From assembly GCA_016287755.1 (NCBI GenBank), contig JAEEWT010000013.1:48177-112176 (forward strand): a stretch of 64,000 bases of DNA. The letters run 5' to 3'. The notes beneath the pieces are model-generated. The model made no database searches and had not been told where the DNA came from. It worked only from the letters and a program-made list of their open reading frames with translations. Shown here one piece after another: positions 1 to 64,000 of this stretch (position 1 is its first letter; each line of letters starts with the position of its first letter). This stretch comes from Prevotella sp. (lineage in GTDB: Bacteria; Bacteroidota; Bacteroidia; Bacteroidales; Bacteroidaceae). The position numbers were made by a program, and so were the translations under genes.

Positions 1-2
1 AG

Positions 3-98
3 AAGATTCTGAATAACCGCGAAATGCTGGAAGAGATGCGGGTTAAACACCCCGCATTGGAACACTTGCTCGGAAAGCTGGAGCTGGAGCTGGTATAA
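3..98 (+). CDS. dnaX: 3' end of an upstream gene, probably DNA polymerase III gamma/tau C-terminal tail (partial)
   Basis: Frame from position 3 reads KILNNREMLEEMRVKHPALEHLLGKLELELV*, resembling the Bacteroidota DnaX C-terminus (M..K.P.L..L...L.L). Only 31 aa are visible. Confidence 0.55.
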   Translation, partial: KILNNREMLEEMRVKHPALEHLLGKLELELV

Positions 99-104
99 GC
101 AACC

Positions 105-1142
105 TTAAATCAGCGTCATACCTAACTCATGACATTCCTTGCGCATCTCATCCGGCCATATACTGGCCTGGATCTCACCGAGATGGGCTTTCTGGAGGAG
201 TACCATACACAGACGACTCTGACCGATACCGCCGCCCACGCTGAGGGGCAGTTCGCCATTAAGAAGTTTCTGATGGAAATACAGCTGGGCACGATCCTGC
301 TTACCTGTAATCTCCAGCTGGCGGACCAGACTCTCCTGATCCACACGAATACCCATGGACGACAGTTCCACAGCACGACCCAACACAGGATACCAAATCA
401 GGATATCACCATTCAAGCCCTTCTTGCCATCACCGCACTCTGTGGTCCAGTCGTCATAGTCGGGAGCACGACCGTCGTGGGGTTCTCCGTTGGCCAGCTT
501 ACCGCCGATACCGATGATGAACACCGCTCCGTACTTCTTCGCAATCAGGTCTTCGCGTTCCTTGACGCTCTTATCGGGATACATCGCCAGCAGGTCCTCA
601 CTGTGTATGAAATGGATCTCCTGCGGCAGGAAGGGATTCAGCTTACAATAGCGTTCGCACACCAGAAACTCCGTACGGAGGATGGCGGCATAGATTCGAC
701 GTACAATGTTCTTCAGGAAGTCGAGGTTACGCTGGTCGCGCGTAATCACAGCCTCCCAGTCCCATTGGTCAACATACAATGAGTGAAGGTTATCCAGCTC
801 CTCGTCGGCACGGATGGCATTCATGTCGGTATAGACGCCATACCCCGGCTCCACATGATACTCAGCCAAGGTGAGTCGCTTCCATTTCGCCAGCGAATGC
901 ACCACCTCTGCCTTGGCATCACCCAGATCCTTGATGGGGAAGGTAACAGGACGCTCCACACCGTTCAGATCGTCGTTGATACCCAGTCCTTGGAGCACGA
1001 AAAGCGGTGCGGTTACACGGCGCAGACGAAGCTCCGTACTGAGGTTCTGCTGGAAGAATTCCTTAATCAGTTTAATGCCCTGCTCGGTCTGTCGCATATC
1101 AAGCACAGACTCATAGTCGATGGGCTTCATAATCTTACTCAT
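105..1142 (-). CDS. asnA: Aspartate--ammonia ligase (asparagine synthetase A)
   Basis: 345 aa; motifs EVVHSLAKWKR, SLYVDQWDWE, HDGRAPDYDDW, ELSSMGIRV, GGGIGQSR. Confidence 0.97.
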   Translation of the reverse strand: MSKIMKPIDYESVLDMRQTEQGIKLIKEFFQQNLSTELRLRRVTAPLFVLQGLGINDDLNGVERPVTFPIKDLGDAKAEVVHSLAKWKRLTLAEYHVEPGYGVYTDMNAIRADEELDNLHSLYVDQWDWEAVITRDQRNLDFLKNIVRRIYAAILRTEFLVCERYCKLNPFLPQEIHFIHSEDLLAMYPDKSVKEREDLIAKKYGAVFIIGIGGKLANGEPHDGRAPDYDDWTTECGDGKKGLNGDILIWYPVLGRAVELSSMGIRVDQESLVRQLEITGKQDRAQLYFHQKLLNGELPLSVGGGIGQSRLCMVLLQKAHLGEIQASIWPDEMRKECHELGMTLI

Positions 1143-1271
1143 TGTCGTCTTTTATCTGTATTTTTGTCAAAACTGCCTGCAAAGGTAAGAAGAAAATATT
1201 AAAATGCAAGAGAATTTTTATATTTTTCTCGCATTTTGCAAGCAAAAATAGACAAAATATAGACAAAACGA

Positions 1272-1323
1272 CAAGAAGCAAGAAGCAAGAGCACTATTCT
1301 CTTGCTTCTTACCTCTTGCTTCT
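1272..1323. repeat. Heptamer (CAAGAAG)n palindrome or hairpin
   Basis: AAGAAGCAAGAG (1280-1291) pairs perfectly with CTCTTGCTTCTT (1299-1310) around a 7-nt loop, with extra heptamer units on both sides. Lies just downstream of the TMEM43 gene. Confidence 0.75.
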
Positions 1324-1355
1324 AAAAGTTTCGCATACACATGCGAAATTTGATT

Positions 1356-2720
1356 CTATACCTGCTGTGTTTCCGGTTGCAAGTCTCTCTTCCGAGCCAG
1401 CTCCTTCAGTTTGTCCTTACCCTTGAAGGCGAATACCCAGATGAGGAAGGCTGCGATGGCCAGGAGGATGATGCCGATAATCGGACGGTAGAACAGCCAG
1501 GCAATGGCAATGATGATGAGCGACCATACAATGCCGACCACCGTACATACCACACCAACACCCCAGCCCACGATGTTGGCCACGAAGGGCACCACCTTGA
1601 GGACGGTTGAGAGAATATCGAAGATACCCTTCAGACCAGTGATCACGAGGATCACGCCTAAGATACGAAGAACCCAAAGGAAGAGATGGTTCTGCGAATG
1701 CTCGCTCTCGAAGATCTCGTCCATGTCCTGCTTACCCATGCGCACCACCGAGAAGGTCTTACCGTTCTTGGCCTTATACGACTTGAACGTATCGCCGCTT
1801 ACCTTGGCCATGATGGTGATCATAGCGGGAACCACCTTCTCGAAGGTGATACGTACATCACCCACCTGCGGACTGGTAGGCGACTGTCCGAAATACAGTA
1901 CGTTACCTGCCTGATGCACAAAGTCGTAGTCTTTCTTGTTCTCCTGCGGCACGCTGTCGGGCACGATGGTCTTTACCGAATCGGGAATCTCAGCCAAGGT
2001 GGAATCAGCAGCCACGGTGTTCACCACGTTCTGTGCCACCTGCTGGGCAGCTACGGGTAACGGTCCGTTATAGCGTACGTGGATGTCCCTGCAGGCCTTG
2101 TCCCATGCCTTCAGCTGGTTGTCGGCCAGATTCACCACCACAGGTTCCATGGAACGGATGCTGTGTATCTGACTCTCATTGAGCTTATAGGCGCCGAAGG
2201 TTACATTCTCGGCCCATAGTGTATTGTTCTCGGCTGTTGTCAGCACGTAGTTCTTCTGCTGGTAAGCAGGATCGTGGAAGGTAGACGACTGCACCGGTCG
2301 GCTCACCCACTCCAAGGTATAGGTATAGGTGGTAACGGTTTCCTGCTTACCGCCCAGCTTGTCATGACTCTCACTCGAAGCATGCTCCACCCACTGGTAG
2401 TACTCCACGGTACGCTGCAATCCGATGGCACGCTCACCGAGTCCGTATTCCTTATCTACCAGTGAATCCTGCGTGGTAGCCACTGCCGAGGCATGAATCA
2501 GCTCACCGTCGTATTCCGGGTTGATCTTGTTCACGCTCTCCATCTCCACGGCCACTTTCTCCGCTTCGTTAAGCATCTTGTCGGTCTTCACCGCCCTACC
2601 TTCGTTCCACCACAATAATGCGGTACCGATACAGAAGAGGATGAAGCCACCTCCGATTCCTTTGAACGAGCTACCCACACGTTGGCCATAGCTCCGAGTT
2701 GTTGTTTCTTGATAAGCCAT
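1356..2720 (-). CDS. TMEM43 (DUF1625) family membrane protein
   Basis: 454 aa; N-terminal TM followed by LLWWNEGRAV, RTVEYYQWVE, PQVGDVRITF, and C-terminal TM helices with AWLFYRP. Confidence 0.85.
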   Translation of the reverse strand: MAYQETTTRSYGQRVGSSFKGIGGGFILFCIGTALLWWNEGRAVKTDKMLNEAEKVAVEMESVNKINPEYDGELIHASAVATTQDSLVDKEYGLGERAIGLQRTVEYYQWVEHASSESHDKLGGKQETVTTYTYTLEWVSRPVQSSTFHDPAYQQKNYVLTTAENNTLWAENVTFGAYKLNESQIHSIRSMEPVVVNLADNQLKAWDKACRDIHVRYNGPLPVAAQQVAQNVVNTVAADSTLAEIPDSVKTIVPDSVPQENKKDYDFVHQAGNVLYFGQSPTSPQVGDVRITFEKVVPAMITIMAKVSGDTFKSYKAKNGKTFSVVRMGKQDMDEIFESEHSQNHLFLWVLRILGVILVITGLKGIFDILSTVLKVVPFVANIVGWGVGVVCTVVGIVWSLIIIAIAWLFYRPIIGIILLAIAAFLIWVFAFKGKDKLKELARKRDLQPETQQV

Positions 2721-2924
2721 ATCTTTAAGTTTTAATGATTGATGTCACACTGTTTTGCTCAGTTGGTTTTGCCAATTTGACGGCAAAGATAAATAAAAAG
2801 ATGGAATAATCGTCGTCTTTTGTGCGAAAAAGTATGGATTTGCACACGAATCCATCAGTTTTTCTTGCAAATATGTAAAAATTTATCATTTTATGCTTAT
2901 CTTTGCGGTGTCAATTAAGAAGCT

Positions 2925-4346
2925 ATGAGACTCATGGAAAGTGCTATTAACGGATATTACAAACTCTCGTGGAGGGAACGCATCGGGTTCTGTTCGGGCG
3001 ATCTGGCCCAGAACCTGATCTATCAGACAGTCAGCATCTGGCTACTGTTCTACTATAACAACGTCTTTGGATTGGATTCGGCGGTGGTGGCCGTGATGTT
3101 CCTTGTGGTGCGTATCATCGACGTGATATGGGACCCGATGGTGGGGGCGATGGTGGATAAGTCGCACCCGCGCTGGGGCAAATACCGCTCGTGGCTGCTG
3201 TTCGGTGGAATCCCTCTGGCTGCCTTCGCCATGCTGTGCTTCTGGAACGGGTTCAGCGGATCGCTGCTCTATGCGTATATCACTTATGTAGGACTGAGTA
3301 TGTGCTTCACACTGATCAATGTGCCTTATGGAGCATTGGGTACGTCGCTTACGCGCGACACCGATGAGATTACCATCCTTACCAGTGTGCGCATGATCAT
3401 GGCTAATCTCGCAGGACTGATCATCAAGACGCTCCCGCTGGTCATCGTTCTCTTCGCACCGAAGGTGCTGAACCCGCAGACGGGTCAGATGGAGGCGGTC
3501 TATAACACCCCCGAGGCAGGACAGGCATGGTTCTTCACCATGAGCATCTTCGCCCTGACCGGTTTGATTCTGCTGCTCGTCACCTTCTTTGAGAGTAAGG
3601 AGCGCATCGTGATGGACAAGAGCGAGACCGCCAGTGTCAAGGTGAGCGACCTCTGGATGGAGCTGGTGAGGAACCGTCCGCTCAGAATCCTGTCTCTCTT
3701 CTTCATCATCGCCTTCACCACCATGAGCATCAGTAATGCGGCCGACTCGTATTTCATGACTTTCAACATGCATGCCACGCCGTTCATGACCACGGTATTT
3801 ATGTGGCTCGGTACCATTCCCGCATTCATCTTCCTACCTATGGTTCCTGCCATCAAACGGAAGATCGGTAAGAATGGAATGTTCCGTCTATTCCTCGGAA
3901 TAGCCATCGCAGCCATGCTACTGATGTACCTCTGCGGCTCCATTCCCGCTCTGAAGACCTACTCCCCCCTGATCTTCGCGGTACAGTTCGTCAAGAGCAC
4001 AGGCTTTGTAGTGGCCACGGGTTATATGTGGGCACTGGTTCCCGAGGTAGTTACCTATAGCGAATATGCTTCGGGCAAGCGTGTGGCGGGCATCGTGAAC
4101 GCGCTCATCTGCATCTTCATGAAGGCAGGAATGGCGCTGGGTGGTGTCATCCCCGGACTGGTGCTTGCCTGGGTTGACTTCAAGGCGGGTGAAACCGTAC
4201 AGGCGCCGCTGGCTGAGCAGGGTATCCTCTGGCTCGTCACCTTGATTCCCGCTGCCCTGTTCGTCCTGGCCATCTACGTCATCGGCAAATACGAACTGAG
4301 TGATGAGAAGATGGACGAGATCAATGCTGCGGTCACAAAAAAATAA
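2925..4346 (+). CDS. MFS glycoside-pentoside-hexuronide (GPH) cation symporter
   Basis: 473 aa, about 12 hydrophobic segments; motifs DVIWDPMVGAMVD, RWGKYRSW, INVPYGAL. Confidence 0.92.
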   Translation: MRLMESAINGYYKLSWRERIGFCSGDLAQNLIYQTVSIWLLFYYNNVFGLDSAVVAVMFLVVRIIDVIWDPMVGAMVDKSHPRWGKYRSWLLFGGIPLAAFAMLCFWNGFSGSLLYAYITYVGLSMCFTLINVPYGALGTSLTRDTDEITILTSVRMIMANLAGLIIKTLPLVIVLFAPKVLNPQTGQMEAVYNTPEAGQAWFFTMSIFALTGLILLLVTFFESKERIVMDKSETASVKVSDLWMELVRNRPLRILSLFFIIAFTTMSISNAADSYFMTFNMHATPFMTTVFMWLGTIPAFIFLPMVPAIKRKIGKNGMFRLFLGIAIAAMLLMYLCGSIPALKTYSPLIFAVQFVKSTGFVVATGYMWALVPEVVTYSEYASGKRVAGIVNALICIFMKAGMALGGVIPGLVLAWVDFKAGETVQAPLAEQGILWLVTLIPAALFVLAIYVIGKYELSDEKMDEINAAVTKK

Positions 4347-4351
4347 ATGAT

Positions 4352-5236
4352 ATGCAACTGACATCAAATTCCGACAAGATCACGAGAGACTATTTCGACT
4401 CTCTGCTGATCGAGACACGTTACATGGATGCTGAGCTCCCGTCAACCGAGATGACGCTGTTCGGCGAAGTATTCCGCACACCGATTATGACCGCTGCCCT
4501 GTCGCATCTGCATAACTCCGCACGCAACGGTATGGTGATCTATGCCCGTGCAGCTGCCCTGAGTGGTGCTGTGCATTGGGTGGGCATGGGTAGCGACCAA
4601 GAGCTGGAGGACATCGTGGCCACAGGGGCCAGAACCATCAAGATCATCAAGCCGCATGCTGATAACCGCGAGGTGTTCCGCAAGATCGACCATGCGGTTA
4701 AGGTGGGCTGTATGGCTGTGGGAATGGATATCGATCATGCCTTCAATTCCGAAGGCGGGTACGATAATGTGTTCGGACTCCCCATGAAGGCGAAATCCAC
4801 TGAGGAGCTGACCGACTTTGTGCAGGCTGCCGATGTACCATTCATCGCAAAGGGTGTACTCAGTCCGCACGATGCCGAGAGGTGTATGAAGGCTGGCTGT
4901 GCAGGTATGGTGGTGTCGCACCATCATGGCATGATCCAATATGCCGTACCGCCGCTGATGGCGCTCCCGGATATTCTTTCTGTAACTGGTGGAGAAATAC
5001 CGGTGTTTGTGGATTGCGGCATCGAAAGCGGAATGGATGCTTACAAGTGTCTGGCGCTCGGTGCTAAGGCCGTATCGGTGGGTCGTCATCTGATGCCGCT
5101 GCTCAAGGAAGGAGAAGATGCCGTGTCGATTCGCATCAACGAGATGACCGCCGAACTGGCTGGTATCATGGCTCGTACAGGCATCCCTGCGTTGGATAAG
5201 ATGGATTCCACGGTTATTCACAGGAGGAACTTCTAA
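4352..5236 (+). CDS. FMN-dependent alpha-hydroxy-acid dehydrogenase/oxidase family protein
   Basis: 294 aa; RTPIMTA, PFIAKGVLS, VSHHHG, VDCGIESGMDAYKCLALGAKAVSVGR match the FMN_dh TIM-barrel pattern. Confidence 0.85.
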   Translation: MQLTSNSDKITRDYFDSLLIETRYMDAELPSTEMTLFGEVFRTPIMTAALSHLHNSARNGMVIYARAAALSGAVHWVGMGSDQELEDIVATGARTIKIIKPHADNREVFRKIDHAVKVGCMAVGMDIDHAFNSEGGYDNVFGLPMKAKSTEELTDFVQAADVPFIAKGVLSPHDAERCMKAGCAGMVVSHHHGMIQYAVPPLMALPDILSVTGGEIPVFVDCGIESGMDAYKCLALGAKAVSVGRHLMPLLKEGEDAVSIRINEMTAELAGIMARTGIPALDKMDSTVIHRRNF

Positions 5237-6054
5237 TGTATCTGGGTATTTCATCATCGTTGGAACATCGTTCCCCTGAGGAGTGGGCGGCGAAACATAA
5301 GGCTCTCGGACTCGACACCGTGAACTTCCCCGTTTGCTGTGACGACGGGGAGGATGTTTACATGGCATATAAGAAGGCGGCCGATCAAGTCGGACTAACC
5401 ATTGCCGAGGTGGGGGTATGGCGCAACACACTGGCTGCCGACCCCGATGAGCGCAAGCATTGGATTGACTATGCCGTGCGTCAGCTCCGTATGGCCGATG
5501 CTATCGGAGCCGACTGTTGTGTGAATGTGGTGGGCACACCCTACGGTCCGCGTTGGGATGGTGGTTATCGCGAGAACTTCAGTAGCGAGCTATGGGATAT
5601 GGCGGTCTGCATGATTCAGCAGATCATTGATACTGCCCAGCCCACCCATACCAAGTTCTGTATCGAGTCCATGCCCTGGATGATTCCCAGCAGTCCTGAC
5701 GAGTATCTGCGATTAATAGAAGATGTGGATCGTGAGATGTTCGGCACCCACCTCGATGTGGTGAACATGATTACCACGCCCCGCAGGTATTTCTTCAATG
5801 ATGAGTTTCTCATGGAGTGTTTCGAGAAGCTGCATGGCACCATCGTGAGCTGTCACCTAAAGGACATCCGGTTGAAGCCCGAATACACCTTCCAGCTACA
5901 GGAATGCGCCTGTGGCGAGGGCACCTTGAACCTGGAGCTATACGCCCAATTAGCCACCGCCGAGAATCCCCACATGCCCTTGATCATCGAGCACCTCACC
6001 ACCGATGAGGAGTATGTGGCGAGTGTGAAGTATGTGAGGGAGAGGTTGGGTTGA
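5236..6054 (+). CDS. Sugar phosphate isomerase/epimerase (xylose-isomerase-like TIM barrel)
   Basis: 272 aa; metal-ligand pattern IE..P, D..N, HLKD, IIEH. Start overlaps the upstream stop (TAATG). Confidence 0.85.
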   Translation: MYLGISSSLEHRSPEEWAAKHKALGLDTVNFPVCCDDGEDVYMAYKKAADQVGLTIAEVGVWRNTLAADPDERKHWIDYAVRQLRMADAIGADCCVNVVGTPYGPRWDGGYRENFSSELWDMAVCMIQQIIDTAQPTHTKFCIESMPWMIPSSPDEYLRLIEDVDREMFGTHLDVVNMITTPRRYFFNDEFLMECFEKLHGTIVSCHLKDIRLKPEYTFQLQECACGEGTLNLELYAQLATAENPHMPLIIEHLTTDEEYVASVKYVRERLG

Positions 6055-6120
6055 TCCCGTTGGAATTGACTTCGTCCATCCCAGCCCCTGCCACGGGCTG
6101 ATCTGACATCCAAACAAAAT

Positions 6121-6155
6121 GGGCTCCAACTGAAAACAAGTTCTCGTTGGAGTCC
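6121..6155. terminator. Hairpin between the convergent sugar operon and tRNA-Arg
   Basis: GGCTCCAAC ... GTTGGAGTC stem with AT-rich flanks. Confidence 0.55.
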
Positions 6156-6168
6156 ATTTATTTGTATG

Positions 6169-6242
6169 TGATCCCGTTGGGATTCAAACCCAAGACCTTC
6201 AGAACCGGAATCTGACGCTCTATTCAGCTAAGCTACGGGACC
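6169..6242 (-). tRNA. tRNA-Arg (anticodon CCG)
   Basis: Reverse complement GGTCCCGTAGCTTAGCTGAATAGAGCGTCAGATTCCGGTTCTGAAGGTCTTGGGTTTGAATCCCAACGGGATCA folds as a cloverleaf with anticodon stem TCAGA/TCTGA and loop TTCCGGT. A TAccTTTG box lies upstream on the minus strand (~6260-6267). Confidence 0.95.
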
Positions 6243-6344
6243 ATTTTCTTAATTCGGGTGCAAAGGTAATAAAAAATGAGAGCAGAACAAAATGAATTCA
6301 TTCTTTTTTTGCCGAGACGGAGTATCTTCGGCGAAGCTCCCCCC

Positions 6345-6752
6345 TCACGTCCACAAGCTGGTGATGAACATCGGGCTCGCATCATCGGCTTTCTTGAAAC
6401 CGCACGACTGGTAGAACTCCAATTCCTCGTTATAGGCCACGATGACGATTCGCAGATAATCCACGTAGTGCTCCTTCATCATCTCCACCAACCGTTTGCC
6501 GATACCCAGATGCTGATACTCTGGACGCACGAGCAGATAGTGCACATAGGCCGTCATTGCCCCATCGTCCATCGCACAAATCAGGCCTACGAGTTTCTTT
6601 CCATCCCATGCCGTATACACGGTCTCGAAATGCTTCATAGCCACCACCAGTTTCTCGGGGTAATGACCAGACGACCACTCTACCGAAAGAAACAGGTCTT
6701 GCAACTCCTGTTGGTCGAAATCATGAATATCCTTATATGTTATTTCCATCAT
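6345..6752 (-). CDS. GNAT family N-acetyltransferase
   Basis: 135 aa; LLVRPEYQHLGIGKRLV acetyl-CoA motif and FYQSCGF. Confidence 0.92.
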   Translation of the reverse strand: MMEITYKDIHDFDQQELQDLFLSVEWSSGHYPEKLVVAMKHFETVYTAWDGKKLVGLICAMDDGAMTAYVHYLLVRPEYQHLGIGKRLVEMMKEHYVDYLRIVIVAYNEELEFYQSCGFKKADDASPMFITSLWT

Positions 6753-6779
6753 GCAACGATCAAATAGTCCTGGCTCTTC

Positions 6780-7190
6780 CTAGAAGAAGTGGAAGAAAAA
6801 GAATACGGCAACGTATCGCGTGGGAACTCCTTTCGCATAACCGATGACGCTGTTGTTGCTGTTTCTAACGGTACCATCCGAGTCAACCTTCCCTAACAAG
6901 GAGTTGTTGCTATTCCTCACCGTTCCACTACTCTCCACCTTACCTAAATACGAGTTGTTGTTGTTCCTGATGTCTCCATTACTACCTATCTTTCCTAGCA
7001 GACGGTTGTTACTGTCGCGTATATCCCCATTACTGTTGATTCGTGCCACCACCGAGTTATTACTGTTCCTGATAGTCCCGTCAGCATCAACCTTTGCTAC
7101 CACCGAGTTGTTACTGTTACGAATGGTCTGAGCCGGGCACACCACAGCAAAGAACAACATCACCATCATCAGTATCATCTTCCTTTTCAT
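6780..7190 (-). CDS. Secreted 17-aa-repeat protein, probable 5-fold beta-flower family
   Basis: Start refined to ATG 7190 (MKRKMILM signal peptide). About 5.5 repeats of (T/D)IRNSNNSxxGKVDSDG, then a hydrophobic C-terminal tail VAVFFFFHFF. Confidence 0.7.
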   Translation of the reverse strand: MKRKMILMMVMLFFAVVCPAQTIRNSNNSVVAKVDADGTIRNSNNSVVARINSNGDIRDSNNRLLGKIGSNGDIRNNNNSYLGKVESSGTVRNSNNSLLGKVDSDGTVRNSNNSVIGYAKGVPTRYVAVFFFFHFF

Positions 7191-7454
7191 AAGCGTTCCT
7201 CCTTTACTATCACTTACGTTCTTTCCTTTTCTTAATCTCATAAACCAAGGAGATGAAGGCAATTACAACACCAATCACCCCCACTATCAGAGAAATAAAC
7301 ATAAAATTCTCTTTTGCCCAAGTAATCACTGTATCACTCATCATATATTCAAAACAAATTATTTCCTCCATCGTAAGATTACGTTTTATGCCACAAATTT
7401 AGGTATAATTCCCCAAATAGCAAAGGATTTTACGCTTTCTTATACCAATTTCTG

Positions 7455-7539
7455 AGTTATAAGCCTAGTTAGTGGTAGTTATAAGGCTGATAAGTGGGTG
7501 AAACCAGGCTGATAAGTGGTAGAAACTAGCCTTATAACT
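7455..7539. repeat. 85-bp MITE-like element with terminal inverted repeats
   Basis: AGTTATAAGCCTAGTT ... AACTAGCCTTATAACT (15/16 inverted match), internal AGGCTGATAAGTGG twice; related copy at 49383-49460. Confidence 0.65.
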
Positions 7540-7572
7540 TAATTACGAAATCACGATGTTGGAAGGATAATT

Positions 7573-7699
7573 TGTAGGGGATGTAGGAGATGTAGGGGAT
7601 GTTTTTATAACATTATAGAAAACTATATATAATAGGCTCGCGCGCCCGAAAATTTATAAAGTTTAGAAAACATCTCCTACATCCCCTACATCTCCTACA
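7573..7699. repeat. 127-bp inverted repeat built from GATGTAGG(A/G) nonamers
   Basis: Arms 7573-7605 and 7667-7699 match 30/33 in inverted orientation around an AT-rich spacer containing GGCTCGCGCGCCCG. Confidence 0.8.
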
Positions 7700-7904
7700 C
7701 TTTTTCAAAACGAAGAGTAATCTTCCATGAGCACTTTACGTGATTTAATTTCTTGAATATCAGTGTATTGAAACTCCTTTACATAGTGTCTCTTACATCC
7801 ATTAAGTTTTTTCGTGTTATACCCCAGTTTCTTCATTATCTTCTCTGTTTTAACAGTTGATAACGGTTTTTGATACCTCCATTGATCTTTTCCAAGATTA
7901 ATTA

Positions 7905-8017
7905 TGTACTTCTCTCGTTTAATCGTACCTCTGACTTCGCCGAAGGTACTTCCACTCGGAAGTAAAAATAAACAATATTTATTTTGTACTTCTCTCGTTT
8001 AATCGTACCTTTGCAGC
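7905..8017 (+). repeat. Promoter-associated hairpin repeat, copy A (1 unit)
   Basis: TGTACTTCTCTCGTTTAATCGTACCT occurs at 7905 and 7985 (80-bp period); the second ends in the TAccTTTG box before ATG 8018. Internal hairpin GAAGTAAAAATAAA/TTTATTTTGTACTTC. Confidence 0.8.
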
Positions 8018-8992
8018 ATGAAAGTGAGTATGCTTCAAAAGATCAGTAGGTGGCTGGCGGCAAATGCTTCTTTGACGGTGATTGCCGTGGCCGTTTTTAC
8101 TTTTTTTGTACCTGATACCTTTAACTGGGTGAGGGGGAATACGCAGACGGTGATTTTAGGAATCATCATGCTGACCATGGGACTTACCCTTACCACGCAG
8201 GACTTCCGTATATTAGCCCATCGCCCGTGGGACATCTTCATCGGTGCCTGCGCGCAGTTTATCATCATGCCATGTGTGGCCTATCTGCTGGTACATGTGT
8301 TCCGTTTGGAACCCGCCTTGGCCTTGGGTATTCTGCTGGTGGGCTGCTGTCCCGGCGGTGTATCAAGTAATATCATGTCGTACCTCTGTCATGGCGATGT
8401 GGCCTTCTCTGTGGGAATGACCTGCGCCTCTACCCTACTGGCGCCTGTGATGACTCCGCTGCTGATGGAGCTGACGGCTGGTGAGATTATCAAGATAGAC
8501 ACCATCGGCATGTTCCTCAATATCCTCATCGTGACGATTATACCTGTGGCCATTGGCTGTTTCCTGAACTACACGTATTCGAAGAAGGAGTGCTTTCCAA
8601 CGATACAGTCGTTGATGCCCGGACTGAGTGTGATTTGTTTGGCCTGCATCGTAGGCGGCGTAATCTCTACTGTGCACGATGACCTGGTAGCCCGCGGACT
8701 GATGCTGTTCCTCTGGACCTTTGCCGTGGTGTTCTGTCATAACACCTTAGGCTATATGATGGGATGGCTGTCGGGAAAGCTCGCGCGGTTCAACACAGCA
8801 AAGAAACGCACCATATCCATCGAGGTGGGAATGCAGAATGCCGGACTGGCCACTGTTCTTGCCAGTACGTTCTTTGCTGCACAGCCTCTTGCCGTACTGC
8901 CCTGCGCCATATCATGTGCCTGGCACAGCATCAGTGGTACGATACTCGCTGGTCTCTTCCAACAATATGACAAGAAAAAAGGCATTGCTTAA
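8018..8992 (+). CDS. Bile acid:sodium symporter (BASS/SBF) family transporter
   Basis: 324 aa; MLTMGLTL, GCCPGGVSSN, SIEVGMQNAGLA. Confidence 0.93.
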   Translation: MKVSMLQKISRWLAANASLTVIAVAVFTFFVPDTFNWVRGNTQTVILGIIMLTMGLTLTTQDFRILAHRPWDIFIGACAQFIIMPCVAYLLVHVFRLEPALALGILLVGCCPGGVSSNIMSYLCHGDVAFSVGMTCASTLLAPVMTPLLMELTAGEIIKIDTIGMFLNILIVTIIPVAIGCFLNYTYSKKECFPTIQSLMPGLSVICLACIVGGVISTVHDDLVARGLMLFLWTFAVVFCHNTLGYMMGWLSGKLARFNTAKKRTISIEVGMQNAGLATVLASTFFAAQPLAVLPCAISCAWHSISGTILAGLFQQYDKKKGIA

Positions 8993-9004
8993 CATCATCG
9001 AAGA

Positions 9005-9715
9005 ATGGAATTCCTGATCATCATCGCAGCTGCGCTACTGCCAGCTATTCTGTTATGGGGGTATATCTGGAAAATGGACCGGAAAAAAGAACCCACCTCA
9101 TTACTCATCAAAGCAACGTGCTATGGTGTGCTGATCTGTCTGCCTGTTGCTATGGTGGAATCGATGATCAGTGGGGTGCTCTTCGGCGAGGGTGGACCCA
9201 CCACCCTCTTCGGAACAACAGTCGATGCCTTCATGGTGGCTGCCATTCCCGAAGAGGCATTCAAGCTGTTTGCCTTACATAGGATTCTGAAGAACAATCC
9301 GTATTTCGACGAGCACTTCGACGGTATTGTGTATGCGGTATGTGTGGGATTGGGGTTTGCAGGACTGGAGAATATTCTGTATCTCTTCGATAATGCCGAC
9401 GACTGGCTGTCGGTGGCTTTCCTACGCTCGCTGATGGCCGTTCCGGGACATTATGCCTTTGCCGTACTGATGGGCTACTATTACTCTGTTTACCACTTTG
9501 TGAATCGCTCGCGCAGAACATGGGCGATGATTCTTGTAGCTCCGGTGTTGGCTCATGGACTATACGATGCACTCCTCATGTCAGCCATGGTGAATGCGGC
9601 ACTTGGCGGCATCTGCTTCTGCGGAGCCGTTTACCTTACCTACAGACTTCATATTTATGCACGTAAGAAGGTGCTTGCCATGGTTAACAATGACAAGCAG
9701 AACCCTCTTACGTAG
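9005..9715 (+). CDS. PrsW family intramembrane glutamic metalloprotease
   Basis: 236 aa; AAIPEEAFK, DGIVYAVCVGLGFAGLEN, PGHYAF, AHGLYD. Confidence 0.92.
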   Translation: MEFLIIIAAALLPAILLWGYIWKMDRKKEPTSLLIKATCYGVLICLPVAMVESMISGVLFGEGGPTTLFGTTVDAFMVAAIPEEAFKLFALHRILKNNPYFDEHFDGIVYAVCVGLGFAGLENILYLFDNADDWLSVAFLRSLMAVPGHYAFAVLMGYYYSVYHFVNRSRRTWAMILVAPVLAHGLYDALLMSAMVNAALGGICFCGAVYLTYRLHIYARKKVLAMVNNDKQNPLT

Positions 9716-9720
9716 CGTGT

Positions 9721-10473
9721 TTATTCTTCCTTTCTGGCTTGTGTGAGTCGTTGGAACTCCGCGCGCGCCTTGGCCTGGTCTTCCAGGAACTCAGCATTGT
9801 TGTGGAGGGCAAGGACTGCTGCGCTCCCGGCCAGACGACCTGCATCGACATCGCTCTGCCAGTGGGCTCCTACAATGACACGACTGTCGCCATACATCAT
9901 GCCACGGGCCAGGATGGTGTCGGCAGCGGCAGGATTGAGCTCAGCAAGCAACAAAGCGGCACTCCACCCACGGATGGTATGGCCTGAGGGATAGGAACCG
10001 TTGTTGATCAGTCCTTCCTCCTCGTTACGGGTAAGCATATGCTCATTCATTCGCATGAAGGGTCGCTTACGGCGGTAGAACCATTTTGCCCTGGTACCCA
10101 TCTGATCACAGGTCTTGATACTCCTGATGAGGTAGTTGTAGATATCGGGAGTCTTCTCTGCTGAGATCTCCATTCCGAACGGTACGAAGTACTCTGCAAG
10201 GGTGGAATCGATATTCCACACAGCATCACGGATGGCGATGGCGGCACGTTCGGGATTGAGGCGCTGTTTCTTGCCCCACATATAACGCATGATGTCGTGG
10301 ACAAATTCTTCGCTCGTGGTATCAGGAGGAGCGGGTAACCATTTCAGCATGTTGGGCAAGTGCCGGGCAGACATGTAAGGACCGGGTTCCTTTTTTTCAT
10401 TGTCTTGTGCCTGAACGGTCATGCCGCAGAAGAGTAGGATGACGATGAGCATCCAAAAGTTGTTCTTTTTCAT
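9721..10473 (-). CDS. PAP2 / class A non-specific acid phosphatase
   Basis: 250 aa with signal peptide; KWFYRRKRPF, SYPSGHT, SRVIVGAHWQSDV. Confidence 0.92.
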   Translation of the reverse strand: MKKNNFWMLIVILLFCGMTVQAQDNEKKEPGPYMSARHLPNMLKWLPAPPDTTSEEFVHDIMRYMWGKKQRLNPERAAIAIRDAVWNIDSTLAEYFVPFGMEISAEKTPDIYNYLIRSIKTCDQMGTRAKWFYRRKRPFMRMNEHMLTRNEEEGLINNGSYPSGHTIRGWSAALLLAELNPAAADTILARGMMYGDSRVIVGAHWQSDVDAGRLAGSAAVLALHNNAEFLEDQAKARAEFQRLTQARKEE

Positions 10474-10509
10474 TGTTGTATTGTTTTGATTGTTATGGGC
10501 TTGATGGGG

Positions 10510-11145
10510 TTAATAGCCTAAGTCTTCGCCGACGAGCACTACGGTGTGGCGGCCCTTGGGGGAGTTGCGGAGGAAGTGCACGTAGTTGCAGATACTCTCG
10601 GGCGAGTTGCAGTTATGGCACACGCCATCCACCTGACAAGGGGTGTCGATACTGAAGCGGGCGGCATTGATGGGTGATGCAGTAGAACGGGCACGAGCCA
10701 GCGCAGCCTCCACATTCTGTGCCACCTTGTTCAGTCCGATGACAAAGATCACCTTCTTGGGTCCCCATGTGATGGCAGCCACGCGGTTGCCGTTGCCGTC
10801 GATATTCACAATCACGCCGTCCTCGGAGATGGCGTTGGCACTCGAGAGATAGACATCAGTGGTGAAGGCGCGGACATACATCTGCAGCTTCTCCTCGTCA
10901 CCCTCAACCAGATCGCGATCAAGCACCTCCAGCGTACCGCGCTCCTTAAGCGCCTGCGGGATGCCCATATCGCGGATGGTCATGGTGCCGCCCCATGTCA
11001 CGCTACTGCCATCGGGAATCAGTTCAGATACTTTCTTTACAGCCTCTGCTGCCGTCTCGCAGTAGAAGCCCTCCATGTGGCGACGTTTCAGATTCTTGAT
11101 CATCCGCTCCGCCAGTCGTTTGTTTCTTATTTCTTTAGGTGTCAT
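10510..11145 (-). CDS. LUD-domain (lactate utilization-like) protein
   Basis: 211 aa; WGGTMTI, SSANAISEDG, NIDGNGNRVAA, C-terminal C..DG.C.NC....ICN cysteine cluster. Confidence 0.85.
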   Translation of the reverse strand: MTPKEIRNKRLAERMIKNLKRRHMEGFYCETAAEAVKKVSELIPDGSSVTWGGTMTIRDMGIPQALKERGTLEVLDRDLVEGDEEKLQMYVRAFTTDVYLSSANAISEDGVIVNIDGNGNRVAAITWGPKKVIFVIGLNKVAQNVEAALARARSTASPINAARFSIDTPCQVDGVCHNCNSPESICNYVHFLRNSPKGRHTVVLVGEDLGY

Positions 11146-11163
11146 ATCAAAAAGTCTATTAGG

Positions 11164-12336
11164 TTATTTGAACAGATACTGTGCAAACTCATGCAGCGAC
11201 TTGCGCCACACCTGCCACTCATGGTCGCCAGGATAGGAGTTGAACTTCACCTCCACCCCACCGTCGCGCATCTTCTTCACAATGTTACGGGTGTACTCTA
11301 TGCGTGGATCCTGCTCGCCGCAGCTCATGAAGAACACGTCGAACTGTTTGTTGAAGGTCTTGGTATCGGTTAATATGCCCGGCACCTCTTTCTCTAAATC
11401 GAAGTTCGAAGCGCCCTGAATACCGCCGAACATACCTGTGGAGAACACGCCCACGTTGGCGAACACCTCAGGGTCGCGCAGACCGATATAGAACGATTGT
11501 CCGCCTCCCATAGAAAGGCCGCACATGGCACGACTCTTACGGTCTTTCTTCACACGGTAGGTCTTCTCCACAAAGGGAATGATATTGTCAACCATTTCGC
11601 TGCGGAAAGTCTGCATACCTTGCCAGCTGTAGCCACCGCCGAAGCCACCATTACGGGAACGCACATTACTGTTCGAGCTCACCACGATCATCGGTACGGC
11701 CTTACCGACAGCAATCAGGTTGTCCATGATCTGGGCTGTCCTACCCTGCTCCATCCAACCACGATGATCCTCACCACCACCATGCTGGATATACACCACG
11801 GGGTAGTCCTGCTTACCGTCGTTATAGCCGGCCGGGGTATAGACCATCAGGGGTCGCCACGACTCATCCACCTTGCTATAATAATACACGGTGCGTACCT
11901 CACCATGAGGCACATCCTGCACCTCGAAGACATCCATACCTGCTTCCTTGATCTCGATGGCACTCGACCACCGACTGCATCCGTAGAACGACTGACTGGC
12001 GGGGTCGGCTGTTGAAACACCGTCAACAACGAGCGAATAGTAGTGGTATCCTGGCACCTGTGGATTGGTGGTCACGGTCCAGGCACCGTTATCCGACTTG
12101 TTCATATCATACTTTGTTCCGCACAGATCAATCTGTACGTTCTGTGCCTGTGGGGCGTTCACACGGAACATCACACGGTTATCTGAAAGCACACGCGGAT
12201 ATCCGTTGATGTTAATATTGGTCACTGGTGAGTAGGAACCTTCCGGGAAACTCTCCCGCTGGAATCCCTGTGCTGCAAGCTGTGTGCAGCAAACGACTGA
12301 CATCAAGGCGGTCAGCATCATTCCGGTAGTTTTCAT
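11164..12336 (-). CDS. Secreted CE1-type carbohydrate esterase with N-terminal CBM48-like domain
   Basis: 390 aa; signal peptide, FRVNAPQA and VPGYHYYSLVVDG, nucleophile GLSMGG, GDHEWQVWR. Confidence 0.9.
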   Translation of the reverse strand: MKTTGMMLTALMSVVCCTQLAAQGFQRESFPEGSYSPVTNININGYPRVLSDNRVMFRVNAPQAQNVQIDLCGTKYDMNKSDNGAWTVTTNPQVPGYHYYSLVVDGVSTADPASQSFYGCSRWSSAIEIKEAGMDVFEVQDVPHGEVRTVYYYSKVDESWRPLMVYTPAGYNDGKQDYPVVYIQHGGGEDHRGWMEQGRTAQIMDNLIAVGKAVPMIVVSSNSNVRSRNGGFGGGYSWQGMQTFRSEMVDNIIPFVEKTYRVKKDRKSRAMCGLSMGGGQSFYIGLRDPEVFANVGVFSTGMFGGIQGASNFDLEKEVPGILTDTKTFNKQFDVFFMSCGEQDPRIEYTRNIVKKMRDGGVEVKFNSYPGDHEWQVWRKSLHEFAQYLFK

Positions 12337-12464
12337 ATTCTTACATCTTTATTGTCACACTATTAAAAAATCGTTTGCGAAGATACAACAAATACTACAA
12401 ACCACCAAAAAAACTTGAATATAGTTTGTGATATATATGTAATTATTGTTCATTAGCAACTTAA

Positions 12465-12499
12465 TAGGGAATCCCCTATCATTATTTAGGGATTTCCCC
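12465..12499. promoter_or_regulatory. Direct-repeat candidate operator
   Basis: TAGGGAATCCCC (12465) and TAGGGATTTCCCC (12487), 22-bp period, in the divergent esterase/DUF4251 intergenic region. Confidence 0.45.
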
Positions 12500-12559
12500 A
12501 CATGTTCGCAGTAAAAAAATGTATAAATTTACGGCGCTAATCACTATAATCGTTCAATT

Positions 12560-13063
12560 ATGAAGAGGAATCTGATTTCAATGGCGTGTGTACTATTGAC
12601 TTTGATCGTGCTCATGGGATGTGCGACATCAAAGGAGAAGACCGCGAGGAAGACTGAACAGGCAGATAGAGTGGAGTCTGCATTGGCTGAAAGGCACTAC
12701 AAGATTGCAGTGAATATGATGATCGACCCGAGCGAAACCGAAGAAAAAGTAAATCAGCTTTTACCACAACCATATAGGTTAGAGGTGAGAAACGACTCGC
12801 TGATCTCATTTCTGCCGAGGAACGGATATAATATGATCATGAATATATTAGGTCAGAGGGGCCTGATACTCTTTGAGCCCATCGACAGTTACCAAGAGGT
12901 ACTGACAAAGAAAGGCAGACGGCATATAGAAATAGGGGTGGAAAATGAGGAGGACTCCTATACATTTTTGATTGATGTGGCCACCGACGGTAATTCATAC
13001 ATCAGTGTGTACCCCCGTAAGCGAGAACGCATTTCGTTTTATGGTAATTTGATACTTGATTAA
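12560..13063 (+). CDS. DUF4251-like lipoprotein
   Basis: 167 aa; lipobox LMGC, L.VRNDSLISFLP, Y.F.IDV..DG.S.I, ISFYGNL. Confidence 0.7.
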   Translation: MKRNLISMACVLLTLIVLMGCATSKEKTARKTEQADRVESALAERHYKIAVNMMIDPSETEEKVNQLLPQPYRLEVRNDSLISFLPRNGYNMIMNILGQRGLILFEPIDSYQEVLTKKGRRHIEIGVENEEDSYTFLIDVATDGNSYISVYPRKRERISFYGNLILD

Positions 13064-13109
13064 GTTCCGTAAAAAAGTGTTGTCAGATTTGTTTTATTGA
13101 AGTAAAAGC

Positions 13110-13198
13110 CGTACCTTTGGCTTTGCCGAATGTACTCACGTTCGGAAAAACTCAAATTTTGTTTGGTTTTTCGCTTACTTATTCGTACCTTTGGCTTC
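13110..13198 (+). repeat. Promoter-associated hairpin repeat, copy B (1 unit)
   Basis: CGTACCTTTGGCTT at 13110 and 13184 (74-bp period) enclosing TTTGCCGAATGTACTCACGTTCG and a GAAAAAC...GTTTTTC hairpin; ATG follows at 13199. Confidence 0.78.
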
Positions 13199-15055
13199 AT
13201 GAAACATTTCCACCCACTTCAAACCGACATTGCACGACCAAAGCAGTTCAATGATCCGTTTGATTACGAGCCACACCCGCTGAGTATCTTAGCGGTAGAA
13301 GAGGTGCAGCAGTATATCATGGAGCACCCTGAGATTAAGGAGGATGCTGATCAAGGGAAGATGTTTGGGGTGTTGGTTGTTTCTCTTCCGAGGAAGGACG
13401 AAGGAGAAAGGAGGAAGGAGATTTCTTCTGAGATACAGAATGAGGGTGCGGGAATTGGATTCTTGGCGGCGTATAGCGGATTGCTGGCTGGCAGGAACGA
13501 CTGGGAGTGGTTTGTGCCACCCGTGTTCGATGCGCAGGATCCTGATGGGTACTTCAAGGTGCATGAGCAGAAGATAACCGAGATGAACCACGAAGTGGAG
13601 TTGTTAGAAAAGGATTTGGATCATCTCTATCACCAGTCCGACTACCTGAAGATGCTTCGTACCACGGAGAACCTGCTCAGTGAACACGAGAAGAAGATGA
13701 AGACCGCTAAGGTGCTGCGCGACATGAAGCGTCTGCAACGCAACATCTCCCCTGAAGAGAATGCGGAGCTAATCCGAGAGAGTCAGTTCATGAAGGCCGA
13801 GATGCGGCGCATCAAGAAGCGCTGTGAGGAACTGGAGAAGCCGTGGAAGGAAAAGGAGCAATCACTGACAGACAGAATTGAACAACTGAAGAAACAACGC
13901 AAGGAGGCATCTGACGACCTACAGCGCTGGCTGTTCTCACAATACAAGATGAGGAACGCGCAGGGTGAGACCAAAGACCTCATCGAGATCTTCAACGACT
14001 ATAACGGTCAGCTACCCCCAGCGGGGTCGGGTGACTGCTGTGCACCGAAACTCCTGCAGTATGCTTTTGAGAACAACCTCCAACCCCTTTGCATGGCCGA
14101 ATTCTGGTGGGGCGCATCGCCCAAGATGGAGATCCGTCATCACCTGAACTATTATCCCGCCTGCAGAGGGAAGTGCCTCCCGATTTTGGGGTGGATGTTA
14201 TCGAGGAGGAAGGACGAAGGAGGAAGGACGAAGGAGATTACTTCTGAGATACAGGATTCGAAGGATTCAGCACAAGACTCATATACACAGGACATTTCTC
14301 CTTCCTCCCTCCTCCTTCCTCCTTCCTCGAAAAATATCCTCTTCGAAGACTCCCACCTCCTCGTGCTGAACAAACCCGCTGGGATGCTGAGTGTGCCGGG
14401 GAAGACTGGGGATGTGAGTGTGGAGAGCATGATGAGGGATTATCTGCATGATGATATGAATCCTATCATCGTGCACCGACTCGATATGGATACCTCAGGA
14501 CTGATGGTCGTTGCCAAGACTAAATGGACTTACACGGAGCTGCAAAAGCAGTTCCTGGAGCATCAGGTAGAGAAAACATACGTGGCTCTATTAGAGCACA
14601 TGCCCGAGGGAAAACCGCTCAAAGGCACCATCTCCCTACCCCTCCGACCGGATATTTATGACCGTCCGCGACAGCTGGTGGATTGGGAGAATGGGAAGGA
14701 GGCGATCACAGAATATTGGATTTCGAGGAAGGACGAAGGAGGAGGGAGGAAGGAGATTACTTCTGAGATACAGGATACAAAGGAGTCTGTTCAGGACACA
14801 GGCACCCAGTACATTTCTCCTTCCTCCTTCGTCCTTCCTCCTTCCTCGATAAGAATAACCCTCCGTCCCCGCACAGGGCGGACCCACCAACTGCGCGTGC
14901 ACTGCGCCCACCAGGAAGGATTGGGGGTGCCGATTGTGGGAGATGCGCTGTATGGACATCGGGCCGACCGCCTTTATCTGCATGCCGAAACACTGTCGTT
15001 CATTCATCCTAAGACGGGTGAACGACTCACCTTCACGGCACCCGCACCATTCTAA
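13199..15055 (+). CDS. rluA: RluA family pseudouridine synthase with long N-terminal domain, carrying three in-frame repeat insertions
   Basis: Start refined to ATG 13199 (MKHFHPL). Motifs GKMFGVLVV, AGSGDCCAPKLLQYA, NKPAGMLSVPG, VHRLDMDTSG, TGRTHQLRVH, RLYLHA. Confidence 0.93.
   Translation: MKHFHPLQTDIARPKQFNDPFDYEPHPLSILAVEEVQQYIMEHPEIKEDADQGKMFGVLVVSLPRKDEGERRKEISSEIQNEGAGIGFLAAYSGLLAGRNDWEWFVPPVFDAQDPDGYFKVHEQKITEMNHEVELLEKDLDHLYHQSDYLKMLRTTENLLSEHEKKMKTAKVLRDMKRLQRNISPEENAELIRESQFMKAEMRRIKKRCEELEKPWKEKEQSLTDRIEQLKKQRKEASDDLQRWLFSQYKMRNAQGETKDLIEIFNDYNGQLPPAGSGDCCAPKLLQYAFENNLQPLCMAEFWWGASPKMEIRHHLNYYPACRGKCLPILGWMLSRRKDEGGRTKEITSEIQDSKDSAQDSYTQDISPSSLLLPPSSKNILFEDSHLLVLNKPAGMLSVPGKTGDVSVESMMRDYLHDDMNPIIVHRLDMDTSGLMVVAKTKWTYTELQKQFLEHQVEKTYVALLEHMPEGKPLKGTISLPLRPDIYDRPRQLVDWENGKEAITEYWISRKDEGGGRKEITSEIQDTKESVQDTGTQYISPSSFVLPPSSIRITLRPRTGRTHQLRVHCAHQEGLGVPIVGDALYGHRADRLYLHAETLSFIHPKTGERLTFTAPAPF
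13389..13438 (+). repeat. Intragenic palindromic element, left arm plus core (rluA copy 1)
   Basis: CGAGGAAGGACGAAGGAGAAAGGAGGAAGGAGATTTCTTCTGAGATACAG, read in frame as PRKDEGERRKEISSEIQ. Confidence 0.85.
14201..14330 (+). repeat. Intragenic palindromic element, complete 130-bp copy (rluA copy 2)
   Basis: TCGAGGAGGAAGGACGAAGG... / ...CCTTCCTCCTTCCTCGA arms with core CTTCTGAGATACAG at 14241; encodes SRRKDEGGRTKEITSEIQ...ISPSSLLLPPSS. Confidence 0.9.
14723..14849 (+). repeat. Intragenic palindromic element, complete 127-bp copy (rluA copy 3)
   Basis: TCGAGGAAGGACGAAGGAGG... / ...CCTTCGTCCTTCCTCCTTCCTCGA with core CTTCTGAGATACAG at 14760; encodes SRKDEGGGRKEITSEIQ...ISPSSFVLPPSS. Confidence 0.9.
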
Positions 15056-15179
15056 AGTTACAGTTGTTCCCCTTCCGACAAGGTCTCAACATGTTCAGAT
15101 TGTGTCAATATTGAAGAATTCCTTGTCAAAATGAGAAGAAAGTTTCATGGTCTCGGAAAAAAGTGTTTCCTTTGCACCC

Positions 15180-16142
15180 ATGAAACAGAACAACCAGCCT
15201 CTCATCTTAACGATCACCGGTTCCGACGGCACTGGCGGCTCCGGAGTACAGGCAGACATCAAGACCATCACGAATCTGGGTGGTTATGCTGTTTCTGTCG
15301 TTACCTCGGTCACCATGCAGAACACTTTGGGTATCCAGGAGTTTTACGACCTGCCCAGCGGGATCATTGCCCGGCAGATCGAGGCCATCATGGATGATGT
15401 GGTGCCCGAAGCAGTGAAGATTGGAATGCTGAGGAACGTGGAGACGGTGGAGGTGGTGACCCGGTTGTTAGAGAAATACCACCCGCAGTATATCGTCTAT
15501 GATCCCGTCGTCACAACCGTTCGTGGTGAGCAGCTCATGAGTGACGAGGTGGTGAAAGCCATTGCCGAGCATCTGGTCCCTCTGTGCCATGTCATTACCC
15601 GTCGCGGAGCCGATGAGGTAGTTGTATCTGCCCGTGGACGATCCTACCCGTTACCACAGCTCACCCATGCAAATAGTCATGGTCTGGGTGGTGCGCTCTC
15701 CTCAGCCATTGCCACCTATCTGGCACAAGGTAACAGTTTTGAGGAAGCCATCCTGCAAGCCAACAGCTACGTGAACCGTCAGGTGGCCTACATCAGTAAC
15801 CTCCAAGGCAGGAGCAGTGAGCTGTATAACGAGTTCCTGAGTGAGCTCACCCTTCACCATGCCACCAATCGCGATGTCCATTTCTATGCCGATATGCTGA
15901 ATGTCAGTGCCCGCTACCTGGCGCAGGTCACCAAGCGCATTACAGGACAGTCGCCCAAGATGATTATCGACGAGTATCTGCTGCAGGAAATCAAGCTTTC
16001 CCTGATCAATACGAAAAAGTGCATTCAAGAGGTGGCCTATCAATACGGGTTCCACTCCCAGGCACAGTTCACGAAGTTCTTCAAGAAACTCACAGGAGAG
16101 AATCCAACCCAGTTCCGTCACAAACACAGAAGAATAGAATAA
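15180..16142 (+). CDS. ThiD/PdxK-like (degenerate) kinase domain fused to AraC HTH; probable regulator
   Basis: Start refined to ATG 15180. N-terminus ILTITGSDGTGGSGVQADIKT, VTMQNT, VKIGML, YDPV; C-terminus LNVSARYLAQVTK and YGFHSQAQFTKFFKK. Confidence 0.85.
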   Translation: MKQNNQPLILTITGSDGTGGSGVQADIKTITNLGGYAVSVVTSVTMQNTLGIQEFYDLPSGIIARQIEAIMDDVVPEAVKIGMLRNVETVEVVTRLLEKYHPQYIVYDPVVTTVRGEQLMSDEVVKAIAEHLVPLCHVITRRGADEVVVSARGRSYPLPQLTHANSHGLGGALSSAIATYLAQGNSFEEAILQANSYVNRQVAYISNLQGRSSELYNEFLSELTLHHATNRDVHFYADMLNVSARYLAQVTKRITGQSPKMIIDEYLLQEIKLSLINTKKCIQEVAYQYGFHSQAQFTKFFKKLTGENPTQFRHKHRRIE

Positions 16143-16164
16143 ATCACAAACACAATAGAATAAA

Positions 16165-17040
16165 ATGAAAGAGAACAGACAAACCCTGAACCGCAACCTG
16201 GCACAGATGCTCAAGGGCGGTGTGATTATGGACGTGACAACACCCGAACAGGCCCGTATCGCCGAGGCAGCCGGAGCCTGTGCCGTGATGGCCTTAGAGC
16301 GTATCCCCGCGGATATCCGTGCCGCTGGCGGTGTGTCCCGTATGAGCGACCCGAAGATGATCCGTGGTATCCAGGAGGCTGTCACCATCCCCGTTATGGC
16401 CAAATGCCGCATCGGTCATTTTGCCGAGGCCCAGATCCTGCAGGCCATCGAGATTGATTACATCGATGAGAGTGAGGTGCTGTCACCGGCAGATGATGTG
16501 TTTCATATCGACAAGACCCAGTTCGAGGTACCGTTCGTATGTGGTGCCAAGGACTTAGGTGAGGCTTTGCGTCGCATTGCCGAAGGTGCCACGATGATAC
16601 GCACCAAGGGGGAGCCGGGAACAGGTGACATCATTCAGGCGGTGCGCCACATGCGGATGATGCAGAGTGAGATACGCCGACTGGTGAGCATGAGTGAGGA
16701 TGAGCTGTATGAGGCAGCCAAGCAGTTGCGTGCCCCTTACGACCTTGTCAAGTTCGTCCATGAGAACGGTAAGCTGCCCGTAGTGAACTTCGCCGCCGGC
16801 GGTGTGGCCACACCAGCCGATGCTGCCCTGATGATGCAGTTGGGTGCCGAGGGAGTGTTCGTGGGATCAGGTATCTTCAAGAGCGGCAACCCCGCCAAGC
16901 GGGCTCAGGCTATTGTGAAGGCCGTTACCAACTACCGCGATGCGAAACTGTTGGCAGAGCTGTCGGAAGATCTCGGAGAGGCCATGGTAGGCATCAACGA
17001 GAGTGAGATCCAGCTGTTGATGGCGGAAAGAGGGAAGTGA
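16165..17040 (+). CDS. pdxS: Pyridoxal 5'-phosphate synthase lyase subunit
   Basis: [54 protein letters not shown]. Confidence 0.98.
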
Positions 17041-17041
17041 G

Positions 17042-17596
17042 ATGAGGATAGCGGTATTGGCATTACAAGGGGCGTTTGCGGAACATGAGCAGATGTTGGA
17101 ACGCATCGGTGTGGACTATTTCGAGGTGAGACAGGCAGCCGACTGGCAACAGCCGAAGGATGGTTTGATCCTTCCCGGCGGGGAGAGCACCACGATGATG
17201 AAGCTGCTGCATGACCTGGGGTTGTATCACGACATCCAGCAAGCCATACAAGAGGGGCTGCCCGTCTTCGGCACCTGTGCTGGTCTTATCCTACTCGACC
17301 GCTTCCACTTAGGAACCATGGACATCGTGGCACGCCGCAATGCCTACGGACGACAATTGGGCAGCTTTCACACACTGGCACCGTTCAAAGGGATTCCCGA
17401 CGAGGTGCCCATGACCTTTATCCGCGCACCCTATATCCAAGAGACAGGAGAGGAGGTGGAGGTGCTGGCAGTGGTTGATCACCATATCGTGGCAGCACGA
17501 CAAGGCCATCAGCTTGTCACCGCCTTCCATCCCGAACTCGATGAGGATCCCCGACTCCACCAGTACTTTATCAGCATGGTACATGATTCCCTTTAA
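17042..17596 (+). CDS. pdxT: Pyridoxal 5'-phosphate synthase glutaminase subunit
   Basis: [37 protein letters not shown]. Confidence 0.97.
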
Positions 17597-17758
17597 CTTC
17601 ACCGAAGGTTCTCACACTCGGAAAACCAAAGAAAAACAAGCTTTTCACTCGTTTATTCGTAACTTTGGCTTCGCCGAAGTTACTTCCGCTCGGAAAACCA
17701 AAGAAAAACAAGCTTTTCTTTGGTTTTTCACTCGCTTAATCGTAACTTTGCAGCCGAT
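17594..17758 (+). repeat. Promoter-associated hairpin repeat, copy C (2 tandem units)
   Basis: CTCGGAAAACCAAAGAAAAACAAGCTTTTC twice; each unit ends in CGTAACTTTG. Unit 2 has a perfect 14-bp stem, unit 1 lacks most of the right arm. Confidence 0.85.
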
Positions 17759-18577
17759 ATGGCAAAAAAGCAGATATTATTGATCAACGACCTTGCCGGC
17801 TATGGTAAGGTGGCCACGGCAGCGATGCTTCCCATCCTGTCGTATATGGGGCACCCTGTGTATAACCTCCCTACGGCGCTGGTATCGAACACCCTCGACT
17901 ATGGGAAGTTCAATATCATGGACACCACGGATTATATAAAAGGTGTATTCCCGGTGTGGAAGGAACTCGGTTTCAGTTTCGATGCTATTGCCACTGGATT
18001 CATTGCCAGTGAGCGACAGGCACAGATTGTGGCTGCCTACTGTCGTGAGCAAGCTGCCAACGGTACGGTGATCTTCGTTGATCCTATCATGGGTGATGAG
18101 GGAAAGCTGTATAATGGTGTTACGGAAGCGGCCGTGCAGAGCATGCGCGAGATGATTAGTGTGGCCCATCTGATCTTCCCTAACTACACCGAGGCCTGTT
18201 ACCTTACCGATACCCCTTATCGGAAAGAAGGCGTGAACTGGCAGGAGGCCAAGGAACTGCTTGACAAGCTGCGCCAATTAGGCACAAAGTCGGCCTTGAT
18301 CACCAGTCTGATGGTAGATGGGCAATGTGCGGTGGTGGGCTATAACCACTTCATCGGCGAGTATTTCCTACTTCCCTATACCGAGATCCCCGTCCACTTC
18401 CCCGGTACAGGCGATATGTTCTCAGCCATCCTCATCGGTCATCTGCTCAACGACGAGCCGTTGAAACCCAGTACCCGTATTGCCATGGACGCCCTCTATC
18501 GTCTGATTGAGGTAAACAAAGACAATGAGGACAAAAACCGGGGCATCCCCATCGAGAACTGGCTCTCACTCCTTTGA
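17759..18577 (+). CDS. pdxK: Pyridoxal/pyridoxamine kinase
   Basis: Start refined to ATG 17759 (MAKKQILLIND). Motifs LPTALVSN, VDPIMGD, PNYTEA, FPGTGDMF. Confidence 0.9.
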   Translation: MAKKQILLINDLAGYGKVATAAMLPILSYMGHPVYNLPTALVSNTLDYGKFNIMDTTDYIKGVFPVWKELGFSFDAIATGFIASERQAQIVAAYCREQAANGTVIFVDPIMGDEGKLYNGVTEAAVQSMREMISVAHLIFPNYTEACYLTDTPYRKEGVNWQEAKELLDKLRQLGTKSALITSLMVDGQCAVVGYNHFIGEYFLLPYTEIPVHFPGTGDMFSAILIGHLLNDEPLKPSTRIAMDALYRLIEVNKDNEDKNRGIPIENWLSLL

Positions 18578-18628
18578 CCGAGTCCCTTTGACCTTTGACC
18601 GAATCCCTTAGACCAAGTCCATCAGGCA

Positions 18629-19321
18629 TCACTCATTGCGTTTGTCGATGATTTGATATCCCTGATACTTCTGTCGGGGGAAGACGAACAGGTCATCACT
18701 GATATTCCCACTCTTGAAGTTACTGATCTTCACTGTTGTGCTGATAATTCCCAACTTAATGCGAAGACTCAAAGGGTAGCGTGTCTTCTTATCAATTAAG
18801 GCATGTATCTCTTTGATGCCCTTCACTCCTTTCTTTGCTTTCAAGGTAACGACAAACCCTTCATCACTATCAGCAATGCTGTATAGGAAATTCTCGGGTT
18901 CGAACTTGAACTTCGTGGCATACTTGTCACGTTTGTCGGAATTTGCATCATATATAGAAACCGTTTTCTTCTTCCGCTCCACCAGATAATAGGTGACGCC
19001 ATCACTGAAAGCGTTATACTTCTCATCCACGAACTTGCTCTTCTTACCCTTATACCAGATTGTACCCTCGGTTTTGTAGATACCTATGATATTGACAGCA
19101 TAATGCAATGTGGAACCCTGAGCACCAAACACCATCTGATAGGTACGGTCAAAGATCTGCCGGGCCTGTCGGGCATTGGCCGACTGCTCCTGAGGGGCAG
19201 ACTTTGCCTTTTTGGATTGAGCGGACGTCAGTTGGGGCGAAATAAGACCTACGACAATTAGCAGGAATAAAAATCCCCACCTCTTCCACACGATGATTGG
19301 GAATATATCAACTTTTCGCAT
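18629..19321 (-). CDS. LolA-like outer-membrane lipoprotein carrier-type protein
   Basis: Probable start 19321 or later; signal-like segment, EGTIWYKGKK, SDGVTYY, beta-rich LolA-like pattern. Confidence 0.6.
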   Translation of the reverse strand: MRKVDIFPIIVWKRWGFLFLLIVVGLISPQLTSAQSKKAKSAPQEQSANARQARQIFDRTYQMVFGAQGSTLHYAVNIIGIYKTEGTIWYKGKKSKFVDEKYNAFSDGVTYYLVERKKKTVSIYDANSDKRDKYATKFKFEPENFLYSIADSDEGFVVTLKAKKGVKGIKEIHALIDKKTRYPLSLRIKLGIISTTVKISNFKSGNISDDLFVFPRQKYQGYQIIDKRNE

Positions 19322-19428
19322 ATCAGATACAAAGGTACGAATAATCGCGGCAAAGGAGATAAAAATAATGAATTTATTTTGTATTGTCCTCATTTATTCG
19401 TATCTTTGGCTCCGCAAATTAATTAATC

Positions 19429-20661
19429 ATGATAAACATGACAATTACCGAAAGATTTTTAAACTACGTGAAGTTCGACACACAGTCGAGCGAAGAGAGT
19501 ACTACCGTACCCAGTACATCCAAGCAACTGATATTTGCCAAATACCTGAAAGAAGAGTTGGAACGCGAAGGCTTTGCCGACGTGGAGATGGACGAGATGG
19601 GATATATCTATGCCACACTGAAATCGAACACGAAGAAAGAAGTTCCAACCATCGGCTTTATCTCGCATTATGACACATCTCCCGACTGCAGTGGTGCTGA
19701 TATCAAACCCAGTATCGTGAGCAACTACAACGGCTGTGATATCGAACTGTCACCGGGTATCATCTCATCGCCCAAGAAGTTCCCTGAACTGCTGCAGCAT
19801 GTGGGTGAGGACTTGATAGTGACCGACGGAACCACGCTGTTAGGAGCAGACGACAAGGCTGGTATTGCCGAGATTGTACAGGCTATGTGCTGGCTGCGCG
19901 ACCATAAGGAGATTCCACATGGCGATATCCGTATGGGATTCAATCCCGATGAGGAGATCGGTATGGGCGCACATCACTTTGATGTGGAGAAGTTCGGCTG
20001 TGAATGGGCTTACACCATCGACGGCGGTGACTTAGGTGAGCTGGAGTTCGAGAACTTCAACGCTGCCAGTGCGAAGATCCAGATCAAGGGCGTGAGCGTG
20101 CATCCGGGCTATGCCAAGGGCAAGATGATCAATGCCAGCAGACTGGCTGCCGAGTTCATCATGATGCTGCCTGCCGATGAGATTCCTGAGGAAACGGAAG
20201 GCTATGAGGGCTTCTATCACATCACGGGCATGGAGGCATGTACAGAGAATGCCAAGCTGAGCTATATCATCCGCGATCACGACAGAGATACGTTCGAGGA
20301 CCGCAAACGACTCGTGCAGATCTGTGCCGATAAGATGAACGAGAAATACGGCGAGGGAACGGTGACGGCAGAGATCAAGGACCAGTATTATAATATGAAA
20401 GAGAAGATTGATCCGAACATGCACGTGATTGATGTCGTACTGAAAGCCATGCAGGAATGTGATGTTCCGCCACGGGTGAAGCCCATCAGGGGCGGTACCG
20501 ACGGTGCACAGCTCTCTTTCAAGGGTCTTCCCTGTCCGAACATCTTTGCCGGTGGTGTGAACTTCCACGGACCGTTCGAGTTCATCAGTGTACAGGTAAT
20601 GGAGAAGGCCATGCAAACCATCGTGAAGATCTGTGAGCTCACGGCGGGATATAATGACTGA
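19429..20661 (+). CDS. pepT: Peptidase T (tripeptide aminopeptidase)
   Basis: [45 protein letters not shown]. Confidence 0.97.
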
Positions 20662-20665
20662 CGTC

Positions 20666-20725
20666 AATTTGAATTGAGAATTGATAATTGATAATTGAAA
20701 ATTGAAAATTAATTCTTATTAATTG
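20666..20725 (+). repeat. Heptamer (AATTGA[G/T/A])n tandem array
   Basis: AATTGAG AATTGAT AATTGAT AATTGAA AATTGAA between pepT and the antiporter gene. Confidence 0.8.
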
Positions 20726-22981
20726 GGCGAGCTACATTCACTGATCAAGGACCTGGCGCTTATCCTGATGGTGGCGGGTATTGTGACGCTGGTATTCAAA
20801 CGACTCAAGCAGCCGTTGGTGCTGGGGTATGTGGTGGCTGGATTCCTGGTGAGTCCGCACATGCCCTATGTGGCTTCTGTGGTTGACCAGGCGGATATAC
20901 ACACATGGGCCGACATCGGTGTGATGTTCCTGTTGTTTTCCTTAGGACTGGATTTCTCTTTCAAGAAGATTCTGAAGATGGGGGCATCACCCATCATCTC
21001 CACCGTGACCATCATCTTCTGTATGATGATGCTCGGCATCGTGATGGGGCATCTCTTCGGTTGGGGGAAGATGGACTGCATCTTCCTGGGCGGTATGCTC
21101 GCCATGAGTTCCACAACGATTATCTATAAGGCGTTCGACGACCTCGGATTGCGACAGCAGCAGTTTGCCGGCAGGGTGATGAGCGTGCTCATCCTCGAAG
21201 ACATCCTGGCCATCGTCATGATGGTGATGCTGAGTGCCATCGCCAGCGGGAACAATCCTGATGGAGGACAGATGCTGGATGCGGTCATCAAGATCACCTT
21301 CTTCCTGATTCTGTGGTTCGTGGTGGGTATCTTTGCTATTCCGCTGTTCCTGCGCAGGATGCGGAAGCAGATGAACAACGAGGTACTGTTGATCGTGTCG
21401 TTAGGACTTTGTTGCGCCATGGCCGTATTCTCCACGAAGGTGGGATTCAGTAGTGCTTTTGGCGCTTTCGTCATGGGTAGTATCTTGGCTGAGACCATCG
21501 AGGCGGATAAGATTATCCGACTGGTGGAGCCGGTGAAGAATCTCTTCGGGGCTATCTTCTTCGTGTCGGTGGGTATGCTCGTTGATCCGCACATCCTGGT
21601 GGAATATGCGCTGCCGATTATCACCCTTGTATTAACGATTCTTATCGGTCAGGCCATCTTCGGCTCCCTGGCCTTCATGTTAGGCGGCGAGACGATGAAG
21701 TCGGCCATCAAATGCGGCTTCTCCATGGCACAGATCGGTGAGTTCTCGTTTATCATCGCCTCCTTAGGACTGTCGTTAGGGGTGATCGGAAAGTTCCTCT
21801 ACCCTGTTGTCGTAGCAGTGAGTGTCATCACGACCTTCCTTACTCCTTACATGATCAGGTTGGCTACACCCGCGTATAACCAGCTGGAGAAACGACTGCC
21901 GCAGAAATGGGTGCGCTCGCTGAACCATCTCACCATGAGTCATCCGAACACCACCGAGCAGAGTAAATGGAAACGACTGTTGCTACAGATGGGTAGGAAC
22001 ACCTTGATCTATAGTATCCTGTCGGCAGCCACCATCGCCCTGATGTTCACCTTTGTACTGCCCTTCACAAGAAAGCTGTTACCGGGATGGGAGCTGCACT
22101 GGTATGCGAACGCCATCACGGGCGTGCTCACCGTGCTGTTCATCTCTCCCTTCCTGCGTGCCATGGTCATGAAGAAGAACCACAGTGAGGAGTTCAAGGC
22201 GCTATGGGCAGAGAGCAACATCAACCGTGTTCCTCTGCTCTTCACCATTCTGGTACGACTGGTGATTGCCGTGGCCTTCATCTTCTATATCTGCAACTAT
22301 CTCACCCGCTTCAGCAATGCCTTGATGATTACCATCGGCTCTATTGTCGTCATATTCATCATCTTGTCCCGTTGGATCAAGAAACGAAGCATCCGACTGG
22401 AACGGTTGTTCATCCTTAATCTCCGCTCACGAGATATCGAGGCTCAGGTACATGGACATAAGCGTCCGCTCTATGAGGGGAAGCTGCTTGACCGGAATAT
22501 CCATATTGCCGACTTCGAGATTCCTGCCGACTCGCTCTGGATGGGAAAGACTTTGAAGCAACTGAATTTAGGAAAGAAATACGGAATCCATGTGAGCAGT
22601 ATCCTCAGGGCAAGTCACCGACTGAATATTCCCGACGGGGAATCGCTCATCTTCCCGGGTGACGTACTACAGGTGATCGGTAGTGATGAGCAGCTTGCTA
22701 TCTTCCAACAGGCCATTCAAGAAGAGGTGATGGAAGAGGATCATGAGCTGGAGAAACGGGAAATGAAATTGCGCAGTATCATCATCAGCGGAAACAGTCC
22801 GTTCATCGGTAAGACCTTACAGGAAAGCGGAATCCGTGATCAGTATAACTGTATGGTTGTAGGTATCGAAGAAGGAAAGGAAAACCTGTCACAAGTAAAG
22901 CCCTTGTACCGTTTCCAAAAAGGCGATATTCTTTGGATTGTAGGAGAGAAAGAAGACCTGCAGTTAATCTCCACTCTTTAA
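20723..22981 (+). CDS. CPA2 family cation:proton antiporter with two TrkA-C domains
   Basis: 752 aa with TTG start; KQPLVLGYVVAG, SSTTII, ILEDI, QIGEFSFI and a C-terminal RCK_C pair. Confidence 0.92.
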   Translation: MGELHSLIKDLALILMVAGIVTLVFKRLKQPLVLGYVVAGFLVSPHMPYVASVVDQADIHTWADIGVMFLLFSLGLDFSFKKILKMGASPIISTVTIIFCMMMLGIVMGHLFGWGKMDCIFLGGMLAMSSTTIIYKAFDDLGLRQQQFAGRVMSVLILEDILAIVMMVMLSAIASGNNPDGGQMLDAVIKITFFLILWFVVGIFAIPLFLRRMRKQMNNEVLLIVSLGLCCAMAVFSTKVGFSSAFGAFVMGSILAETIEADKIIRLVEPVKNLFGAIFFVSVGMLVDPHILVEYALPIITLVLTILIGQAIFGSLAFMLGGETMKSAIKCGFSMAQIGEFSFIIASLGLSLGVIGKFLYPVVVAVSVITTFLTPYMIRLATPAYNQLEKRLPQKWVRSLNHLTMSHPNTTEQSKWKRLLLQMGRNTLIYSILSAATIALMFTFVLPFTRKLLPGWELHWYANAITGVLTVLFISPFLRAMVMKKNHSEEFKALWAESNINRVPLLFTILVRLVIAVAFIFYICNYLTRFSNALMITIGSIVVIFIILSRWIKKRSIRLERLFILNLRSRDIEAQVHGHKRPLYEGKLLDRNIHIADFEIPADSLWMGKTLKQLNLGKKYGIHVSSILRASHRLNIPDGESLIFPGDVLQVIGSDEQLAIFQQAIQEEVMEEDHELEKREMKLRSIIISGNSPFIGKTLQESGIRDQYNCMVVGIEEGKENLSQVKPLYRFQKGDILWIVGEKEDLQLISTL

Positions 22982-22995
22982 CTACATTCCTCAAA

Positions 22996-25863
22996 TCAAT
23001 ACCACTGTATGGCATTGGTATATCCACTGCGCTTATCGTATTTCAAGGCATCGGTAAGCGTGGCGGCATTACAGCGGAAGGAGAAGTTATAAGAGGTATA
23101 GGGAGCAATCACCACCGAGCATGACATGTTGAAGCAATGGAGGTCGCGCGACAGCGAAGCCGTTGTCATACTCAACTTATGCCACTCGAAGTCGTAACCG
23201 CTGGAGAACGAAATATTCCACCCGTCACTGATACGCACATTTCCACTGAAGTTCAGGTTCTGCGTGAACTTATACGGATAGCGCATGGTCTTGGTATTGA
23301 AGGTGCCACTGGTATTCTCGCGCATGGTGATGCCATAGCCCACGGAGATAGACCACGGCAAGGAGAACGTCATATAGCCGTCGGCATCCGTCTCGGCCTT
23401 GCCTTTCGACGATTTCTTCGCACCGCGCTTACCGCGTTCCATGTCCTTGTCGATATTCGTCTCCACCTCATTATCCTCATCATCGTCGAATGAATCGTCA
23501 TCGTCTTTACTATGACCGATGCCCCGTAACTTGTCCATCCACTTCTGGAAGGTCTCAGGACTAAGCGTAAACGACAGGTTCTGCGTCATTCCTTGGAATC
23601 GGCCGAAACGTCCATAGCCATATTCCGTATGGGTTCCCACATAGGGATGACCGTTTTCATCCAGCTCGTACGCATAGGTGGCGAACGATGAGTTCACATT
23701 GAAGGTGTAGTTCTTGGAAAGTTTCAGGCGCAGCTTAAAGCCTAAGTCGCTCCATGGTCGTTCCTTGGCTGCCATGTTATACGACATATCCAGCGTAAGG
23801 TCGTCAATCAGGAATATTTTCTTCTCTTCGTCATTATCGCTCTTCGACCGCATCTTCATCTCAAGATTGTTCTGCAGCGTGAAACCAATACTACCCGTCT
23901 TTCCCCTTGAAGGATAACCGAACATTCCGTTTTCATAAGGAGTATACTGCACCATCGTGACATTACCGTTCGCATCCGTCTTTTGGTAAGACTTCCAGAA
24001 CCCATATCGCTCGGCCCCGAAATCAGGCGTGTAGTTAAATGATATCGTTGGTGTTACTACGTGACGGATAAGTCCTACCCTACTACCGAACAACTTTTTC
24101 CAAGGTTGGTAGAAACCATAGAGCTTCGTGGAGGCCGACAAGCCCACATTCCAGTTGTAGGCATTATAGAAGCCATAGGTGGTGTCGCACACCTCCTTCT
24201 GGTGTTCAGCATCCCACGACTTCTCCACACGATTGGTGTACATACGGTCGTAGAAGTTAAATTTGGGATTCAGGGTAATGGCATTGAACAAAGTGAAATT
24301 GGCCTGAATAGGAATGCTATGGTTGAAGCCGTTCCTCCAGTCTTTGATCAGATTCGAATGCAGCAGCTGATTTTCCTTGGCTACGATACGGTTGGATATT
24401 TCACCTGTATAACTCATGGAGATCTTCTCATACCAACGCTCATCACCCACTGCCTTCTTCCGTTTGAACGGATAGAACTGTGAGACTGTAATGCTCAGTG
24501 AAGGCAAGGTCAAGTCGATGGTCGTATCGCGCATGTTCTGGTTCAGGTTCATTGTTCCGAAGAGCGACATTCCTATGCTGGAGAATGTGGTGTTCAAAGC
24601 GACCGAAGAGGTTCGCGTACTCTGCGTCATTGCCTGCGGGTTATACAAGCTCGATAAGTTATTCCTTTCGTAGCTCGATGTGGAGAAGTTCACACTGGCC
24701 GTGACCGAACGGAACGGATTTGCCTTGGGATCCTGACGATGACTCCATTGGATCTTGAAACTCTCCTGCTCAGAGAAGTCGGGCATTCCCTTGTCACCAT
24801 TCTTCGTATCCTGATAACTGACGTAGAAACTGCCTGAGTATCTATAGCGCTTGCGGTAGTTGCTGGCAGCGCTCAGGCCCCATGAGCCTTTGGTATAGAT
24901 CTCTCCCAACAGCTTCAGGTCCCACTTATCACTGAGAGCAAGGTAGTAACCACCATCGCGCAGGTAGAATCCACGGGAACTCTCATCACCATAGGTAGGC
25001 ATGATAAAACCACTGCTATAGCTCTTGGTAAAGGGGAAGAAGCCATAAGGAATAGCCAAAGGAAGGGGTACGTCGCAAACTACCAGATAGGCAGGACCGA
25101 ACACTACATCCTTATTTGGACGCACCTTGGCTCTCGACAGGGCTATATAGAAATCAGGATGATCAGCATCGCAGGTTGTATAACGTCCTTTCTCCAGATA
25201 AAGCACACCGGTGGAATCGCGCTTGGCGTGTTTACTAAACAGGAATCCGTCTTCCTGCTCCGTATAGACGTCCTTGATAAAACCTTTTTTCGTCTTGATA
25301 TTGAACGAGATGGTGTCGTTCTCGTAGGTATCTGGGCCCATCTTGAACACCGGTTTACCTACCAGTTCCGTCATCGTGGAATCAGCATAGGAAGGTGTGG
25401 CATGCACCAGATTACTGTCAAGACTCATATATATCTTATCACTCTTGAGATCCATGATCTGGTACTCCACATGAGCATCACCGAAGAGATGAGCCGTCTT
25501 CGAGGTGGCGTCATAAATCAGGGAGTCCTTAGCTGTATATTTGATGGGGGCCTCAATAGCGTTCTTCCGCATCTTGTTCAGACTGTCGGCACTAATAGAG
25601 TCATCCACAGCCTTATTATGACGAGCAATGGCCAGCTGCAGGGAATCCATGGCGAGGGTGTCGGGAATCTCAACGGAATCAACGGTATCAGCAACATCAA
25701 CGATATCAATGATATCTGTGGTATCAACGATATCTGTGGTATCAATGTCATGAGTACTATAGGAGCCATTGAATCTACCGCTCCCATAGAAACCATAAAC
25801 CCTGCTCGCCATCATTCCGATAATGGCGAACAGGAGTAGGATTATCAGCGTCTTTTTCCTCAT
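22996..25863 (-). CDS. lptD: Putative LPS assembly outer-membrane protein LptD (Bacteroidota type)
   Basis: 955 aa; AHLFGDAHV, YTTCDADHPDFY, GFYLRDGGYY, C-terminal RDLHCF.M and Y.FSF. Confidence 0.85.
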   Translation of the reverse strand: MRKKTLIILLLFAIIGMMASRVYGFYGSGRFNGSYSTHDIDTTDIVDTTDIIDIVDVADTVDSVEIPDTLAMDSLQLAIARHNKAVDDSISADSLNKMRKNAIEAPIKYTAKDSLIYDATSKTAHLFGDAHVEYQIMDLKSDKIYMSLDSNLVHATPSYADSTMTELVGKPVFKMGPDTYENDTISFNIKTKKGFIKDVYTEQEDGFLFSKHAKRDSTGVLYLEKGRYTTCDADHPDFYIALSRAKVRPNKDVVFGPAYLVVCDVPLPLAIPYGFFPFTKSYSSGFIMPTYGDESSRGFYLRDGGYYLALSDKWDLKLLGEIYTKGSWGLSAASNYRKRYRYSGSFYVSYQDTKNGDKGMPDFSEQESFKIQWSHRQDPKANPFRSVTASVNFSTSSYERNNLSSLYNPQAMTQSTRTSSVALNTTFSSIGMSLFGTMNLNQNMRDTTIDLTLPSLSITVSQFYPFKRKKAVGDERWYEKISMSYTGEISNRIVAKENQLLHSNLIKDWRNGFNHSIPIQANFTLFNAITLNPKFNFYDRMYTNRVEKSWDAEHQKEVCDTTYGFYNAYNWNVGLSASTKLYGFYQPWKKLFGSRVGLIRHVVTPTISFNYTPDFGAERYGFWKSYQKTDANGNVTMVQYTPYENGMFGYPSRGKTGSIGFTLQNNLEMKMRSKSDNDEEKKIFLIDDLTLDMSYNMAAKERPWSDLGFKLRLKLSKNYTFNVNSSFATYAYELDENGHPYVGTHTEYGYGRFGRFQGMTQNLSFTLSPETFQKWMDKLRGIGHSKDDDDSFDDDEDNEVETNIDKDMERGKRGAKKSSKGKAETDADGYMTFSLPWSISVGYGITMRENTSGTFNTKTMRYPYKFTQNLNFSGNVRISDGWNISFSSGYDFEWHKLSMTTASLSRDLHCFNMSCSVVIAPYTSYNFSFRCNAATLTDALKYDKRSGYTNAIQWY

Positions 25864-25965
25864 GAACCATCAGGAACGACCACATCGGTCAGTTCCAAGG
25901 TGCAAAAGTACGAAAAAGAAATGAGATACTGCGCCCATTAACCGATAATTAACTTATTTAATTGA

Positions 25966-28900
25966 TTATTTAAGGATTCGTTTCTTTCCGTTTATGATAT
26001 AAATACCCTTCTTTGTAGGCTTGCCGCTAAGTTGTACACCTTCGAGAGTGTACCACTTTTCACTTTGAACCCTATTCTGTGGCACGGTATTGTTAATTCC
26101 TGTGGTTTCATCCAGGAAGATGATATGATACTTGGCTTGGCTGCTCACCTCGTTGTGTGTCAGGTAGGAACGATAGGGCGCAATACGTTCACCCAGATAG
26201 TAGAAGAAGCCCAGTTCACCTTCGCTGTTGTAACCCAGTGTGAGGATACTTCCGCGGTCGGAATCTTCCTGATAGACACTCATACCATCGCGTCCCACAC
26301 CATTGAGCATGTTCTTGTACATCTTCCACTGTTCAAGACTTTCGCCAAGAGGTTCCAACCGGTAGGTACCAGCATCCTCTGCGAAGATAACCACTGGTGT
26401 GCGACTGGGCACTTTACGACTCATGCTAAGCAGATAGGCGGTATTCGGTTCGTTGTCCACCGCATCATTACATATACCTTCGTCGTTGGTCTTGGTCACG
26501 ATAAAGGGAGTCAGTGTAGCAGGCAGTTCGGTATCGAACCCAATATACATGGTGGCCACCTTGGCGGAACCAACCTTCAGTGGATAATAGCAATGCAGTT
26601 TTCCGGCACTGATATAGTCATCCCAGGTTCCGTCACTGTAGTATCCTTCCATGAGCACGCTGCCGTAGGTGGCATCGCTAACATAGATATCGAGGAGATT
26701 GCCATCGGTTGTAACGATTCCATCATCTTCTAGATAAGGTACGGTTTCATAGTCCTCGGTCTCGAAATAGATGCGTTTCAGTCCTTCTACCTTGTAGATA
26801 GCCCCTTCGCTAATCTCATTGATGATACCAGTGATTACCGCTTCCTCTCCCTTGCGTCCATTGGGAAAGGCTACGAGTACCCTGTTGGTATCAAAGAGGA
26901 TACCGTCGCGAGATACGAAAAACTCGTTGAAGGGATCCACGCTGACGTTCTCGATGGCAGAGTTATAGAACGGATGAAGTTCCACTTCTTCAACCTTGGC
27001 GGGAATGGTGACTTCCTTAAGGCTGGTGCATCCATCGAAGGCATTACTGCCAAGGGTTTCCAGTGCGTAAGGCAACTTTACCTCATTGAGTTTCGACAGA
27101 CCGTTGAGCTGCGTGGTAAGTTCTTTAACCGCCTTAAAGAAGCGGAACTCCGGGAATTTCTCTATCTTCTTGGCTGTGGCGGTCTGGAAAGCTTCTAGCG
27201 TCTGCTTGGTGGTTACGGCCTTTAACTCATCGAGTGAGAGAACTTCGTCATTGTTACTGTCGAAGGCAGCAAGGCAGGCATCACGGGTATTGTCATCAAC
27301 AAAGGTAAAACCTGCATTTACATTTAGGTCGCGCGTACGAACGGGGATGTAATGACAATATTTCCCAAATGTGCCTTTGATGAATTCTAATCCTCCGAAT
27401 GTTCTAACTGTTGGGTGGTCTTGGAGATTATTATTCATATCTATGGGGTTAATGCTGGCGCTGACAGGTACAATAACCCCCATGTCGCCATCAGCTTCGA
27501 TGAAGCGTTTATCATCGGCGTCGGATGAAGTCCACGTAGCAGCACCTGGTTCGAAGAGCAGTTGTTTGCCAAAGCCCAAGAGATAGTTGTCGGATCCATC
27601 TGCTTCCGAGTATTTATATTCGATATCTGTACGGAAGGGAACCATAAGCAGTTTTGCCATGTCAGTCTCAGCAAAAGATTTCAGTGTGGGGAAATAGCCA
27701 TTGTAGTTTTTCCATCTTGTCTGCTTGCCCAGTGAGTTGCATATCTCTTCGAGCGTGAAGCCGGTAGGTTGTTCCTCATAGCCTTTCAGCCAATAGCAGT
27801 CCTGGAGATACGTTTTACCGTCCATGGTAATATCCGCCGGTTGCATAACCTTGTCGAGATGGGTGACAGGCAATACGGTCAGACAGTTCTTGACGACACC
27901 CTTGTTGTTGTCAGACAAGCAGACAAAGGGGGTGTAATCGGCAAAAGACCACATCATGGTATATACAGCCGAGATACAGTCTTCTACAACAGCATCGGAA
28001 TTGTCAGGCCCAACCAGCGAACATATGCCTCCGCAATAGTCCAGATAGTAGTCATCATCAAATGAATGAAGTGAACCAACCGTACCCTGGGCAATACAGT
28101 TCGTAATCTTGCCATTCATCTTGCCAGCAAATAGTCCGGCTCCCTTTCTTGCATGAGAGTCAATAATGCCCAAGTTGGCAACTGCACCGCCTTTGTCAAT
28201 ATCGCCGAAAAGACCTTTTCCTTCTGTATCAACGTATGCCCCCTTGACGAAATGGCTGCCTCCATCGTATTGGGCTTTCCACTTGACATCTTTATTACCC
28301 CATGAATTGTCTATCCATAAAGAATGAAATGGGTTTGGATTGTAGGGGGCATTACCATGTCGATTGACATAGAGTGTGATATCGCAGATCTGCTTATACC
28401 ATTCACCCTCCTTGTTGTTTTTCACGGCGAGGGCCAGTTGTGCACCGTTCTTGATGATAAAAGGATCTTCCTTTTTACCAGTACCGGCAGCAAACTCGGT
28501 GGCAGTGCTGCCATCCCACACCTGATCAACGGTGGATGTAAACTGCAGTTGCTTGGTTCCGCCGAGGGGTAACGGACGGTTCCATACCTCAATGGGTTTA
28601 GCCATTTTCATGGTGAACGTAGCCAAGAACATACCATCTGTCACAGCATATGCCGTATCGTTGCTGATACGGATACAATCCATATTCTGAAACGTCACCT
28701 TGCTGTTCGGACTCACATCTCGCTCTGCCTCACTCCACGTCATGTTCTTCTCTGGAGCAATCACCTGAGTCACCAGATCGTAAGCCTGATCGCCCTTGGG
28801 AATGTTCACAGGAACAGAACAGAGCCACGCGCCAGTCTTATACACAGTATTCTCGCGATACATGTTCTCGTAGCCGAACATCTGGATGGAGAACTCTTTA

Positions 28901-30483
28901 TCCAAAAATGTCGAATTGTTATCTTTGTATGGTTTATAATACTCTGTCCACTCACTGTTGCATCTCACTGCGGGATAATAACCTTTGGCAAAGCTGAACC
29001 AGTAATCCGCCGTTTCATCATTGGGGAGGAAAGGCATGTCACGGGTATCGCCCGATGACATTTTGATTGTAGTCAATCCGTAAATACTCTTGTGACTGTC
29101 CACATTACCGCAGAGATGTCCTTTGAACATAGTCTTATCGTAATAACAACCACCTACTGTCTCTTCCGGTTTCTTACAATCGCCTACGAAAGCCGCTACC
29201 TTTTCAGTATTTGAAATCGTTCCCGTGAACAAGCAGTTCTCTATTCGAATATCATTGTCCCATTCTGAACAACCACAAATGCCACCTATACCATTGAGCG
29301 AGCGCCCTGCGTTGATATGTCCGCCGTAAGCGCAATAATCCACCTTCGCATAGAGTTCCGATACGTTTTTCCCCTGCATCATATACCCCACGATGCCACC
29401 AATATAGCCTGCCGTTGATACCTTGATCGACATTGTGCTTGCGCAACCGCTTATCTGTGTAGCGTAACACATCTTTCCACCGATGCCACCCAGACAGATG
29501 TTCGCTGCCTGTGTCATGCTTATCTTCCCCATACTACTACAGGCTCTCACCGTCATCATTTCGGCGAGATATCCCACGATACCACCAGCAGCTCCTCCAT
29601 CTGTAGATAACGAGCCTATGTCGATATTCACATCGGCGGCGCAGTCAACAATGGTACCGTCACCCGAAGCCACCACACCACCAACCACCGAACATTTGTC
29701 GACAGATATACTCACTTGCGATGTTGTATGTATTACTCCAACATTTGTGTATAAATAAGCTGCAACACCACCAACATGGATACTCGATCCATCTCCTTCC
29801 GCTTTTATTGTGCCATGTACGCTACAGCCGTCCACTCCTACACCCATTGACATCAATTCCATAGGTCCACGGTTATACTCTGTACAACGAAGATAATTAC
29901 CATCTACCATACCGCACAGTCCGCCAATAAATATGCCAATGTCTTTGTTCGGCTGACGCACATCAATCCATATGTTATTCAGTTTCACACCCATGACGAG
30001 TCCATGCATACGACCGAACAATCCATAGTACATCACATTTTTATCACCAATCGTATTGATATACATTCCCGATATCGAGTGTTTAAGATCTGAGCGCCAT
30101 CCACCGTTCTGCATACTTTTGGTGTTCATACCCAGCAATATACCATGAAAACGATACTGTTTTTTATAACTGGCAGAGCGGTAGCCAATAGGAATCCACT
30201 GTACGCGCTTGCCATCCACCGTCTTGTCCAGGTTGATGTCAGCAGTAAGAATGAAGAACTGTCCCTCGTGAAGATTATTCTCCTCGTTCACCTCATACGC
30301 CAGCTGTGCCAGATGTTCAGGCTTGCTGATCTCATAAGGCTCCATAAACGTACCGCTGCCGTCATAGGGCAGTCGATAGTCGTACCATGTAGGTACATCG
30401 CTGAACTCTGCCGGTACAGCAAAGGCGCTCAATGGGGCAAGGAGCCATAAGAGGCATAACACACTATTGCGAATCGTTTTCAT
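25966..30483 (-). CDS. Large secreted surface protein: two GxGT-xxPY/GLUG-like beta-helical modules, BspA-type LRR, T9SS-like CTD
   Basis: 1505 aa; signal peptide, DGSGTFMEPYEI, AAGTGKKEDPFII, GGLCG/GGIVG repeats, FDGCTSLKEVTIP, terminal WYTLEGVQLSGKPTKKGIYIINGKK. Confidence 0.75.
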   Translation of the reverse strand: MKTIRNSVLCLLWLLAPLSAFAVPAEFSDVPTWYDYRLPYDGSGTFMEPYEISKPEHLAQLAYEVNEENNLHEGQFFILTADINLDKTVDGKRVQWIPIGYRSASYKKQYRFHGILLGMNTKSMQNGGWRSDLKHSISGMYINTIGDKNVMYYGLFGRMHGLVMGVKLNNIWIDVRQPNKDIGIFIGGLCGMVDGNYLRCTEYNRGPMELMSMGVGVDGCSVHGTIKAEGDGSSIHVGGVAAYLYTNVGVIHTTSQVSISVDKCSVVGGVVASGDGTIVDCAADVNIDIGSLSTDGGAAGGIVGYLAEMMTVRACSSMGKISMTQAANICLGGIGGKMCYATQISGCASTMSIKVSTAGYIGGIVGYMMQGKNVSELYAKVDYCAYGGHINAGRSLNGIGGICGCSEWDNDIRIENCLFTGTISNTEKVAAFVGDCKKPEETVGGCYYDKTMFKGHLCGNVDSHKSIYGLTTIKMSSGDTRDMPFLPNDETADYWFSFAKGYYPAVRCNSEWTEYYKPYKDNNSTFLDKEFSIQMFGYENMYRENTVYKTGAWLCSVPVNIPKGDQAYDLVTQVIAPEKNMTWSEAERDVSPNSKVTFQNMDCIRISNDTAYAVTDGMFLATFTMKMAKPIEVWNRPLPLGGTKQLQFTSTVDQVWDGSTATEFAAGTGKKEDPFIIKNGAQLALAVKNNKEGEWYKQICDITLYVNRHGNAPYNPNPFHSLWIDNSWGNKDVKWKAQYDGGSHFVKGAYVDTEGKGLFGDIDKGGAVANLGIIDSHARKGAGLFAGKMNGKITNCIAQGTVGSLHSFDDDYYLDYCGGICSLVGPDNSDAVVEDCISAVYTMMWSFADYTPFVCLSDNNKGVVKNCLTVLPVTHLDKVMQPADITMDGKTYLQDCYWLKGYEEQPTGFTLEEICNSLGKQTRWKNYNGYFPTLKSFAETDMAKLLMVPFRTDIEYKYSEADGSDNYLLGFGKQLLFEPGAATWTSSDADDKRFIEADGDMGVIVPVSASINPIDMNNNLQDHPTVRTFGGLEFIKGTFGKYCHYIPVRTRDLNVNAGFTFVDDNTRDACLAAFDSNNDEVLSLDELKAVTTKQTLEAFQTATAKKIEKFPEFRFFKAVKELTTQLNGLSKLNEVKLPYALETLGSNAFDGCTSLKEVTIPAKVEEVELHPFYNSAIENVSVDPFNEFFVSRDGILFDTNRVLVAFPNGRKGEEAVITGIINEISEGAIYKVEGLKRIYFETEDYETVPYLEDDGIVTTDGNLLDIYVSDATYGSVLMEGYYSDGTWDDYISAGKLHCYYPLKVGSAKVATMYIGFDTELPATLTPFIVTKTNDEGICNDAVDNEPNTAYLLSMSRKVPSRTPVVIFAEDAGTYRLEPLGESLEQWKMYKNMLNGVGRDGMSVYQEDSDRGSILTLGYNSEGELGFFYYLGERIAPYRSYLTHNEVSSQAKYHIIFLDETTGINNTVPQNRVQSEKWYTLEGVQLSGKPTKKGIYIINGKKRILK

Positions 30484-30495
30484 ATGTCTGCTTTT

Positions 30496-33400
30496 TTAAT
30501 ATCTGAACTTAAACATCTCATCTCCGGTGCTGAGCAGATAGACTGCATGATACTGCAGCGGAACGAAGAGAGTAGAATCCGTAACCTGCTTCGAGCAGAC
30601 TGGGATACCATCAGGATTGAAGATACGTACACGCTCACCCTTTTTCAAACCACTCAGATTAACACCATTGTCAACCACAGTTACCTTCACCCGATGGTTC
30701 TTCGTCGGGTTATCAACGGTTGGGCGTTCAATCTTTGTAGGATCGCTTGTCGGGAAGAGGCTTACGTAGACGGGATTCTCCTCGCCATGGAGATTGTCAA
30801 TATGCGAACGTTCCAGTCCGCTTTCTTCAAGATTCGTATCGAACACATGGATGTTGACGAATGCCTTCAATGGTTCTTTAATACCATCGACAGACACGGT
30901 GGCATAGGCCTTACGCACATTACCCATCTGCACGAACTCACTTCCCTTGACAACCACCTCTGCCCCGTCGGTCAGCGGAGCGGCAATACTGGGATGGGCA
31001 TAGATACCCACGAGCACGCCCATATCATCAAGCATCTTGCCATGGTCAATGAGTTCCACTACGAAGGTATTCACACCATTCTCGATGCTGCGGTTCACCA
31101 CATTACATGTTACGTCAGCCAGCAGAACACGTGCTCGCGACATCTGGAGCATTCTCCTTTGATTGTTCAGTCCTCTAACGCGCGGATGCTGCTTAGCCTT
31201 AAAGATATTGTTGTATTCAACACCAACCGAACTGGTGATGTAACCGTCGAAGTTCTCATCGATAGGATACAAAATGGGGAAGTTACATTCTTTCAGAGGT
31301 GCCACATAAGCATCAGGGATATCGAAGTTCTTACCGTTAATGGTTACGTTTACTGCCTGAATGGCTGATGTACCCGTGTTACGTATTCTCACGTTGATAG
31401 GTAAGCTATTGCTACCCTTGAGAGCAGTCTTGGCATACGATACCTCCGCCTCGAAGTTGTTACTGAAATCCTTGCTGTTGGTCATGATCACACCAGAGGA
31501 ACCTTCGATGTCGGCCAGTGTATAGACCACGCTGATATGACTGTCATCGAGGAAACCGTCGAAGTCGGTCATTGTCAGACTGTCGCGCTCGCAGCCCAGC
31601 GTGATAGGTTCAGAGAGCTGGAGTGTGTTACCGAGATGGATGCGAGAAGCATTCAGCAGTGTGCGGATATCAGAGAAGCTGCGTTTGCTGCCGTCCTCAT
31701 TACGATAGACACTACCTGCTTCCGTCCACAATAGGGCAAAGTCGCTGAGATTCACAGCATTGCGGTCGCATACAATCTTCACCTTATTCGGCATGCGAGT
31801 ACCAACGCCCAGATCGGCTCCTTGACGTCCGTCTCCATGTCCGCTCATGGCCAATGTTTTCACGTAAATCTCACTGATCGAGTCGGTTTTCTCATAGAGC
31901 ATAGCGATAACGGCATTGTTACCTACGCGGTGCATCATGAAGTGCTTGGCCAAGATATTATCATCCACATACTTCACCTCATTCGAACCAATGTACTTCG
32001 AGGCATAGCGAGTAACAGAATAATCCTGGTCGTTGGCCAGCAGGTTAGCAGCCACGAGAACGCTGTCGTTACGCATGAGCAGGTCGTAGTGCATGATTGT
32101 ATGATCAAGATCGAGATTGAAATAGAGTGGAGTTGGAGCACTCCATTTCCCATTGCTGAAGGTACGCAGCATGAGCTGACCTTCAAAGGCAACGTTCATG
32201 ATGGAGTCCATCGAAACCGTTTCGTCAACAGGAATGAAATGTCCATGCTGGTAGATGCAGGCTGCCTTGCCATCCTCTTGAATGGTGACAACAGGCTTCA
32301 GGTCGGCCATGCCGTCATCGGTGGTCACATCTGTCATCTTCCATGCCCCGTTACCATCGCGTACAGCAGCCTTGATTACCGAGTGCAGCTGCAGGTTGTT
32401 ACTACTTGTAAGTAGATGATCCTTGTCGATATCCTCGTTGTTCACCTTCTTGGCAATCTGTTCAAACACCACGATCTCATGTTCGCCACGCTTTGAGCGC
32501 ATGTGCCGGCTGGCAGTCAAGCCCTCGGTGGAGATGGTCTCGGTGGTGTTGTTACTGGTGTTGATGATTGCCACGCGGTCGTCTCTATAGTCGGCAGCGT
32601 TACGCAAGTCGTTATATACCACATGATTACCGTCGAGATAGTGCGGATTGGCGTCCAAGGCCACATCGGTAACCAATGCTTCACCGATTTCCTCACTGCT
32701 CTCAGGTGCCCGCAGCGGACGGTAAGCCCTGGCCATCTCTCTTACCTTACTCTTCTCTAACCAATAGGGGAATTCTTTGTGGAAGGGGTTAGTGGGATCG
32801 TTAGGCTTCAAATCCTCATATCCGAAATGCACCTGTCCGCTTCCTGACCATCTGAAGAAAGGCGTCTTCAGGTGGGCATGTGCCTGACCCACAACAAGCA
32901 GGATGGAACGGAAGCCAACTCCTGGCCAATACTCGGCAAACGGTCCTTCAATACCGAACTGCACACCTACCTTAGCACCGAAGCGCAGACCCGCATGGAA
33001 GTTCACCCACGAAGAAAGGTTGAAGCTATGACCAAACACCTTAATGGTCTTAGGTGTGAAGAGGTCGAGCGAAGCTCCGGCAGATACCTTACCGCTGAAA
33101 TGAGCGTAATAGCCCATATTGGTACCCTTCATTGACTCCGACACCCCGTCGATATAAGACTTGATACCGAAGTCAGTCTGCAAGGAAGCCTGGGCAAAGG
33201 CTGTCAATGCGACATAGTTTTTGAAATCTTCGAGAATCTTGGCGAGCTTACCGAACTTCGGGTCTTGGCCCACTTTACCCCAGAAGAGGCCGACGCCATA
33301 GCCTATCTGGCCAGAAGCTTTGGCAATCTGGAAACGGCTGAAGTCGGTAGTAGGCATCTTGAAGTTGAAGGTTGCCCCACCGAACCATCCCTTTCCAACA

Positions 33401-35460
33401 CGCTTGCTGGTCATATCAAAGATATCGTCGATGTCTTCGTATATCCAGCCATCAAGTCCTTTGTCGCTGCCCACAGGGCGCACACTGACCTCATCCTTAG
33501 CCAGTTCGGAGTATTCATAATTCTCTGCGGCCTTCAGCTCATTACGAGCAGCTTTATCCTCGTCGCTCAGCTCACGGTCACCACCATTATAGACGATGTT
33601 CACCTTCAGGTCCCAAAGACTCTTACGGAAGTCGTAACCGAAGGATGTCTTCACCGTAACCGGCTTAAACGAGAACTTGAAGTCGGGTGCAATCTTCAAG
33701 TCGAAACCGCTTTGACCACTAACGTCGTTGACGTTATCCTCGTTGTCGGTAACGTATTTTTCATCAATCTCCTTCTCAGTGTCCTTACGACCTTGACTGC
33801 GGTCGAACACAAAGTTGTGCAGACGGGGGAATTGAGAATACGTATAGTTGCCGGCAGTCAGCTCCAGCTCACAGAAGGATTTCAGTGGTACGACGCCCAC
33901 CAGGTTGAAGTCAACATAGACATAATCGTAGGTAAACGACCTATAAACACTCGCGCTGAGAGTGGTCTGTTCCTTGTCGGTGACCTCATAGACGGAGTGG
34001 GTATTGATGTCGGTGGCAGTCAGCCTACAATTGTCAGTAGCTTCACCCTTGGGCTTTGAAAAGGTCAGCTGTAACTTGGCATATCTCTCTATCGGCGTGT
34101 TGTTCAGCAGCTTGGGATAGTTCTGTCCGCAGTCTTCCGCATAATGCACAGTATCGGCAGGTATCCATGCAGAGAGATCAATCTCGTCGATGGAGCACAG
34201 TACATGGTCCTTGCCGCCCCTGACGATGATTGTTTTCTCATCGTTCAGGTTCAGGAAGCGCTGACTACTGAATGTCAGTCCTCTCTTGTTCACTGTTCCT
34301 GATGTCAGCGTGAGGTCAACGGCACAGCGTTCCTCACTGACGATACCCGTCTCTGGGTCGGCAGGTCCGGCATATTTATACACAACGGGCAGGTAGCCGT
34401 TGACGATAATCTCGATATAGGCAGGATCTCCCATTGTCAGGATCTTGTGGGCGCCCAGTTTCTTGTCGTAACCGATATAGCGCACGGCCGTATTTCCCGT
34501 GGGCAGTCCTCTCTCATCCACGCTCTCCACATGGAATTGTCCGCTTGTCAGCTGACGGCTGCGGTCGTTCCAAAGAGAGAGGTAGAGGGTGTCGTATTTC
34601 TCAAACAAGCCAGATCCCAGCCAGTTGAAATTCATGAATTCGCGGTTCTCATGTTTGTCGAGATAGAAATTATCCGACAGCTCCATATATTTGAACCGGT
34701 CGTTCAGGTCGATACCCGGATGTAGCTTCTTCTTGTTAATTCGTAGCTTATTACCTTTGCTCACAAAGATCACGTCGAGCAGATCCTTACCCTCGGGCAC
34801 ATAGAAGCTCTGGAATGAAGTTGACTGCAACTCCAAACGTGCCGTGTCACGTTCGATGACACCTTCCTCGTTCATGCTACCCGTCACGCACTCCAGCGAA
34901 TAGGGTAGGTTCTCGGCCTGTCGTTTCTGGTCAAGCTGGAAGATATAGAGTTTATCGTTGTTCCATCCCTTGATGAAGTAACGGAATCGATAGCGCTTTT
35001 CCGGCTCACCTACGCGATGCACAGTAACCTCATAGGGCTCCTCCTGTAAGGGTAGGTTCACAAAGAAGTAATCACTGACGGTCTGTGTGAGCTTCTTCCC
35101 GCTACCGTTGTCGAGTGACACCTCATAGGCGCTCGAAGTGTCGCCGTGTCCGTCAATGCGGAAGCACAGCAACGAGTGGTCGCGCATGGTCCAGAACTGC
35201 TGCAGGTCGGCCAGCCATTTCTTACGGGATGAACCCAGCATGTCGATGATGTTGTCCACCTCGACATAGTTACCCGACATATCCCCCTCGGCCGTCTGTA
35301 CCTTTGTCCAACGTAGTCCGGAGTTCGGTGATTTGATCTCATCGAAGTTCGTCACCTGTGTTACGTTATTGGCGAAGTATAGGTCGAAGTCAGGTTTTTG
35401 TGCCCAGGCAGTCATCACGCCCAGCACAAAAAGCAAGCTGTTAAGTATGAATCTCCTCAT
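30496..35460 (-). CDS. Large secreted protein of unknown function (beta-rich core, propeller-like repeats, CARDB-like domain, T9SS-like CTD)
   Basis: 1654 aa; signal peptide MRRFILN..AWA, WSAPTPL, VRIRNTGTS, terminal VRIFNPDG...VYLLSTGDEMFKFRY. Confidence 0.7.
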   Translation of the reverse strand: MRRFILNSLLFVLGVMTAWAQKPDFDLYFANNVTQVTNFDEIKSPNSGLRWTKVQTAEGDMSGNYVEVDNIIDMLGSSRKKWLADLQQFWTMRDHSLLCFRIDGHGDTSSAYEVSLDNGSGKKLTQTVSDYFFVNLPLQEEPYEVTVHRVGEPEKRYRFRYFIKGWNNDKLYIFQLDQKRQAENLPYSLECVTGSMNEEGVIERDTARLELQSTSFQSFYVPEGKDLLDVIFVSKGNKLRINKKKLHPGIDLNDRFKYMELSDNFYLDKHENREFMNFNWLGSGLFEKYDTLYLSLWNDRSRQLTSGQFHVESVDERGLPTGNTAVRYIGYDKKLGAHKILTMGDPAYIEIIVNGYLPVVYKYAGPADPETGIVSEERCAVDLTLTSGTVNKRGLTFSSQRFLNLNDEKTIIVRGGKDHVLCSIDEIDLSAWIPADTVHYAEDCGQNYPKLLNNTPIERYAKLQLTFSKPKGEATDNCRLTATDINTHSVYEVTDKEQTTLSASVYRSFTYDYVYVDFNLVGVVPLKSFCELELTAGNYTYSQFPRLHNFVFDRSQGRKDTEKEIDEKYVTDNEDNVNDVSGQSGFDLKIAPDFKFSFKPVTVKTSFGYDFRKSLWDLKVNIVYNGGDRELSDEDKAARNELKAAENYEYSELAKDEVSVRPVGSDKGLDGWIYEDIDDIFDMTSKRVGKGWFGGATFNFKMPTTDFSRFQIAKASGQIGYGVGLFWGKVGQDPKFGKLAKILEDFKNYVALTAFAQASLQTDFGIKSYIDGVSESMKGTNMGYYAHFSGKVSAGASLDLFTPKTIKVFGHSFNLSSWVNFHAGLRFGAKVGVQFGIEGPFAEYWPGVGFRSILLVVGQAHAHLKTPFFRWSGSGQVHFGYEDLKPNDPTNPFHKEFPYWLEKSKVREMARAYRPLRAPESSEEIGEALVTDVALDANPHYLDGNHVVYNDLRNAADYRDDRVAIINTSNNTTETISTEGLTASRHMRSKRGEHEIVVFEQIAKKVNNEDIDKDHLLTSSNNLQLHSVIKAAVRDGNGAWKMTDVTTDDGMADLKPVVTIQEDGKAACIYQHGHFIPVDETVSMDSIMNVAFEGQLMLRTFSNGKWSAPTPLYFNLDLDHTIMHYDLLMRNDSVLVAANLLANDQDYSVTRYASKYIGSNEVKYVDDNILAKHFMMHRVGNNAVIAMLYEKTDSISEIYVKTLAMSGHGDGRQGADLGVGTRMPNKVKIVCDRNAVNLSDFALLWTEAGSVYRNEDGSKRSFSDIRTLLNASRIHLGNTLQLSEPITLGCERDSLTMTDFDGFLDDSHISVVYTLADIEGSSGVIMTNSKDFSNNFEAEVSYAKTALKGSNSLPINVRIRNTGTSAIQAVNVTINGKNFDIPDAYVAPLKECNFPILYPIDENFDGYITSSVGVEYNNIFKAKQHPRVRGLNNQRRMLQMSRARVLLADVTCNVVNRSIENGVNTFVVELIDHGKMLDDMGVLVGIYAHPSIAAPLTDGAEVVVKGSEFVQMGNVRKAYATVSVDGIKEPLKAFVNIHVFDTNLEESGLERSHIDNLHGEENPVYVSLFPTSDPTKIERPTVDNPTKNHRVKVTVVDNGVNLSGLKKGERVRIFNPDGIPVCSKQVTDSTLFVPLQYHAVYLLSTGDEMFKFRY

Positions 35461-35472
35461 GGTATTACTGTT

Positions 35473-35610
35473 TTAATAAGCATCATCAGTACCGTCATAC
35501 GGATCAAAACGCATCGTCTTACTTTCACTGATACTGCCGGCAAGCAGTTGCTGCTCGCTATGCGTAAAGAGAATCTTCATGCAAGGTTTCAAGTATTTTT
35601 TCTTCTTCAT
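35473..35610 (-). CDS. 45-aa small peptide with KKxYxKP...LLAGS leader-like motif (absent from the ORF track)
   Basis: Translates MKKKKYLKPCMKILFTHSEQQLLAGSISESKTMRFDPYDGTDDAY*; stop lies 12 bp before the ATG of the 1654-aa gene; a TAtcTTTG box is upstream on the minus strand (~35666-35673). Confidence 0.75.
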   Translation of the reverse strand: MKKKKYLKPCMKILFTHSEQQLLAGSISESKTMRFDPYDGTDDAY

Positions 35611-35939
35611 ATTCATAGGGCAAATTAATAAACGATTGAGTTAAACAATGTTATGTCATTATTGTGACAAAGATACGAAAATAATCTTTTACACTTATTA
35701 TAACATTCTTAAAAAATATTAATCAAAACCATTTCATTGTTCATTACTGTATCATTATTGTTTTCTACATGCAAAGTTACAATGGTTCTGAATATATGTC
35801 ATGTATTTGTGTGGTTTTTTTCTCGGTTGTTACGACAAAAGGGGTGATATTGCGACAAAACAGTATTAGCCCCGTTATTTCTGTCGCATCATGGTAAAAA
35901 ACAGACAAAGAAGGTTGCGGGTGTGGGAATACAAAAAGC

Positions 35940-36560
35940 CTATGCAAAAAGGGCATGCCAATGCAGGAAACGACGCACTCCTTCCTCACCAAATTTGGCC
36001 AGACTGCGTTCCGCCTGTTCCACTGTTTTTTCTATTTCGGGTCGTGTCTTGGAAAAGAACTTATCAGCATAGCATATCAGTTGTTCTTCCAAGGTCTCGG
36101 GCAGGAAGGGCTCATATGTTGTGGAGTGTGGAGTGTGGGGTGTGGAGTGAGAACACTTCTGCGATACACGAGAAATGTTTGTGGAGGGAGGAGGTGGAAT
36201 GGTGATGGGTAGGTGTTGTGATTGGATCTCGGCAACGGTCAGGCCAGCTCCTGTATGACGCTCACAAACCCGTGCATGACGGGGGAAGCCTTCTGCCCGC
36301 ATAATCTCTGCCCCTATCTGTCCGTGACACACATACGGTTCGGTACCGAAACATTCAATGCCAGGTGCATCGCAACGGAAGATGCCGATGTCGTGGAGCA
36401 TTGCTGCCTCCTCCACGAACTGACGGTCGAGGTGCAGTTCCGGATGTGCATCACAAATCTGCAGAGCCTTATCTGCCACTGCCCTGCTATGAACGAGGAG
36501 AATGCGTTTCAGCGCATTCTCCTCGGGATAATACTTATTAATGATACGATTAAAATCCAT
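35940..36560 (-). CDS. HD/HDIG domain metal-dependent phosphohydrolase with in-frame repeat insertion
   Basis: Start refined to ATG 36560. Motifs LVHSRAVA, AMLHDIG, CHGQIGA, ERHTGAG, ICYADKFFSK. Confidence 0.88.
   Translation of the reverse strand: MDFNRIINKYYPEENALKRILLVHSRAVADKALQICDAHPELHLDRQFVEEAAMLHDIGIFRCDAPGIECFGTEPYVCHGQIGAEIMRAEGFPRHARVCERHTGAGLTVAEIQSQHLPITIPPPPSTNISRVSQKCSHSTPHTPHSTTYEPFLPETLEEQLICYADKFFSKTRPEIEKTVEQAERSLAKFGEEGVRRFLHWHALFA
36121..36196. repeat. Intragenic heptamer element in the HD gene
   Basis: (GTGGAGT)n-GAGAACA-CTTCTGCGATACAC-GAGAAATG; core matches the rluA element 12/14. Encodes PPPPSTNISRVSQKCSHSTPHTPHST. Confidence 0.8.
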
Positions 36561-36561
36561 A

Positions 36562-38337
36562 TCAATTCTCTGCGCGCTCAATCCACGCGATGGTGTCGCC
36601 CTTGTTCACCTTAGCACCCTGCTTGGCTGTGATCTCTACGAGCTTACCGCCGAGAGCAGCGGGAATCTCCGTGATTTCACCCCAAGGTGTCTGGATGTAA
36701 CAGAAAGTCTGACCTTCTTTGTAGGTCTGACCGATGAACGGCTCCACACAAGGTGCGCACTCACCGTCGCCATTGAACTCATAGTAGATCTGTCCTTTGA
36801 CAGGTGCCACGAGGGCATCGGCCTTGGCATGCTTGAACTCTGCAATCTTCTCAGGTGAGAGTTTTGTACCGAGGCGTGAATCCTTGATCTTCTGGATGTC
36901 AGCCAGCAGGTTCTTCTTCGCCATACCGCTCTTGAACGGACGGTACTGCTCGGGGTGCATAGCCAGCTCATAGAGTTCCTCATCATCTGGTCCATAATCC
37001 CATCCGTTCTCGTCCATCTCCTTACGGAAGTCGTCCAACGCATTGGGAATGAGTGAGCGCGGATCAGCATCTGTGAACTCACGACCCTGCTGCTTGGCAA
37101 GTTCCACAATCTCTGGAGCGATCGTTCCAGGAATCTTACCGCTCTTGCCGAGGATCATGCCCCACATAGCATCGTCCATCATCACGAAACGACCCTTGCC
37201 CTGTGCCATGGTAAGCAGGTTCATCAAGGCAATGTTCTTCACGTACTGACTGAACGGGGTTACCAGTGGTGGATATCCCACGCGCGGCCATACGTAAGCC
37301 ACCTCGTCGAACAGTTTCACGAGCATATCGTCGGTAGAAAGTTCTGGTTCTCCCTTGGCCTTCAGCGTCTTGTTGATAATACTATGAATACCGGCAAGGT
37401 CGGCCATCATTGATCCCATCATACCGCCAGGGAGTCCGCAGCCGAGGAGGAGTGATGACATGAGTTTGTTACCCGGATTGATGAAGTAGCCAAGCCAGTC
37501 ATCAATGAACTCCTGGGTCAAGGCACGGGCCTGCATATAAGCATTCATGTTGATTTCCTTCACCTCGAAGCCCTCATGCTTCAGCATCGACTGAACGGAA
37601 ATGATATCCGGATGCACCTTACCCCATGACAGCGGTTCGATAGCTGTATCAATTACGTCGGCACCGTTGTTGCAGACCTCCAGGATGGAAGCCATTGACA
37701 AACCGGGTCCAGAATGTCCGTGATACTGGATGATTACATCGGGGTGCTTGGTCTTGATCGACTTGGTCAGGGCACCTAACAGGGCGGGCTGACCGATACC
37801 GGCCATATCCTTCAAGCAGATTTCCTCTGCTCCTGCAGCAATCACCTGATCAGCGATATCTGAATAGTACTCCACGGTATGCACAGGAGAAGTAGTAATA
37901 CACAGGGTAGCCTGTGGGGTCATGCCAGCGGCCTTGGCCCACTTCACGGAAGGAATGATGTTACGTACATCGTTCAAACCGCAGAAGATACGGGGAATAT
38001 CAACGCCCTGCGCATGCTTTACCTTGTATTGCAACTCACGCACATCATCGGGCACAGGATACATACGCAACGCATTCAGACCGCGATCGAGCATGTGTGT
38101 CTTGATGCCCACCTGGTTGAACGGTTTACAGAATGCCCTAACGGCAGCGTTTGGATTCTCACCTGCCAGCAGGTTTACCTGCTCGAAGGCACCACCATTG
38201 GTCTCCACACGGTCGAACACGCCCATGTCGATAATGGCTGGTGCGATACGCTCCAACTGGTCTTTACGCGGCTGGAACTTACCTGAACTCTGCCACATGT
38301 CACGATAGACAAGACTAAACTGGATTCTTTTCTTCAT
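36562..38337 (-). CDS. Oxaloacetate decarboxylase alpha / pyruvate carboxylase B-like carboxyltransferase with atypical biotinyl-like C-terminal domain
   Basis: 591 aa; RDMWQS, ETNGGA, ICLKDMAG, QYHGHS, GYPPLVTPFSQ. Confidence 0.85.
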   Translation of the reverse strand: MKKRIQFSLVYRDMWQSSGKFQPRKDQLERIAPAIIDMGVFDRVETNGGAFEQVNLLAGENPNAAVRAFCKPFNQVGIKTHMLDRGLNALRMYPVPDDVRELQYKVKHAQGVDIPRIFCGLNDVRNIIPSVKWAKAAGMTPQATLCITTSPVHTVEYYSDIADQVIAAGAEEICLKDMAGIGQPALLGALTKSIKTKHPDVIIQYHGHSGPGLSMASILEVCNNGADVIDTAIEPLSWGKVHPDIISVQSMLKHEGFEVKEINMNAYMQARALTQEFIDDWLGYFINPGNKLMSSLLLGCGLPGGMMGSMMADLAGIHSIINKTLKAKGEPELSTDDMLVKLFDEVAYVWPRVGYPPLVTPFSQYVKNIALMNLLTMAQGKGRFVMMDDAMWGMILGKSGKIPGTIAPEIVELAKQQGREFTDADPRSLIPNALDDFRKEMDENGWDYGPDDEELYELAMHPEQYRPFKSGMAKKNLLADIQKIKDSRLGTKLSPEKIAEFKHAKADALVAPVKGQIYYEFNGDGECAPCVEPFIGQTYKEGQTFCYIQTPWGEITEIPAALGGKLVEITAKQGAKVNKGDTIAWIERAEN

Positions 38338-38489
38338 TGGTTTTTTTGATAATTATTAGGGTTCATAATATACTTTGATTCTGCAAATATATATCTTTTT
38401 TCCCAAACCTCCGAATTTTTTCCTGTCTTTTTTCTTAGTAGCGGAAAAAATCATGTATATTTGCAGCCGATAAATCAAAACGCCATCAT

Positions 38490-39233
38490 ATGAGAAAACT
38501 ATTGAGCATCGTAATAATCAGCATAGTTATAGGACTGATCGCTGCCTGCCATTCGCAGCAGCCCGTAGATGAAGAACAGGTGAACGTAGGAACGAGCACC
38601 TCTATTGAAGGTGACTCCACGCTCTACGGACTGGCCTGCGATGGCTGTACCGATACCGTTCTGGTATTCCTTCCGGGAAAAGGCGGCGACCCTATTACAT
38701 ACAATATCCTGGATGCGACGAAGAAGGGACGCATCATCGGTCGTCCTACGGTTGGCGACTGGGTGGCAGTGATTCTCAATAAAGAGGATACGATGGTGGC
38801 AGATATGGTGATCGACCTGGACCAGCTGAAGGGTACATGGGTGGAACTGGCCTACCCCACCGTGAAGGAACGCATCAAGGAGGTAGCCATCGACGAAGAG
38901 ATGCAGAAGCACATGGACTCCTTGGTACAAGCCATGATGAAACCTGTTGAGATGGGATTCTCCCTGAAGCGCCACTACCAGGCACAAACGGTGGGCCGTC
39001 GACGTAGGAGTGCCCAACCAGATGAAGATAGTCCGGTGATCTATCCCGAGATCAAGAACTATATTCAATGGCATGTCATTAACGGTCAGCTCGTTCTGAC
39101 CTCACAAAACAGGTCACAGAATGATACCGTGAAAGGGGAAACGGTGAACGATACAGCCGACTTTATCTTCATGACCCGCGACTCCCTGCGCCTGCGTTTC
39201 AAGGAAGGAGAAAAAGGGTTCTACCGAAAATAG
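38490..39233 (+). CDS. Lipoprotein, lipocalin-like domain, unknown function
   Basis: 247 aa; lipobox LIAAC, LYGLACDGCTD, DLDQLKGTW, WHVINGQLVL. Confidence 0.65.
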   Translation: MRKLLSIVIISIVIGLIAACHSQQPVDEEQVNVGTSTSIEGDSTLYGLACDGCTDTVLVFLPGKGGDPITYNILDATKKGRIIGRPTVGDWVAVILNKEDTMVADMVIDLDQLKGTWVELAYPTVKERIKEVAIDEEMQKHMDSLVQAMMKPVEMGFSLKRHYQAQTVGRRRRSAQPDEDSPVIYPEIKNYIQWHVINGQLVLTSQNRSQNDTVKGETVNDTADFIFMTRDSLRLRFKEGEKGFYRK

Positions 39234-39245
39234 TAGAACCCATCT

Positions 39246-39704
39246 TTATAATGCGTGTCTGAGGAAACGCTCTTTCGCCATTTCCTCGTATTTCGTACCC
39301 GGACGACCGTAGTTGGCATATGGATAGATACTGATGCCACCACGGGGCGTGAACAAACCTATTACCTCTATATACTTCGGATCCATCAGTTTGATCAGGT
39401 CCTTCATGATGATGTTCACACAGTCCTCATGAAAGTCCCCGTGGTTACGGAAACTGAAGAGATAGAGCTTCAGACTCTTGCTCTCTACCATCCGCTCCCC
39501 AGGAATATATAGGATTTTGATTTCCGCGAAGTCTGGCTGTCCTGTGATAGGGCACAAGGAAGTGAACTCAGGACAGTTGAACTGCACCCAATAGTCGTTC
39601 TCAGGATGTTTGTTCTGAAAGGTTTCCAGCACCTCAGGGGCATAGTCCATTCTATACTCTGTCTTCTTACCGAGTGCCTGGAGTCCGTCTTGTTCTCTAC
39701 TCAT
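39246..39704 (-). CDS. queF: NADPH-dependent preQ0 reductase, type I
   Basis: [39 protein letters not shown]. Confidence 0.96.
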
Positions 39705-40390
39705 ATCTTGAAAATATTAAAGATGTTGTAACTGATGTCGCGGTCGAATACATCCTCATGGTCGTGCGCCTTCGTGAAAGCTACCACACGAATGGTAACA
39801 GGCAGTACGGCAATCTCATAGAGCGTCTTCAGCGTTACCTGTGAGATCATCAGTGAAGGCATCTCCTCCCAAGGAATAACACCACCTAATGCCAACGGGA
39901 AGAAGATGATGCTGTCCACGCCCTCTCCAAATATTGTACTCAGAACAGCTCGTGCAGAGAAGTTCTTTCCGTTAGAGTTCAGTTTCATGCGTGACATGAT
40001 ATAGGCATTGGTAAACGAGCCTGCAATGAATGCAATGAACGAGGCCATGGCTATACGTGGCGCCAGACCGAATATCACATGGAATCCCTCATCACCATCC
40101 CAATAGTCAGCACCTGGAATCCAGTCGGCTATGGCTCCCATAAGGACAAAGAAGAAGTTCATCGCGAAGCCCATCCAGATGAGCATGCGCGTACGGCGAT
40201 AGCCCCAAACCTCGCACACCACATCATTGATGATATAGCTCACCGGGAACACGATGATACCTGCAGTAAGATTAACGGGTCCGAACGATAACTGCTTTGT
40301 CTCCAATACGTTTGCCGTAATCAGGCATACACAGAACAGTGTGCCGAAAAGCATAAAGAGCACACTAACCTTTTGTCTATCTTTCTCCAT
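39701..40390 (-). CDS. yhhQ: Queuosine precursor transporter (YhhQ / Vut_1)
   Basis: [42 protein letters not shown]; adjacent to queF. Confidence 0.92.
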
Positions 40391-41323
40391 TTAACTATTA
40401 ACAACTAACCAGGTCATGTAGCCAATAAATATCAGCGTGAGCACCACGCCTTCCCATCTGGCTACCTTGAATTTTGTGTAACAGAACAGCCACAGCAGGA
40501 TAATACCACCCATCATCACACTCAGATCAACGGTGGTGATGCCATGTAGCTGCATGGGCAACACCAATCCTGTTGCGCCCAGAATCATTAGAACGTTGAA
40601 TACATTACTGCCAATCACATTACCGATGGCAATAGCCGAACGCCCTTTCTTGGCCGCCACCACACTGGTAGCCAGTTCTGGCAGGGATGTACCGCAGGCC
40701 ACGATGGTCAGACCGATTACTGCATCGCTCACACCAAGGGAACGGGCAACGGTTGTGGCACCATCCACGAACACATGACTGCCACCTACCAGACAAACAA
40801 GACCAAGGACGATGAGTCCGACAGCCTTCCATGGGTTCATGTCCTCTAACTTCACCACCTCCTGTTGTTCAAGACGACCTGCTTTCGCCATACGGAGGGT
40901 GTAGTACATAAACAGCAGGAACCCGATGAAGAGCAAACCAGCATCAAGTCGTGAGATCTTCCCGTCAAGGCACATCACCGTCAAGGCCACGGCAGCGGCC
41001 ACGGCAAACGGAATATCTTTCCTCACGGTACTTTTACTGATGGTCATCGGCGCAACAATGGCAGTCACACCCACAATCATCAATGTGTTGAACACATTTG
41101 AACCGATGATATTACCTACGGCCATGTCTGAGGTGCCTTTGATGGCAGACATCAGTGACACAAAGAACTCAGGCATCGATGTTCCCATGGCCACTACGGT
41201 CAGACCGATCACTATCTGGGGCACGTTCATACGATGGGCTAATGCCGTGGCACCATCTGTCAGACGGTCTGCTCCCCAGAGCACTAACACGGCTCCCAAA
41301 ATAATAAACACAATGCTTAACAT
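40391..41323 (-). CDS. Calcium/sodium antiporter (YrbG-like)
   Basis: Two alpha repeats GTSMPE..VS / GTSLPELATS and GNIIGSN / GNVIGSN. Confidence 0.93.
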   Translation of the reverse strand: MLSIVFIILGAVLVLWGADRLTDGATALAHRMNVPQIVIGLTVVAMGTSMPEFFVSLMSAIKGTSDMAVGNIIGSNVFNTLMIVGVTAIVAPMTISKSTVRKDIPFAVAAAVALTVMCLDGKISRLDAGLLFIGFLLFMYYTLRMAKAGRLEQQEVVKLEDMNPWKAVGLIVLGLVCLVGGSHVFVDGATTVARSLGVSDAVIGLTIVACGTSLPELATSVVAAKKGRSAIAIGNVIGSNVFNVLMILGATGLVLPMQLHGITTVDLSVMMGGIILLWLFCYTKFKVARWEGVVLTLIFIGYMTWLVVNS

Positions 41324-41326
41324 GGT

Positions 41327-41512
41327 GCAAAGGTACGATTAAGCGAGCACAATACAAAATAAATAAGGATTTATTTTTATTGTCGAGCGTAAGTACCTTC
41401 GGCGGAGCCAAAGTTCGACTAAGCGAGCACAATACAAAATAAATAAGGATTTATTTTTATTGTCGAGCGAAAGTACATTCGGCAAAGCCAGAGTTCGAAT
41501 AAGCGAGCACAA
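41327..41512 (-). repeat. Promoter-associated hairpin repeat, copy D (2 tandem 80-bp units plus partial)
   Basis: A 50-bp identical direct repeat at 41340 and 41420 with a third start at 41500; on the minus strand the last unit ends CGTACCTTTGCACC-ATG of the antiporter. Confidence 0.88.
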
Positions 41513-41585
41513 AAGCAAATAATAATTAGAATTATTATTGCAAGTTTCCACATAATTTTATACCTTTGCAGTGAAAAATCGGAAT

Positions 41586-43232
41586 ATGAAACTTTTTCGG
41601 TCTCTACATATCATCCCTGCCATCCTATGCGCTACCCTGTTCTACGCATGCAGACAGCATTCTACAAGTTCACTGGAGCAACACCGCCAGTATGCCGACA
41701 GTGTATATGGCGAAATCAAGGATCTTGACGTACTCAGACATATCGAAGATAGTCTGGAGAAAGAAGATGACCACCAATCACTTATCTTCCTGGAAAAGCA
41801 GTTGGGAAAACAGCTGCGCAACAACAGTAATTTCATTGAGGCATTAGATCATCACAAGGAAGGACTGCTCTATGCCACCATGCTCAAGGATACGGTAGAG
41901 ATGATCCGTGCCAACAACAACATCGCCACCGACTTCCGTCGTATGGGTATTCTCGATGATGCTGCCTCCAACCACTATGCGGCATTGACGCTTTGCGAGC
42001 AATACTCCGACAAGACATCCTTTGAAGCCAAGAAGAACCGCGTTACCTCGCTGAACGGCTTAGGAAATGTTTACCTGACGATGAAAGACCTGGCCACAGC
42101 CGACAGTCTGTTCCGTCTTGCACTGGAAGATGAGAAGATCTTGGACAGCGATGTAGGACAGGCCATTAACTATGCCAATATCGGAGCGATCTTTGAGCAG
42201 CAGGGCAAGTACGACTCGGCGTGGGTTTACTACAAGAAGTCGATGGAATACAACCGGAAAGGGAAGTCAGACCTGGGTATCAGTCTGTGCTACACCCACT
42301 TCGGACAGCTCCACGAGAAGAACCGCCAATGGGATAAAGCCATCTCTGAATATAAGAATGCGTATGAGATGATGGAGAAATCGGGCGACCAGTGGCACTG
42401 GCTGGAGTCGGTCATTGCATTGGCCAACGTAAACATCTCGAAGGGCGACATGAACGAAGCCCAACGATTTATTCAACAAGCTCAGGAGATTGCCACGAAC
42501 ATCCATTCCCTGGAGCACCAGGCACAAGTGGCGGAGCTCCAATACAAGATGGAAGAGGCAAAGGGCAACTACCATCAGGCGCTCAGCTATTTCAAGCTTA
42601 GGAACAAGTTGAACGACAGTGTGGGCTCTCCAGAGGAACTGCTTCACACGCAGAACTATCGCGTACGCTACGTCAACGAGCGTCACCAGAATGAGATGGA
42701 TGCCATCAAGCGCACCCATAAGGCTGAGCAAGGCGTACTGCGAATAACTATCATCGCCATCATTCTCGCTCTCGCACTGGCTGTTACAGTTATTGGCATC
42801 TTGTACCACTCTTGGCGAGTAAGGTCGAAACGTTTGAAGATGCTACGTGAAGAGTTCTCCAAGGCGATGCAGGAAGGAAAGAAACCGGAAACACGCTTCA
42901 GTGATGAGGAGAACGATTTCATCAACAAGCTGGTGAACCAGATCTACGAAGACATGCAGACGGGAGACATTTCCGTGGAGAAGCTGTCGAAAACCATGTA
43001 TATCAGTCGTTCGCAACTGTCGAGGAAAGTTTTGAACCTGACAGGTATGAGCACCTCCGATTTTGTCATGCAGGTTCGTATGGGTAAGGCCAGACGCTTA
43101 CTGGAAGACACGACGACACCTATTACCGAGGTGGCTTTGAAGTGTGGATTCAATGATCCTTCGTATTTTACGAGAATGTTCAAGAAAACATACGACATTA
43201 CGCCGTCGCAAGCACGCAAACGCTCCAAATAG
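41586..43232 (+). CDS. Membrane-spanning TPR-sensor / AraC-HTH one-component regulator
   Basis: Lipoprotein-like N-terminus (LFYAC), TPR helices, one TM (ITIIAIILALAL), C-terminal ISRSQLSRKV and CGFNDPSYFTRMFKK. Confidence 0.88.
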   Translation: MKLFRSLHIIPAILCATLFYACRQHSTSSLEQHRQYADSVYGEIKDLDVLRHIEDSLEKEDDHQSLIFLEKQLGKQLRNNSNFIEALDHHKEGLLYATMLKDTVEMIRANNNIATDFRRMGILDDAASNHYAALTLCEQYSDKTSFEAKKNRVTSLNGLGNVYLTMKDLATADSLFRLALEDEKILDSDVGQAINYANIGAIFEQQGKYDSAWVYYKKSMEYNRKGKSDLGISLCYTHFGQLHEKNRQWDKAISEYKNAYEMMEKSGDQWHWLESVIALANVNISKGDMNEAQRFIQQAQEIATNIHSLEHQAQVAELQYKMEEAKGNYHQALSYFKLRNKLNDSVGSPEELLHTQNYRVRYVNERHQNEMDAIKRTHKAEQGVLRITIIAIILALALAVTVIGILYHSWRVRSKRLKMLREEFSKAMQEGKKPETRFSDEENDFINKLVNQIYEDMQTGDISVEKLSKTMYISRSQLSRKVLNLTGMSTSDFVMQVRMGKARRLLEDTTTPITEVALKCGFNDPSYFTRMFKKTYDITPSQARKRSK

Positions 43233-43314
43233 AAAATGGACAAATTGTTCGTCTGATTATCAACAAGTTACAAAACAAGCGTGCACCATTTATCCTATTT
43301 TCCCCTATCATTTC

Positions 43315-43380
43315 GCACCATATAGTCCATTATTTGGTCGTATAGTCCATTCTGTTTTGTAGTTAATGTGTACCTTTGCA
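43315..43380 (+). promoter_or_regulatory. Candidate regulated promoter with direct repeats and -7 box
   Basis: TATAGTCCATT at 43321 and 43341, GCACCAT at 43283 and 43315, TAccTTTG at 43371. Confidence 0.5.
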
Positions 43381-43444
43381 CGTGTGATTTGTGCAGCACG
43401 TCTGCGCAACCACCCAACACGCAATATATATTTTTGAGAGAACA

Positions 43445-43476
43445 AACGGCCGACTCCTGTGAAGGAGCCGGCCGTT
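43445..43476. terminator. GC-rich hairpin terminator
   Basis: AACGGCCG.CTCCT / AGGAG.CGGCCGTT stem just downstream of the coaE-DUF5606 stop. Confidence 0.75.
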
Positions 43477-43494
43477 ATGTGTTATTGCAGTTGA

Positions 43495-44517
43495 TTATTC
43501 GCTCTTACGGTCATCGATATTGTCGCCTTCCGTAGGCTTCATCTCCTCCTCAAAATCCGTGATTCCGTTCTTGACAAGGATATTATACCATGTCAGGAGC
43601 TTGCGGATATCACTATCGTGTACGCGGTCACGGTCGAAATCAGGCAGGATCTCAGCGAAATATGCACGCAGTTCCTTGCTTGAAGCCTTCTTGAAGGCAA
43701 AGGATATTTCTTTTTTCTCTTCCTTGTCACGTATGGATGCCAGGATCGTCATCAGCGGCACATCCTCTGAATCGGTGAACATGGCAATGTCTGCCAATGA
43801 AGTAATTCTGTCAGTAGCAAAGGCCGGCATACGCTTATGCGTCTCATCAAGTGCCTCTACTATCAGGTTCATCTTGCCTCTTGACACGAGTTTGTAAAGT
43901 CCCGGTTTACCGGCAATAGATAGGATTGTCTGTTCCATTTTTCTTGATTGCTTATTATTCTTTATTAGTTGAATGATTTGATCTAATTGTTTATCGATGT
44001 CAGCACGACCATCATTGATGATCTGTGCATCACTACGTTGCACCACCTCTTCCTGTAACATCTGCTTGTTGATCCATTCCAAGGTGAGCTCACGGGATAT
44101 TCCATCACGATCCATCACCCTTTGGATACGCGTTTCCAACGGAGCGGTCACGCAGATAATCCAATCGAAGTGTGTTCTGCGGTAGAACCCGCTATCGAAG
44201 AGGATGGCACTCTCTAGCCAGTCCTTGCCCGACTGCTCGAAGTCGCGTGCCACGGCAGGATGCACCACAGCATTCACTGCCTGTTTGTTTTCTTCCGACT
44301 GCAACAGGAAGGTCGCCAGTAACGGTTTGTTCAGCTCGGTACCTTGATACACCTCCTCGCCCACCAGCGACTGCAGTCCTTGTCGAATCTCCATTGATTC
44401 GCGCATGAGTCGTTTGGCTTCACGGTCACAATCATACACCTGGATGCCTCGCGCCTCCAGTCGTTTGCAGACATAGCTCTTCCCGCTGCCTATACCACCT
44501 GTAATAGCGATCTTCAT
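43495..44517 (-). CDS. coaE: Dephospho-CoA kinase fused in frame to a DUF5606-like domain
   Basis: N-terminus IAITGGIGSGKS and ESAILF; internal Met194 (ATG 43938) starts MEQTILSIAGKPGLYKLVSRG...SDIRKLLTWYNIL. Confidence 0.88.
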   Translation of the reverse strand: MKIAITGGIGSGKSYVCKRLEARGIQVYDCDREAKRLMRESMEIRQGLQSLVGEEVYQGTELNKPLLATFLLQSEENKQAVNAVVHPAVARDFEQSGKDWLESAILFDSGFYRRTHFDWIICVTAPLETRIQRVMDRDGISRELTLEWINKQMLQEEVVQRSDAQIINDGRADIDKQLDQIIQLIKNNKQSRKMEQTILSIAGKPGLYKLVSRGKMNLIVEALDETHKRMPAFATDRITSLADIAMFTDSEDVPLMTILASIRDKEEKKEISFAFKKASSKELRAYFAEILPDFDRDRVHDSDIRKLLTWYNILVKNGITDFEEEMKPTEGDNIDDRKSE

Positions 44518-45497
44518 TGTGCTTCAACAAGATAGTCCACACGATCGGGTTCAGGATGGGCATTACGAACACCGTAGGGAGCTGCGACCAAGGAAACCGG
44601 ACATTTGTCGGAAGGATGCGACTGTATCTCCCAATAGTCAACCTCCACACGGAACTGGTCAGGATGAATGGTTCTGAACTGACTGGCACCTGTGGTGAAC
44701 ACCACCTTCACTCGCGAGGGGAAGGTACGGAGCAATTTTCCTTCCGGCATATTGACAGCCGTGATAGGCACCTCCACACTCTCTTCGGTCAGCACATCAG
44801 GATAAACCGTCATGGTAACCTTCGAGGGAATGCATTTCACCCCTGCGATCTTACTAAGCATCACCTCCTGGACAACCGTGTCGGTTACATTCGTCAGTTT
44901 CACCTGTTCGGTGAAGATGGCCAACAGACTGTCTAGCTTTTCCTGACTGGCATAGACGGTGACTGTTTCGGGTGAGAAGGCCACATTGGCCAGATAATAG
45001 CTCTTTCCTGGAGTAATACTACCTTTCAGTCGTACCGGCAGCAGTTTGCTATTACCATAATTATATAAGTACTCAAACTTATCGGGTTTGATACTTACGA
45101 TGCGCGACGACTTGAACAGCTGCTGATAGATGAGTTTCTGCAGATCGGCAGCTTGCACGCTCCCGTGCCCTTTACCTTTATTATATGTATTGAAGTTGAT
45201 GTGTAACGACTTTCGGTTCTGTCCATACATATAGGTAAAGAGAAGATAACCGCGGTCGCGTATCGTCACCCGCAACGTATCCTCTTCATTGGACGTTACG
45301 ATCACCTTACTGGGAATGCCCTCCAGGTGAACAGGAATCTTAATCTCCCGTTCGTATGTTTCGTTCAGCGTCATGACGAGCCAGAATGCTCCACTCAATA
45401 AGAGAAAGAACAAAAAGATCAGGAACTCCTTATTGAACATACTAAAAAGGAGATTCCTGAAGATGCTGGCTAAGCGAGATGACTGCCGTTCTTCCAT
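44514..45497 (-). CDS. YbbR-like domain protein
   Basis: FLFFLLLSGAFW TM, then YbbR-type FSPETVTVY and FPSRVKV. Confidence 0.8.
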   Translation of the reverse strand: MEERQSSRLASIFRNLLFSMFNKEFLIFLFFLLLSGAFWLVMTLNETYEREIKIPVHLEGIPSKVIVTSNEEDTLRVTIRDRGYLLFTYMYGQNRKSLHINFNTYNKGKGHGSVQAADLQKLIYQQLFKSSRIVSIKPDKFEYLYNYGNSKLLPVRLKGSITPGKSYYLANVAFSPETVTVYASQEKLDSLLAIFTEQVKLTNVTDTVVQEVMLSKIAGVKCIPSKVTMTVYPDVLTEESVEVPITAVNMPEGKLLRTFPSRVKVVFTTGASQFRTIHPDQFRVEVDYWEIQSHPSDKCPVSLVAAPYGVRNAHPEPDRVDYLVEAQ

Positions 45498-45499
45498 TA

Positions 45500-45829
45500 T
45501 TACTTCTGGGGCTGTGCAGCTGAAGAAGAAGCGTCGGGGAAGACATAGCCTCTGTCAACACGGAGCGTCACGCCTTTTGCTACCTCCACCTCTACAGTGT
45601 TCGAAGCAAGGTCTATACGGCGTACTACACCATGGATTCCTCCACCGGTGATTACTTGGGCCCCTTCTGCCAGATTGTTCTGGAAGTTACGGATCTCCTT
45701 CTGTTTCTTCTGCTGAGGACGAATCATCGTAAACCACATGATGGCGAAAATAGCCACCATCATGATCAGGAAACTCATATTACCTGCGCCCTGACCGGCT
45801 GCCTGAGCTGCCAAAAATACTGTTGTCAT
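45500..45829 (-). CDS. yajC: Preprotein translocase subunit YajC
   Basis: MWFTMIRPQQKKQKE, VITGGGIHG. Confidence 0.95.
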   Translation of the reverse strand: MTTVFLAAQAAGQGAGNMSFLIMMVAIFAIMWFTMIRPQQKKQKEIRNFQNNLAEGAQVITGGGIHGVVRRIDLASNTVEVEVAKGVTLRVDRGYVFPDASSSAAQPQK

Positions 45830-45849
45830 ATTATTAATGTTTTATGATT

Positions 45850-46884
45850 TTATTCGGGGTTATCGATCTTCGGCTCTTCCTGCTGACCTTCATTGTTCTG
45901 AGTAGTCCATCGCTTCCCTGCCCGCTTCTGCTCCATTTTCACCCTACGGGGATTCTCTCCCATCGGCTTAAGCAGCGTGCCTTCTTTGATCAGATAGCGT
46001 GCAATCGAATCGAGCATACCATTGATATAGCTTCCGCTCTTCGGCGTACTGTAGATCTTGGCCAGGTCAACGAACTCATTGATGGTTACGCTGATGGGGA
46101 TGGCGGGGAAGGTGAGCATCTCGGCAATGGCAATCTGCATGATCACCACATCCATATAGGCCAGACGAGAGAAGTCCCAGTTGCGCGAAGCATCGCTCAT
46201 ATACCGCTGATACTGGTCGGCATTCATAATTGTGGCGCGGAACAGACGACGGGCGAAATCCTTGTCCTCCTCGTCCTTATACTCCGGCAGCAGTTCCTGG
46301 TTCTTCTTGTTCTTCGGATCGAAGCGCTTGATGGTTTTAAGCACGAAGGTGTCAACCACCTCCTTGTCGTCGTTCCAATACAGACTCTTGTCCTCGAGCA
46401 GACTGCTCAGGTCGTCGTTTTCCACCACCAATGCCTTGTACAACTGGCGCCACACCTCACGGTCGGTCTCATAGGAATCATCCTGATTCTCCATGTAGTC
46501 GCGATAGATATCGCTCTGCGTAATCTGTCCGTACAACCTTCTGATGAACTCCACATCGTCATCCCACGTCTGCTTCTGCGTTTCCACGAACTCCTGCAGC
46601 ATCTTGTTTTCTTCCAGCTGCATGGCGAACTTGTTGTAAGCAAACTTGTCGGAAGGCGGTTCGGTCCCTTCGCGTTTTGCACGAGTCGTCAACACCTCAA
46701 CCTGATGGCGTGCTTCTTTCGTTACCGCTATAATCAGCAGCAACAAATAGTTATACAAATGATAGGCCTTGGATAGGCTGAACAGCAATTCCTTTTCAGC
46801 GCTGTCCATGTTCTTGTTTCCGTTTTGATAGTATGCGTAGGTTAACTGAACTATCTTTATTCGGATTAATTCTCTATTAATCAT
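45850..46884 (-). CDS. nusB: Transcription antitermination factor NusB (Bacteroidota long form)
   Basis: MINRELIRIKIVQ, WDFSRLAYMD, PISVTINEF, STPKSGSYINGMLD. Confidence 0.93.
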   Translation of the reverse strand: MINRELIRIKIVQLTYAYYQNGNKNMDSAEKELLFSLSKAYHLYNYLLLLIIAVTKEARHQVEVLTTRAKREGTEPPSDKFAYNKFAMQLEENKMLQEFVETQKQTWDDDVEFIRRLYGQITQSDIYRDYMENQDDSYETDREVWRQLYKALVVENDDLSSLLEDKSLYWNDDKEVVDTFVLKTIKRFDPKNKKNQELLPEYKDEEDKDFARRLFRATIMNADQYQRYMSDASRNWDFSRLAYMDVVIMQIAIAEMLTFPAIPISVTINEFVDLAKIYSTPKSGSYINGMLDSIARYLIKEGTLLKPMGENPRRVKMEQKRAGKRWTTQNNEGQQEEPKIDNPE

Positions 46885-47101
46885 CTTTTATTGTGTTACG
46901 TTATATACGTCGATTTATCGATGCAAAATTATACAAAATAAACATGCCATGCAAGAAAAACATCTTTTTTCTGCTTTTTTTATGAGAAAAATTGCGAGAT
47001 TGGGGAAAAAGTGATACCTTTGCACCGCTTTTCACAAAGCATGCACAAGTGTGATGGTGAATTAAGCAAATTATTAATCACTTAATTTAGAGTAACACAT
47101 T

Positions 47102-47707
47102 ATGAAAGAAATTAATGTAGCAGGTCAGAAGAGAAGCGAGACCGGTAAAAAGGCTTCTAAGTTGATGAGAAAAGAGGGTTTGGTACCCTGTAACCTCTAC
47201 GGTGAGAAAAAAGGTGAGAACGGCCTTCCCGAGGCATTGTCCTTTGCTGTTCCCATGACAGAGCTCCGCAAGGTGATCTACACCCCGCACATCTATGTCG
47301 TAAACCTGAGCATCGATGGCGCTGAGCACAAGGCTATCATCAAGGAGTTGCAGTTCCACCCCGTGAAGGACACTCTTCTTCACATCGACTTCTATGAGAT
47401 CAACGAGCAGAAGCCTATCACTATCGGTATCCCCGTGAAGCTGAACGGTTTGGCACAGGGTGTTCGCGATGGTGGTCGTCTGGCCCTTATCGTACGTAAG
47501 GTAAATGTAACAGCCAAGTACCAGGATATTCCTGAGACTCTTGACATCGATGTTACCGACCTCACCATTGGTAAGAGCATCAAGGTGGGTGACCTGAGCT
47601 TCGATGGTCTTGAGATGGCTACCAGCAAGGAGGTTGTTGTTTGCACCATCAAGGCTACACGTAAGTCTAACGCTGCTGCTCAGGCAGAAGAGGCTGCAGA
47701 GGCTTAA
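47102..47707 (+). CDS. rplY: 50S ribosomal protein L25 / Ctc
   Basis: LMRKEGLVPCNLYG, QFHPVKDTLLHIDF, GVRDGG. Confidence 0.96.
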   Translation: MKEINVAGQKRSETGKKASKLMRKEGLVPCNLYGEKKGENGLPEALSFAVPMTELRKVIYTPHIYVVNLSIDGAEHKAIIKELQFHPVKDTLLHIDFYEINEQKPITIGIPVKLNGLAQGVRDGGRLALIVRKVNVTAKYQDIPETLDIDVTDLTIGKSIKVGDLSFDGLEMATSKEVVVCTIKATRKSNAAAQAEEAAEA

Positions 47708-47737
47708 TCTCCCCCTCACTGATTAACATCAGAAGCG

Positions 47738-48382
47738 ATGGACAAGTATCTGATTGTTGGCTTAGGTAACCCTGGTGATGACTATGCGGAGACCCGCCAC
47801 AATACGGGCTATATGGTATTGGACGCTTTTGCGAAGGCGTCCAATATTGTTTTTGACGACAAACGATATGGCTACGTAGCGGAAACCATGCTGAAAGGCA
47901 GGAAGATCATCCTCCTCAAACCCACCACCTACATGAACCTCAGCGGTAATGCTGTGCGCTACTGGTTACAGAAGGAGAATATCGACCAACAGCACATGCT
48001 CGTCATCGCCGATGAGATTGCTCTTCCCTTGGGTACTGGCCGATTGAAAGCAGCTGGCAGTAATGGCGGTCATAACGGACTGGGCCATATCCAGCAGCTC
48101 ATCGGTCAGCAGTATCCGCGCCTGCGCATCGGCATTGGTAACGAGTTCATCCGCGGACATCAGGTTGACTGGGTATTGGGTAAGTACGACGAGGAGGAGA
48201 AGCAAATCCTCCAACCTGTCATCGACACGTCTATTGACATCATCAAAAGTTTTGTGCTGGCAGGTATCGACATCACCATGAACCAGTATAACCGTACTTT
48301 GAGGAAGAAGCCAGAGACAAAAAGCACTAAGCAAGAAGGAAGCGAGAACCAAATCGACAAAGGAGATGGAGGCGAGAATTGA
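47738..48382 (+). CDS. pth: Peptidyl-tRNA hydrolase
   Basis: LIVGLGNPG, TRHNTG, KPTTYMNLSG, GGHNGL, RLRIGIG. Confidence 0.97.
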   Translation: MDKYLIVGLGNPGDDYAETRHNTGYMVLDAFAKASNIVFDDKRYGYVAETMLKGRKIILLKPTTYMNLSGNAVRYWLQKENIDQQHMLVIADEIALPLGTGRLKAAGSNGGHNGLGHIQQLIGQQYPRLRIGIGNEFIRGHQVDWVLGKYDEEEKQILQPVIDTSIDIIKSFVLAGIDITMNQYNRTLRKKPETKSTKQEGSENQIDKGDGGEN

Positions 48383-48785
48383 CAAATGGCTTTGGGCCGC
48401 CCGCATTTTCAAGACACGAAGCATTGCTGCTGATGCGTGCAAGAACGGTCGTGTCACCATCAAGGGAGTGAATGTCAAGCCTTCACGACCGTTGAAAGTG
48501 GGCGAGGTGGTGGATGTCAAGAAACCACCTGTCACCTATTCCTTCAAAGTACTGAAATGCATCGAACAACGAGTAGGAGCCAAGCTGTTGCCGGAGATCT
48601 ACGAGAACGTCACCGACCCCAAGCAGTATGAGATCCTGGAGATGAGTCGCATCAGCGGATTCATCGACCGCGCCCGCGGCACCGGACGCCCTACCAAAAA
48701 GGACCGTCGTGCCATGGAGTCGTTTGTGGAGCCTGCCCTTTTCGGCTTCGACGACGACAATATGTTCGACGATGACGATCTATAA
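48366..48785 (+). CDS. hslR: S4-domain ribosome-associated heat shock protein Hsp15
   Basis: RIDKWLWAARIFKTRS, GRPTKKDRR. Confidence 0.93.
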   Translation: MEARIDKWLWAARIFKTRSIAADACKNGRVTIKGVNVKPSRPLKVGEVVDVKKPPVTYSFKVLKCIEQRVGAKLLPEIYENVTDPKQYEILEMSRISGFIDRARGTGRPTKKDRRAMESFVEPALFGFDDDNMFDDDDL

Positions 48786-48820
48786 TCATTTCGCATTCAA
48801 CATCATTCCACAATAAAGAC

Positions 48821-49390
48821 ATGACCAACATCGCTATTTTCGTATCAGGCAGCGGCAGTAACTGTGAGAACATCATCAAGTATTTCTCCTCATCTGCCGA
48901 CATCCATGTTTCCCTGGTCATCAGTAACAAGGCTGATGCCTACGCCTTGGTGCGTGCCAAGAAACTGAATGTGCCCAGTGTGGTGATTTCCAAGAAGGAA
49001 TTACAGCAGGAGGAAATCGTGATGCCACTGCTCCAACAGTACGACATCCATTTCATCGTACTGGCAGGTTTCCTGGTGATGATTCCCGATTATTTGATCC
49101 AGACATACGACCGTCGTATGATCAACCTCCACCCTGCCCTGCTTCCCAAGTATGGCGGCAAAGGCATGTGGGGTCATCATGTGCATGAAGCCATCAAGGA
49201 AGCGGGAGAGACCGAGACGGGCATGACCGTTCACTATGTCAGTAACGTATGCGACGGCGGTGAGGTAATAGCGCAGTTCAGCACACCACTTTCTCCTGAC
49301 GATACCGCCGACGATATCGCAGCCAAGGAGCATGAACTGGAGATGAAATACTTCCCCAAAGTCATTGAGGATGTGATCCGAAAGTTATAA
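48821..49390 (+). CDS. purN: Phosphoribosylglycinamide formyltransferase
   Basis: FVSGSGSN, VLAGF, INLHPALLPKYGG, TGMTVHYV. Confidence 0.96.
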   Translation: MTNIAIFVSGSGSNCENIIKYFSSSADIHVSLVISNKADAYALVRAKKLNVPSVVISKKELQQEEIVMPLLQQYDIHFIVLAGFLVMIPDYLIQTYDRRMINLHPALLPKYGGKGMWGHHVHEAIKEAGETETGMTVHYVSNVCDGGEVIAQFSTPLSPDDTADDIAAKEHELEMKYFPKVIEDVIRKL

Positions 49391-49460
49391 GCCTAGTTAC
49401 TACCAGTTATAAGGCTGATTAGTGGTCGTTATAAGGCTGGTTAGGACCACTTATCAGCCT
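49383..49460. repeat. Second copy of the AGTTATAAGGCT repeat family
   Basis: AGTTATAAGCCTAGTTA identical to 7455-7471; CCACTTATCAGCCT is the reverse complement of the internal AGGCTGATAAGTGG of the first copy; overlaps the purN stop. Confidence 0.7.
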
Positions 49461-49510
49461 TCCAGGAATCAGTTAGTAACTTTCCACGAAAAACAACATA
49501 TCTAAATAGA

Positions 49511-49538
49511 AACAGGGTGGCCACTTGGCCACCCTGTT
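49511..49538. terminator. Bidirectional hairpin terminator
   Basis: Perfect 13-bp stem AACAGGGTGGCCA / TGGCCACCCTGTT between convergent purN and the OMP gene. Confidence 0.8.
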
Positions 49539-49589
49539 CGTTTGTTATAGATTCTTGTAGTATAGTCGATATATAAGCTGTTATTATCT

Positions 49590-52500
49590 TTATCTTCCGC
49601 CGCCGAAGCCACCGAAGCCACCGCCCATCGGACGTCCACCTCCGAAGCCTCCGCCGCCCATCGGACGACCACCACCGGCTGGTCTGCCACCGCCCATACC
49701 TCCAGGAGGCATACCACCAGGCATCATACCGGGCATCATACCGCCCATACCGCGCATCATCTGACGAGCCTGACGACCGCCGAATGCATTGATACGGTAG
49801 ATCAGATGAACCATAGCATAGCTGTTGATGCTGTTGTACTCAGTATCTGAACGCTGCATAGCTGTGATAGAACGACTGAAGTTACTCATCTCGTGCAGGA
49901 TGTCATAGAACTGGAGAGATACAGTAAGTGCATTACCCTTCAGGAAGCCCTGAGAGATCTGAGCATTCCATATCAGCTCGTTGGTGTTCATAGAGTTGTC
50001 GTTGTAACCTCTACGGCTCTGGTTATGCAAGTCGGTTGACAGACTGGTTCCCCAAGGAGCGAAGATGTTAATGCTACCACCATAAGAGAACTGCCATGTA
50101 TCGAGGTCGCTTGCGCTCTGCAACTTGTTGCGTGCATGTGTGTAGTTAACATTACCGTCGACTGCAATCTCGAACCAGTCCTTACGGTAGCTGGCCTGCA
50201 GACGCTCCATGATCATGGAGTTCTTTGTAGTATTCTTCAAAGATTGCTTTACCTTGTTGTCGAACAGGTAACCTACGTTGTTGCTGTGGTTCACCATGGT
50301 GAAGGTGTTCACGTTCCACACACCGGCGCTGTCGATGGCAGTATTGAACATAAAGCCTAAGCTACCATTCCAGTTACCGTTGATATTCTCAGGACGTGTA
50401 GTCTGTCCACCAGTCGTTGTATCGTATGTCACCATGTTCGAGATGGAGTTACGGGTATTGCTGAAGTTACCGAACAGCATCACGGTGCGCATGTGATCCT
50501 GCATGAATGTGTTGTAGTTCACCTGCAGGTTATTGGTAAACGAAGGCTTCAAGCCAGGGTTACCCTTGGTGATGTTCAGCGGGTTGCTGTCATCGGTGAT
50601 ATCAAGCAGGTCGCTCATCTGCGGCTGCTGGGTTGTTCCACGATAGGTCAACTGCAACTGTGTTGTATAGTTCGGACGATAACGGAAGTCGATCGTCGGA
50701 GTTACGTTGAACACGGTACGTGCAGTGTCCGTATATACATGCTGATAGTTCTGGATGAACTTCGAGCGCTGCGGCTGGAACATCAAACCAGCATTGAACT
50801 GGTAGTTGTCGCGGATCTTGCGGTACACCACGTTGAACTCATGGATGTAGTTCTTATATTCAGAGAAACGGCTCAGGCCATCCTCGTAGTACTCAGGAGC
50901 GAAGGGGTTCGACACGTGAGAGAAATAGTTATCGAATCCACCATATACCGGTTTGATAGCGCTAGTATAGAAATCAGGAACCCTACTATAGTCATAGGTA
51001 GAGCGGTCGCTCTTGTTATAGCTATATCTGAACTGATAGCTGAACTGCAGGTAGGTACGATCGGCGATCGGCTCACTATAGGTAACCTGTCCTGAATAGT
51101 TCCAGTTCTTGGTAGGAGTAAGGTTATAGCGGTTTGTATAATAAGTAGAGTCGCCTGATGCAACCTTATACTGATGGAGGATTACCTCAGAGAGTGACAA
51201 ACTCTTGCTGTCCTGGTCGCCATAGCTAACATTACCTATTACTGTAATATTTCTACCGTTATCGCTCAGTCGGCGGTTCACCTGCAGCATGGCACTGGCA
51301 TTGGTGTTATCATTATTGCTCAGAGAGCTGCTCTCCTGGTGGTTCACCACGAGGTTATCGGCTGCCAGCTGTGCAATGGAAGCCTGATCGAACGGATCGG
51401 CTACATAAAGATAGGGATCTTCCTTGAACGACAGAGAGCTACCTGTGCTGGTGTTGTCGCTCTTGGTAATTCGCAAGTTAGGACGGAACATGATGTTCCA
51501 GTAATCATCCGGTCTCCACTCCAAACGCATCTGGAAGTTATAGTTGTTAGAACGACTGAAGCTCTGGTTGAGTCGGTTTTGGAACAAGGATGTACCGAAG
51601 CTCTCGGTAGAGCTCTTCGACCATGTATCGCCGTCGCTGTGGTTCCAACGTGCACTGGCATCCAGTTCCAACTTTTCGTCGTTGCTGGCATAGTTGTAGT
51701 TCAAACCAGTCATCTTATTGGCTGTAAGACCACTCATACCGCCAAAGCGGGCACCACCGCCACCGCCGGGGAATCCCATGTTATTGGTGTTGTTGGCGTT
51801 GAACATACCAGTGAGTCGCATATTGCTGTTCTGGTAAGAACCCATGATACGACTTGAATAGCGATCCTTCGTACCAATACCGATATCGGCATTACCGAAG
51901 AAACCTTTGTTCATACCTGGCTTAATACCGAAGTCGAGCACAGTCTCCTCATTACCGTCCTGAATACCAGTAACACGTGCCAGGTCACTCTGCTGATCAT
52001 AAGCACGGATATTATTGATAATGTACGTAGGCAGGTTCTTCAATGCAGTCTCGGTATCACCGGTCATGAACTCCCTACCGTCAACGAGGATCTTACGCAC
52101 CTGCTTACCATTGATGGTAATCTTACCATCATCGTCCACCTGTGCACCCGGCAACTTCTTCACCAGTTCCTCAGCAACGCTTCCCTCTGGGGTACGGTAG
52201 GCAGCTGCATTGTAAATAAAGGTGTCTTTCTTGACGGTCACCTTTGCTGCCTGACCGGTAACGGTTGTTCCTTTCAGCATGATGGCATCGGCATTGAACA
52301 CGATTTGACCAAGGGCGGTATCCTTTCCGTCCTTGATATCAAGGTTCTTCGTGTAAGTCTTATAGCCAACACTACTGATTTTGACGATGTACTTGCCGTC
52401 TTCCGGGGCTGTCATACTGAACGTTCCATCTTCTGCGGAAAGTGTACCAGCCACGAAGGTACTGTCTGTTTTCAACAACTGGACCGTAACTTGCATCACG

Positions 52501-52607
52501 GCCTCTTTCGTATCACGATCGATAATTTCGCCCGTAATTTTTCGATCTTGGGCATAAGAGAATGCTGATATCGTCATCAGCATAAACAATAATAATGCTT
52601 TTTTCAT
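49590..52607 (-). CDS. Outer-membrane beta-barrel protein (carboxypeptidase-regulatory-like N-domain, TonB-dependent-receptor-like)
   Basis: 1005 aa; signal peptide, ISSVGYKT, LVKKLPGAQVDDDGKITING, ILVDGREF, Gly/Met-rich tail. Confidence 0.85.
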   Translation of the reverse strand: MKKALLLFMLMTISAFSYAQDRKITGEIIDRDTKEAVMQVTVQLLKTDSTFVAGTLSAEDGTFSMTAPEDGKYIVKISSVGYKTYTKNLDIKDGKDTALGQIVFNADAIMLKGTTVTGQAAKVTVKKDTFIYNAAAYRTPEGSVAEELVKKLPGAQVDDDGKITINGKQVRKILVDGREFMTGDTETALKNLPTYIINNIRAYDQQSDLARVTGIQDGNEETVLDFGIKPGMNKGFFGNADIGIGTKDRYSSRIMGSYQNSNMRLTGMFNANNTNNMGFPGGGGGARFGGMSGLTANKMTGLNYNYASNDEKLELDASARWNHSDGDTWSKSSTESFGTSLFQNRLNQSFSRSNNYNFQMRLEWRPDDYWNIMFRPNLRITKSDNTSTGSSLSFKEDPYLYVADPFDQASIAQLAADNLVVNHQESSSLSNNDNTNASAMLQVNRRLSDNGRNITVIGNVSYGDQDSKSLSLSEVILHQYKVASGDSTYYTNRYNLTPTKNWNYSGQVTYSEPIADRTYLQFSYQFRYSYNKSDRSTYDYSRVPDFYTSAIKPVYGGFDNYFSHVSNPFAPEYYEDGLSRFSEYKNYIHEFNVVYRKIRDNYQFNAGLMFQPQRSKFIQNYQHVYTDTARTVFNVTPTIDFRYRPNYTTQLQLTYRGTTQQPQMSDLLDITDDSNPLNITKGNPGLKPSFTNNLQVNYNTFMQDHMRTVMLFGNFSNTRNSISNMVTYDTTTGGQTTRPENINGNWNGSLGFMFNTAIDSAGVWNVNTFTMVNHSNNVGYLFDNKVKQSLKNTTKNSMIMERLQASYRKDWFEIAVDGNVNYTHARNKLQSASDLDTWQFSYGGSINIFAPWGTSLSTDLHNQSRRGYNDNSMNTNELIWNAQISQGFLKGNALTVSLQFYDILHEMSNFSRSITAMQRSDTEYNSINSYAMVHLIYRINAFGGRQARQMMRGMGGMMPGMMPGGMPPGGMGGGRPAGGGRPMGGGGFGGGRPMGGGFGGFGGGR

Positions 52608-52756
52608 GAATAGTATAATTGATTTTTTGCTTTGTTTGACGAAAAAGAAGCAAAGAGGTTTAATAGAGATTAAATAAAAAAAAACAAAATTCTTGCATTT
52701 TCGCTGAACTATTAGTACTTTTGTAAACTAAAAAGAACAAATTCTTAACAATTCGT

Positions 52757-53818
52757 ATGAAACAGAGAGTGATTATATCGCAGAACATTGAGGAAGAGTT
52801 GGCCATGGCCATTGCCGAATGTGAGCACGATAAGATATTTGTGCTGACCGATGAGAACACGGCAAAATGCTGCTGGCCCGTAATCCAGTCGTTCCTTTGT
52901 CTGAAAGGAGCGAAACTCATTACCATCCCTGCCTCTGATACGCATAAGGATATAGACAGTATGGCACAGGTGTGGACGGCCTTAGGACAGGGCGGAGCCA
53001 CACGTCACTCTTTGCTCATCAACTTAGGTGGCGGAATGGTAACCGACTTAGGTGGCTTCGCAGCTTCCACCTTCAAGCGGGGCATCAACTTCATCAATAT
53101 CCCCACCACCCTGCTCGCAATGGTTGACGCCAGTGTGGGCGGTAAGACGGGCATTAACTTCAACGGATTGAAGAATGAGATCGGTGTGTTCAACGAGTCG
53201 AAGTATGTCATTCTCGACACCTGTTTCCTCAACACACTCGACCATGAGAACCTCCTTTCAGGCTATGCTGAGATGCTGAAGCATAGTTTGATTGCCAACG
53301 AGAAGATGTGGGCAGAGCATGTTCGTTTCGACTGGCACAGTAGTAACCTCTCACTTCTTACCTCCCAGCTCTCACCTCTTGTAAAGATGAGCGTGGAGGT
53401 GAAGGAACGAATCGTGACCGAAGATCCGTTGGAAAAAGGTATCCGCAAGGCACTGAACGTGGGACATACCGTAGGTCACGCCTTTGAATCATTCGCCATG
53501 AAAACGGGCAGACCCATCCTTCATGGATATGCTGTTGCCTATGGCATCATCTGTGAGCTGTATCTATCGGTAACCAAGACCGGGTTCCCAGTGGATCAGA
53601 TGCGCCAAACGGTCAGCTTCATCCGCGAACACTACGGCACCTTCGATATTACATGCGACGATTATGATCAGTTGATTGAGCTGATGACGCACGACAAAAA
53701 GAACACTTCGGGCATCATCAACTTCACGTTATTGGGCGGCATTGGAGACATCCGCATCAATCAGACCGCCACGGCTGAAGAGATCAAGGAAGCACTTGAC
53801 TTCTACAGAGAGGGATAA
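52757..53818 (+). CDS. aroB: 3-dehydroquinate synthase
   Basis: NLGGGMVTDLGGF, PTTLLAMVDASVGGKTG, GYAEMLKH, LNVGHTVGHAFE. Confidence 0.97.
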   Translation: MKQRVIISQNIEEELAMAIAECEHDKIFVLTDENTAKCCWPVIQSFLCLKGAKLITIPASDTHKDIDSMAQVWTALGQGGATRHSLLINLGGGMVTDLGGFAASTFKRGINFINIPTTLLAMVDASVGGKTGINFNGLKNEIGVFNESKYVILDTCFLNTLDHENLLSGYAEMLKHSLIANEKMWAEHVRFDWHSSNLSLLTSQLSPLVKMSVEVKERIVTEDPLEKGIRKALNVGHTVGHAFESFAMKTGRPILHGYAVAYGIICELYLSVTKTGFPVDQMRQTVSFIREHYGTFDITCDDYDQLIELMTHDKKNTSGIINFTLLGGIGDIRINQTATAEEIKEALDFYREG

Positions 53819-54800
53819 GACGTTCAATCAAACGGGACAGCGCGTAACGATCCAAGCTGTCCTCATCCACCCAAACATACGTATCTGGCAGGGAGGGACG
53901 TTCGGTTGTCTCCCACAGATAGCAATCAGCCAACAGGATACGGTGCGTGAGCACATGCTTCACGTTCTGGCACACCAGTTTCAGTTCCCCTTCAGGAACC
54001 GACAGCTGCACCTGTTCCATATCCACCGGCTCCCATAGTCCTTGCCAGATATCCCCTGCCTCACGACGATGGATGGCGGTCTGACCCTTACACCTTATAT
54101 ATAAATACGTGAGGTGTCGCGTCTGGATTTTCAGTGTGCGCTTCTTCACCGGCAACTGCTCCACCTTTCCTGTACGCAAGGCCTCACAGGTCTCGGTCAG
54201 CGGACAAGTCATGCAACGTGGTGAAGAGGGTGTACACTGCATCGCACCGAAGTCCATCAAGGCCTGATTGAAGGCAGAAGCCTCATCCTTGGGCAACAGT
54301 TCCTGTGCCAAGGAGGTGAAGACCTTCTTTCCCTCTGTGGTATTGATGGGCGTATCCATCCCGAAATAGCGAGCCAGCACACGATACACATTCCCATCCA
54401 CAGCAGCGACCGGTAAGCCGAAAGCAATCGATCCGATGGCAGCCGCGGTATAGTCGCCCACCCCTTTCAGACGTTTGATTCCTTCCAAGGTATCAGGGAA
54501 ACGACCCGCTTCCACAATCTGCTTGGCAGCCTTATGCAAGTTTCGGGCCCTACTGTAGTAACCCAGTCCTTGCCACAGGCGTAATACCTCATCCTCACTG
54601 GCAGCAGCCAACGCCTCCACCGTCGGGAACCTTTCCATGAAACGTTCCCAATAGGCGGTACCTTGCTGAATGCGCGTCTGCTGAAGAATAATCTCACTCA
54701 GCCAGATGGCATAGGGGTCGTTGGTTTCCCGCCAAGGCAAATTGCGCCGGTTCTCAGAGAACCAGCGCAATATTGTTATAGTGAAAGGATGATAAGTCAT
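53784..54800 (-). CDS. mutY: A/G-specific adenine glycosylase
   Basis: LPWR, WLSEIILQQT, WQGLGYYSRARNL, VDGNVYRV, CTPSSPRCMTCPLTETC Fe-S motif. Confidence 0.96.
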   Translation of the reverse strand: MTYHPFTITILRWFSENRRNLPWRETNDPYAIWLSEIILQQTRIQQGTAYWERFMERFPTVEALAAASEDEVLRLWQGLGYYSRARNLHKAAKQIVEAGRFPDTLEGIKRLKGVGDYTAAAIGSIAFGLPVAAVDGNVYRVLARYFGMDTPINTTEGKKVFTSLAQELLPKDEASAFNQALMDFGAMQCTPSSPRCMTCPLTETCEALRTGKVEQLPVKKRTLKIQTRHLTYLYIRCKGQTAIHRREAGDIWQGLWEPVDMEQVQLSVPEGELKLVCQNVKHVLTHRILLADCYLWETTERPSLPDTYVWVDEDSLDRYALSRLIERLIPLCRSQVLP

Positions 54801-54809
54801 GTATTCCTT

Positions 54810-56315
54810 TTATAGCAAACCGGATTTTCCGACGAAGTACATCAAGCCGTAGCCGAGAACCATACTGATGATACCTACGATCACACCAATCTTCACCATA
54901 TCCTTCTGCTGCACGAGATTCGTGGAGAAAGCCAAGGCATTCGGCGGTGTACTCACGGGGAGGATCATCGCACTTGAAGCTGCGATGGCCACACCGATCA
55001 ATACAGTAGGAGTACCACCGATGGCAGCCAGTTTGTCGCCCATGGCCGAACATACCACGGCGAGGATGGGCATAAGCAGTGCGGCTGTTGCCGAGTTACT
55101 GATGAAGTTCGACAAGATGTAGCAGATAACACCGGAGATGACCAAGATCAGGAACGGCGAGAAGTCACCAAAGGGAATCGTCTTCACGGCATTCTCTGCC
55201 AGACCCGAGGCGTTCAGTCCGTAGCCGAGGGCGAAACCACCGGCCACCATCCAGAGCACACTCCAGTTGATTTCCTCAAGGTCGTATTTGGTAAGCACAC
55301 CCGTCATGGCGAACACGCCCACAGGAATAAGTGCCACTGTATTACTGTTAATACCTGTAATACTATCTGTGAGCCAGAGCAGGACCGTAATGATGAAGGT
55401 AATAATCACGATGGTAGTATTCTTTCCCTTCTTCATCTCGCCCTCGATCTCCAGATCAACGGTCTTTTGTGAGAACGGGAAGATCGTCTTGAGCAGTCCC
55501 CAGCTGATGAACAACAGGACAGCCACCAGTGGCACCATGATCAGCATCCACTCACCGAAACCCAGTCCGAGGTTCAGTCCGTCGGGATCATTCAAGTACT
55601 TCAAAGCAATATTGTTCGGTGGTGTACCGATGGGAGTACCCATTCCACCAAGGTTTGCAGCCACGGGGATGGACAGTGCCAGGGCGATACGTCCTTTTCC
55701 TTCGGGTGGCAGCTGCTTGAATACAGGCGTAAGGAAAGCCAGCATCATAGCCGCCGTGGCGGTGTTACTGACGAACATGGAGAACAGACCTGTTACGAGG
55801 ATGAAGCCCAGGAGTACATTCTCGCTCTTCCTACCGAAAGGCTTCAGCAACGCTTTTGCCAGATAAGCATCCAAGCCGGTCTTGGCAGCAGCAATGGCCA
55901 ATACGAAGCCACCAATGAAAAGCATAATGACAGGATCGGCGAACGAAGCCATGATACTCTTGTGCGACAGGGGAGTACCTACATTGTCGCCCGTCATCAT
56001 GAACTTGATACCACTGTCGGAAGTGCACAGCAACATCAGTACGATGATGCCCAATGAGGTTGCCCACGACGAAACCACCTCCATTACCCACATCAGTGTG
56101 GCGAAGGCGAAGATGGCAATGATTCGCTGCTGGATAACGGTCAGACCATCAATACCATAGAACGATGCAGGCACGTTCCACAAAAACAGGGTTACGATGG
56201 TTACGATAAGTGCCTTGGCGAACTTTTTCTCAACGGTGTTGGGATGATACTTGTGGTCGTGGTGTGCCTGATGGTACGCCTCCACAAGATGGAATCCATG
56301 AAAACTCTTAAACAT
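54810..56315 (-). CDS. SLC13/DASS family di-/tricarboxylate or sulfate transporter
   Basis: SMFVSNTATAAM, GTPIGTPPN, SNFISNSATA, LPVSTPPNA. Confidence 0.92.
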   Translation of the reverse strand: MFKSFHGFHLVEAYHQAHHDHKYHPNTVEKKFAKALIVTIVTLFLWNVPASFYGIDGLTVIQQRIIAIFAFATLMWVMEVVSSWATSLGIIVLMLLCTSDSGIKFMMTGDNVGTPLSHKSIMASFADPVIMLFIGGFVLAIAAAKTGLDAYLAKALLKPFGRKSENVLLGFILVTGLFSMFVSNTATAAMMLAFLTPVFKQLPPEGKGRIALALSIPVAANLGGMGTPIGTPPNNIALKYLNDPDGLNLGLGFGEWMLIMVPLVAVLLFISWGLLKTIFPFSQKTVDLEIEGEMKKGKNTTIVIITFIITVLLWLTDSITGINSNTVALIPVGVFAMTGVLTKYDLEEINWSVLWMVAGGFALGYGLNASGLAENAVKTIPFGDFSPFLILVISGVICYILSNFISNSATAALLMPILAVVCSAMGDKLAAIGGTPTVLIGVAIAASSAMILPVSTPPNALAFSTNLVQQKDMVKIGVIVGIISMVLGYGLMYFVGKSGLL

Positions 56316-56518
56316 GACGTTTTAAAATGTATAATTGATACCTATATGATTTTACAGGATTGAAAACAGCGGCAAAGGTACAAATTATCTTTGATTCGGA
56401 AAAACGAAACCGAAGGTTTTGCAATCGTTTTCCATCTATAATTCTTGCATTTTTCTTTTGTTGGGATTAACCCACTTCCTTTTGCAAACTCGGGTTATCA
56501 GAATGGGGTATTATCCTG

Positions 56519-57520
56519 TTACTCTAACAGCTTACGTGCCAACTCCTCTGCCTCCTTCCGTGCCGGCTTCCCTGTGGCGGTCATGGGTAGGTGATCAACG
56601 AAAAGGGTGTGGCGGGGGGACCAGTATGGGGGGAGTGTGGAGTGTGGAATGTGGAATGTGGAGTGAGATATGCTTTTAGTTTGTGAATCCTCATATAGCA
56701 GCACTCCCACCTCTCCGAACTTCTCATCCTTCACCTTGGTCACCATAAACGGAACGGGAATATGGGGTTTCAGTAAACGCTCCAGCTCCTCGATCTGAAT
56801 CTTGATGCCTCCGGAGCAAATCACATTGTCTTTTCTGCCTAAGATACGGAAGCAACGACCGTCAGGACCGAACTCAGCAATATCGTTCGTAACAATCATC
56901 TCGTTACATACATGGGGGGCATGGATTACCAGACAGTGTTCATCATTCAGCGACACATCCACGCCATCAAAGGGAACATAGTAACTACTTGCCTCTGCAC
57001 CATTCAGTCGGCGCAGTGCTATATGCGAGAGTGTTTCCGTCATCCCGTACGTACTCCACACGAAATGAGGGAAATCTTTCAACGCCTGTGCCAGGTCATC
57101 ATCAATAGCACCTCCACCAATTATCAAGTGCCTGATATTCATCAGCTTGTCACGTTCTTCTGGTACCTGCAAGGTATTATATACCTGCATGGGAACCATG
57201 GCGGCAAAGTCGATTGGTTGTTCTATGCTGACCAACGGATGTCCGCTGGGCTCCACAGTGATCAGTCTCATCTTACGTTCCAAGGCTCGCACCACCATCA
57301 TCTTCCCCGCAATATAATCGGTAGAAAGACAAAGCAAGGCAGTATCTTCTTCCTTCAGTCCGAGGAAATCGCACGTGATACGGGCAGATGCCAGCATGCG
57401 CCGCTTCTCCACCCACAACGGCTTGGGCTTACCCGTAGAGCCGCTGGTGTGCACAAGGATCTTGTCGCTGGCATCGTTCCACGCAGCAAGAAAACGGTTT
57501 GTAGTTTCGGTTGCTGGCAT
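56519..57520 (-). CDS. menE: o-succinylbenzoate--CoA ligase (short Bacteroidota form)
   Basis: TSGSTGKPK, YGMTET, GRKDNVICSGG, TATGKP; lies near menC and menB. Confidence 0.85.
   Translation of the reverse strand: MPATETTNRFLAAWNDASDKILVHTSGSTGKPKPLWVEKRRMLASARITCDFLGLKEEDTALLCLSTDYIAGKMMVVRALERKMRLITVEPSGHPLVSIEQPIDFAAMVPMQVYNTLQVPEERDKLMNIRHLIIGGGAIDDDLAQALKDFPHFVWSTYGMTETLSHIALRRLNGAEASSYYVPFDGVDVSLNDEHCLVIHAPHVCNEMIVTNDIAEFGPDGRCFRILGRKDNVICSGGIKIQIEELERLLKPHIPVPFMVTKVKDEKFGEVGVLLYEDSQTKSISHSTFHIPHSTLPPYWSPRHTLFVDHLPMTATGKPARKEAEELARKLLE
56632..56673. repeat. Intragenic heptamer tract in menE
   Basis: GGAGTGTGGAGTGTGGAATGTGGAATGTGGAGTGAGATATGC; encodes ISHSTFHIPHSTL. Confidence 0.75.
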
Positions 57521-57559
57521 AGTGCTTCTTTTTTCTAGTTATACTAGTGTTTTTAGTAT

Positions 57560-58441
57560 CTACTTCGGCTCCACGTGCACCGCCACATGGGTATCTTCCC
57601 CATAGCGGTTGCGTAGCATATCCTCCACCTCAGAGGCTTTGTCGTGCGACTCCCTGAGGGATATATCACCATCCATTCGGATATGCAGTTCAATAGCATA
57701 ATGGTTCCCGATGCGGCGCGTTCGCAGGTTGTGCGGTTCCACTACACCAGGTATTGCTCCCACCATCTGCAGCATCTCCTCCTCCACGGCATCGGGCAAC
57801 GACTGTTCCATCAAATCGCCGATACCCCTGCGAAGCAGATCGATGGCTACCTTCACGATGAACACACCCACCACCACCGATGCGATGGGATCGAGTACCG
57901 TCCACCTTTTGCCTAAGAAGATGGCGCCACCGATACCGATGGCCGTACCCAACGACGAGAGGGCATCGCTGCGGTGGTGCCACGCATTGGCCTCTACCGC
58001 CTGTGAGTTCAGTTCGCGGGCTTTCACCATCGAATAACGGTACACACCCTCCTTCAAGACAATGGACAACAGGGCTGCCCACAGCGCCAGCATTCCAGGA
58101 GCCTCCAGATCAGTACCGTTGGCCCAGTCGATGATCTTGGTCATTCCGCTATATACGATTCCGATGGCTACCACCAGCAGAGCCAGTCCGATAACCGTCA
58201 TGGCCAGCGTTTCAAACTTCCCATGACCGTAGTCGTGCGACTTATCCTTAGGCTTGCCACTGATATGTACGAAAACCAATACGATGACATCGGTCACGAA
58301 GTCAGACAGCGAGTGAACAGCATCGGCCACCATGGCTGCACTGTGCCCCACGATGCCAGCCACGAATTTGAAGAGCAGCAACACTACGTTTACTGCTCCT
58401 CCGACCATGGTCACCTTATAGATTTCCTTATTTCTTTCCAT
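57560..58441 (-). CDS. Cation diffusion facilitator (FieF-like) transporter
   Basis: Start refined to ATG 58441. ADAVHSLSD, YGHGKFE, AWHHRSD, VHVEP. Confidence 0.93.
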   Translation of the reverse strand: MERNKEIYKVTMVGGAVNVVLLLFKFVAGIVGHSAAMVADAVHSLSDFVTDVIVLVFVHISGKPKDKSHDYGHGKFETLAMTVIGLALLVVAIGIVYSGMTKIIDWANGTDLEAPGMLALWAALLSIVLKEGVYRYSMVKARELNSQAVEANAWHHRSDALSSLGTAIGIGGAIFLGKRWTVLDPIASVVVGVFIVKVAIDLLRRGIGDLMEQSLPDAVEEEMLQMVGAIPGVVEPHNLRTRRIGNHYAIELHIRMDGDISLRESHDKASEVEDMLRNRYGEDTHVAVHVEPK

Positions 58442-58544
58442 TGTGAAAAATGTTGGGTGCAAAATTAAAAAATAATTATGATATGACCAAGTTTATGAAA
58501 CACTTAGCGAGCAAAAAAGAATTGTTTTTTCCCAACATATCCCG

Positions 58545-58895
58545 TAAAGCATATCCTTTCTTTGCAAAGTATTTGTAAATCAAACACTTCAGTAACGGTA
58601 GATGATTGCTGAACATATCCCGTACATTTCCCGTACATCTAACCCATCATTCACCTGAAAAGTAAAAACAACGGGAGATGTAGGTTAGATGATGGTTAGA
58701 TGTTTGGCCATCATCTAACCCACCTCAAGCCCTTTACACATCGATGTTTCAAGCATTTTGGGTTAGATGTTGGCAAGAAAATGAAAAGAACGTCTCTAAC
58801 TGAGGGAACACGAGGGTGTATTTTCATACATGCATGTGCATAAAAATACCCAGCGTCTTAAACGCTGGGAGAGAAAACGTCAAACGCTGGGAGTG
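58545..58895. repeat. Degenerate repeat-rich intergenic segment
   Basis: ACATATCCCGTA twice, CATCTAACC / GGTTAGATG direct and inverted copies, AAACGCTGGGAG twice; no credible ORF. Confidence 0.55.
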
Positions 58896-58983
58896 AGAAC
58901 GCCATTCACTCCCTCCAAACAGCATGCTCTCTAAATCGCCTATTTTTAGGATGCATAAGTATGCATTTCCATTCTTAGCGAAA

Positions 58984-60063
58984 CTACTCCTGCTTATACC
59001 ACAATTGATCACCTATGATCTCCAACGGCATAGGGATATTGTCGGTGAACAGCTGTCCTGTTCCCAAGCCCTGCGGACGTTGGATGTGCGGACCATAGAG
59101 ATAGGCCGTGAGGTGAGCAATGGCATTCAGACCGACATTGCTCTCCAATGCACTGGTAATCCATGAGCCGATATGACGGTCGTTAGCCAGATCAATCCAC
59201 TCCTTCGTACCCGCCATTCCTCCATGGAGAGAGGGCTTCAGAATGATATAGGCAGGTTTGATGATGTCGAGCAACTGACCTTTCGTATAGGAATCGTTCA
59301 CACCGATGAGTTCCTCGTCGAGGGCGATAGGTATCGGCGACTCCCTGCAAAGGAAAGCCATGTCGCCCCACTGTCCCTGACGAATAGGCTGCTCGATGGA
59401 ATGAATATCATACAACGACAACTGCTCCAGTTTCTGCAAGGCATCATCGGGCGAGAAGGCACCATTCGCATCTACCCGCAGCTCAATCTCCCGCCTACTG
59501 TAACGGCTCCTGATCTTCTTGAGCAACTCCAATTCCTGATTGAAATCGATAGCCCCGATCTTCAGCTTGACACAATGGAAGCCCTGCGCCAACTTCTGTT
59601 CAATACGCTCTCGCATCTCTTCAAAAGTACCCATCCAAACAAGTCCGTTAATGGGAATCCCTTCTTCTCCCCTACCGAAGGGAGTGTCGAAAAGCATCGT
59701 GGAACCAACCTGCAGGTTCAAGAGCGCTGTTTCCAGACCGAAGAGCATGGAGGGGTAGTCTTGTGGAGTGTGGAGTGTGGAGTGTGGAGTGAGAATAGTT
59801 CGAGGAAGGAGGAGGGAGGAAGGAGGAAGGAGATTACCAATAGGATTCTCTGAAACAAAGGATTCGCAGAAAGTAGAGAGTTTTTCTGCATAATTGGGGA
59901 TATCGTCGCACGACAGATTCGGTAGGGGCGCACACTCCCCTATGCCCTGCCTACCGTTCTCATCGGTCAGGGTGATAAACCAGGAACGACGGGTGGTGTA
60001 AGTACCACGGGATGTTCCGGCTGGCTGCTTGAAGTGCAGCACTCGTTCTTGTATTTTATACAT
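58984..60063 (-). CDS. menC: o-succinylbenzoate synthase with in-frame repeat insertion
   Basis: GIGECAPLP, INGLVWMG, KLKIG, RVDANG, EQP, ALDEEL, ILKPSLHGG, SALES. Confidence 0.93.
   Translation of the reverse strand: MYKIQERVLHFKQPAGTSRGTYTTRRSWFITLTDENGRQGIGECAPLPNLSCDDIPNYAEKLSTFCESFVSENPIGNLLPPSSLLLPRTILTPHSTLHTPQDYPSMLFGLETALLNLQVGSTMLFDTPFGRGEEGIPINGLVWMGTFEEMRERIEQKLAQGFHCVKLKIGAIDFNQELELLKKIRSRYSRREIELRVDANGAFSPDDALQKLEQLSLYDIHSIEQPIRQGQWGDMAFLCRESPIPIALDEELIGVNDSYTKGQLLDIIKPAYIILKPSLHGGMAGTKEWIDLANDRHIGSWITSALESNVGLNAIAHLTAYLYGPHIQRPQGLGTGQLFTDNIPMPLEIIGDQLWYKQE
59763..59840. repeat. Intragenic chimeric heptamer element in menC
   Basis: (GTGGAGT)4-GAGAATAGT joined to TCGAGGAAGGAGGAGGGAGGAAGGAGGAAGGAGATTAC, the rluA-type arm; encodes GNLLPPSSLLLPRTILTPHSTLHTPQ. 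Confidence 0.85.
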
Positions 60064-60072
60064 AAGTACAGG

Positions 60073-60601
60073 TTTTTAGACAGAAGAACATATTTTTTAG
60101 ACAAAAGAACAAAAGGACATAATTATTAAAACTCTATGGTTTTCGAAAAACACGGTATTTACGTTTGACTTCAATTTTGGGAGAGCCAAAATTAATTAAT
60201 AGACCATCATCAATGTGCGTGGCTGTCAGATAGTTAACCAACTGAACTTCATGGGCTGCCACCAAATTATTTACGGCTTTCAGTTCAACGATTACTCTTT
60301 CATCTACGATTAAGTCCGCCTTGAATTCTCCCACGATTTCTTCATCGTAATAAACATTCATCGGGCACTCGCTTTCATAGAAAATACCGCGTTTGTCCAA
60401 TTCTATCATGAGTGCATTTTTGTAAACAGATTCCAAAAAGCCTGGTCCCAACTGCATTCTTACATGATACGCACTATCTATGATTGTCTTTATTAACTCT
60501 TCTACATCCATCTCTATCATAAATCCTTATGGCTTATATCTTGAACATTTATTATTATGTCCTTTCGTTCTTCTGTCTAAAAAACATGTCCTTTTGTCTT
60601 A
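60073..60601. mobile_element. Inverted-repeat-bounded GxxExxY cassette (candidate mini-element)
   Basis: 34-bp IRs at 60093-60126 and 60551-60584 (31/34 identical) plus partial outer copies, bracketing a single gene. Confidence 0.55.
60134..60520 (-). CDS. GxxExxY protein (PD-(D/E)XK nuclease fold)
   Basis: 128 aa; LGPGFLESVY, KADLIVDERVIVELKAV, QLVNYL, GLLINFG. Confidence 0.93.
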   Translation of the reverse strand: MIEMDVEELIKTIIDSAYHVRMQLGPGFLESVYKNALMIELDKRGIFYESECPMNVYYDEEIVGEFKADLIVDERVIVELKAVNNLVAAHEVQLVNYLTATHIDDGLLINFGSPKIEVKRKYRVFRKP

Positions 60602-61456
60602 CGGCAATATAGGATATTTGTCAAAATCAGGTTTACGCTTCTCCAAGAACGCCTTTCCTCCCTCCTGGGCCTCATCCAGATAGTAGTAAAGCATCGTGGC
60701 GTCGCCTGCCAGTTGCTGAATACCCGCCTGACCGTCGAGCTCGGCATTCAGTCCGGCCTTGATCATACGCAGAGCCAGCGGCGAGCGTTCCATCATGATC
60801 TCCGCCCATTCCACACAGGTGTCCTCCAGCTGGTCTATCGGCACTACCTTGTTCACCATACCCATAGCCTCAGCCTCCTGGGCAGAATACTGTTTGCAGA
60901 GGAACCAGATCTCGCGTGCCTTCTTCTGTCCCACCATCCGTGCCAGGTAGCTGCTGCCGAAGCCCGCATCGAACGAGCCCACCTTCGGTCCGGTCTGTCC
61001 GAACACCGCATTCTCAGAGGCGATGGTCAGGTCGCACACCACATGTAACACATGTCCGCCACCAATGGCATAGCCGTTCACCATGGCAATGACAGGTTTG
61101 GGCAGACGACGGATCTGCATCTGCACATCCAGTACCGAAAGACGCGGCACACCCTCTTCATCCACATAACCGCCACGACCTTTCACATGCATATCACCGC
61201 CAGAGCAGAAAGCATGCTTCACGTCAGCCAGCGTCTTGCCCTCAGGCACCTCGCTCATCGCTCCTGTCAGCAGCACCACACGGATGCGCTGCAACTCGCG
61301 GCATATCGCAAAGGCTTCGCTCAACTCCTGGGTGGTCTTCGGGGTGAACGCATTACGGTAGCGCGGTCGGTTAATGGTAATCTTTGCAATGCCGTTATAC
61401 TCTTCGAAGAGAATCTCCTCGAACTTCCTGATTTCTTTCCATTCCCTGTTTGTCAT
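60599..61456 (-). CDS. menB: 1,4-dihydroxy-2-naphthoyl-CoA synthase
   Basis: [52 protein letters not shown]. Confidence 0.97.
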
Positions 61457-61589
61457 ATCTTTATTCTTCTCTAAAAATGATTTGGCAAATATACAAAGTT
61501 TTTTTTACTTATCACTTTACACGCTCACTTTCTTTCATCGCGGCAACAAAATTTTCACTCTTCACTTTCCACTTTTCGCTAAAAATAGC

Positions 61590-61688
61590 TAACTTTGCGA
61601 ATTCATTCGCGAAGTTACAATGCACTCGGCAATGCAAAGAAAAACAAGCTTTTCTTTTGCATTGCTCTCGTTTTTTCGTAACTTTGCA
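61590..61688 (+). repeat. Promoter-associated hairpin repeat, copy E (1 unit)
   Basis: TAACTTTGC at 61590 and 61679; CACTCG-GCAATGCAAAGAAAA-ACAAGC-TTTTCTTTTGCATTGC-TCTCG between them. Confidence 0.78.
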
Positions 61689-61718
61689 AACAAGAACAAA
61701 ACCTTCTATAACACAACT

Positions 61719-63404
61719 ATGCTTCAGATTCGCTGTAAAAACAATAACATGACCAAGAGTTTCCCTGAGGGAACCTCATTACTGGATGTGTATCAGGAAT
61801 TTGCCGACGACATCAAATTACCCTACCCCGTGGTCTCGGCCAAAGTAAATAACGCCTCGCAAGGACTGAAGTTCCGTCTCTATCAGAACCGCGACGTGGA
61901 GTTCCTCGATGCACGCGAGGGCTCAGGGCACCGTGTCTATGTGCGCTCTCTCTGCTTTGTGCTATACAAGGCTACACAAGACCTTTTCCCGGGTTCCAAG
62001 CTCTTCATCGAGCACACCATCTCACGCGGTTATTATTGTAACTTCAAGAAGAAGGGCTACGAGCCGATGGTCGAAGGTGACGTGGAAAAAATCCGCGAAC
62101 GCATGCAGGAGATCATCAACCTCGACATGCCGTTCCGCCGGAATGAGGCAACCACCGAGGAGGCCCTCCGTGTGTTTGCAGAGCGAGGACTGACAGACAA
62201 GGTGAAACTGTTGGAGAGTAGTGGACAGATTTACAGCGATTATTATATGCTGGGCGACACGGCAGACTACTATTATGGACCGTTGGTTCCTTCTGCCGGC
62301 TATCTGACGGTGTGGGGACTGGAAACCTACCACGACGGTATGCTGTTAAGAGTACCCGACTGGAACAATCCCACCCAACTGGCAGAGAAGGTGGATATGC
62401 CCAAGACATACGAGATGTTTGCCGAGAAGACGAAGTGGGACATCATCATGCGCCTGTCGAATGCCGGTGATGTGAACAAGGCTATCCTGAAGGGACATGC
62501 GTCGGAACTGATACAGGTGAGTGAGGCACTGCAGGAGAAAAAGATCGTGCAGATAGCTGAAGAGATTGACCGCCGTTTCCACGACGAGGAGAACCCGGTA
62601 CGAATGGTACTCATCACTGGTCCTTCTTCATCGGGCAAGACGACATTCTGTAAACGACTCAGCGTGCAGCTGCTTGCCTGCGGTCTGCGCCCGCTATCGT
62701 TCTCTACCGATGACTATTTCGTGAACCGCCTGGATACACCGAAACTGCCCAATGGCGACTACGATTTCGACAATATCGAGACCGTGGAGTATAACCTGCT
62801 CGAAGACCATCTGCTTCGACTCATGAAGGGGGAACGGGTGGAGATTCCTGAGTATAACTTCGTGACGGGTAAACGGGAATGGAACGGAAAGAAACTGAAG
62901 CTGGCCGGCGACACCGTACTGATTATTGAAGGTATCCATGCCTTGAACCCGCTGCTGACGAAGAAGATTCCCGACTCGCTGAAATACAAGATCTACATAT
63001 CGGCGCTTACCAGTATTTCGCTCGATGACCATAACTGGATTCCTGTACGCGACAACCGATTACTGCGCCGTATCATACGCGACTACAACAAAGGGGCTTA
63101 TACGGCTCAGCAGACCATTGCTCAATGGAAGAATGTGTGTGAGGCTGAGGATCAGTGGATCTTCCCCTTCCAGGAGACGGCCGATGCCATGTTCAACTCT
63201 GCCCTGAACATCGAGTTCGCAGTACTGCGCACCCATGCCGAGATTATCCTGGCCTCCGTACCTAAGAACTGTGATGAGTATGCCGAGGCACACCGTTTGC
63301 TGAAATTCCTGCGTTATTTCATTCCTATCAGCGATAAGGAGATTCCACCCACCAGTATTATGAGAGAGTTTGTGGGTGGGTCAAGCTTTAAGTACCCGAG
63401 ATAA
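61719..63404 (+). CDS. Uridine/nucleoside kinase with N-terminal ThrRS-like (TGS/editing-like) region
   Basis: Start refined to ATG 61719. Motifs TGPSSSGKTT, STDDYF, IIEGIHALNP, DNRLLRRIIRD, REFVGGS. Confidence 0.88.
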   Translation: MLQIRCKNNNMTKSFPEGTSLLDVYQEFADDIKLPYPVVSAKVNNASQGLKFRLYQNRDVEFLDAREGSGHRVYVRSLCFVLYKATQDLFPGSKLFIEHTISRGYYCNFKKKGYEPMVEGDVEKIRERMQEIINLDMPFRRNEATTEEALRVFAERGLTDKVKLLESSGQIYSDYYMLGDTADYYYGPLVPSAGYLTVWGLETYHDGMLLRVPDWNNPTQLAEKVDMPKTYEMFAEKTKWDIIMRLSNAGDVNKAILKGHASELIQVSEALQEKKIVQIAEEIDRRFHDEENPVRMVLITGPSSSGKTTFCKRLSVQLLACGLRPLSFSTDDYFVNRLDTPKLPNGDYDFDNIETVEYNLLEDHLLRLMKGERVEIPEYNFVTGKREWNGKKLKLAGDTVLIIEGIHALNPLLTKKIPDSLKYKIYISALTSISLDDHNWIPVRDNRLLRRIIRDYNKGAYTAQQTIAQWKNVCEAEDQWIFPFQETADAMFNSALNIEFAVLRTHAEIILASVPKNCDEYAEAHRLLKFLRYFIPISDKEIPPTSIMREFVGGSSFKYPR

Positions 63405-63420
63405 AGACAGGTATTGACAG

Positions 63421-63460
63421 AAGTACAGGTTTTTAGACAGAAGAACAAAAGAACATAAAA
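63421..63460. repeat. Orphan copy of the GxxExxY-cassette end
   Basis: AAGTACAGGTTTTTAGACAGAAGAACA (27 nt) is identical to 60064-60090. Confidence 0.8.
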
Positions 63461-63493
63461 TATATAGAAGGATAAAGATCATAGAGAATAGAG

Positions 63494-64000
63494 ATGTATT
63501 GCAATAAAGAGAATGTCAATATTCTGACGGCGTTACTGGTGGCACATGGTATAGATCATGCTGTGGTGTGTCCAGGTAGTAGGAATGCACCTATCGTGCA
63601 TAACCTTCATGAATGCCCGGATATCCAGTGCTACCCTGTTACCGATGAGCGCTCTGCCGGTTTCTATGCTTTGGGCATGGCGCAGGCGTTGAATAAGTCT
63701 GTGGCGGTATGCGTCACGTCGGGTACGGCATTACTCAACCTCGCTCCTGCCGTGGCAGAAGCCTATTATCAGCATGTGCCTCTCGTTGTTATCTCAGCCG
63801 ACCGTCCTCCGCAGTGGATCGACCAGTTGGATGGTCAGACGCTTCCGCAACCGGATGCCTTAGGACGCTTCGTGAAAAAAGCGGTTACGCTACCAGAACC
63901 GCATGATGCAGAAGAACACTGGTATTGCAACAGGTTGGTGAACGAGGCACTGATAGAAACCCGTCATCAAGAGGATGGACCCGTACACATCAACGTGCCT
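63494..64000 (+). CDS. menD: SEPHCHC synthase (5' part, runs off the window)
   Basis: Translates [15 protein letters not shown]...[10 protein letters not shown]...[12 protein letters not shown]...[11 protein letters not shown]...ISADRP. Confidence 0.93.

Follow-up and report, generated by a model that had tools for sequence, protein, structure and literature searches.

Palindromic units bearing a housekeeping-type promoter, stacked before unrelated genes of a Prevotella genome and variable between strains: candidate portable promoter cassettes

A short palindromic unit recurs in homologous copies at dispersed sites in this Prevotella genome, where it is placed only at promoters, abuts −7 boxes, forms stacks with a polarity and, within the species, is rapidly gained, lost and altered by the exchange of internal modules. 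The identity of the unit and its role as a promoter are well supported, and the way in which it is copied is the weakest step of our account. We consider it probable, with some reserve, that the units are portable promoter cassettes that are maintained and spread, and that evolve, as DNA.

The family came to light in the window (the whole 64-kb stretch of DNA analyzed here). The consensus put forward in the preliminary description (a box, cTTCGCCGAAGnTAC, CTCG, a variable hairpin, CTCGcTTAaTCG, a second box, and the ATG) holds far beyond chance, as shown by the fact that the pattern TCGTA[AC]CTTTG occurs 151 times in the 3.21-Mb genome (a 48-contig draft, 99.98% complete) when about 0.2 occurrences are expected; about 25 of the occurrences lie inside a CRISPR array. 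An iterated nhmmer profile built from 27 seeds and run against the whole genome found 178 units. They are distributed over 139 loci, of which 106 have one unit, 27 have two, and 6 have three; a few of the double loci are two-strand matches on bidirectional cassettes. The number of units is put at about 175. The nearest dispersed neighbor of a unit, at a median identity of 90% over about 79 nt, stands before an unrelated gene. For 7 of 74 units the identity to a dispersed neighbor upstream of an unrelated gene reaches 95 to 98.6%, and one highly similar dispersed pair shares even a degenerate flanking box (TAACTCTG).

The unit and its copies in the window

Read 5' to 3', a full unit consists of a mini-hairpin (GCTTCGC; one subfamily has CGAATTCATTCG and compensated variants), an rc-box CGAAGnTAC, a left linker TnnCGCTCG, an AT-rich hairpin with several sequence subfamilies (H2), a right linker nGCTCgCTTAaTCG, and the box TAnCTTTG. 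These parts make up an imperfect palindrome of 75 to 85 bp that forms one hairpin over its whole length.

The flagged array (41328–41523, minus strand) contains a tandem repeat of period 80 at 41328–41512 (Tandem Repeats Finder; 2.3 copies, 91% matches, score 305). Its gene-proximal unit (41328–41408; 81 nt, 99 bits with the R1 covariance model) has the mini-hairpin GCTCCGC, the rc-box CGAAGGTAC, the left linker TTACGCTCG, H2 (about 41348–41384), the right linker GCTCGCTTAATCG, and an intact −7 box TACCTTTG (41328–41335), with a −33 element, TTTG, in the 3' arm of H2 (41355–41358), 19 nt upstream of the −7 box. The ATG of the downstream gene, which belongs to the Na/Ca exchanger family (PF01699; 40391–41323, minus strand), follows 4 nt past the box. 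Behind this unit comes the distal unit (41409–41488; 80 nt), which has an H2 of the same type and ends in the degenerate box GAACTTTG (41409–41416). Directly 5' of the distal unit lies a partial cassette (41489–41523) made of the 3' arm of a different H2 type, a linker, and a second degenerate box, GAACTCTG (41489–41496). The statement that each unit ends in a −7 box is thus right in form but not always in function, since the gene-proximal box is the only intact one in this array. Farther out, on the plus strand, an opposite-facing −7 box TACCTTTG (41561–41568) belongs to a divergent gene for a TPR/AraC regulator (ATG at 41586).

All five loci first reported in the window are present as described, and two more bring the total to seven. 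Locus A (7926–8013, plus strand) comprises a box1 (the box flanking a unit on its 5' side; here TACCTCTG, 7926–7933) and one full unit with the end box TACCTTTG (8006–8013), followed by the gene for an SBF-like transporter (ATG at 8018). Locus B (13112–13193, plus strand) has TACCTTTG both as box1 (13112–13119) and as the end box of its single unit (13186–13193), and precedes the gene for an RluA-type pseudouridine synthase (ATG at 13199). At locus C (17597–17750, plus strand), two units stand directly after the stop codon of pdxT, C1 (17597–17667) with a truncated H2 and C2 at 17668–17750, and the ATG of pdxK is at 17759. Locus E (61590–61686, plus strand), with TAACTTTG as box1 and a unit from the subfamily whose 5' hairpin is longer (CGAATTCATTCG), precedes a PRK-family kinase gene (ATG at 61719). 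The first of the two additional loci is a unit on the minus strand (6261–6337) whose box ends 18 nt before the gene for tRNA-Arg(CCG) (6168–6242). The second is a bidirectional cassette occupying both strands (19315–19427), in which two boxes share a hairpin, CAAAGGTA (19330–19337) facing a leftward gene (likely ATG at 19320) and TATCTTTG (19401–19408) facing an M20 peptidase gene to the right (ATG at 19429). That the downstream genes are functionally unrelated, as had been noticed at the outset, is confirmed by the range encountered: a Na/Ca exchanger, an SBF transporter, an RluA-type synthase, PdxK, a PRK-family kinase, an M20 peptidase, a tRNA, and RNase P RNA.

The proposal of tandem amplification was likewise sustained: units stack head to tail, and the −7 box is regenerated. 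At some arrays adjacent units are near identical (0.91 to 0.92), which indicates recent tandem duplication. At others their identity is 0.70 to 0.77, compared with a mean of 0.74 for random pairs, and adjacent units that are no more alike than random pairs point to probable separate acquisitions at one promoter.

Pairing, promoter elements, and placement

Pairing within the unit was counted on an alignment of 48 full units with 16 nt of upstream flank. Between the rc-box and the 3' box of its own unit, 97.5% of cells are paired, and at the variable position the two are paired in 47 of 48 units (GC 26, AU 12, UA 8, and GU 1), whereas the rc-box and the adjacent upstream box are paired at that position in only 33 of 48. 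Pairing between box1 and the rc-box as the primary structure was therefore rejected, the rc-box tracking its own 3' box. Because it does so, the natural unit starts immediately after one box and closes with the next; about seven units without any upstream box start at (g)CTTCGCC, which is the identical boundary. RNAalifold found covariation in the linkers, at pairs 34–84 (GC 35, AU 8, and UA 1) and 35–83 (CG 25 and UA 16), and also at the base of H2. Furthermore, the minimum-free-energy fold joins the two ends in 64 of 74 units, and z averages −3.0 relative to dinucleotide shuffles. The covariation of the arms is real and compensatory along the entire length of the unit, and pairing, covariation, and folding agree with the initial observation that hairpin arms differ between loci yet stay paired.

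The two halves of the palindrome are not equivalent. The 5' half mirrors the 3' half except that CGAAG replaces CAAAG and the spacer is shorter, and the resulting T·G wobble between TTTG and CGAA is invariant (48 of 48) and can be formed by the sense strand only. Since the mirror arm reads TTCG, no reverse −7 box, and hence no reverse promoter, is formed. At eight two-strand loci, by contrast, the left arm is a true reverse promoter (CAAAGGTAC with a full spacer), which makes the cassette bidirectional. We set aside by reasoning the idea of an invertible promoter, as inversion between the end repeats would yield no good reverse promoter. The terminal 9 to 11 nt are complementary (CCGAAGnTAC and GTAnCTTTGG), the right end being the promoter box, and their variable base covaries, a feature not expected of the site of a sequence-specific transposase.

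The σABfr promoter of Bacteroidetes has TTTG at −33 and TAnnTTTG at −7 (PMC7366714). In 154 of 160 units TTTG stands 19 to 20 nt before the box, the spacing of the published consensus; the 3' arm of H2 supplies this −33 element, the conserved linker CTCgCTTAaTCG forms the spacer, and the palindrome ends on its 3' side in the −7 box. Of 140 gene-proximal units, 137 have a perfect box (6/6), a count biased upward by the inclusion of the box in the search profile. The 3' half of the unit is well supported as what would be a complete Bacteroidetes housekeeping (sigma-A type) promoter, and from anatomy and genomic context we infer that the gene-proximal unit is a working one. Ordinary σABfr promoters have no conserved palindrome, no 80-nt homology across loci, and no stacking; the units have all three.

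Placement points the same way in the genome at large. Among the 167 units that reach the box, 162 have the start of a same-strand open reading frame (ATG start, at least 70 amino acids) no more than 300 nt downstream, and in 103 the start lies within 40 nt, compared with 17 in an opposite-side control. One of the five exceptions precedes RNase P RNA, whose Rfam model begins 9 nt past the box and whose helix P1, which can be extended to within about 6 nt of the box, begins 6 to 10 nt after it; two precede tRNA genes (one confirmed by Rfam and one read from the sequence), and the remaining two have no explanation. Sorted by the genes on either side, the loci comprise 72 in divergent spacers, 57 that are co-directional (25 of these beginning no more than 40 nt past the upstream stop codon), and 8 two-strand cassettes. 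About a quarter of the divergent spacers (80 of 296) contain a unit, and none was found in any of the 299 convergent spacers of the whole genome.

This placement bears on the possibility that the units are palindromes of the REP/BIME or IS200/IS605 (REPIN-like) type, serviced by a RAYT or TnpA protein and acting at mRNA 3' ends in termination or stabilization. Such elements would likewise be short, extragenic, palindromic, multicopy, and clustered in tandem, and some units do stand directly after stop codons. Convergent spacers, however, are devoid of units, the orientation is strictly toward the downstream gene, there is no GTAG-type head, and the Y1 transposase domain (PF01797) has no match in the 99.98% complete genome and is present in all six control genomes. 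With the Y1 transposase absent and the placement restricted to promoters, a REPIN-like origin is largely refuted, and we give it very little credence.

Stacks, and the boxes flanking them, have a consistent direction. Exactly at their 5' end, 36 of the 51 full units that come first in their locus adjoin a match of at least 5/6 to TAnnTTTG, against a background of 1.4%. The sequence before this flanking box is usually T rich and unrelated to the unit, resembling an ordinary promoter spacer. The variable base of the flanking box agrees with that of the unit in 21 of 29 cases (10.7 expected), the figure for the unit's own box being 27 of 29. Upstream boxes are often damaged, and the damage repeatedly takes the form of CTCTG, CATTG, or loss of a T. 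When neighboring units in an array are compared by score, the one nearer the gene comes out ahead in 28 of 30 pairs (P of about 9e−7), and in 10 of the 11 pairs in which both units are of full length. Thus, the stack has a polarity, with the putative working copy at the gene and decaying copies upstream; the proximal unit would drive the gene, and the upstream units would be older copies in decay. The suggestion that copy number tunes transcription is accordingly doubtful, since it is the distal units and boxes that decay.

The palindrome had also been read, in the preliminary description, as a structured leader or cis-regulatory RNA, in which case the upstream box would fire and the unit would form a 5' hairpin on the mRNA that serves stability, termination, or translation. 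A single long hairpin with covariation, including an invariant G·U wobble available to the sense strand only, is what such an RNA would show; a transcript initiated at box1 would have its first bases in the 5' arm and would pair with the region just before the AUG, and the 25 co-directional loci close behind a stop codon would receive read-through. Yet box1 is perfect in just 22 of the 51 first-in-locus units and imperfect in 29, and in 15 it falls below 5/6 even with a shift of 1 nt. The 72 of 139 loci that lie in divergent spacers have no source of read-through, and partial units without the whole 5' arm are about as frequent as full units and occupy equal positions. Units precede tRNA and RNase P RNA genes, and hairpins are replaced or deleted between strains whose genes are identical. 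Rfam, searched with the whole window at gathering thresholds, returned one tRNA and nothing else, and with the flagged locus at E values up to 10 it gave chance-level matches only. A role as leader RNA is therefore improbable.

Turnover between strains and the spread of units

Strains were compared through contigs that encode exactly the same downstream protein. At the flagged locus these carry no unit (contig L127), one (four contigs), two (the window and four contigs), or three (L130). The unit-free allele is a plain promoter, ...cacttttttcgTACCTTTGcacccATG, and the alleles with two units come in two forms that differ in the H2 type of the first unit. Eight other species of the genus have a plain promoter at the orthologous Na/Ca-exchanger gene. 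The comparison of orthologous promoters for zero, one, or two units, proposed at the outset, yielded all of these states and a three-unit allele besides. In the pdxT-pdxK spacer, strains have two units with different hairpins and linkers or one unit with a third hairpin, and in a further allele the hairpin is missing exactly between two CACTCG repeats. Whole cassettes differ between strains at aroQ and at loci A and F, and at the xth promoter the differences are confined to the flanking box and the 5' mini-hairpin. Locus B showed no variation among a small number of contigs, one of which matches the window exactly, and for locus E there was no other record encoding exactly the identical protein. 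A metagenome scan around the window gene at 11164–12336 gave one syntenic locus (L145) among 80; this locus was used as a strain comparison, and the scan also supplied an estimate of unit density in related species.

The cleanest case is the tdk promoter, which reads ...attattgttgTATCTTTGtagccATG in one contig and ...attattgttgTATCTTTG, 73 nt, and TATCTTTGtccccATG in five others, a clean 81-nt indel of one unit and one box. The unit-free allele is nearest to the filled haplotypes, with two of the five bases between box and ATG differing, and it may reflect a precise loss rather than an empty ancestor. Both the indel and the box-unit-box arrangement resemble an 8-bp duplication of TATCTTTG, which slippage between boxes explains equally well.

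Three outcomes had been named in advance as telling against the preliminary description: membership in a described family, loci that never vary and have no empty promoters, and covariation that disappears in a larger alignment. We found no Rfam match, loci that vary down to unit-free promoters, and covariation that is real.

Strain variation of this kind also speaks to the account that no copying occurs between loci and that convergent selection for an extended optimal promoter, together with local tandem duplication, has produced the resemblance. The −33 element, the spacer length, and the −7 box are indeed functional constraints, and TCGTAnCTTTGCA is also present at hairpin-free promoters, e.g., before tRNA genes. 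Convergence would not, however, account for the arbitrary details common to dispersed copies (the loops of H2 subfamilies, the 5' mini-hairpin, and the degenerate TAACTCTG box), for identities of up to 98.6% between them, or for the presence of different unit subfamilies at one promoter in different strains. Nor would it account for density, which is 5.5 units per 100 kb here and averages 1.6 on contigs of related rumen species. The subfamily structure speaks against such convergence, which is already contradicted and which we hold to be very improbable.

The units are patchily distributed among relatives. A covariance model built from the unit was matched by 90 of 121 genomes within the genus, with counts from 0 to at least 34, and by 16 of 251 genomes (14 of 182 genera) sampled across the order Bacteroidales, where copies are numerous in a few further lineages. 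An exact-pattern search of genomes representing individual species matched rumen and gut Prevotella metagenome-assembled genomes, Xylanibacter brevis ATCC 19188, and genomes labeled Alistipes, Muribaculaceae, Porphyromonadaceae, Candidatus Caccoplasma, and Bacteroides. The units found in this way share one architecture, with boxes typical of the lineage (TATC in Alistipes and TAAC in Muribaculaceae), the architecture being near identical in Rikenellaceae, Muribaculaceae, and Prevotella. Plasmid and phage collections contained no unit.

How would such units spread? A new unit would enter immediately after a −7 box already in place, with a box regenerated at the unit's own end to give box-unit-box. 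The most likely route appears to be enzyme-free copying in which short homology serves as the anchor. A nascent strand whose end is a box would switch to the box of a unit elsewhere, copy that unit, and switch back; template switching of this kind, which we infer to operate on 8 to 13 nt of homology, would, where ectopic, account both for the box-unit-box arrangement and for matching box types. Slippage between boxes would then change copy number, ectopic conversion would swap internal modules, and intrastrand template switching would keep the arms complementary. Enzyme-free copying is favored because there is no Y1/RAYT transposase, there are no multicopy open reading frames, and the internal mosaicism is typical of conversion. 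An all-against-all comparison of open reading frames of at least 200 amino acids in the genome found one unrelated multicopy pair only, and nothing transposase-like, with the proviso that a 48-contig draft could hide collapsed insertion sequences. The conserved asymmetries of the unit (the G·T wobble, the unequal linkers, and the 5' mini-hairpin) and the architecture shared across families are more easily explained by structure-recognizing machinery or horizontal transfer than by passive copying.

Those features lend some weight to a promoter-homing mobile element. A putative conserved enzyme would recognize the folded single-stranded unit, the 5' arm (CGAAGnTAC) would pair with a TAnCTTTG box, insertion would take place exactly 3' of it, and the element's own 3' arm would rebuild the promoter. 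Homing would explain the fixed phase in which units abut boxes; the variable base common to the arm, the flanking box, and the unit's own box well above chance; the compensatory changes over the whole hairpin and its strand asymmetry; and the clean tdk indel of one unit plus one box. Arrays in which neighbors are dissimilar (adjacent units about 0.72 identical and random pairs 0.74) and the patchy, lineage-specific distribution across genus and order would also fit. Against this, a 99.98% complete genome with about 175 units has no Y1/HUH transposase and no multicopy transposase-like open reading frame, there are no plasmid or phage copies, nothing is seen at non-promoter sites, and modules inside units are swapped independently, which is typical of conversion and not of whole-element transposition. 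We regard a homing element as unlikely, though it deserves serious consideration. The original notion of a mobile element is thus upheld as far as strain-variable, promoter-bearing repeats are concerned and not as to dedicated machinery, for which no partner enzyme was found and in place of which recombination or template switching fits the mosaic swaps equally well.

With the units as portable cassettes, strains with identical coding sequences differ in the number and kind of cassettes before housekeeping genes. It would follow that promoter turnover, besides gene content, is a major source of rapid variation among strains of gut and rumen Bacteroidales, one that assemblies and pangenome analyses ignoring intergenic repeats would miss. 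The unit would also offer a ready-made, compact, insulated, strong promoter for tools in the poorly tractable Prevotella, Alistipes, and Muribaculaceae. A dedicated homing mechanism, if true, would be a new kind of promoter-targeting mobile DNA, by which bacteria would exchange and stack whole promoters independently of genes.

Comparison with known systems

Membership in REP/RAYT, IS200/IS605, DDE-type MITE, or Rfam families fails on the defining features that were tested. Full-text literature searches found no description of the unit, and the family appears to be undescribed; an automatic catalogue of Bacteroidota MITEs may list such sequences uncharacterized (PMC11602168).

The closest concept is that of putative mobile promoters (PMPs; Matus-Garcia, Nijveen and van Passel 2012), as summarized in a later article (PMC3575422). 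According to that summary, PMPs, like the units, are similar noncoding sequences before nonhomologous genes, are found across taxa, have no identified mobilization mechanism, and are not in Rfam (PMC3575422). The units fall within the PMP definition, which asks for 80% identity or more across 50 nt or more before nonparalogous genes. PMPs are, in the same account, an operational class defined by BLAST, mostly pairs, of undefined anatomy, and sought in a window from −150 to −50, whereas the units lie closer to the start codon (PMC3575422). The units in turn have a defined palindrome and a full promoter, about 175 copies, head-to-tail stacks, abutment to −7 boxes, and turnover at strain level.

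Correia elements are closest to the units in behavior, and REP/REPIN palindromes and attC sites are closest in form. The Correia elements of Neisseria (CREE/NEMIS) are about 100 to 150 bp long, have inverted repeats, occur in hundreds of copies, and carry outward promoters that alter the expression of neighbors. They have 26-bp terminal inverted repeats, duplicate TA, and are found in either orientation and also at 3' ends. Like them, the units are small inverted-repeat elements of many copies that bear promoters; unlike them, the units are strictly gene facing, duplicate or regenerate an 8-bp −7 box, are stacked in tandem, and vary in the core of the hairpin.

BrickBuilt, in Porphyromonas gingivalis, is a composite MITE far exceeding the unit in size; it has terminal inverted repeats and contains a 23-bp minisatellite. 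This Bacteroidales repeat with internal tandem repeats is discussed as affecting neighboring transcription (PMC4596501). Set beside the unit by that description rather than base by base, it has no evident likeness in sequence or architecture.

The REP/BIME and REPIN-RAYT systems, for their part, consist of short extragenic palindromes in which compensatory change preserves the stems; these palindromes are clustered, and their abundance is lineage specific. All four traits are shared with the units; the units differ in carrying a promoter, in never lying in convergent spacers, and in residing in a genome without a RAYT/Y1 transposase. Integron attC sites are imperfect palindromes with conserved ends and a variable center, recognized by structure, strand asymmetric, and arranged head to tail with a short conserved core. 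The units share with them the imperfect palindrome, the conserved ends, the variable center, recognition or maintenance through structure and not sequence, the strand asymmetry, the head-to-tail arrangement, and the short conserved core at the junction, and differ in having no cargo open reading frame, in the absence of a GTTRRRY core from the consensus, and in occupying 139 dispersed loci rather than one array.

Allelic differences at unit-bearing promoters

A third allele of the tdk promoter was found at L238, a compared locus in which the unit is replaced by ~105 nt of unrelated sequence (about positions 400-495) that contains repeats of the heptamer CACTATT. Boxes at other sites, too, are immediately preceded on their 5′ side by arrays of heptamers (AATTGAA, GGAGTGT), for example at C21:43648 and C32:227278 on other contigs of the genome and at 20672-20710 in the window. 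A different kind of change was seen on comparing L143 (about positions 470-510) with L141, two alleles of the pdxT-pdxK spacer, as one strain lacks the hairpin of a unit. Because the gap falls exactly between two CACTCG direct repeats, the loss fits slippage over a palindrome with short flanking repeats.

Variant units and their downstream sequences

The genome also carries, outside the window, at least eight copies of a distinct subfamily of units, including those at C12:160516, C25:224499, C27:94782, C27:21212, C32:143745, and C38:33609. These copies have GGATAAAATC in place of the segment comprising the box, mini-hairpin, and rc-box, as well as a lengthened last spacer (CTCACTTAATCAGATTTTTCGTACCTTTG), and are mostly stacked behind a normal unit.

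At the bidirectional cassette (19315-19427), the mechanically called minus-strand open reading frame (ORF) at 18629-19393 starts within the cassette itself. Its true start is likely the ATG at 19320, 9 nt past the reverse box; alignment to the homologue at L145 begins only at residue 20. Two units outside the window, at C45:42432 (minus strand) and C2:359 (plus strand), share the downstream sequence CACTGTCAGAACGAAAGTTTTGACTACGCC. Neither is followed by an ATG-initiated ORF of ≥70 amino acids starting within 300 nt, and no Rfam match was found within 0.9 to 2 kb. What lies 3′ of them may be a gene that starts in an unusual way, or else an RNA missing from the annotation.

Units on contigs assigned to other lineages

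Full units were found on contigs of metagenome-assembled genomes labelled Acutalibacteraceae and Oscillibacter, both Firmicutes (L034, L058, L085, and L092). Mis-binning of Bacteroidales contigs is the most likely explanation, rather than cross-phylum transfer. In the Muribaculaceae arrays (L020, L065, L066, L069, and L030), the upstream boxes systematically read TAACGTTG and the gene-proximal box reads TAACTTTG; TAACGTTG would represent a lineage-specific means of disabling internal boxes.

A −7 box within CRISPR repeats

Elsewhere in the genome, beyond the window, ~45 repeats make up a CRISPR array at C3:89605-93042. Its 47-nt repeat, GTTGTGATTAGCTAGAATTTTCGTACCTTTGTGGTCGAATCAACAAC, contains an extended −7 box identical to that of the units, which suggests that promoters lie inside the repeats, in a type II-C-like arrangement. 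Type II-C CRISPR systems have promoters within their repeats.

What the first reader, a model, noticed from the sequence alone, without database searches (positions are those of the whole stretch)
59763..59840. Chimeric element in menC joins both heptamer arm types
Seen: a (GTGGAGT)4 array, as in the HD gene and menE, is fused directly to TCGAGGAAGG...AAGGAGATTAC, the rluA left arm. It reads in frame in MenC as GNLLPPSSLLLPRTILTPHSTLHTPQ just before DYPSMLFGLETA. This links the two arm types into one family. Inference: successive insertions at one site, or recombination between copies.
Basis: partly seen in the sequence, partly recalled or inferred. Interest (0 to 1): 0.62.

Follow-up and report, generated by a model that had tools for sequence, protein, structure and literature searches.

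The report
Two-arm repeat relic inside menC
A vitamin-K2 synthesis gene of a rumen Prevotella carries, in frame in a floppy surface loop, two different end-pieces of a selfish hairpin repeat family set head to tail, and closely related strains carry one, the other, both or swapped pieces at the same spot.

Summary
Window 59763-59790 is (GTGGAGT)4. It is followed by GAGAATAGT, then TCGA plus a GAGGAAG-type array (59800-59829), then GAGATTAC. The whole stretch is read in frame on the minus strand as MenC residues about 72-101.

It is not a hairpin. It is two "solo arm" modules in tandem, each an array plus a few bases of element core. They belong to a genome-wide family of about 140 heptamer arms that share a GAGAWWW junction and a roughly 60-nt core. 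Different arm types pair and nest freely in that family.

An independent metagenome contig carries the same chimera, so it is not an assembly artefact. Alleles 94-96% identical in flanking DNA carry only the ACTCCAC arm, only the CTTCCTC arm, two ACTCCAC arms in the same frame (a swapped arm 1), or a longer composite. Lineages at 83% and 77% identity also hold arrays at this site. Distant Prevotella have a plain 18-residue loop.

AlphaFold models the segment as low-confidence coil, and the catalytic residues are intact. The order of events and the enzyme behind them remain unknown. This is a further, informative copy of an RPE-like family that appears undescribed.

The parts
58984..60063 (-). 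menC (o-succinylbenzoate synthase), 359 aa, intact host gene
   Evidence: ORF. Homologues carry PF21508 and PF13378 and sources name them o-succinylbenzoate synthase. Best solved relative is 2PGE MenC, E 1.3e-93. K166, K168, D198, E224, D249 and K276 are invariant in alignment A1.
59763..59790 (+). Module 2 arm: (GTGGAGT)4, a perfect array. On the sense strand it is (ACTCCAC)4 and encodes LTPHSTLHTPQ, about residues 91-101.
   Evidence: The same arm type occurs 57 times in the genome.
59791..59799 (+). Module 2 core-end remnant: GAGAATAGT, the first 9 nt of the canonical core GAGAATAGTACTGAGATAC...
   Evidence: One search shows many copies reading ...GTGGAGTGagaatagtactgagata.... One search gives 97% matches over 38-39 nt that end at this point.
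59800..59829 (+). Module 1 arm: TCGA outer end plus a GAGGAAG-type array (GAGGAAG GAGGAGG GAGGAAG GAGGAAG). It encodes LLPPSSLLLPR on the sense strand.
   Evidence: 40 of the 52 arms of this type are exactly 31 nt long.
59830..59848 (+). Module 1 core remnant: GAGATTACCAATAGGATTC, encoding ENPIGN. It is absent from the single-arm allele.
   Evidence: The 48-nt indel against L041/L001 is placed at 59801-59848. The nearest genomic match extends through GAGATTtCCAA (C7:23846-23886, 95% over 41 nt).
56630..56664 (+). Related solo arm in menE: a GTGGAGT-type array plus GAGATATGC, read in frame as SHSTFHIPHSTL
   Evidence: The arm is conserved in L041, but the adjoining ~25 nt are replaced by unrelated sequence.
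36121..36148 (+). Related solo arm in the HD-domain gene: a GTGGAGT-type array plus GAGAACACTTCTGCGATACA
14201..14330 (+). Full hairpin copy with GAGGAAG arms in rluA, used as the reference for the arm and its junctions
   Evidence: RNA fold -56.6 kcal/mol, z -5.4.
14723..14849 (+). Second full hairpin copy in rluA. Its left arm is the closest in-window relative of the menC arm.
   Evidence: RNA fold -71.4 kcal/mol, z -8.1.

Best explanation
The segment is a relic composite of two members of a dispersed, non-coding family of hairpin repeats. A full element has two inverted arms, each of about four heptamers, around a ~60-nt core, with a GAGA junction inside each arm and often TCGA outside it.

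In menC only two right-hand half-elements survive, head to tail on the sense strand. Module 1 is core remnant, TAATCTC, the CTTCCTC arm and TCGA. Module 2 is ACTATTCTC followed by the ACTCCAC arm. This layout is what nesting of one element into, or beside, another would leave after in-frame deletion of the rest.

Both arrays lack stop codons in every frame on both strands. The relic is therefore simply translated, as about 30 extra residues in a disordered loop between two helices of the MenC capping domain, and it is tolerated there.

Shown here: the anatomy, family membership, absence of a fold, the loop location, and the allelic series with gain, loss or swap of whole arm modules in frame. 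Inferred: that the modules arrived by insertion or nesting rather than by ectopic conversion, that the protein is active, and that the relic has no function of its own. The enzyme that moves or exchanges the arms is unknown.
For: Anatomy and family.
- The genome has 452 period-7 arrays.
- About 140 of them, of types GTGGAGT, GAGGAAG, GCAAGAA and variants, are followed by GAGAWWW.
- The canonical 60-nt core has 22 copies.
- Arm length is fixed: 40 of 52 GAGGAAG arms are exactly 31 nt. The arms therefore behave as copied units and not as slipping microsatellites.

Nesting is recurrent.
- 12 places have two different arrays no more than 25 nt apart.
- Identical composite junctions recur at C2:17043, C25:225880 and C47:50989, and at C10:142458 and C4:157134.

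No hairpin in menC. The RNA fold is -4.7 kcal/mol with z +0.75, against -56.6 and -71.4 kcal/mol (z -5.4 and -8.1) for the full rluA copies.

Real and inherited. L069 from another sample has the same chimera.

Allelic series in one frame, GTTTCAGA..TAATCTC-[arm 1, 26 nt]-TCGA-AsTATTCTC-[arm 2, 28 nt]-AAGACTAC.
- Window: arm 1 CTTCCTC, arm 2 ACTCCAC.
- L072: arm 1 ACTCCAC, arm 2 ACTCCTC/ACTCCAC.
- L001/L041: a single ACTCCAC arm.
- L005/L007: a single CTTCCTC arm.
- L003: a longer composite.
- L008 (83% identity): both arms, with the outer one 7 residues shorter than in the window.
- A third clade has lengths of 344, 351, 358 and 386 aa, that is steps of 7 aa.

Tolerated location. AlphaFold2 gives pTM 0.83, with residues 73-99 as coil at pLDDT about 48-55 between helices 58-72 and 104-119. 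The catalytic KxK, D, E, D and K residues are invariant. Most of the 80 distant Prevotella loci carry the plain short loop: 51 have the 34-residue stretch and none shows a heptamer-array peptide.

Arrays are depleted from coding DNA but not excluded: 28% lie in long ORFs against 73% of random windows.
Against: - No empty site with clean element boundaries or a target-site duplication was recovered, so insertion is inferred and not seen.
- No transposase was linked to the family. Y1/RAYT is absent from the genome.
- The alleles cannot be related by single insertions. The core remnants beside the same arm differ: 19 nt in the window, 10 nt in L001/L072 and about 25 nt in L005.
- Arm 1 differs between the window and L072 while its length (26 nt) and both flanks are the same. 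This looks more like exchange within a frame than like independent insertion plus trimming.
- The gene tree and the distribution of arm types conflict on polarity (against L008).
- Translation and enzyme activity were not tested.
Confidence: 0.78

Rival explanations
1. Dedicated cassette exchange. An enzyme-driven or templated process replaces one 26-31-nt heptamer arm by another within a fixed frame (inner GAGA/core end, outer TCGA). On this view the menC site is a standing 'slot' whose content is rewritten, and not a scar of random insertions.
For: - The window and L072 are collinear base for base around arm 1, but arm 1 is CTTCCTC-type in one and ACTCCAC-type in the other, 26 nt in both.
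- L001 and L005 carry different arms after the same ..GCTAATCTC remnant.
- Clade C likewise has CATCTCT arrays or a CTTCCTC array at the same site.
- In menE the arm is kept while the adjoining core remnant is replaced.
- Arm length is fixed genome-wide.
- Unchecked earlier scan notes report similar swapping elsewhere.
Against: - No candidate enzyme was identified.
- The frame sequences are themselves conserved element ends, so independent insertions of differently armed elements would mimic a 'constant frame'.
- Homologous recombination among strains could shuffle old alleles.
- The alleles look stable: the same chimera persists across 4.5% gene divergence.
Confidence: 0.14
2. In-situ microsatellite evolution. 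The arrays arose and diversified at this site by replication slippage and unit conversion, without any mobile element.
For: - Clade C alleles differ by multiples of 21 nt, and L010 keeps only a ~1.3-unit proto-repeat.
- The two units share 4 of 7 positions (xxTCCxC), and intermediate units such as GAGGAGT occur within arms.
Against: - The flanks (TCGA, GAGAATAGT, GAGATTAC) and the arm variants match dozens of dispersed copies at 92-97%.
- Arm length is nearly invariant genome-wide.
- Core-derived sequence adjoins the arms.
Confidence: 0.04
3. Contingency (phase-variation) switch. The perfect heptamer array lets menC shift frame by plus or minus one unit and so turn menaquinone synthesis off and on.
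For: (GTGGAGT)4 is a perfect array. Seven is not a multiple of three, so a change of one unit would shift the frame.
Against: - All 120 listed homologues and all fetched alleles are in frame.
- Four units is short for frequent slippage.
- Length classes differ by three units.
- The same arms sit in many housekeeping genes and in intergenic DNA.
- Reads could not be examined.
Confidence: 0.02
4. Selected protein feature. The Pro/Ser/Thr/His-rich insert is an adaptive linker or interaction motif of MenC.
For: The loop is occupied in three species-level clades. Other MenC lineages, including 2PGE, have longer natural inserts at this position.
Against: - The peptide differs completely between close strains (TPHSTLH, LLPPSSL, SHLSSLI, or none in L006).
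- It is identical in DNA to non-coding copies.
- It is modelled as disordered.
Confidence: 0.02

Closest known systems
Rickettsia palindromic elements (RPE; Ogata et al. 2000, as summarised in PMC10969869)
   Same: Small non-autonomous palindromic repeats that sit in frame in many unrelated housekeeping genes. They are translated as extra peptide in places compatible with the fold. Decayed copies are common.
   Different: - RPEs are ~150 bp with a conserved peptide per family. Here the arms are ~30-nt arrays of heptamers of several interchangeable types around a shared core.
- The peptide depends on arm type and orientation.
- The host is a free-living rumen Bacteroidota.
- Arm modules are gained, lost and swapped between strains at one site.
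Cyanobacterial heptamer repeats (STRR) and small dispersed repeats of Nostoc (Elhai et al. 2008, Genome Res 18:1484). Cited from my own knowledge and listed as ref. 43 of PMC3116915; the paper itself was not available.
   Same: Dispersed tandem heptamer arrays. Very small mobile hairpin units are found inside such arrays, inside one another and occasionally in genes. No transposase is known.
   Different: A different phylum and different sequences. Here the arrays are of fixed length (~4.3 units) and form the inverted arms of the element, instead of being a substrate into which a 21-27-nt unit inserts.
MITEs of Bacteroidota, e.g. BrickBuilt of Porphyromonas gingivalis (PMC4596501)
   Same: A species-restricted, multi-copy, non-coding element of a Bacteroidota that combines inverted ends with tandem repeats.
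   Different: BrickBuilt has an internal 23-nt minisatellite and small terminal inverted repeats, and it is always intergenic. Here the tandem repeats are the inverted arms themselves, and many copies are in frame in genes.
REP/REPIN elements with RAYT transposases (PMC3116915)
   Same: Short hairpin-forming dispersed repeats that occur as doublets and clusters.
   Different: No Y1/RAYT gene is present in this genome. The arms are heptamer arrays. Copies occur within coding DNA.

Membership tests
Heptamer-armed hairpin family of this genome (GAGA-junction family) | An arm of about four heptamers, followed on the inner side by GAGAWWW and core sequence | tested here: met
   Both menC arrays are followed by GAGAATAGT or GAGATTACC. 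The same holds for 44/57 and 45/52 arrays of these units.
Heptamer-armed hairpin family of this genome (GAGA-junction family) | Two inverted arms that form a long hairpin around a ~60-nt core | tested here: not met
   The two menC arrays are of different type and lie in the same sense. The fold is -4.7 kcal/mol with z +0.75. The segment is a relic and not a complete member.
MITE | Terminal inverted repeats and many dispersed copies | tested here: met
   This holds for the family as a whole: searches show 22 or more copies of the core and about 140 arms.
MITE | Target-site duplication and an empty site at orthologous loci | tested here: inconclusive
   No clean empty site was recovered. The 48-nt difference from L001/L041 is bounded by GAGA-type microhomology, and the alleles differ by replacements and not by a simple insertion.
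MITE | A related autonomous element or transposase with the same ends | tested here: not met
   Inverted same-type arrays 150-3000 nt apart enclose ordinary genes or a small S23p-like ORF, and no transposase.
Rickettsia palindromic elements (by analogy) | In-frame insertion in unrelated genes, translated, at sites compatible with the fold | tested here: met
   126 arrays lie inside long ORFs. The menC segment lies in a low-pLDDT loop. Translation itself was not tested.
Rickettsia palindromic elements (by descent) | Sequence homology to RPE families, with Rickettsia as host | tested here: not met
   No Rfam family matches anywhere in the window except one tRNA. The family is found only in rumen Prevotella MAGs.
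REP/REPIN-RAYT | A cognate Y1 (RAYT) transposase gene in the genome | tested here: not met
   PF01797 gives 0 matches in the window's own genome, while the control genomes are positive.
Contingency locus (simple-sequence phase variation) | Alleles that differ by single repeat units and switch the frame | tested here: not met
   All alleles are in frame, and the length steps are 21 nt or whole modules. Within-culture variation could not be tested.
o-Succinylbenzoate synthase (host gene) | Enolase-superfamily catalytic residues (KxK, Asp, Glu, Asp, Lys) and a men-operon context | tested here: met
   K166, K168, D198, E224, D249 and K276 are invariant. menB, menE and menD are neighbours. 2PGE MenC matches at E 1.3e-93.

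The most novel reading that the evidence does not exclude
Rumen Prevotella may possess an undescribed process that writes and exchanges ~26-31-nt heptamer-array 'arms' as cassettes within a fixed frame, with TCGA outside and a GAGA-core end inside. If earlier scan notes are right, other phyla may have it too. On this reading the menC loop is a long-lived slot whose content is rewritten between strains (CTTCCTC, ACTCCAC, CATCTCT) while the reading frame is kept. The window's chimera and L072 would then be two states of the same two-slot site.
Probability: 0.15. Interest if true: 0.85.

Novelty: new variant of a known kind. Interest (0 to 1): 0.55.

Why it matters
This copy adds something the full hairpin copies in rluA do not show. 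It gives a natural allelic series at one site of an essential-pathway gene, in which whole arm modules are present, absent, doubled or exchanged among strains only 4-6% apart, always in frame.

That makes the family's dynamics directly testable:
- insertion against templated exchange against deletion;
- a ready genotyping marker for rumen Prevotella strains;
- a clean case for asking how much disordered, repeat-derived peptide an enolase-superfamily enzyme tolerates.

It also warns annotators that low-complexity PxS/TPH stretches in Prevotella proteins can be translated repeat DNA.

Tried and rejected
- Assembly artefact: rejected. L069 from another sample has the same junctions. The arms (26-31 nt) are much shorter than the assemblers' k-mers.
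- Known RNA family: Rfam at gathering threshold finds only one tRNA in the window.
- Plasmid origin: a full rluA copy has no match in PLSDB.
- RAYT or Y1 transposase: absent.
- Autonomous copies: inverted arrays 150-3000 nt apart enclose no transposase.
- Close GTDB relatives: 24 same-genus representatives lack the arms and the core, and their MenC is at most 69% identical. They gave no empty site. An exact arm-plus-core probe did find five other rumen Prevotella MAGs.
- The metagenome scan with MenC gave only one close allele (L072). The other 79 loci served as outgroups.
- Similarity between the rluA-type core and the menC flank TTCTGAAACAAAGGATTCG was considered as evidence that the flank is element-derived. 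I left it open, because FCExF is conserved in insert-free orthologues.
- Polarity from a gene tree: support within the close clade is weak (31-81%) and conflicts with L008.
- Elhai et al. 2008 could not be read.

Full report
**Observation.**
- (GTGGAGT)4 lies at 59763-59790.
- GAGAATAGT lies at 59791-59799.
- TCGA plus the array GAGGAAG GAGGAGG GAGGAAG GAGGAAG lies at 59800-59829.
- GAGATTACC follows.

The minus-strand ORF 58984..60063 reads straight through it as ...FCESFVSENPIGNLLPPSSLLLPRTILTPHSTLHTPQDYPSMLFGLETA.... Both array types are far above chance in the window: 9 matches against 0.02 expected, and 18 against 0.13. The only imprecision is "fused directly": nine bases, GAGAATAGT, separate the arrays, and those bases are informative.

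**The family.** The window belongs to a 3.21-Mb, 48-contig genome of a rumen Prevotella, judged by the source names of its closest proteins and by the MAGs that share the element.
- Tandem Repeats Finder reports 452 period-7 arrays. The leading units are ACACTCC (57, which is GTGGAGT) and AAGGAGG (52, which is GAGGAAG).
- Full elements read arm(4 heptamers)-GAGAATAGTACTGAGATACAGTATTCATATACAAAACCACTTGTACTTGAAGCATATCTC-inverted arm. The 60-nt core has at least 22 copies.
- About 140 arms of several unit types (GTGGAGT, GAGGAGT, GAGGAAG, GCAAGAA and others) are followed by GAGAWWW. Other heptamer arrays of the genome (AAAGTTC, AAAATTG, AACTGTC and others) are not, and form separate classes.
- Arm length is almost fixed: 40 of 52 GAGGAAG arms are exactly 31 nt. 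The arms therefore behave as copied units and not as free microsatellites.
- Arm types combine freely. Pairs 51-150 nt apart are heterotypic in 31 cases and homotypic inverted in 25.
- Layered composites recur with identical junctions at several loci.
- The arms and the core are absent from 24 same-genus species representatives. An exact arm-plus-core probe occurs in five other rumen Prevotella MAGs.
- No Y1/RAYT transposase is present. No transposase lies between distant inverted arms. No Rfam family matches.

**Anatomy of the menC piece.** On the coding strand it reads GAATCCTATTGGTAATCTC-(CTTCCTC CTTCCTC CCTCCTC CTTCC)-TCGA-ACTATTCTC-(ACTCCAC)4-AAGACTAC.
- TAATCTC and ACTATTCTC are the two kinds of inner core end that precede right-hand arms in full copies.
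- TCGA is the usual outer end.

The segment is therefore two right-hand half-elements in tandem, and not one element with two arm types. Accordingly it has no predicted fold (-4.7 kcal/mol, z +0.75). The full rluA copies fold at -56.6 and -71.4 kcal/mol (z -5.4 and -8.1). The nearest genomic relatives of each half end exactly at the module borders.

**Location in the protein.**
- MenC is otherwise ordinary. It carries PF21508 and PF13378, 2PGE MenC matches at E 1.3e-93, and K166/K168, D198, E224, D249 and K276 are invariant.
- AlphaFold2 (pTM 0.83) models residues 73-99 as coil with pLDDT about 48-55. This coil lies between helix 58-72 and helix 104-119 of the capping domain.
- In most of the 80 more distant Prevotella loci, and in most of the top 120 proteins, the same place is a short loop, CDxFxxxGxIDYDxLRxY.

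**Allelic series.** DNA of thirteen further alleles was fetched.

| Allele | Relation to the window | State at the site |
|---|---|---|
| L069 | clade A, independent sample, gene 95.5% identical | same chimera, two substitutions |
| L001/L002, L041/L042 | clade A | single (ACTCCAC)4 arm; protein 343-346 aa; the commonest type, more than 22 protein clusters |
| L005, L007 | clade A | single CTTCCTC arm |
| L072 | clade A | same two-module frame as the window, but arm 1 is ACTCCAC-type, 26 nt as in the window, between identical TAATCTC and TCGA-AGTATTCTC flanks |
| L003/L004 | clade A | ACTCCAC arm, TCGA-AGTATTCTC, about 70 nt, then a CTTCCTC arm (380 aa) |
| L008 | clade B, 83% identity | CTTCCTC arm followed by a short ACTCCAC remnant; the protein is 7 residues shorter there than the window's |
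| L006 | clade B | no array |
| several (L009, L010, L070, L071) | clade C, 77% identity | CATCTCT-type arrays of varied length, a perfect CTTCCTC array, or a remnant; protein lengths 344, 351, 358 and 386 aa, i.e. 7-aa steps |

Clade A alleles are 92-96% identical to the window in flanking DNA.

**What remains open.**
- The alleles are not related by single clean insertions. The core remnant beside the arm differs (19, 10 or about 25 nt), and arm 1 is exchanged within a constant frame.
- The gene tree puts alleles with only ACTCCAC arms basal and groups all CTTCCTC-bearing alleles together (78% support). L008 in another clade nevertheless has the window's arrangement. Gain by nesting, loss by deletion, allelic recombination and ectopic conversion cannot be ordered.
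- In menE, the arm is conserved between the window and L041, while the adjoining ~25 nt are replaced. This shows the same module-wise turnover.
- Earlier notes of this scan on the rluA and HD copies, and on similar elements elsewhere, agree with this picture. They are unchecked AI notes and are not used as evidence.

**Comparison with known systems.**
- In behaviour the family is closest to the Rickettsia palindromic elements, which also sit in frame and are tolerated in housekeeping genes (PMC10969869).
- In composition it is closest to cyanobacterial heptamer repeats and small dispersed repeats (Elhai 2008, from my own knowledge).
- BrickBuilt of Porphyromonas is another MITE of the same phylum with tandem repeats, but it is intergenic and built differently (PMC4596501).
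- REP/RAYT membership fails on the missing RAYT.
- Two searches found no description of heptamer-armed elements in Prevotella.

**Verdict.** The segment is a translated, non-folding, two-module relic of an RPE-like family that appears undescribed. Its particular value is the strain-level series of arm gain, loss and exchange at one site.

Noticed in passing
window 58480-58979: A ~500-bp block between the menC stop and the cation-efflux gene is absent from L041, L001 and L007, where the intergenic gap is only a few bases to tens of bases. The block contains an 11-mer tandem repeat (58613-58638), inverted repeats (58677-58731, 58814-58851) and a 22-mer tandem repeat (58860-58901).
   Followed up: partly
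window 60064-60601: The PDDEXK_3 (GxxExxY) gene cassette between menB and menC is polymorphic. It is present in L003, L004, L005, L041 and L042. It is absent from L001, L007, L008, L009 and L010, where menB abuts menC. In L041 the cassette region is too diverged for a blastn match at 1e-20. The genome has 6 PDDEXK_3 genes.
   Followed up: partly
window 56665-56697 (menE): Next to the conserved GTGGAGT-type arm in menE, the window reads YEDSQTKSI and the 94%-identical L041 reads ISRTTDSHG. About 25 nt have been replaced by unrelated sequence of nearly equal length. In L041 this sequence resembles a remnant of a different arm type.
   Followed up: partly
genome-wide, e.g. C12:68944-70114, C21:57193-57293: A second class of heptamer arrays (AAAGTTC, 48 copies, about 32 nt) has an inner junction ATGAT/ATCAT instead of GAGA. 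These arrays form their own hairpins. One pair brackets a 119-aa S23p-like four-helix-bundle ORF.
   Followed up: no
genome-wide: About 250 further ~30-nt heptamer arrays (AAAATTG, AACTGTC, AACTATG, AATTATC and others) have neither junction, and many lie singly at gene ends. By one ORF criterion, 28% of all arrays lie inside long ORFs, against 73% of random windows.
   Followed up: no
window 7455-7539, 7573-7699 and 49383-49454: Other repeat-armed structures occur in the window. There is a hairpin with arms of 9-mers (TGTAGGGGA/TGTAGGAGA, 21-nt perfect arms, 76-nt loop), and there are arrays of a 22-mer (AGTTATAAGGCTG...) at two distant places.
   Followed up: no
C10:142458-142528 and C4:157134-157200 of the genome: The same composite junction, GAGGAAG arm-GAGAAATGATTT-GTGGAGT-type arm, occurs at two loci. 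The composite GAGGAAG arm-GAGATATGCTTCAAGG.TAG.-GCAAGAA arm occurs at three loci. Layered elements therefore either spread as units or form repeatedly.
   Followed up: partly

Follow-up and report, generated by a model that had tools for sequence, protein, structure and literature searches.

Within the 64,000-nt window (the whole stretch of DNA of a rumen Prevotella sp. that was analysed), menB and menC of the men operon, both genes for making vitamin K2, are separated by a small cassette, which consists of a single gene of the GxxExxY family and two arms of short repeat units that face each other across it (Table 1). The three genes lie on one strand, with the cassette in the sense orientation within the operon. 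As read from the sequence, the menB stop codon (TAA, 60599-60601) directly abuts and partly overlaps the first repeat unit, and at the far end a degenerate outer unit extends across the menC start codon (60061-60063). A gene-less array upstream of menD includes 27 nt identical to positions 60064-60090 (blastn).

Table 1. Features of the cassette and its surroundings, by position in the window.
Feature	Coordinates	Strand	Evidence
menC, o-succinylbenzoate synthase, downstream flank	58984..60063	(-)	PF13378, PF21508, TIGR01927 (MR_MLE_C, MenC_N)
Third, degenerate outer unit	60053..60070	(-)	78% to reference unit; direct-repeat family D1
Downstream arm, 3' of gene, inverted copy of upstream arm	60078..60129	(-)	Repeat analysis
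GxxExxY / PDDEXK_3 gene, 128 aa	60134..60520	(-)	Family models, predicted fold
Unique 27-nt spacer, upstream arm to GxxExxY start codon	60521..60547	(-)	Sequence
Upstream arm, 5' of GxxExxY gene	60548..60599	(-)	Inverted repeat + direct repeat family D4
menB, 1,4-dihydroxy-2-naphthoyl-CoA synthase, upstream flank	60599..61456	(-)	NF005637 1.1e-136, TIGR01929 1.2e-122
Gene-less solo array, unit family as in cassette, upstream of menD	63421..63458	(+)	blastn

On the gene strand, the unit cores of the upstream arm are AGACAAAAGGAC (60599-60588) and AGACAGAAGAAC (60578-60567), each unit terminating in ..AAAGGACAT, and those of the downstream arm are GTTCTTTTGTCT (60110-60099) and GTTCTTCTGTCT (60089-60078). 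The unit of about 21 nt is composed of a T-run, AGACAGAAGAAC and AAAGGACAT; the array sequence of one or two cassette units is TTTTTAGACAGAAGAACAAAAGGACAT, and a sub-repeat with a period of 8/9 nt is found inside each arm. The initial annotation described a 34-bp inverted repeat with partial outer copies around one AT-rich gene, and this description proved accurate. The core of the repeat (60093-60126 versus 60551-60584) has exactly 31 matches out of 34, the outer copies are real, with two units 21 nt apart in each arm (direct families D1 and D4), and the arms enclose one 128-aa gene and fill the menB-menC spacer. The full ungapped inverted repeat takes in both arms (60078-60129 and 60548-60599; 52 nt, 87% complementary), and across eleven strains the arms keep 45-47 Watson-Crick pairs of 52. 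The inverted-repeat (IR) score of the cassette is 30. Shuffling the two spacers 2000 times gave 14 at most, and of 3000 random genomic window pairs with matched geometry only one reached 30. The spacer between the upstream arm and the start codon varies from 0 to 60 nt in orthologues.

The cassette also stands out in base composition. In the window profile, GC content is 36-40% over the cassette versus 54-59% in menB; by feature it is 38.0% for the GxxExxY coding sequence, 27.0% for the arms and spacers, 55.2% for menB and 51.1% for menC, with a whole-genome value of 48.2%. GC at third codon positions (GC3) is 0.38-0.39 in the GxxExxY gene, 0.67 in menB and 0.58-0.59 in menC, with values of 0.388, 0.668 and 0.589 in the count by feature. 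Among orthologues of the GxxExxY gene, GC3 follows that of the host yet stays 0.16-0.42 below it. A scan for terminators found none in the cassette. A sigma-70 promoter scan returned TAGACA-17-AATAAT inside an arm, to which we give no weight because the promoter consensus of Bacteroidota differs from sigma-70.

Assignment of the protein to the GxxExxY family, with PD-(D/E)XK residues, was borne out by matches to TIGR04256 (1.3e-41, 141.6 bits, cut-off 35) and PF13366 (3e-39, 134.5 bits, cut-off 22), the latter its sole Pfam match. In an alignment of sixty sequences including the window protein, G27, E30, Y33, D69, E79 and K81 are invariant, and in the cassette protein neither G27-x-x-E30-x-x-Y33 nor D69 / E79-L-K81 is disrupted. 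An AF2 model built with this alignment reached a pLDDT of 91.7 (a single-sequence run gave 33), and its best Foldseek match is Cas4 SSO0001 (4ic1; E 4e-4, TM 0.59), with lambda exonuclease, the AdnAB/AddAB nuclease domains and MGME1 among the further top matches. The protein is thus predicted to be a minimal Cas4/RecB-like PD-(D/E)XK nuclease fold. A PDB sequence search gave nothing meaningful (top match Rns, E 0.02). The protein had no match in PHROGs and a weak match to Cas4b alone in PADLOC (E 0.005), and we therefore make no phage or defence assignment. The PF13366/TIGR04256 family is very large, and with the cassette protein as query 6264 proteins were retrieved at E <= 1e-20. In the searchable literature on GxxExxY, PF13366 and TIGR04256 we found no paper on gene context, function or biochemistry, and the only functional entry found for PF13366/TIGR04256 was 'unknown' (PMC3424549).

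We compared the locus with twenty menB-menC loci from the same genus. In twelve of these, menC begins 12-94 nt after menB, as the initial annotation had expected of genes that are usually adjacent, and in a thirteenth the distance is about 270 nt. Clean empty spacers of the kind it had proposed to look for were found in two relatives (57 nt in G013 and 17 nt in L052). Because the two genes lie this close together in many congeners, the cassette is evidently an insertion that entered the men operon at menB|menC, in the sense orientation. By eye, we found no target-site duplication or common target motif at the arm ends of thirteen orthologues, and the empty sites are too diverged to define a target.

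This insertion is evidently old. The cassette is present at menB|menC in at least thirteen other distinct Prevotella assemblies, and all homologues at 65-76% identity sit at this junction in other rumen Prevotella. Identities of the GxxExxY gene (gx) among orthologues track the divergence of menB and menC, and the gx-bearing loci form a single menB clade with 98% support. The cassette has evidently been inherited vertically, along with the men operon, in a clade of rumen Prevotella. Estimates of dN/dS for the gene are 0.04-0.14, with dS saturated. All twelve same-species assemblies seen carry the cassette in the same place with no gain or loss of units, and no movement was seen among them on this short time scale. 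This search favoured carriers, with ten of eleven public matches retrieved via the protein itself; an unbiased metagenome scan with the 3' end of menB returned one contig, which bears the cassette, and no empty site within the species. From these comparisons the cassette is evidently kept by strong purifying selection and fixed in the species as sampled, with the bias toward carriers noted above. Elsewhere, cassettes evidently decay in place and leave arms without a gene: at menB|menC, one genome (G002) has a full cassette, a second (G076) has an in-frame TGA, a third (G009) retains a 34-aa fragment plus repeat words, and a fourth (G018) has arm words alone.

The gene and its particular repeat unit evidently stay together. 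The number of units per arm varies from one to seven, and the men-operon series contains four unit variants, but the variant is identical on both arms in twelve orthologues. One well-supported gx clade (clade B, 95% support), whose members are 70-79% identical to one another, occupies menB|menC (L049, L050 and L126, with a pseudogene in L123), menC|menE (L052, L124) and an unrelated locus (L048). Arms of the AGACATA(A/T)TAAC type were present at all three of its sites examined (L049/L050, L052, L048). Related gene-plus-arm units were found not only at menC|menE but also at DUF2851|dprA, between a parE/gyrB-like gene and an unknown gene, and between an unnamed ORF and an acetyltransferase-like gene. 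Since related cassettes occur at menC|menE and at unrelated loci, the unit has relocated, though rarely; the men-operon series of rumen Prevotella contains two relocations. In one genome (G051) the arrays that flank the gene are direct, not inverted. The initial annotation had proposed a minimal mobile cassette. A discrete insertion of inverted repeat, nuclease gene and inverted repeat, with gene and arms at other loci in related genomes, agrees with this proposal, but current activity does not fit the shared junction, the host-tracking divergence, the purifying selection and the twelve unchanged assemblies. The cassette would thus seem to be a resident element that is not currently active.

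The same annotation asked whether other GxxExxY genes are also flanked by inverted repeats, and they are. This genome has six GxxExxY genes, and all six have inverted arms (6/6), each with its own word. All are wedged between housekeeping genes in the sense orientation (6/6). The paralogues are only 37-48% identical to the cassette protein, which has no second copy in the genome. Outside this genome, 62 of 79 homologues, many of them from other phyla, have an IR score above the 99th percentile of the controls (a cut-off of 12, with none of 291 controls above it). GACAGGA / ACAGGAT is present in both arms of 24 of these 79 loci, whereas 2-4 control windows of 294 have it. Arm motifs go with protein clades, and within the same subfamily a recognisably related motif (TTTAGACAG.., GACAGGAT) occurs in other phyla. 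Cassettes found between co-directional neighbours are sense in forty cases and antisense in seven. In two places (C37:29066-29300 and C4:39270-39620), the arms of three families are nested in one another. This gene-plus-repeat design is widespread, and we could not find a description of it in the searchable literature.

Copies of the repeat without a gene are also dispersed. This genome contains thirteen gene-less arrays of the cassette word, each in a single orientation, versus one occupied copy. The paralogue word families are dispersed as well, with 22 exact copies of CACAGAAATCACAGAAA where about zero are expected. Among 81 genomes of the genus, including this one (G000), the cognate word is abundant in G000 (16 copies), G050 (30), G051 (8) and G065 (5). 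The gene is carried by G000 and G051; G050 and G065, whose assemblies are 85-90% complete, are without a close gene. The best GxxExxY protein of G050 is 45% identical and has ACGGACT arms, while the thirty copies of TTAGACNRAAGAAC in G050 include some hairpins, among them two gene-less hairpins of cassette words with a short loop (L134, L135). G065 has its five copies of TTAGACNRAAGAAC and no close gene. Co-occurrence of word and gene across the genus therefore appears to be imperfect in these assemblies.

On balance, we think that the locus is probably, though by no means securely, a Cas4-like nuclease kept with its cognate repeat arrays, in a design like those of REP/RAYT and NTS/Ssn. The protein would recognise the phased sub-repeats of its own arrays, with several subunits per arm, and cut there; an action of the nuclease on its arms is something we infer. 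A lone PD-(D/E)XK nuclease cuts strands and cannot join them, so any relocation or copying would have to be finished by host recombination and repair and would for that reason be rare. This weakens the suggestion of the initial annotation that GxxExxY may be the mobilising enzyme, as does the lack in G050, with its thirty copies of the cognate word, of any GxxExxY above 45% identity. The element would persist as a resident nuclease with cognate repeats, as in RAYT/REP or SsnA/NTS, and not as a jumping transposon.

RAYT genes are flanked by inverted copies of their cognate repeat, are single-copy and are vertically inherited. Groups of REPINs are found near particular RAYT genes (Bertels and Rainey 2011, PMC3116915). 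The cassette is similar in that the GxxExxY gene lies between inverted cognate repeats, repeat families are particular to gene lineages, and gene-less copies are dispersed outside genes, some as hairpin doublets. Its enzyme, in contrast, is a 128-aa PD-(D/E)XK nuclease and not an HUH/Y1 transposase, and GxxExxY is therefore without known strand-transfer chemistry. The arms also differ from REP palindromes in being arrays of one to seven units with a period-8 sub-repeat, and the gene-less copies differ in forming single-orientation arrays at about thirteen loci in this genome and in being abundant without a cognate gene in G050.

A second comparison is with Ssn nucleases, whose gene is flanked on both sides by its repeat in 42% of homologues (Chenal et al. 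2025, PMC11893778). Site-specific ssDNA cleavage of the flanking repeat and an effect on transformation were demonstrated for SsnA (PMC11893778). Both systems have a small single-domain nuclease flanked by repeats, a repeat variant that follows the protein lineage, a wide distribution across phyla, and a resident gene that is not a transposon. The folds differ, however, with PD-(D/E)XK in GxxExxY (PF13366 only) and GIY-YIG (cd10448) in Ssn. NTS/SRM repeats are short hairpins with hundreds of copies, whereas the cassette has phased arrays of units with tens of copies, and activity has been demonstrated for Ssn, while GxxExxY is known here from its sequence and predicted fold. The cassette also shares inverted ends, presence or absence between species, intergenic insertion, nested insertions and gene-less derivatives with insertion sequences (IS) and MITEs that have multi-site terminal inverted repeats. 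Unlike IS, it encodes no transposase of any known class (its only ORF is the 128-aa PD-(D/E)XK protein), shows no target-site duplication that we could find and no near-identical copies within the genome, and has ends that differ in unit number between orthologues.

The arms could instead act at the level of RNA, as in the intervening sequences (IVS) of 23S rRNA, whose ORF lies between complementary ends that form a long stem. The stem would form in the polycistronic men transcript, and an RNase III-like cut would release the GxxExxY mRNA and insulate menB and menC, the DNA repeats being a template for the stem. Both the MFE and centroid folds of the 566-nt transcript pair the arms in a stem, about 45 bp long, that encloses the ORF (-157.7 kcal/mol, z = -6.9). 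The sense orientation of the cassettes in operons, in this genome and among the co-directional homologues, fits this explanation, and in this species the arms have seven non-Watson-Crick positions, of which four are sense-strand G:U; one of these four is independently converted into a Watson-Crick pair in two strains. The Coxiella IVS is a 428-nt ORF-bearing element in precursor 23S rRNA (PMC4990558), and it resembles the cassette in its size (~0.4-0.5 kb), its one small sense ORF and its place in an essential transcription unit. The cassette lies in an mRNA spacer, however, not in rRNA, and its ORF has a nuclease fold, not the four-helix S23p. Across 65 cassettes there is no significant G:U bias on the sense strand (77 G:U vs 63 A:C, P = 0.27), with 228 transversion mismatches. 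Across phyla, the protein clade is accompanied by conservation of the arm sequence itself and not only of its pairing; a stem would not need a period-8/9 sub-repeat or a variable number of units, and the arrays of G051 are direct. We consider this explanation unlikely.

Quite improbable, in our view, is a homing-type selfish gene, whose nuclease would cut an unoccupied target (a gene-less hairpin built from the cassette words or the empty menB|menC junction of another strain) so that repair copies the gene in, with the arms as split halves of the target. The short-loop hairpins of G050, the nested arms of three families, the occupation of menB|menC in two separate menB clades and the existence of PD-(D/E)XK homing endonucleases (I-Bth0305I, Foldseek rank 48) would all agree with this. 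Homing genes typically cycle through gain, decay and loss, though, and the long-term purifying selection here is unlike such a cycle. Tree and identities of gx agree with those of the host genes and give no hint of lateral sweeps; the empty junctions of relatives have no hairpin or conserved target; and the thirteen gene-less arrays beside the one occupied copy in this genome are of single orientation and not hairpins. We give a similarly small chance to an ordinary domesticated host gene (for repair, control of DNA uptake, or regulation) whose arrays serve it as operators or for autoregulation, or arise as a by-product of its action on neighbouring DNA, in which case there would be no mobile unit and patchiness would reflect gene loss only. 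Vertical inheritance, the low dN/dS and fixation in the species agree with such a gene, one cassette adjoins dprA, and Neisseria SsnA is a resident nuclease that is flanked by the repeats it cuts and modulates transformation (PMC11893778). Against it, a single protein clade has closely related gene-plus-arm units in three or more different spacers, the subfamily and its arm motif are spread across many phyla, six divergent paralogues all lie between housekeeping genes in one genome, and GC3 is persistently atypical. Finally, two of the short-period words that fill the spacers of this genome might by coincidence stand opposite each other on either side of a small gene, as low-complexity DNA in a genome with many word repeats (at least 95 matches to GTGGAGTG and 48 to AGGAAGGA) and promoter-linked arrays. 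A score more than twice the shuffle maximum, its rarity among genomic windows, and the brackets around all six genes here and most homologues leave next to no probability for such a coincidence, and we regard a chance origin of the arms as ruled out by the shuffle, genomic and homologue controls.

Returning to a nuclease kept with its cognate arrays, a bolder generalization is possible, though we hold it tentatively and think it doubtful as a whole. GxxExxY proteins may be nucleases with a sequence specificity for 8-9-nt sub-repeats in phased arrays. Proteins and arrays together may make up a class of gene-plus-repeat elements that is pan-prokaryotic, resident and seldom on the move, the PD-(D/E)XK counterpart of RAYT/REPIN and Ssn/NTS. 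Such elements would lie mostly in the sense orientation in operons, shed gene-less arrays and hairpins, and be retargeted by co-evolution of protein and unit. The locus makes the family testable: its protein is only 128 aa long, and a defined ~21-nt unit is the candidate site of binding or cleavage. Should the flanking arrays indeed be read by the protein, this would supply a function for thousands of annotated 'GxxExxY proteins', would account for a class of word repeats that are intergenic, and possibly also in-frame, in Bacteroidales and in further phyla, and could yield small modules for programmable DNA recognition, as Ssn nucleases did for ssDNA. The men-operon series would then be a natural experiment on the recognition code, with one junction, one to seven units, four variants, two relocations and a decay series. 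For genome annotation, the locus shows GxxExxY genes to be insertions that split operons without destroying them.

The initial annotation also raised the idea that the GxxExxY protein drives the spread of the other short palindromes in the window. This idea was not upheld, as those palindromes are GTGGAGTG and AGGAAGGA words, which form the arms of none of the six GxxExxY genes. Seven of the thirteen gene-less arrays of the cassette word have a Bacteroidetes -7 box no more than 90 nt away, compared with 11.5% of random windows, so some of them may be members of a promoter-associated repeat family unconnected with the cassette.

The menB and menC genes of the window, identified by family matches (firm for menB), are separated by 535 bp that hold a single ORF on the same strand. 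This ORF matches PF13366 (PDDEXK_3; 3e-39) and TIGR04256 ('GxxExxY protein'; 1.3e-41, 141.6 bits against a cut-off of 35), and it lies within an inverted repeat whose 34-nt core agrees at 31/34 positions. Each arm has two units 21 nt apart, and the menC start falls within a third, degenerate one. The inverted repeat scores 30, compared with a maximum of 14 in 2000 shuffles, and this score was reached by 1/3000 random genomic window pairs. GC content is 38 per cent in the cassette CDS and 27 per cent in the arms, versus 55 per cent in menB, 51 per cent in menC, and 48.2 per cent in the whole genome; GC3 is 0.39 in the CDS versus 0.67 in menB and 0.59 in menC. The structure described in the initial annotation, a single AT-rich gene between inverted repeats, was thus borne out in all details.

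Features of the cassette and of related repeats (window positions unless a contig is named; G000 is the window's genome and G051 a comparison genome from the genus)
Feature	Location	Strand	Detail
menC start codon	60061-60063		
Cassette end matched by solo array	60064-60090		
Inverted repeat around GxxExxY ORF	60078-60129 / 60548-60599		ungapped, 52 nt, 87% complementarity
GxxExxY ORF	60134-60520	-	128 aa
-7 box match in INFG codons	60166-60173	gene strand	TAATTTTG
menB stop codon	60599-60601		TAA
Solo array of cassette unit	63421-63458		upstream of menD
RluA-type pseudouridine synthase ORF	13130-15055	+	641 aa, PF00849
Complete palindromic elements in RluA-type ORF	14204-14332; 14723-14849		~130 nt each, AGGAAGGA-word arms
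GTGGAGTG array inside menC	59757-59835		in frame
GTGGAGTG-word pairs (examples)	G000:C7:6343/6433; C30:6244/6334; C38:28795/28884		
Nested gene-less arms	G000:C37:29066-29300; G000:C4:39270-39620, 41250-41560		three word families
Triplicated arm	G000:C44:65860-66120		period ~100 nt
Cassette L127	G051:C16:125400-127000		59%-identical GxxExxY gene

In a 60-sequence alignment, G27, E30, Y33, D69, E79, and K81 are invariant, and an AlphaFold2 model made with this alignment has a pLDDT of 91.7. Its top Foldseek match in the PDB is Cas4 SSO0001 (E 4e-4, TM 0.59), followed by lambda exonuclease, the nuclease domains of AdnAB/AddAB, and MGME1. A PDB sequence search found no solved relative, there was no PHROG match, and PADLOC returned a weak Cas4b match only. 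The protein is a minimal PD-(D/E)XK nuclease that appears to be active. On the sense strand, the codons of its invariant INFG motif (ATT AAT TTT GGC) include a match to TAnnTTTG, the -7 promoter box of Bacteroidetes. This match is ~100 nt ahead of menC and might serve as an internal promoter for that downstream gene.

Empty menB-menC sites are present in relatives. menC starts 12-94 nt after menB in 12/20 same-genus comparison loci, and in G013, a genome among the nearest relatives by menB (89%), the spacer is 57 nt long and repeat traces are absent. All homologues of 65-76 per cent identity that could be placed are at the menB|menC junction (loci L034-L047 and L123), as are several of 54-62 per cent identity (L049, L050, L126, and genome G002), and the carriers at this junction are all rumen Prevotella assemblies. 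Pairwise nuclease identities track those of menB and menC, and the menB tree unites the window and the cassette-bearing loci in one clade (98 per cent support) that also includes three cassette-free genomes. The nuclease gene has a dN/dS of 0.04-0.14 with dS saturated, similar to its neighbours. Its GC3 varies with that of the host, yet is always 0.16-0.42 below it, a pattern that speaks for a long stay under a different codon regime and against recent arrival. The assembly collection indexes the identical protein in 60 blocks. The ten same-species contigs read (98.2-100 per cent identical over 900 nt) have constant cassette spacing, with at most one indel of 1 nt and unchanged unit number. 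A single contig retrieved via its menB end alone also contains the cassette, and no empty allele was seen within the species in this small sample, mostly biased towards carriers. By these sequence comparisons, the cassette is an insertion into the men cluster but an old resident, and the window copy is ancient, selected, and vertically inherited. The 'empty' spacer of one close relative (L008, genome G024) has the sequence GGAAAGGTGAAAAAGTGAAAAGGTGAGAAAGTGAAAT, in which another word repeats with period 8; this may be a solo arm belonging to some other family of cassettes at this junction.

In 12 orthologous cassettes the arms are built from a single unit, in which AGACAGAAGAACATAAGAACAT follows a T-run and which is present 1 to 7 times per arm. 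This unit has variants (AGATAA(A/T)AAGAAC, AGACATAATAAC, and AGACATAGTAAC), and within each genome both arms carry the identical variant; the smallest cassette (L034) has one ~25-nt unit per side. Bacteroidales members form well-supported clades in the nuclease tree. Clade A (97 per cent), which includes the window copy, is found exclusively at menB|menC. Clade B (95 per cent), whose proteins are 70-79 per cent identical among themselves, occupies three site types: menB|menC (L049, L050, L126, L123), menC|menE (L052, L124), and an unrelated locus (L048). AGACATA(A/T)TAAC-type arms are present at all three clade B sites examined, and L052 has a clean 17-nt menB|menC spacer, with its menC stop codon supplied by the arm. 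Relatives were also seen between DUF2851 and dprA, following a parE/gyrB-like gene, and in the spacer that separates a class II aminoacyl-tRNA synthetase gene from gpsA. The presence of related gene-plus-arms units at several different sites indicates rare relocation, over times comparable to those of species divergence. The initial annotation's mobile cassette is partly supported: it is a discrete inserted nuclease-plus-arms unit of a kind that has moved, but the window copy itself is a long-standing resident, and we infer a possible role of the nuclease in mobility. At menB|menC, a decay series runs from a full cassette (G002) through an in-frame stop (G076) and a 34-aa fragment with words (G009) to arm words only (G018), so gene-less arrays can arise in place. 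In L127, the cassette beside gpsA, the two sides carry unit TTCTTAGACAAAAGAACAAAAGGACAT as direct repeats, and the downstream side has 4-5 copies.

All GxxExxY genes of the window's genome were examined for flanking inverted repeats, and 6/6 have inverted arms and match both neighbours in orientation. The other copies are 37-48 per cent identical to the window copy, and their arm words all differ (ACGGAAAA, CACAGAAAT, ACGCAGAG, GACCACGGAT, or AATTACCACGAATTA). Among homologues from other genomes, many of them in other phyla, 62/79 are flanked by an inverted repeat that exceeds the 99th percentile of controls (shifted windows in the same loci). GACAGGA or ACAGGAT occurs in both arms at 24/79 loci versus 2-4/294 control windows, and arm ends of the TTTAGACAG type are shared by loci as far apart as those of Prevotella, Planctomycetota, Verrucomicrobiota, and Acidobacteriota. 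Since neutral DNA would be randomised at 55-60 per cent protein identity, the arm sequence is under selection together with the protein. Cassettes flanked by co-directional neighbours are sense in forty cases and antisense in seven. Downstream of another GxxExxY gene of the window's genome, an arm (TTTCCGTTATTCCGTTAT..) and ~70 nt adjoining it are tandemly triplicated.

The arms could act as an RNA stem in the sense transcript, whose predicted fold pairs them as a ~45-bp stem around the ORF (z = -6.9); within the species, arm mismatches are mostly G:U. Across 65 cassettes, however, sense-strand G:U mismatches (77) are not more frequent than A:C (63; p = 0.27) and many mismatches between arms are transversions, while the G051 arrays are direct instead of inverted. 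The period-8 sub-repeat, variable unit number, shared unit variant, and clade-following conservation better fit recognition of DNA units by the cassette protein than a mere RNA stem.

Sixteen copies of the word TTAGACNRAAGAAC are present in the window's genome and 0-2 in 77/81 genus genomes; with the pattern reversed as a control, counts are 0-2 as well. Dispersed copies also exist for the other paralogues' words. Genome G050 has thirty copies of TTAGACNRAAGAAC, some in neat intergenic hairpins, and its best GxxExxY protein is 45 per cent identical with ACGGACT arms; these copies without a close gene argue against a strict word-gene link. In the window's genome, 13 gene-less loci are single-orientation arrays, and 7/13 have a TAnnTTTG box within 90 nt versus 11.5 per cent of random windows, so some of the dispersed copies may be members of a different, promoter-linked repeat family. 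Spread of the gene-less copies by the nuclease is hypothetical. The solo array near menD, one of the copies of TTAGACNRAAGAAC and with a uridine-kinase-like gene on its other side, is identical to the cassette end over 27 bases and could be what remains of a second cassette or reflect exchange between arrays 3.3 kb apart. Elsewhere, gene-less arms are nested as A[E[B]E]A and D..C B..D..C, and the C4 structure occurs twice, at a distance of 1.9 kb.

A search of the literature found no publication on what the GxxExxY family does or on its gene context, and a superfamily survey enters PF13366 as 'unknown' (PMC3424549). RAYT genes with REP/REPIN sequences are among the closest published designs (PMC3116915), as are Ssn GIY-YIG nucleases with genes flanked by the NTS/SRM repeats that these enzymes cut (PMC11893778). 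Both share the cassette's architecture and resident, lineage-specific behaviour, but the cassette has another nuclease fold and arrays instead of single palindromes. 23S rRNA intervening sequences with an ORF are the closest RNA-level design (PMC4990558). The cassette does not qualify as an insertion sequence: it has no transposase and no near-identical copies, and no target duplication was recognisable at the arm ends.

The speculative link to the window's other palindromes received no support: these are built from GTGGAGTG and AGGAAGGA words, an abundant hairpin family that flanks 0/6 GxxExxY genes. The genome has at least 95 matches to a GTGGAGTG-word 20-mer, mostly in +/- pairs ~90 nt apart, and 48 to a AGGAAGGA-word 18-mer. 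In the RluA-type ORF the palindromic elements are in frame, with a partial third near the N-terminus. Inside menC, the GTGGAGTG array is fused to a TCTCCTTCCTCC..CTCGAA arm and read as 'LLPPSSLLLPRTILTPHSTLHTPQ'; menC length segregates within the species (359 versus 380 aa, a difference of 21 aa).
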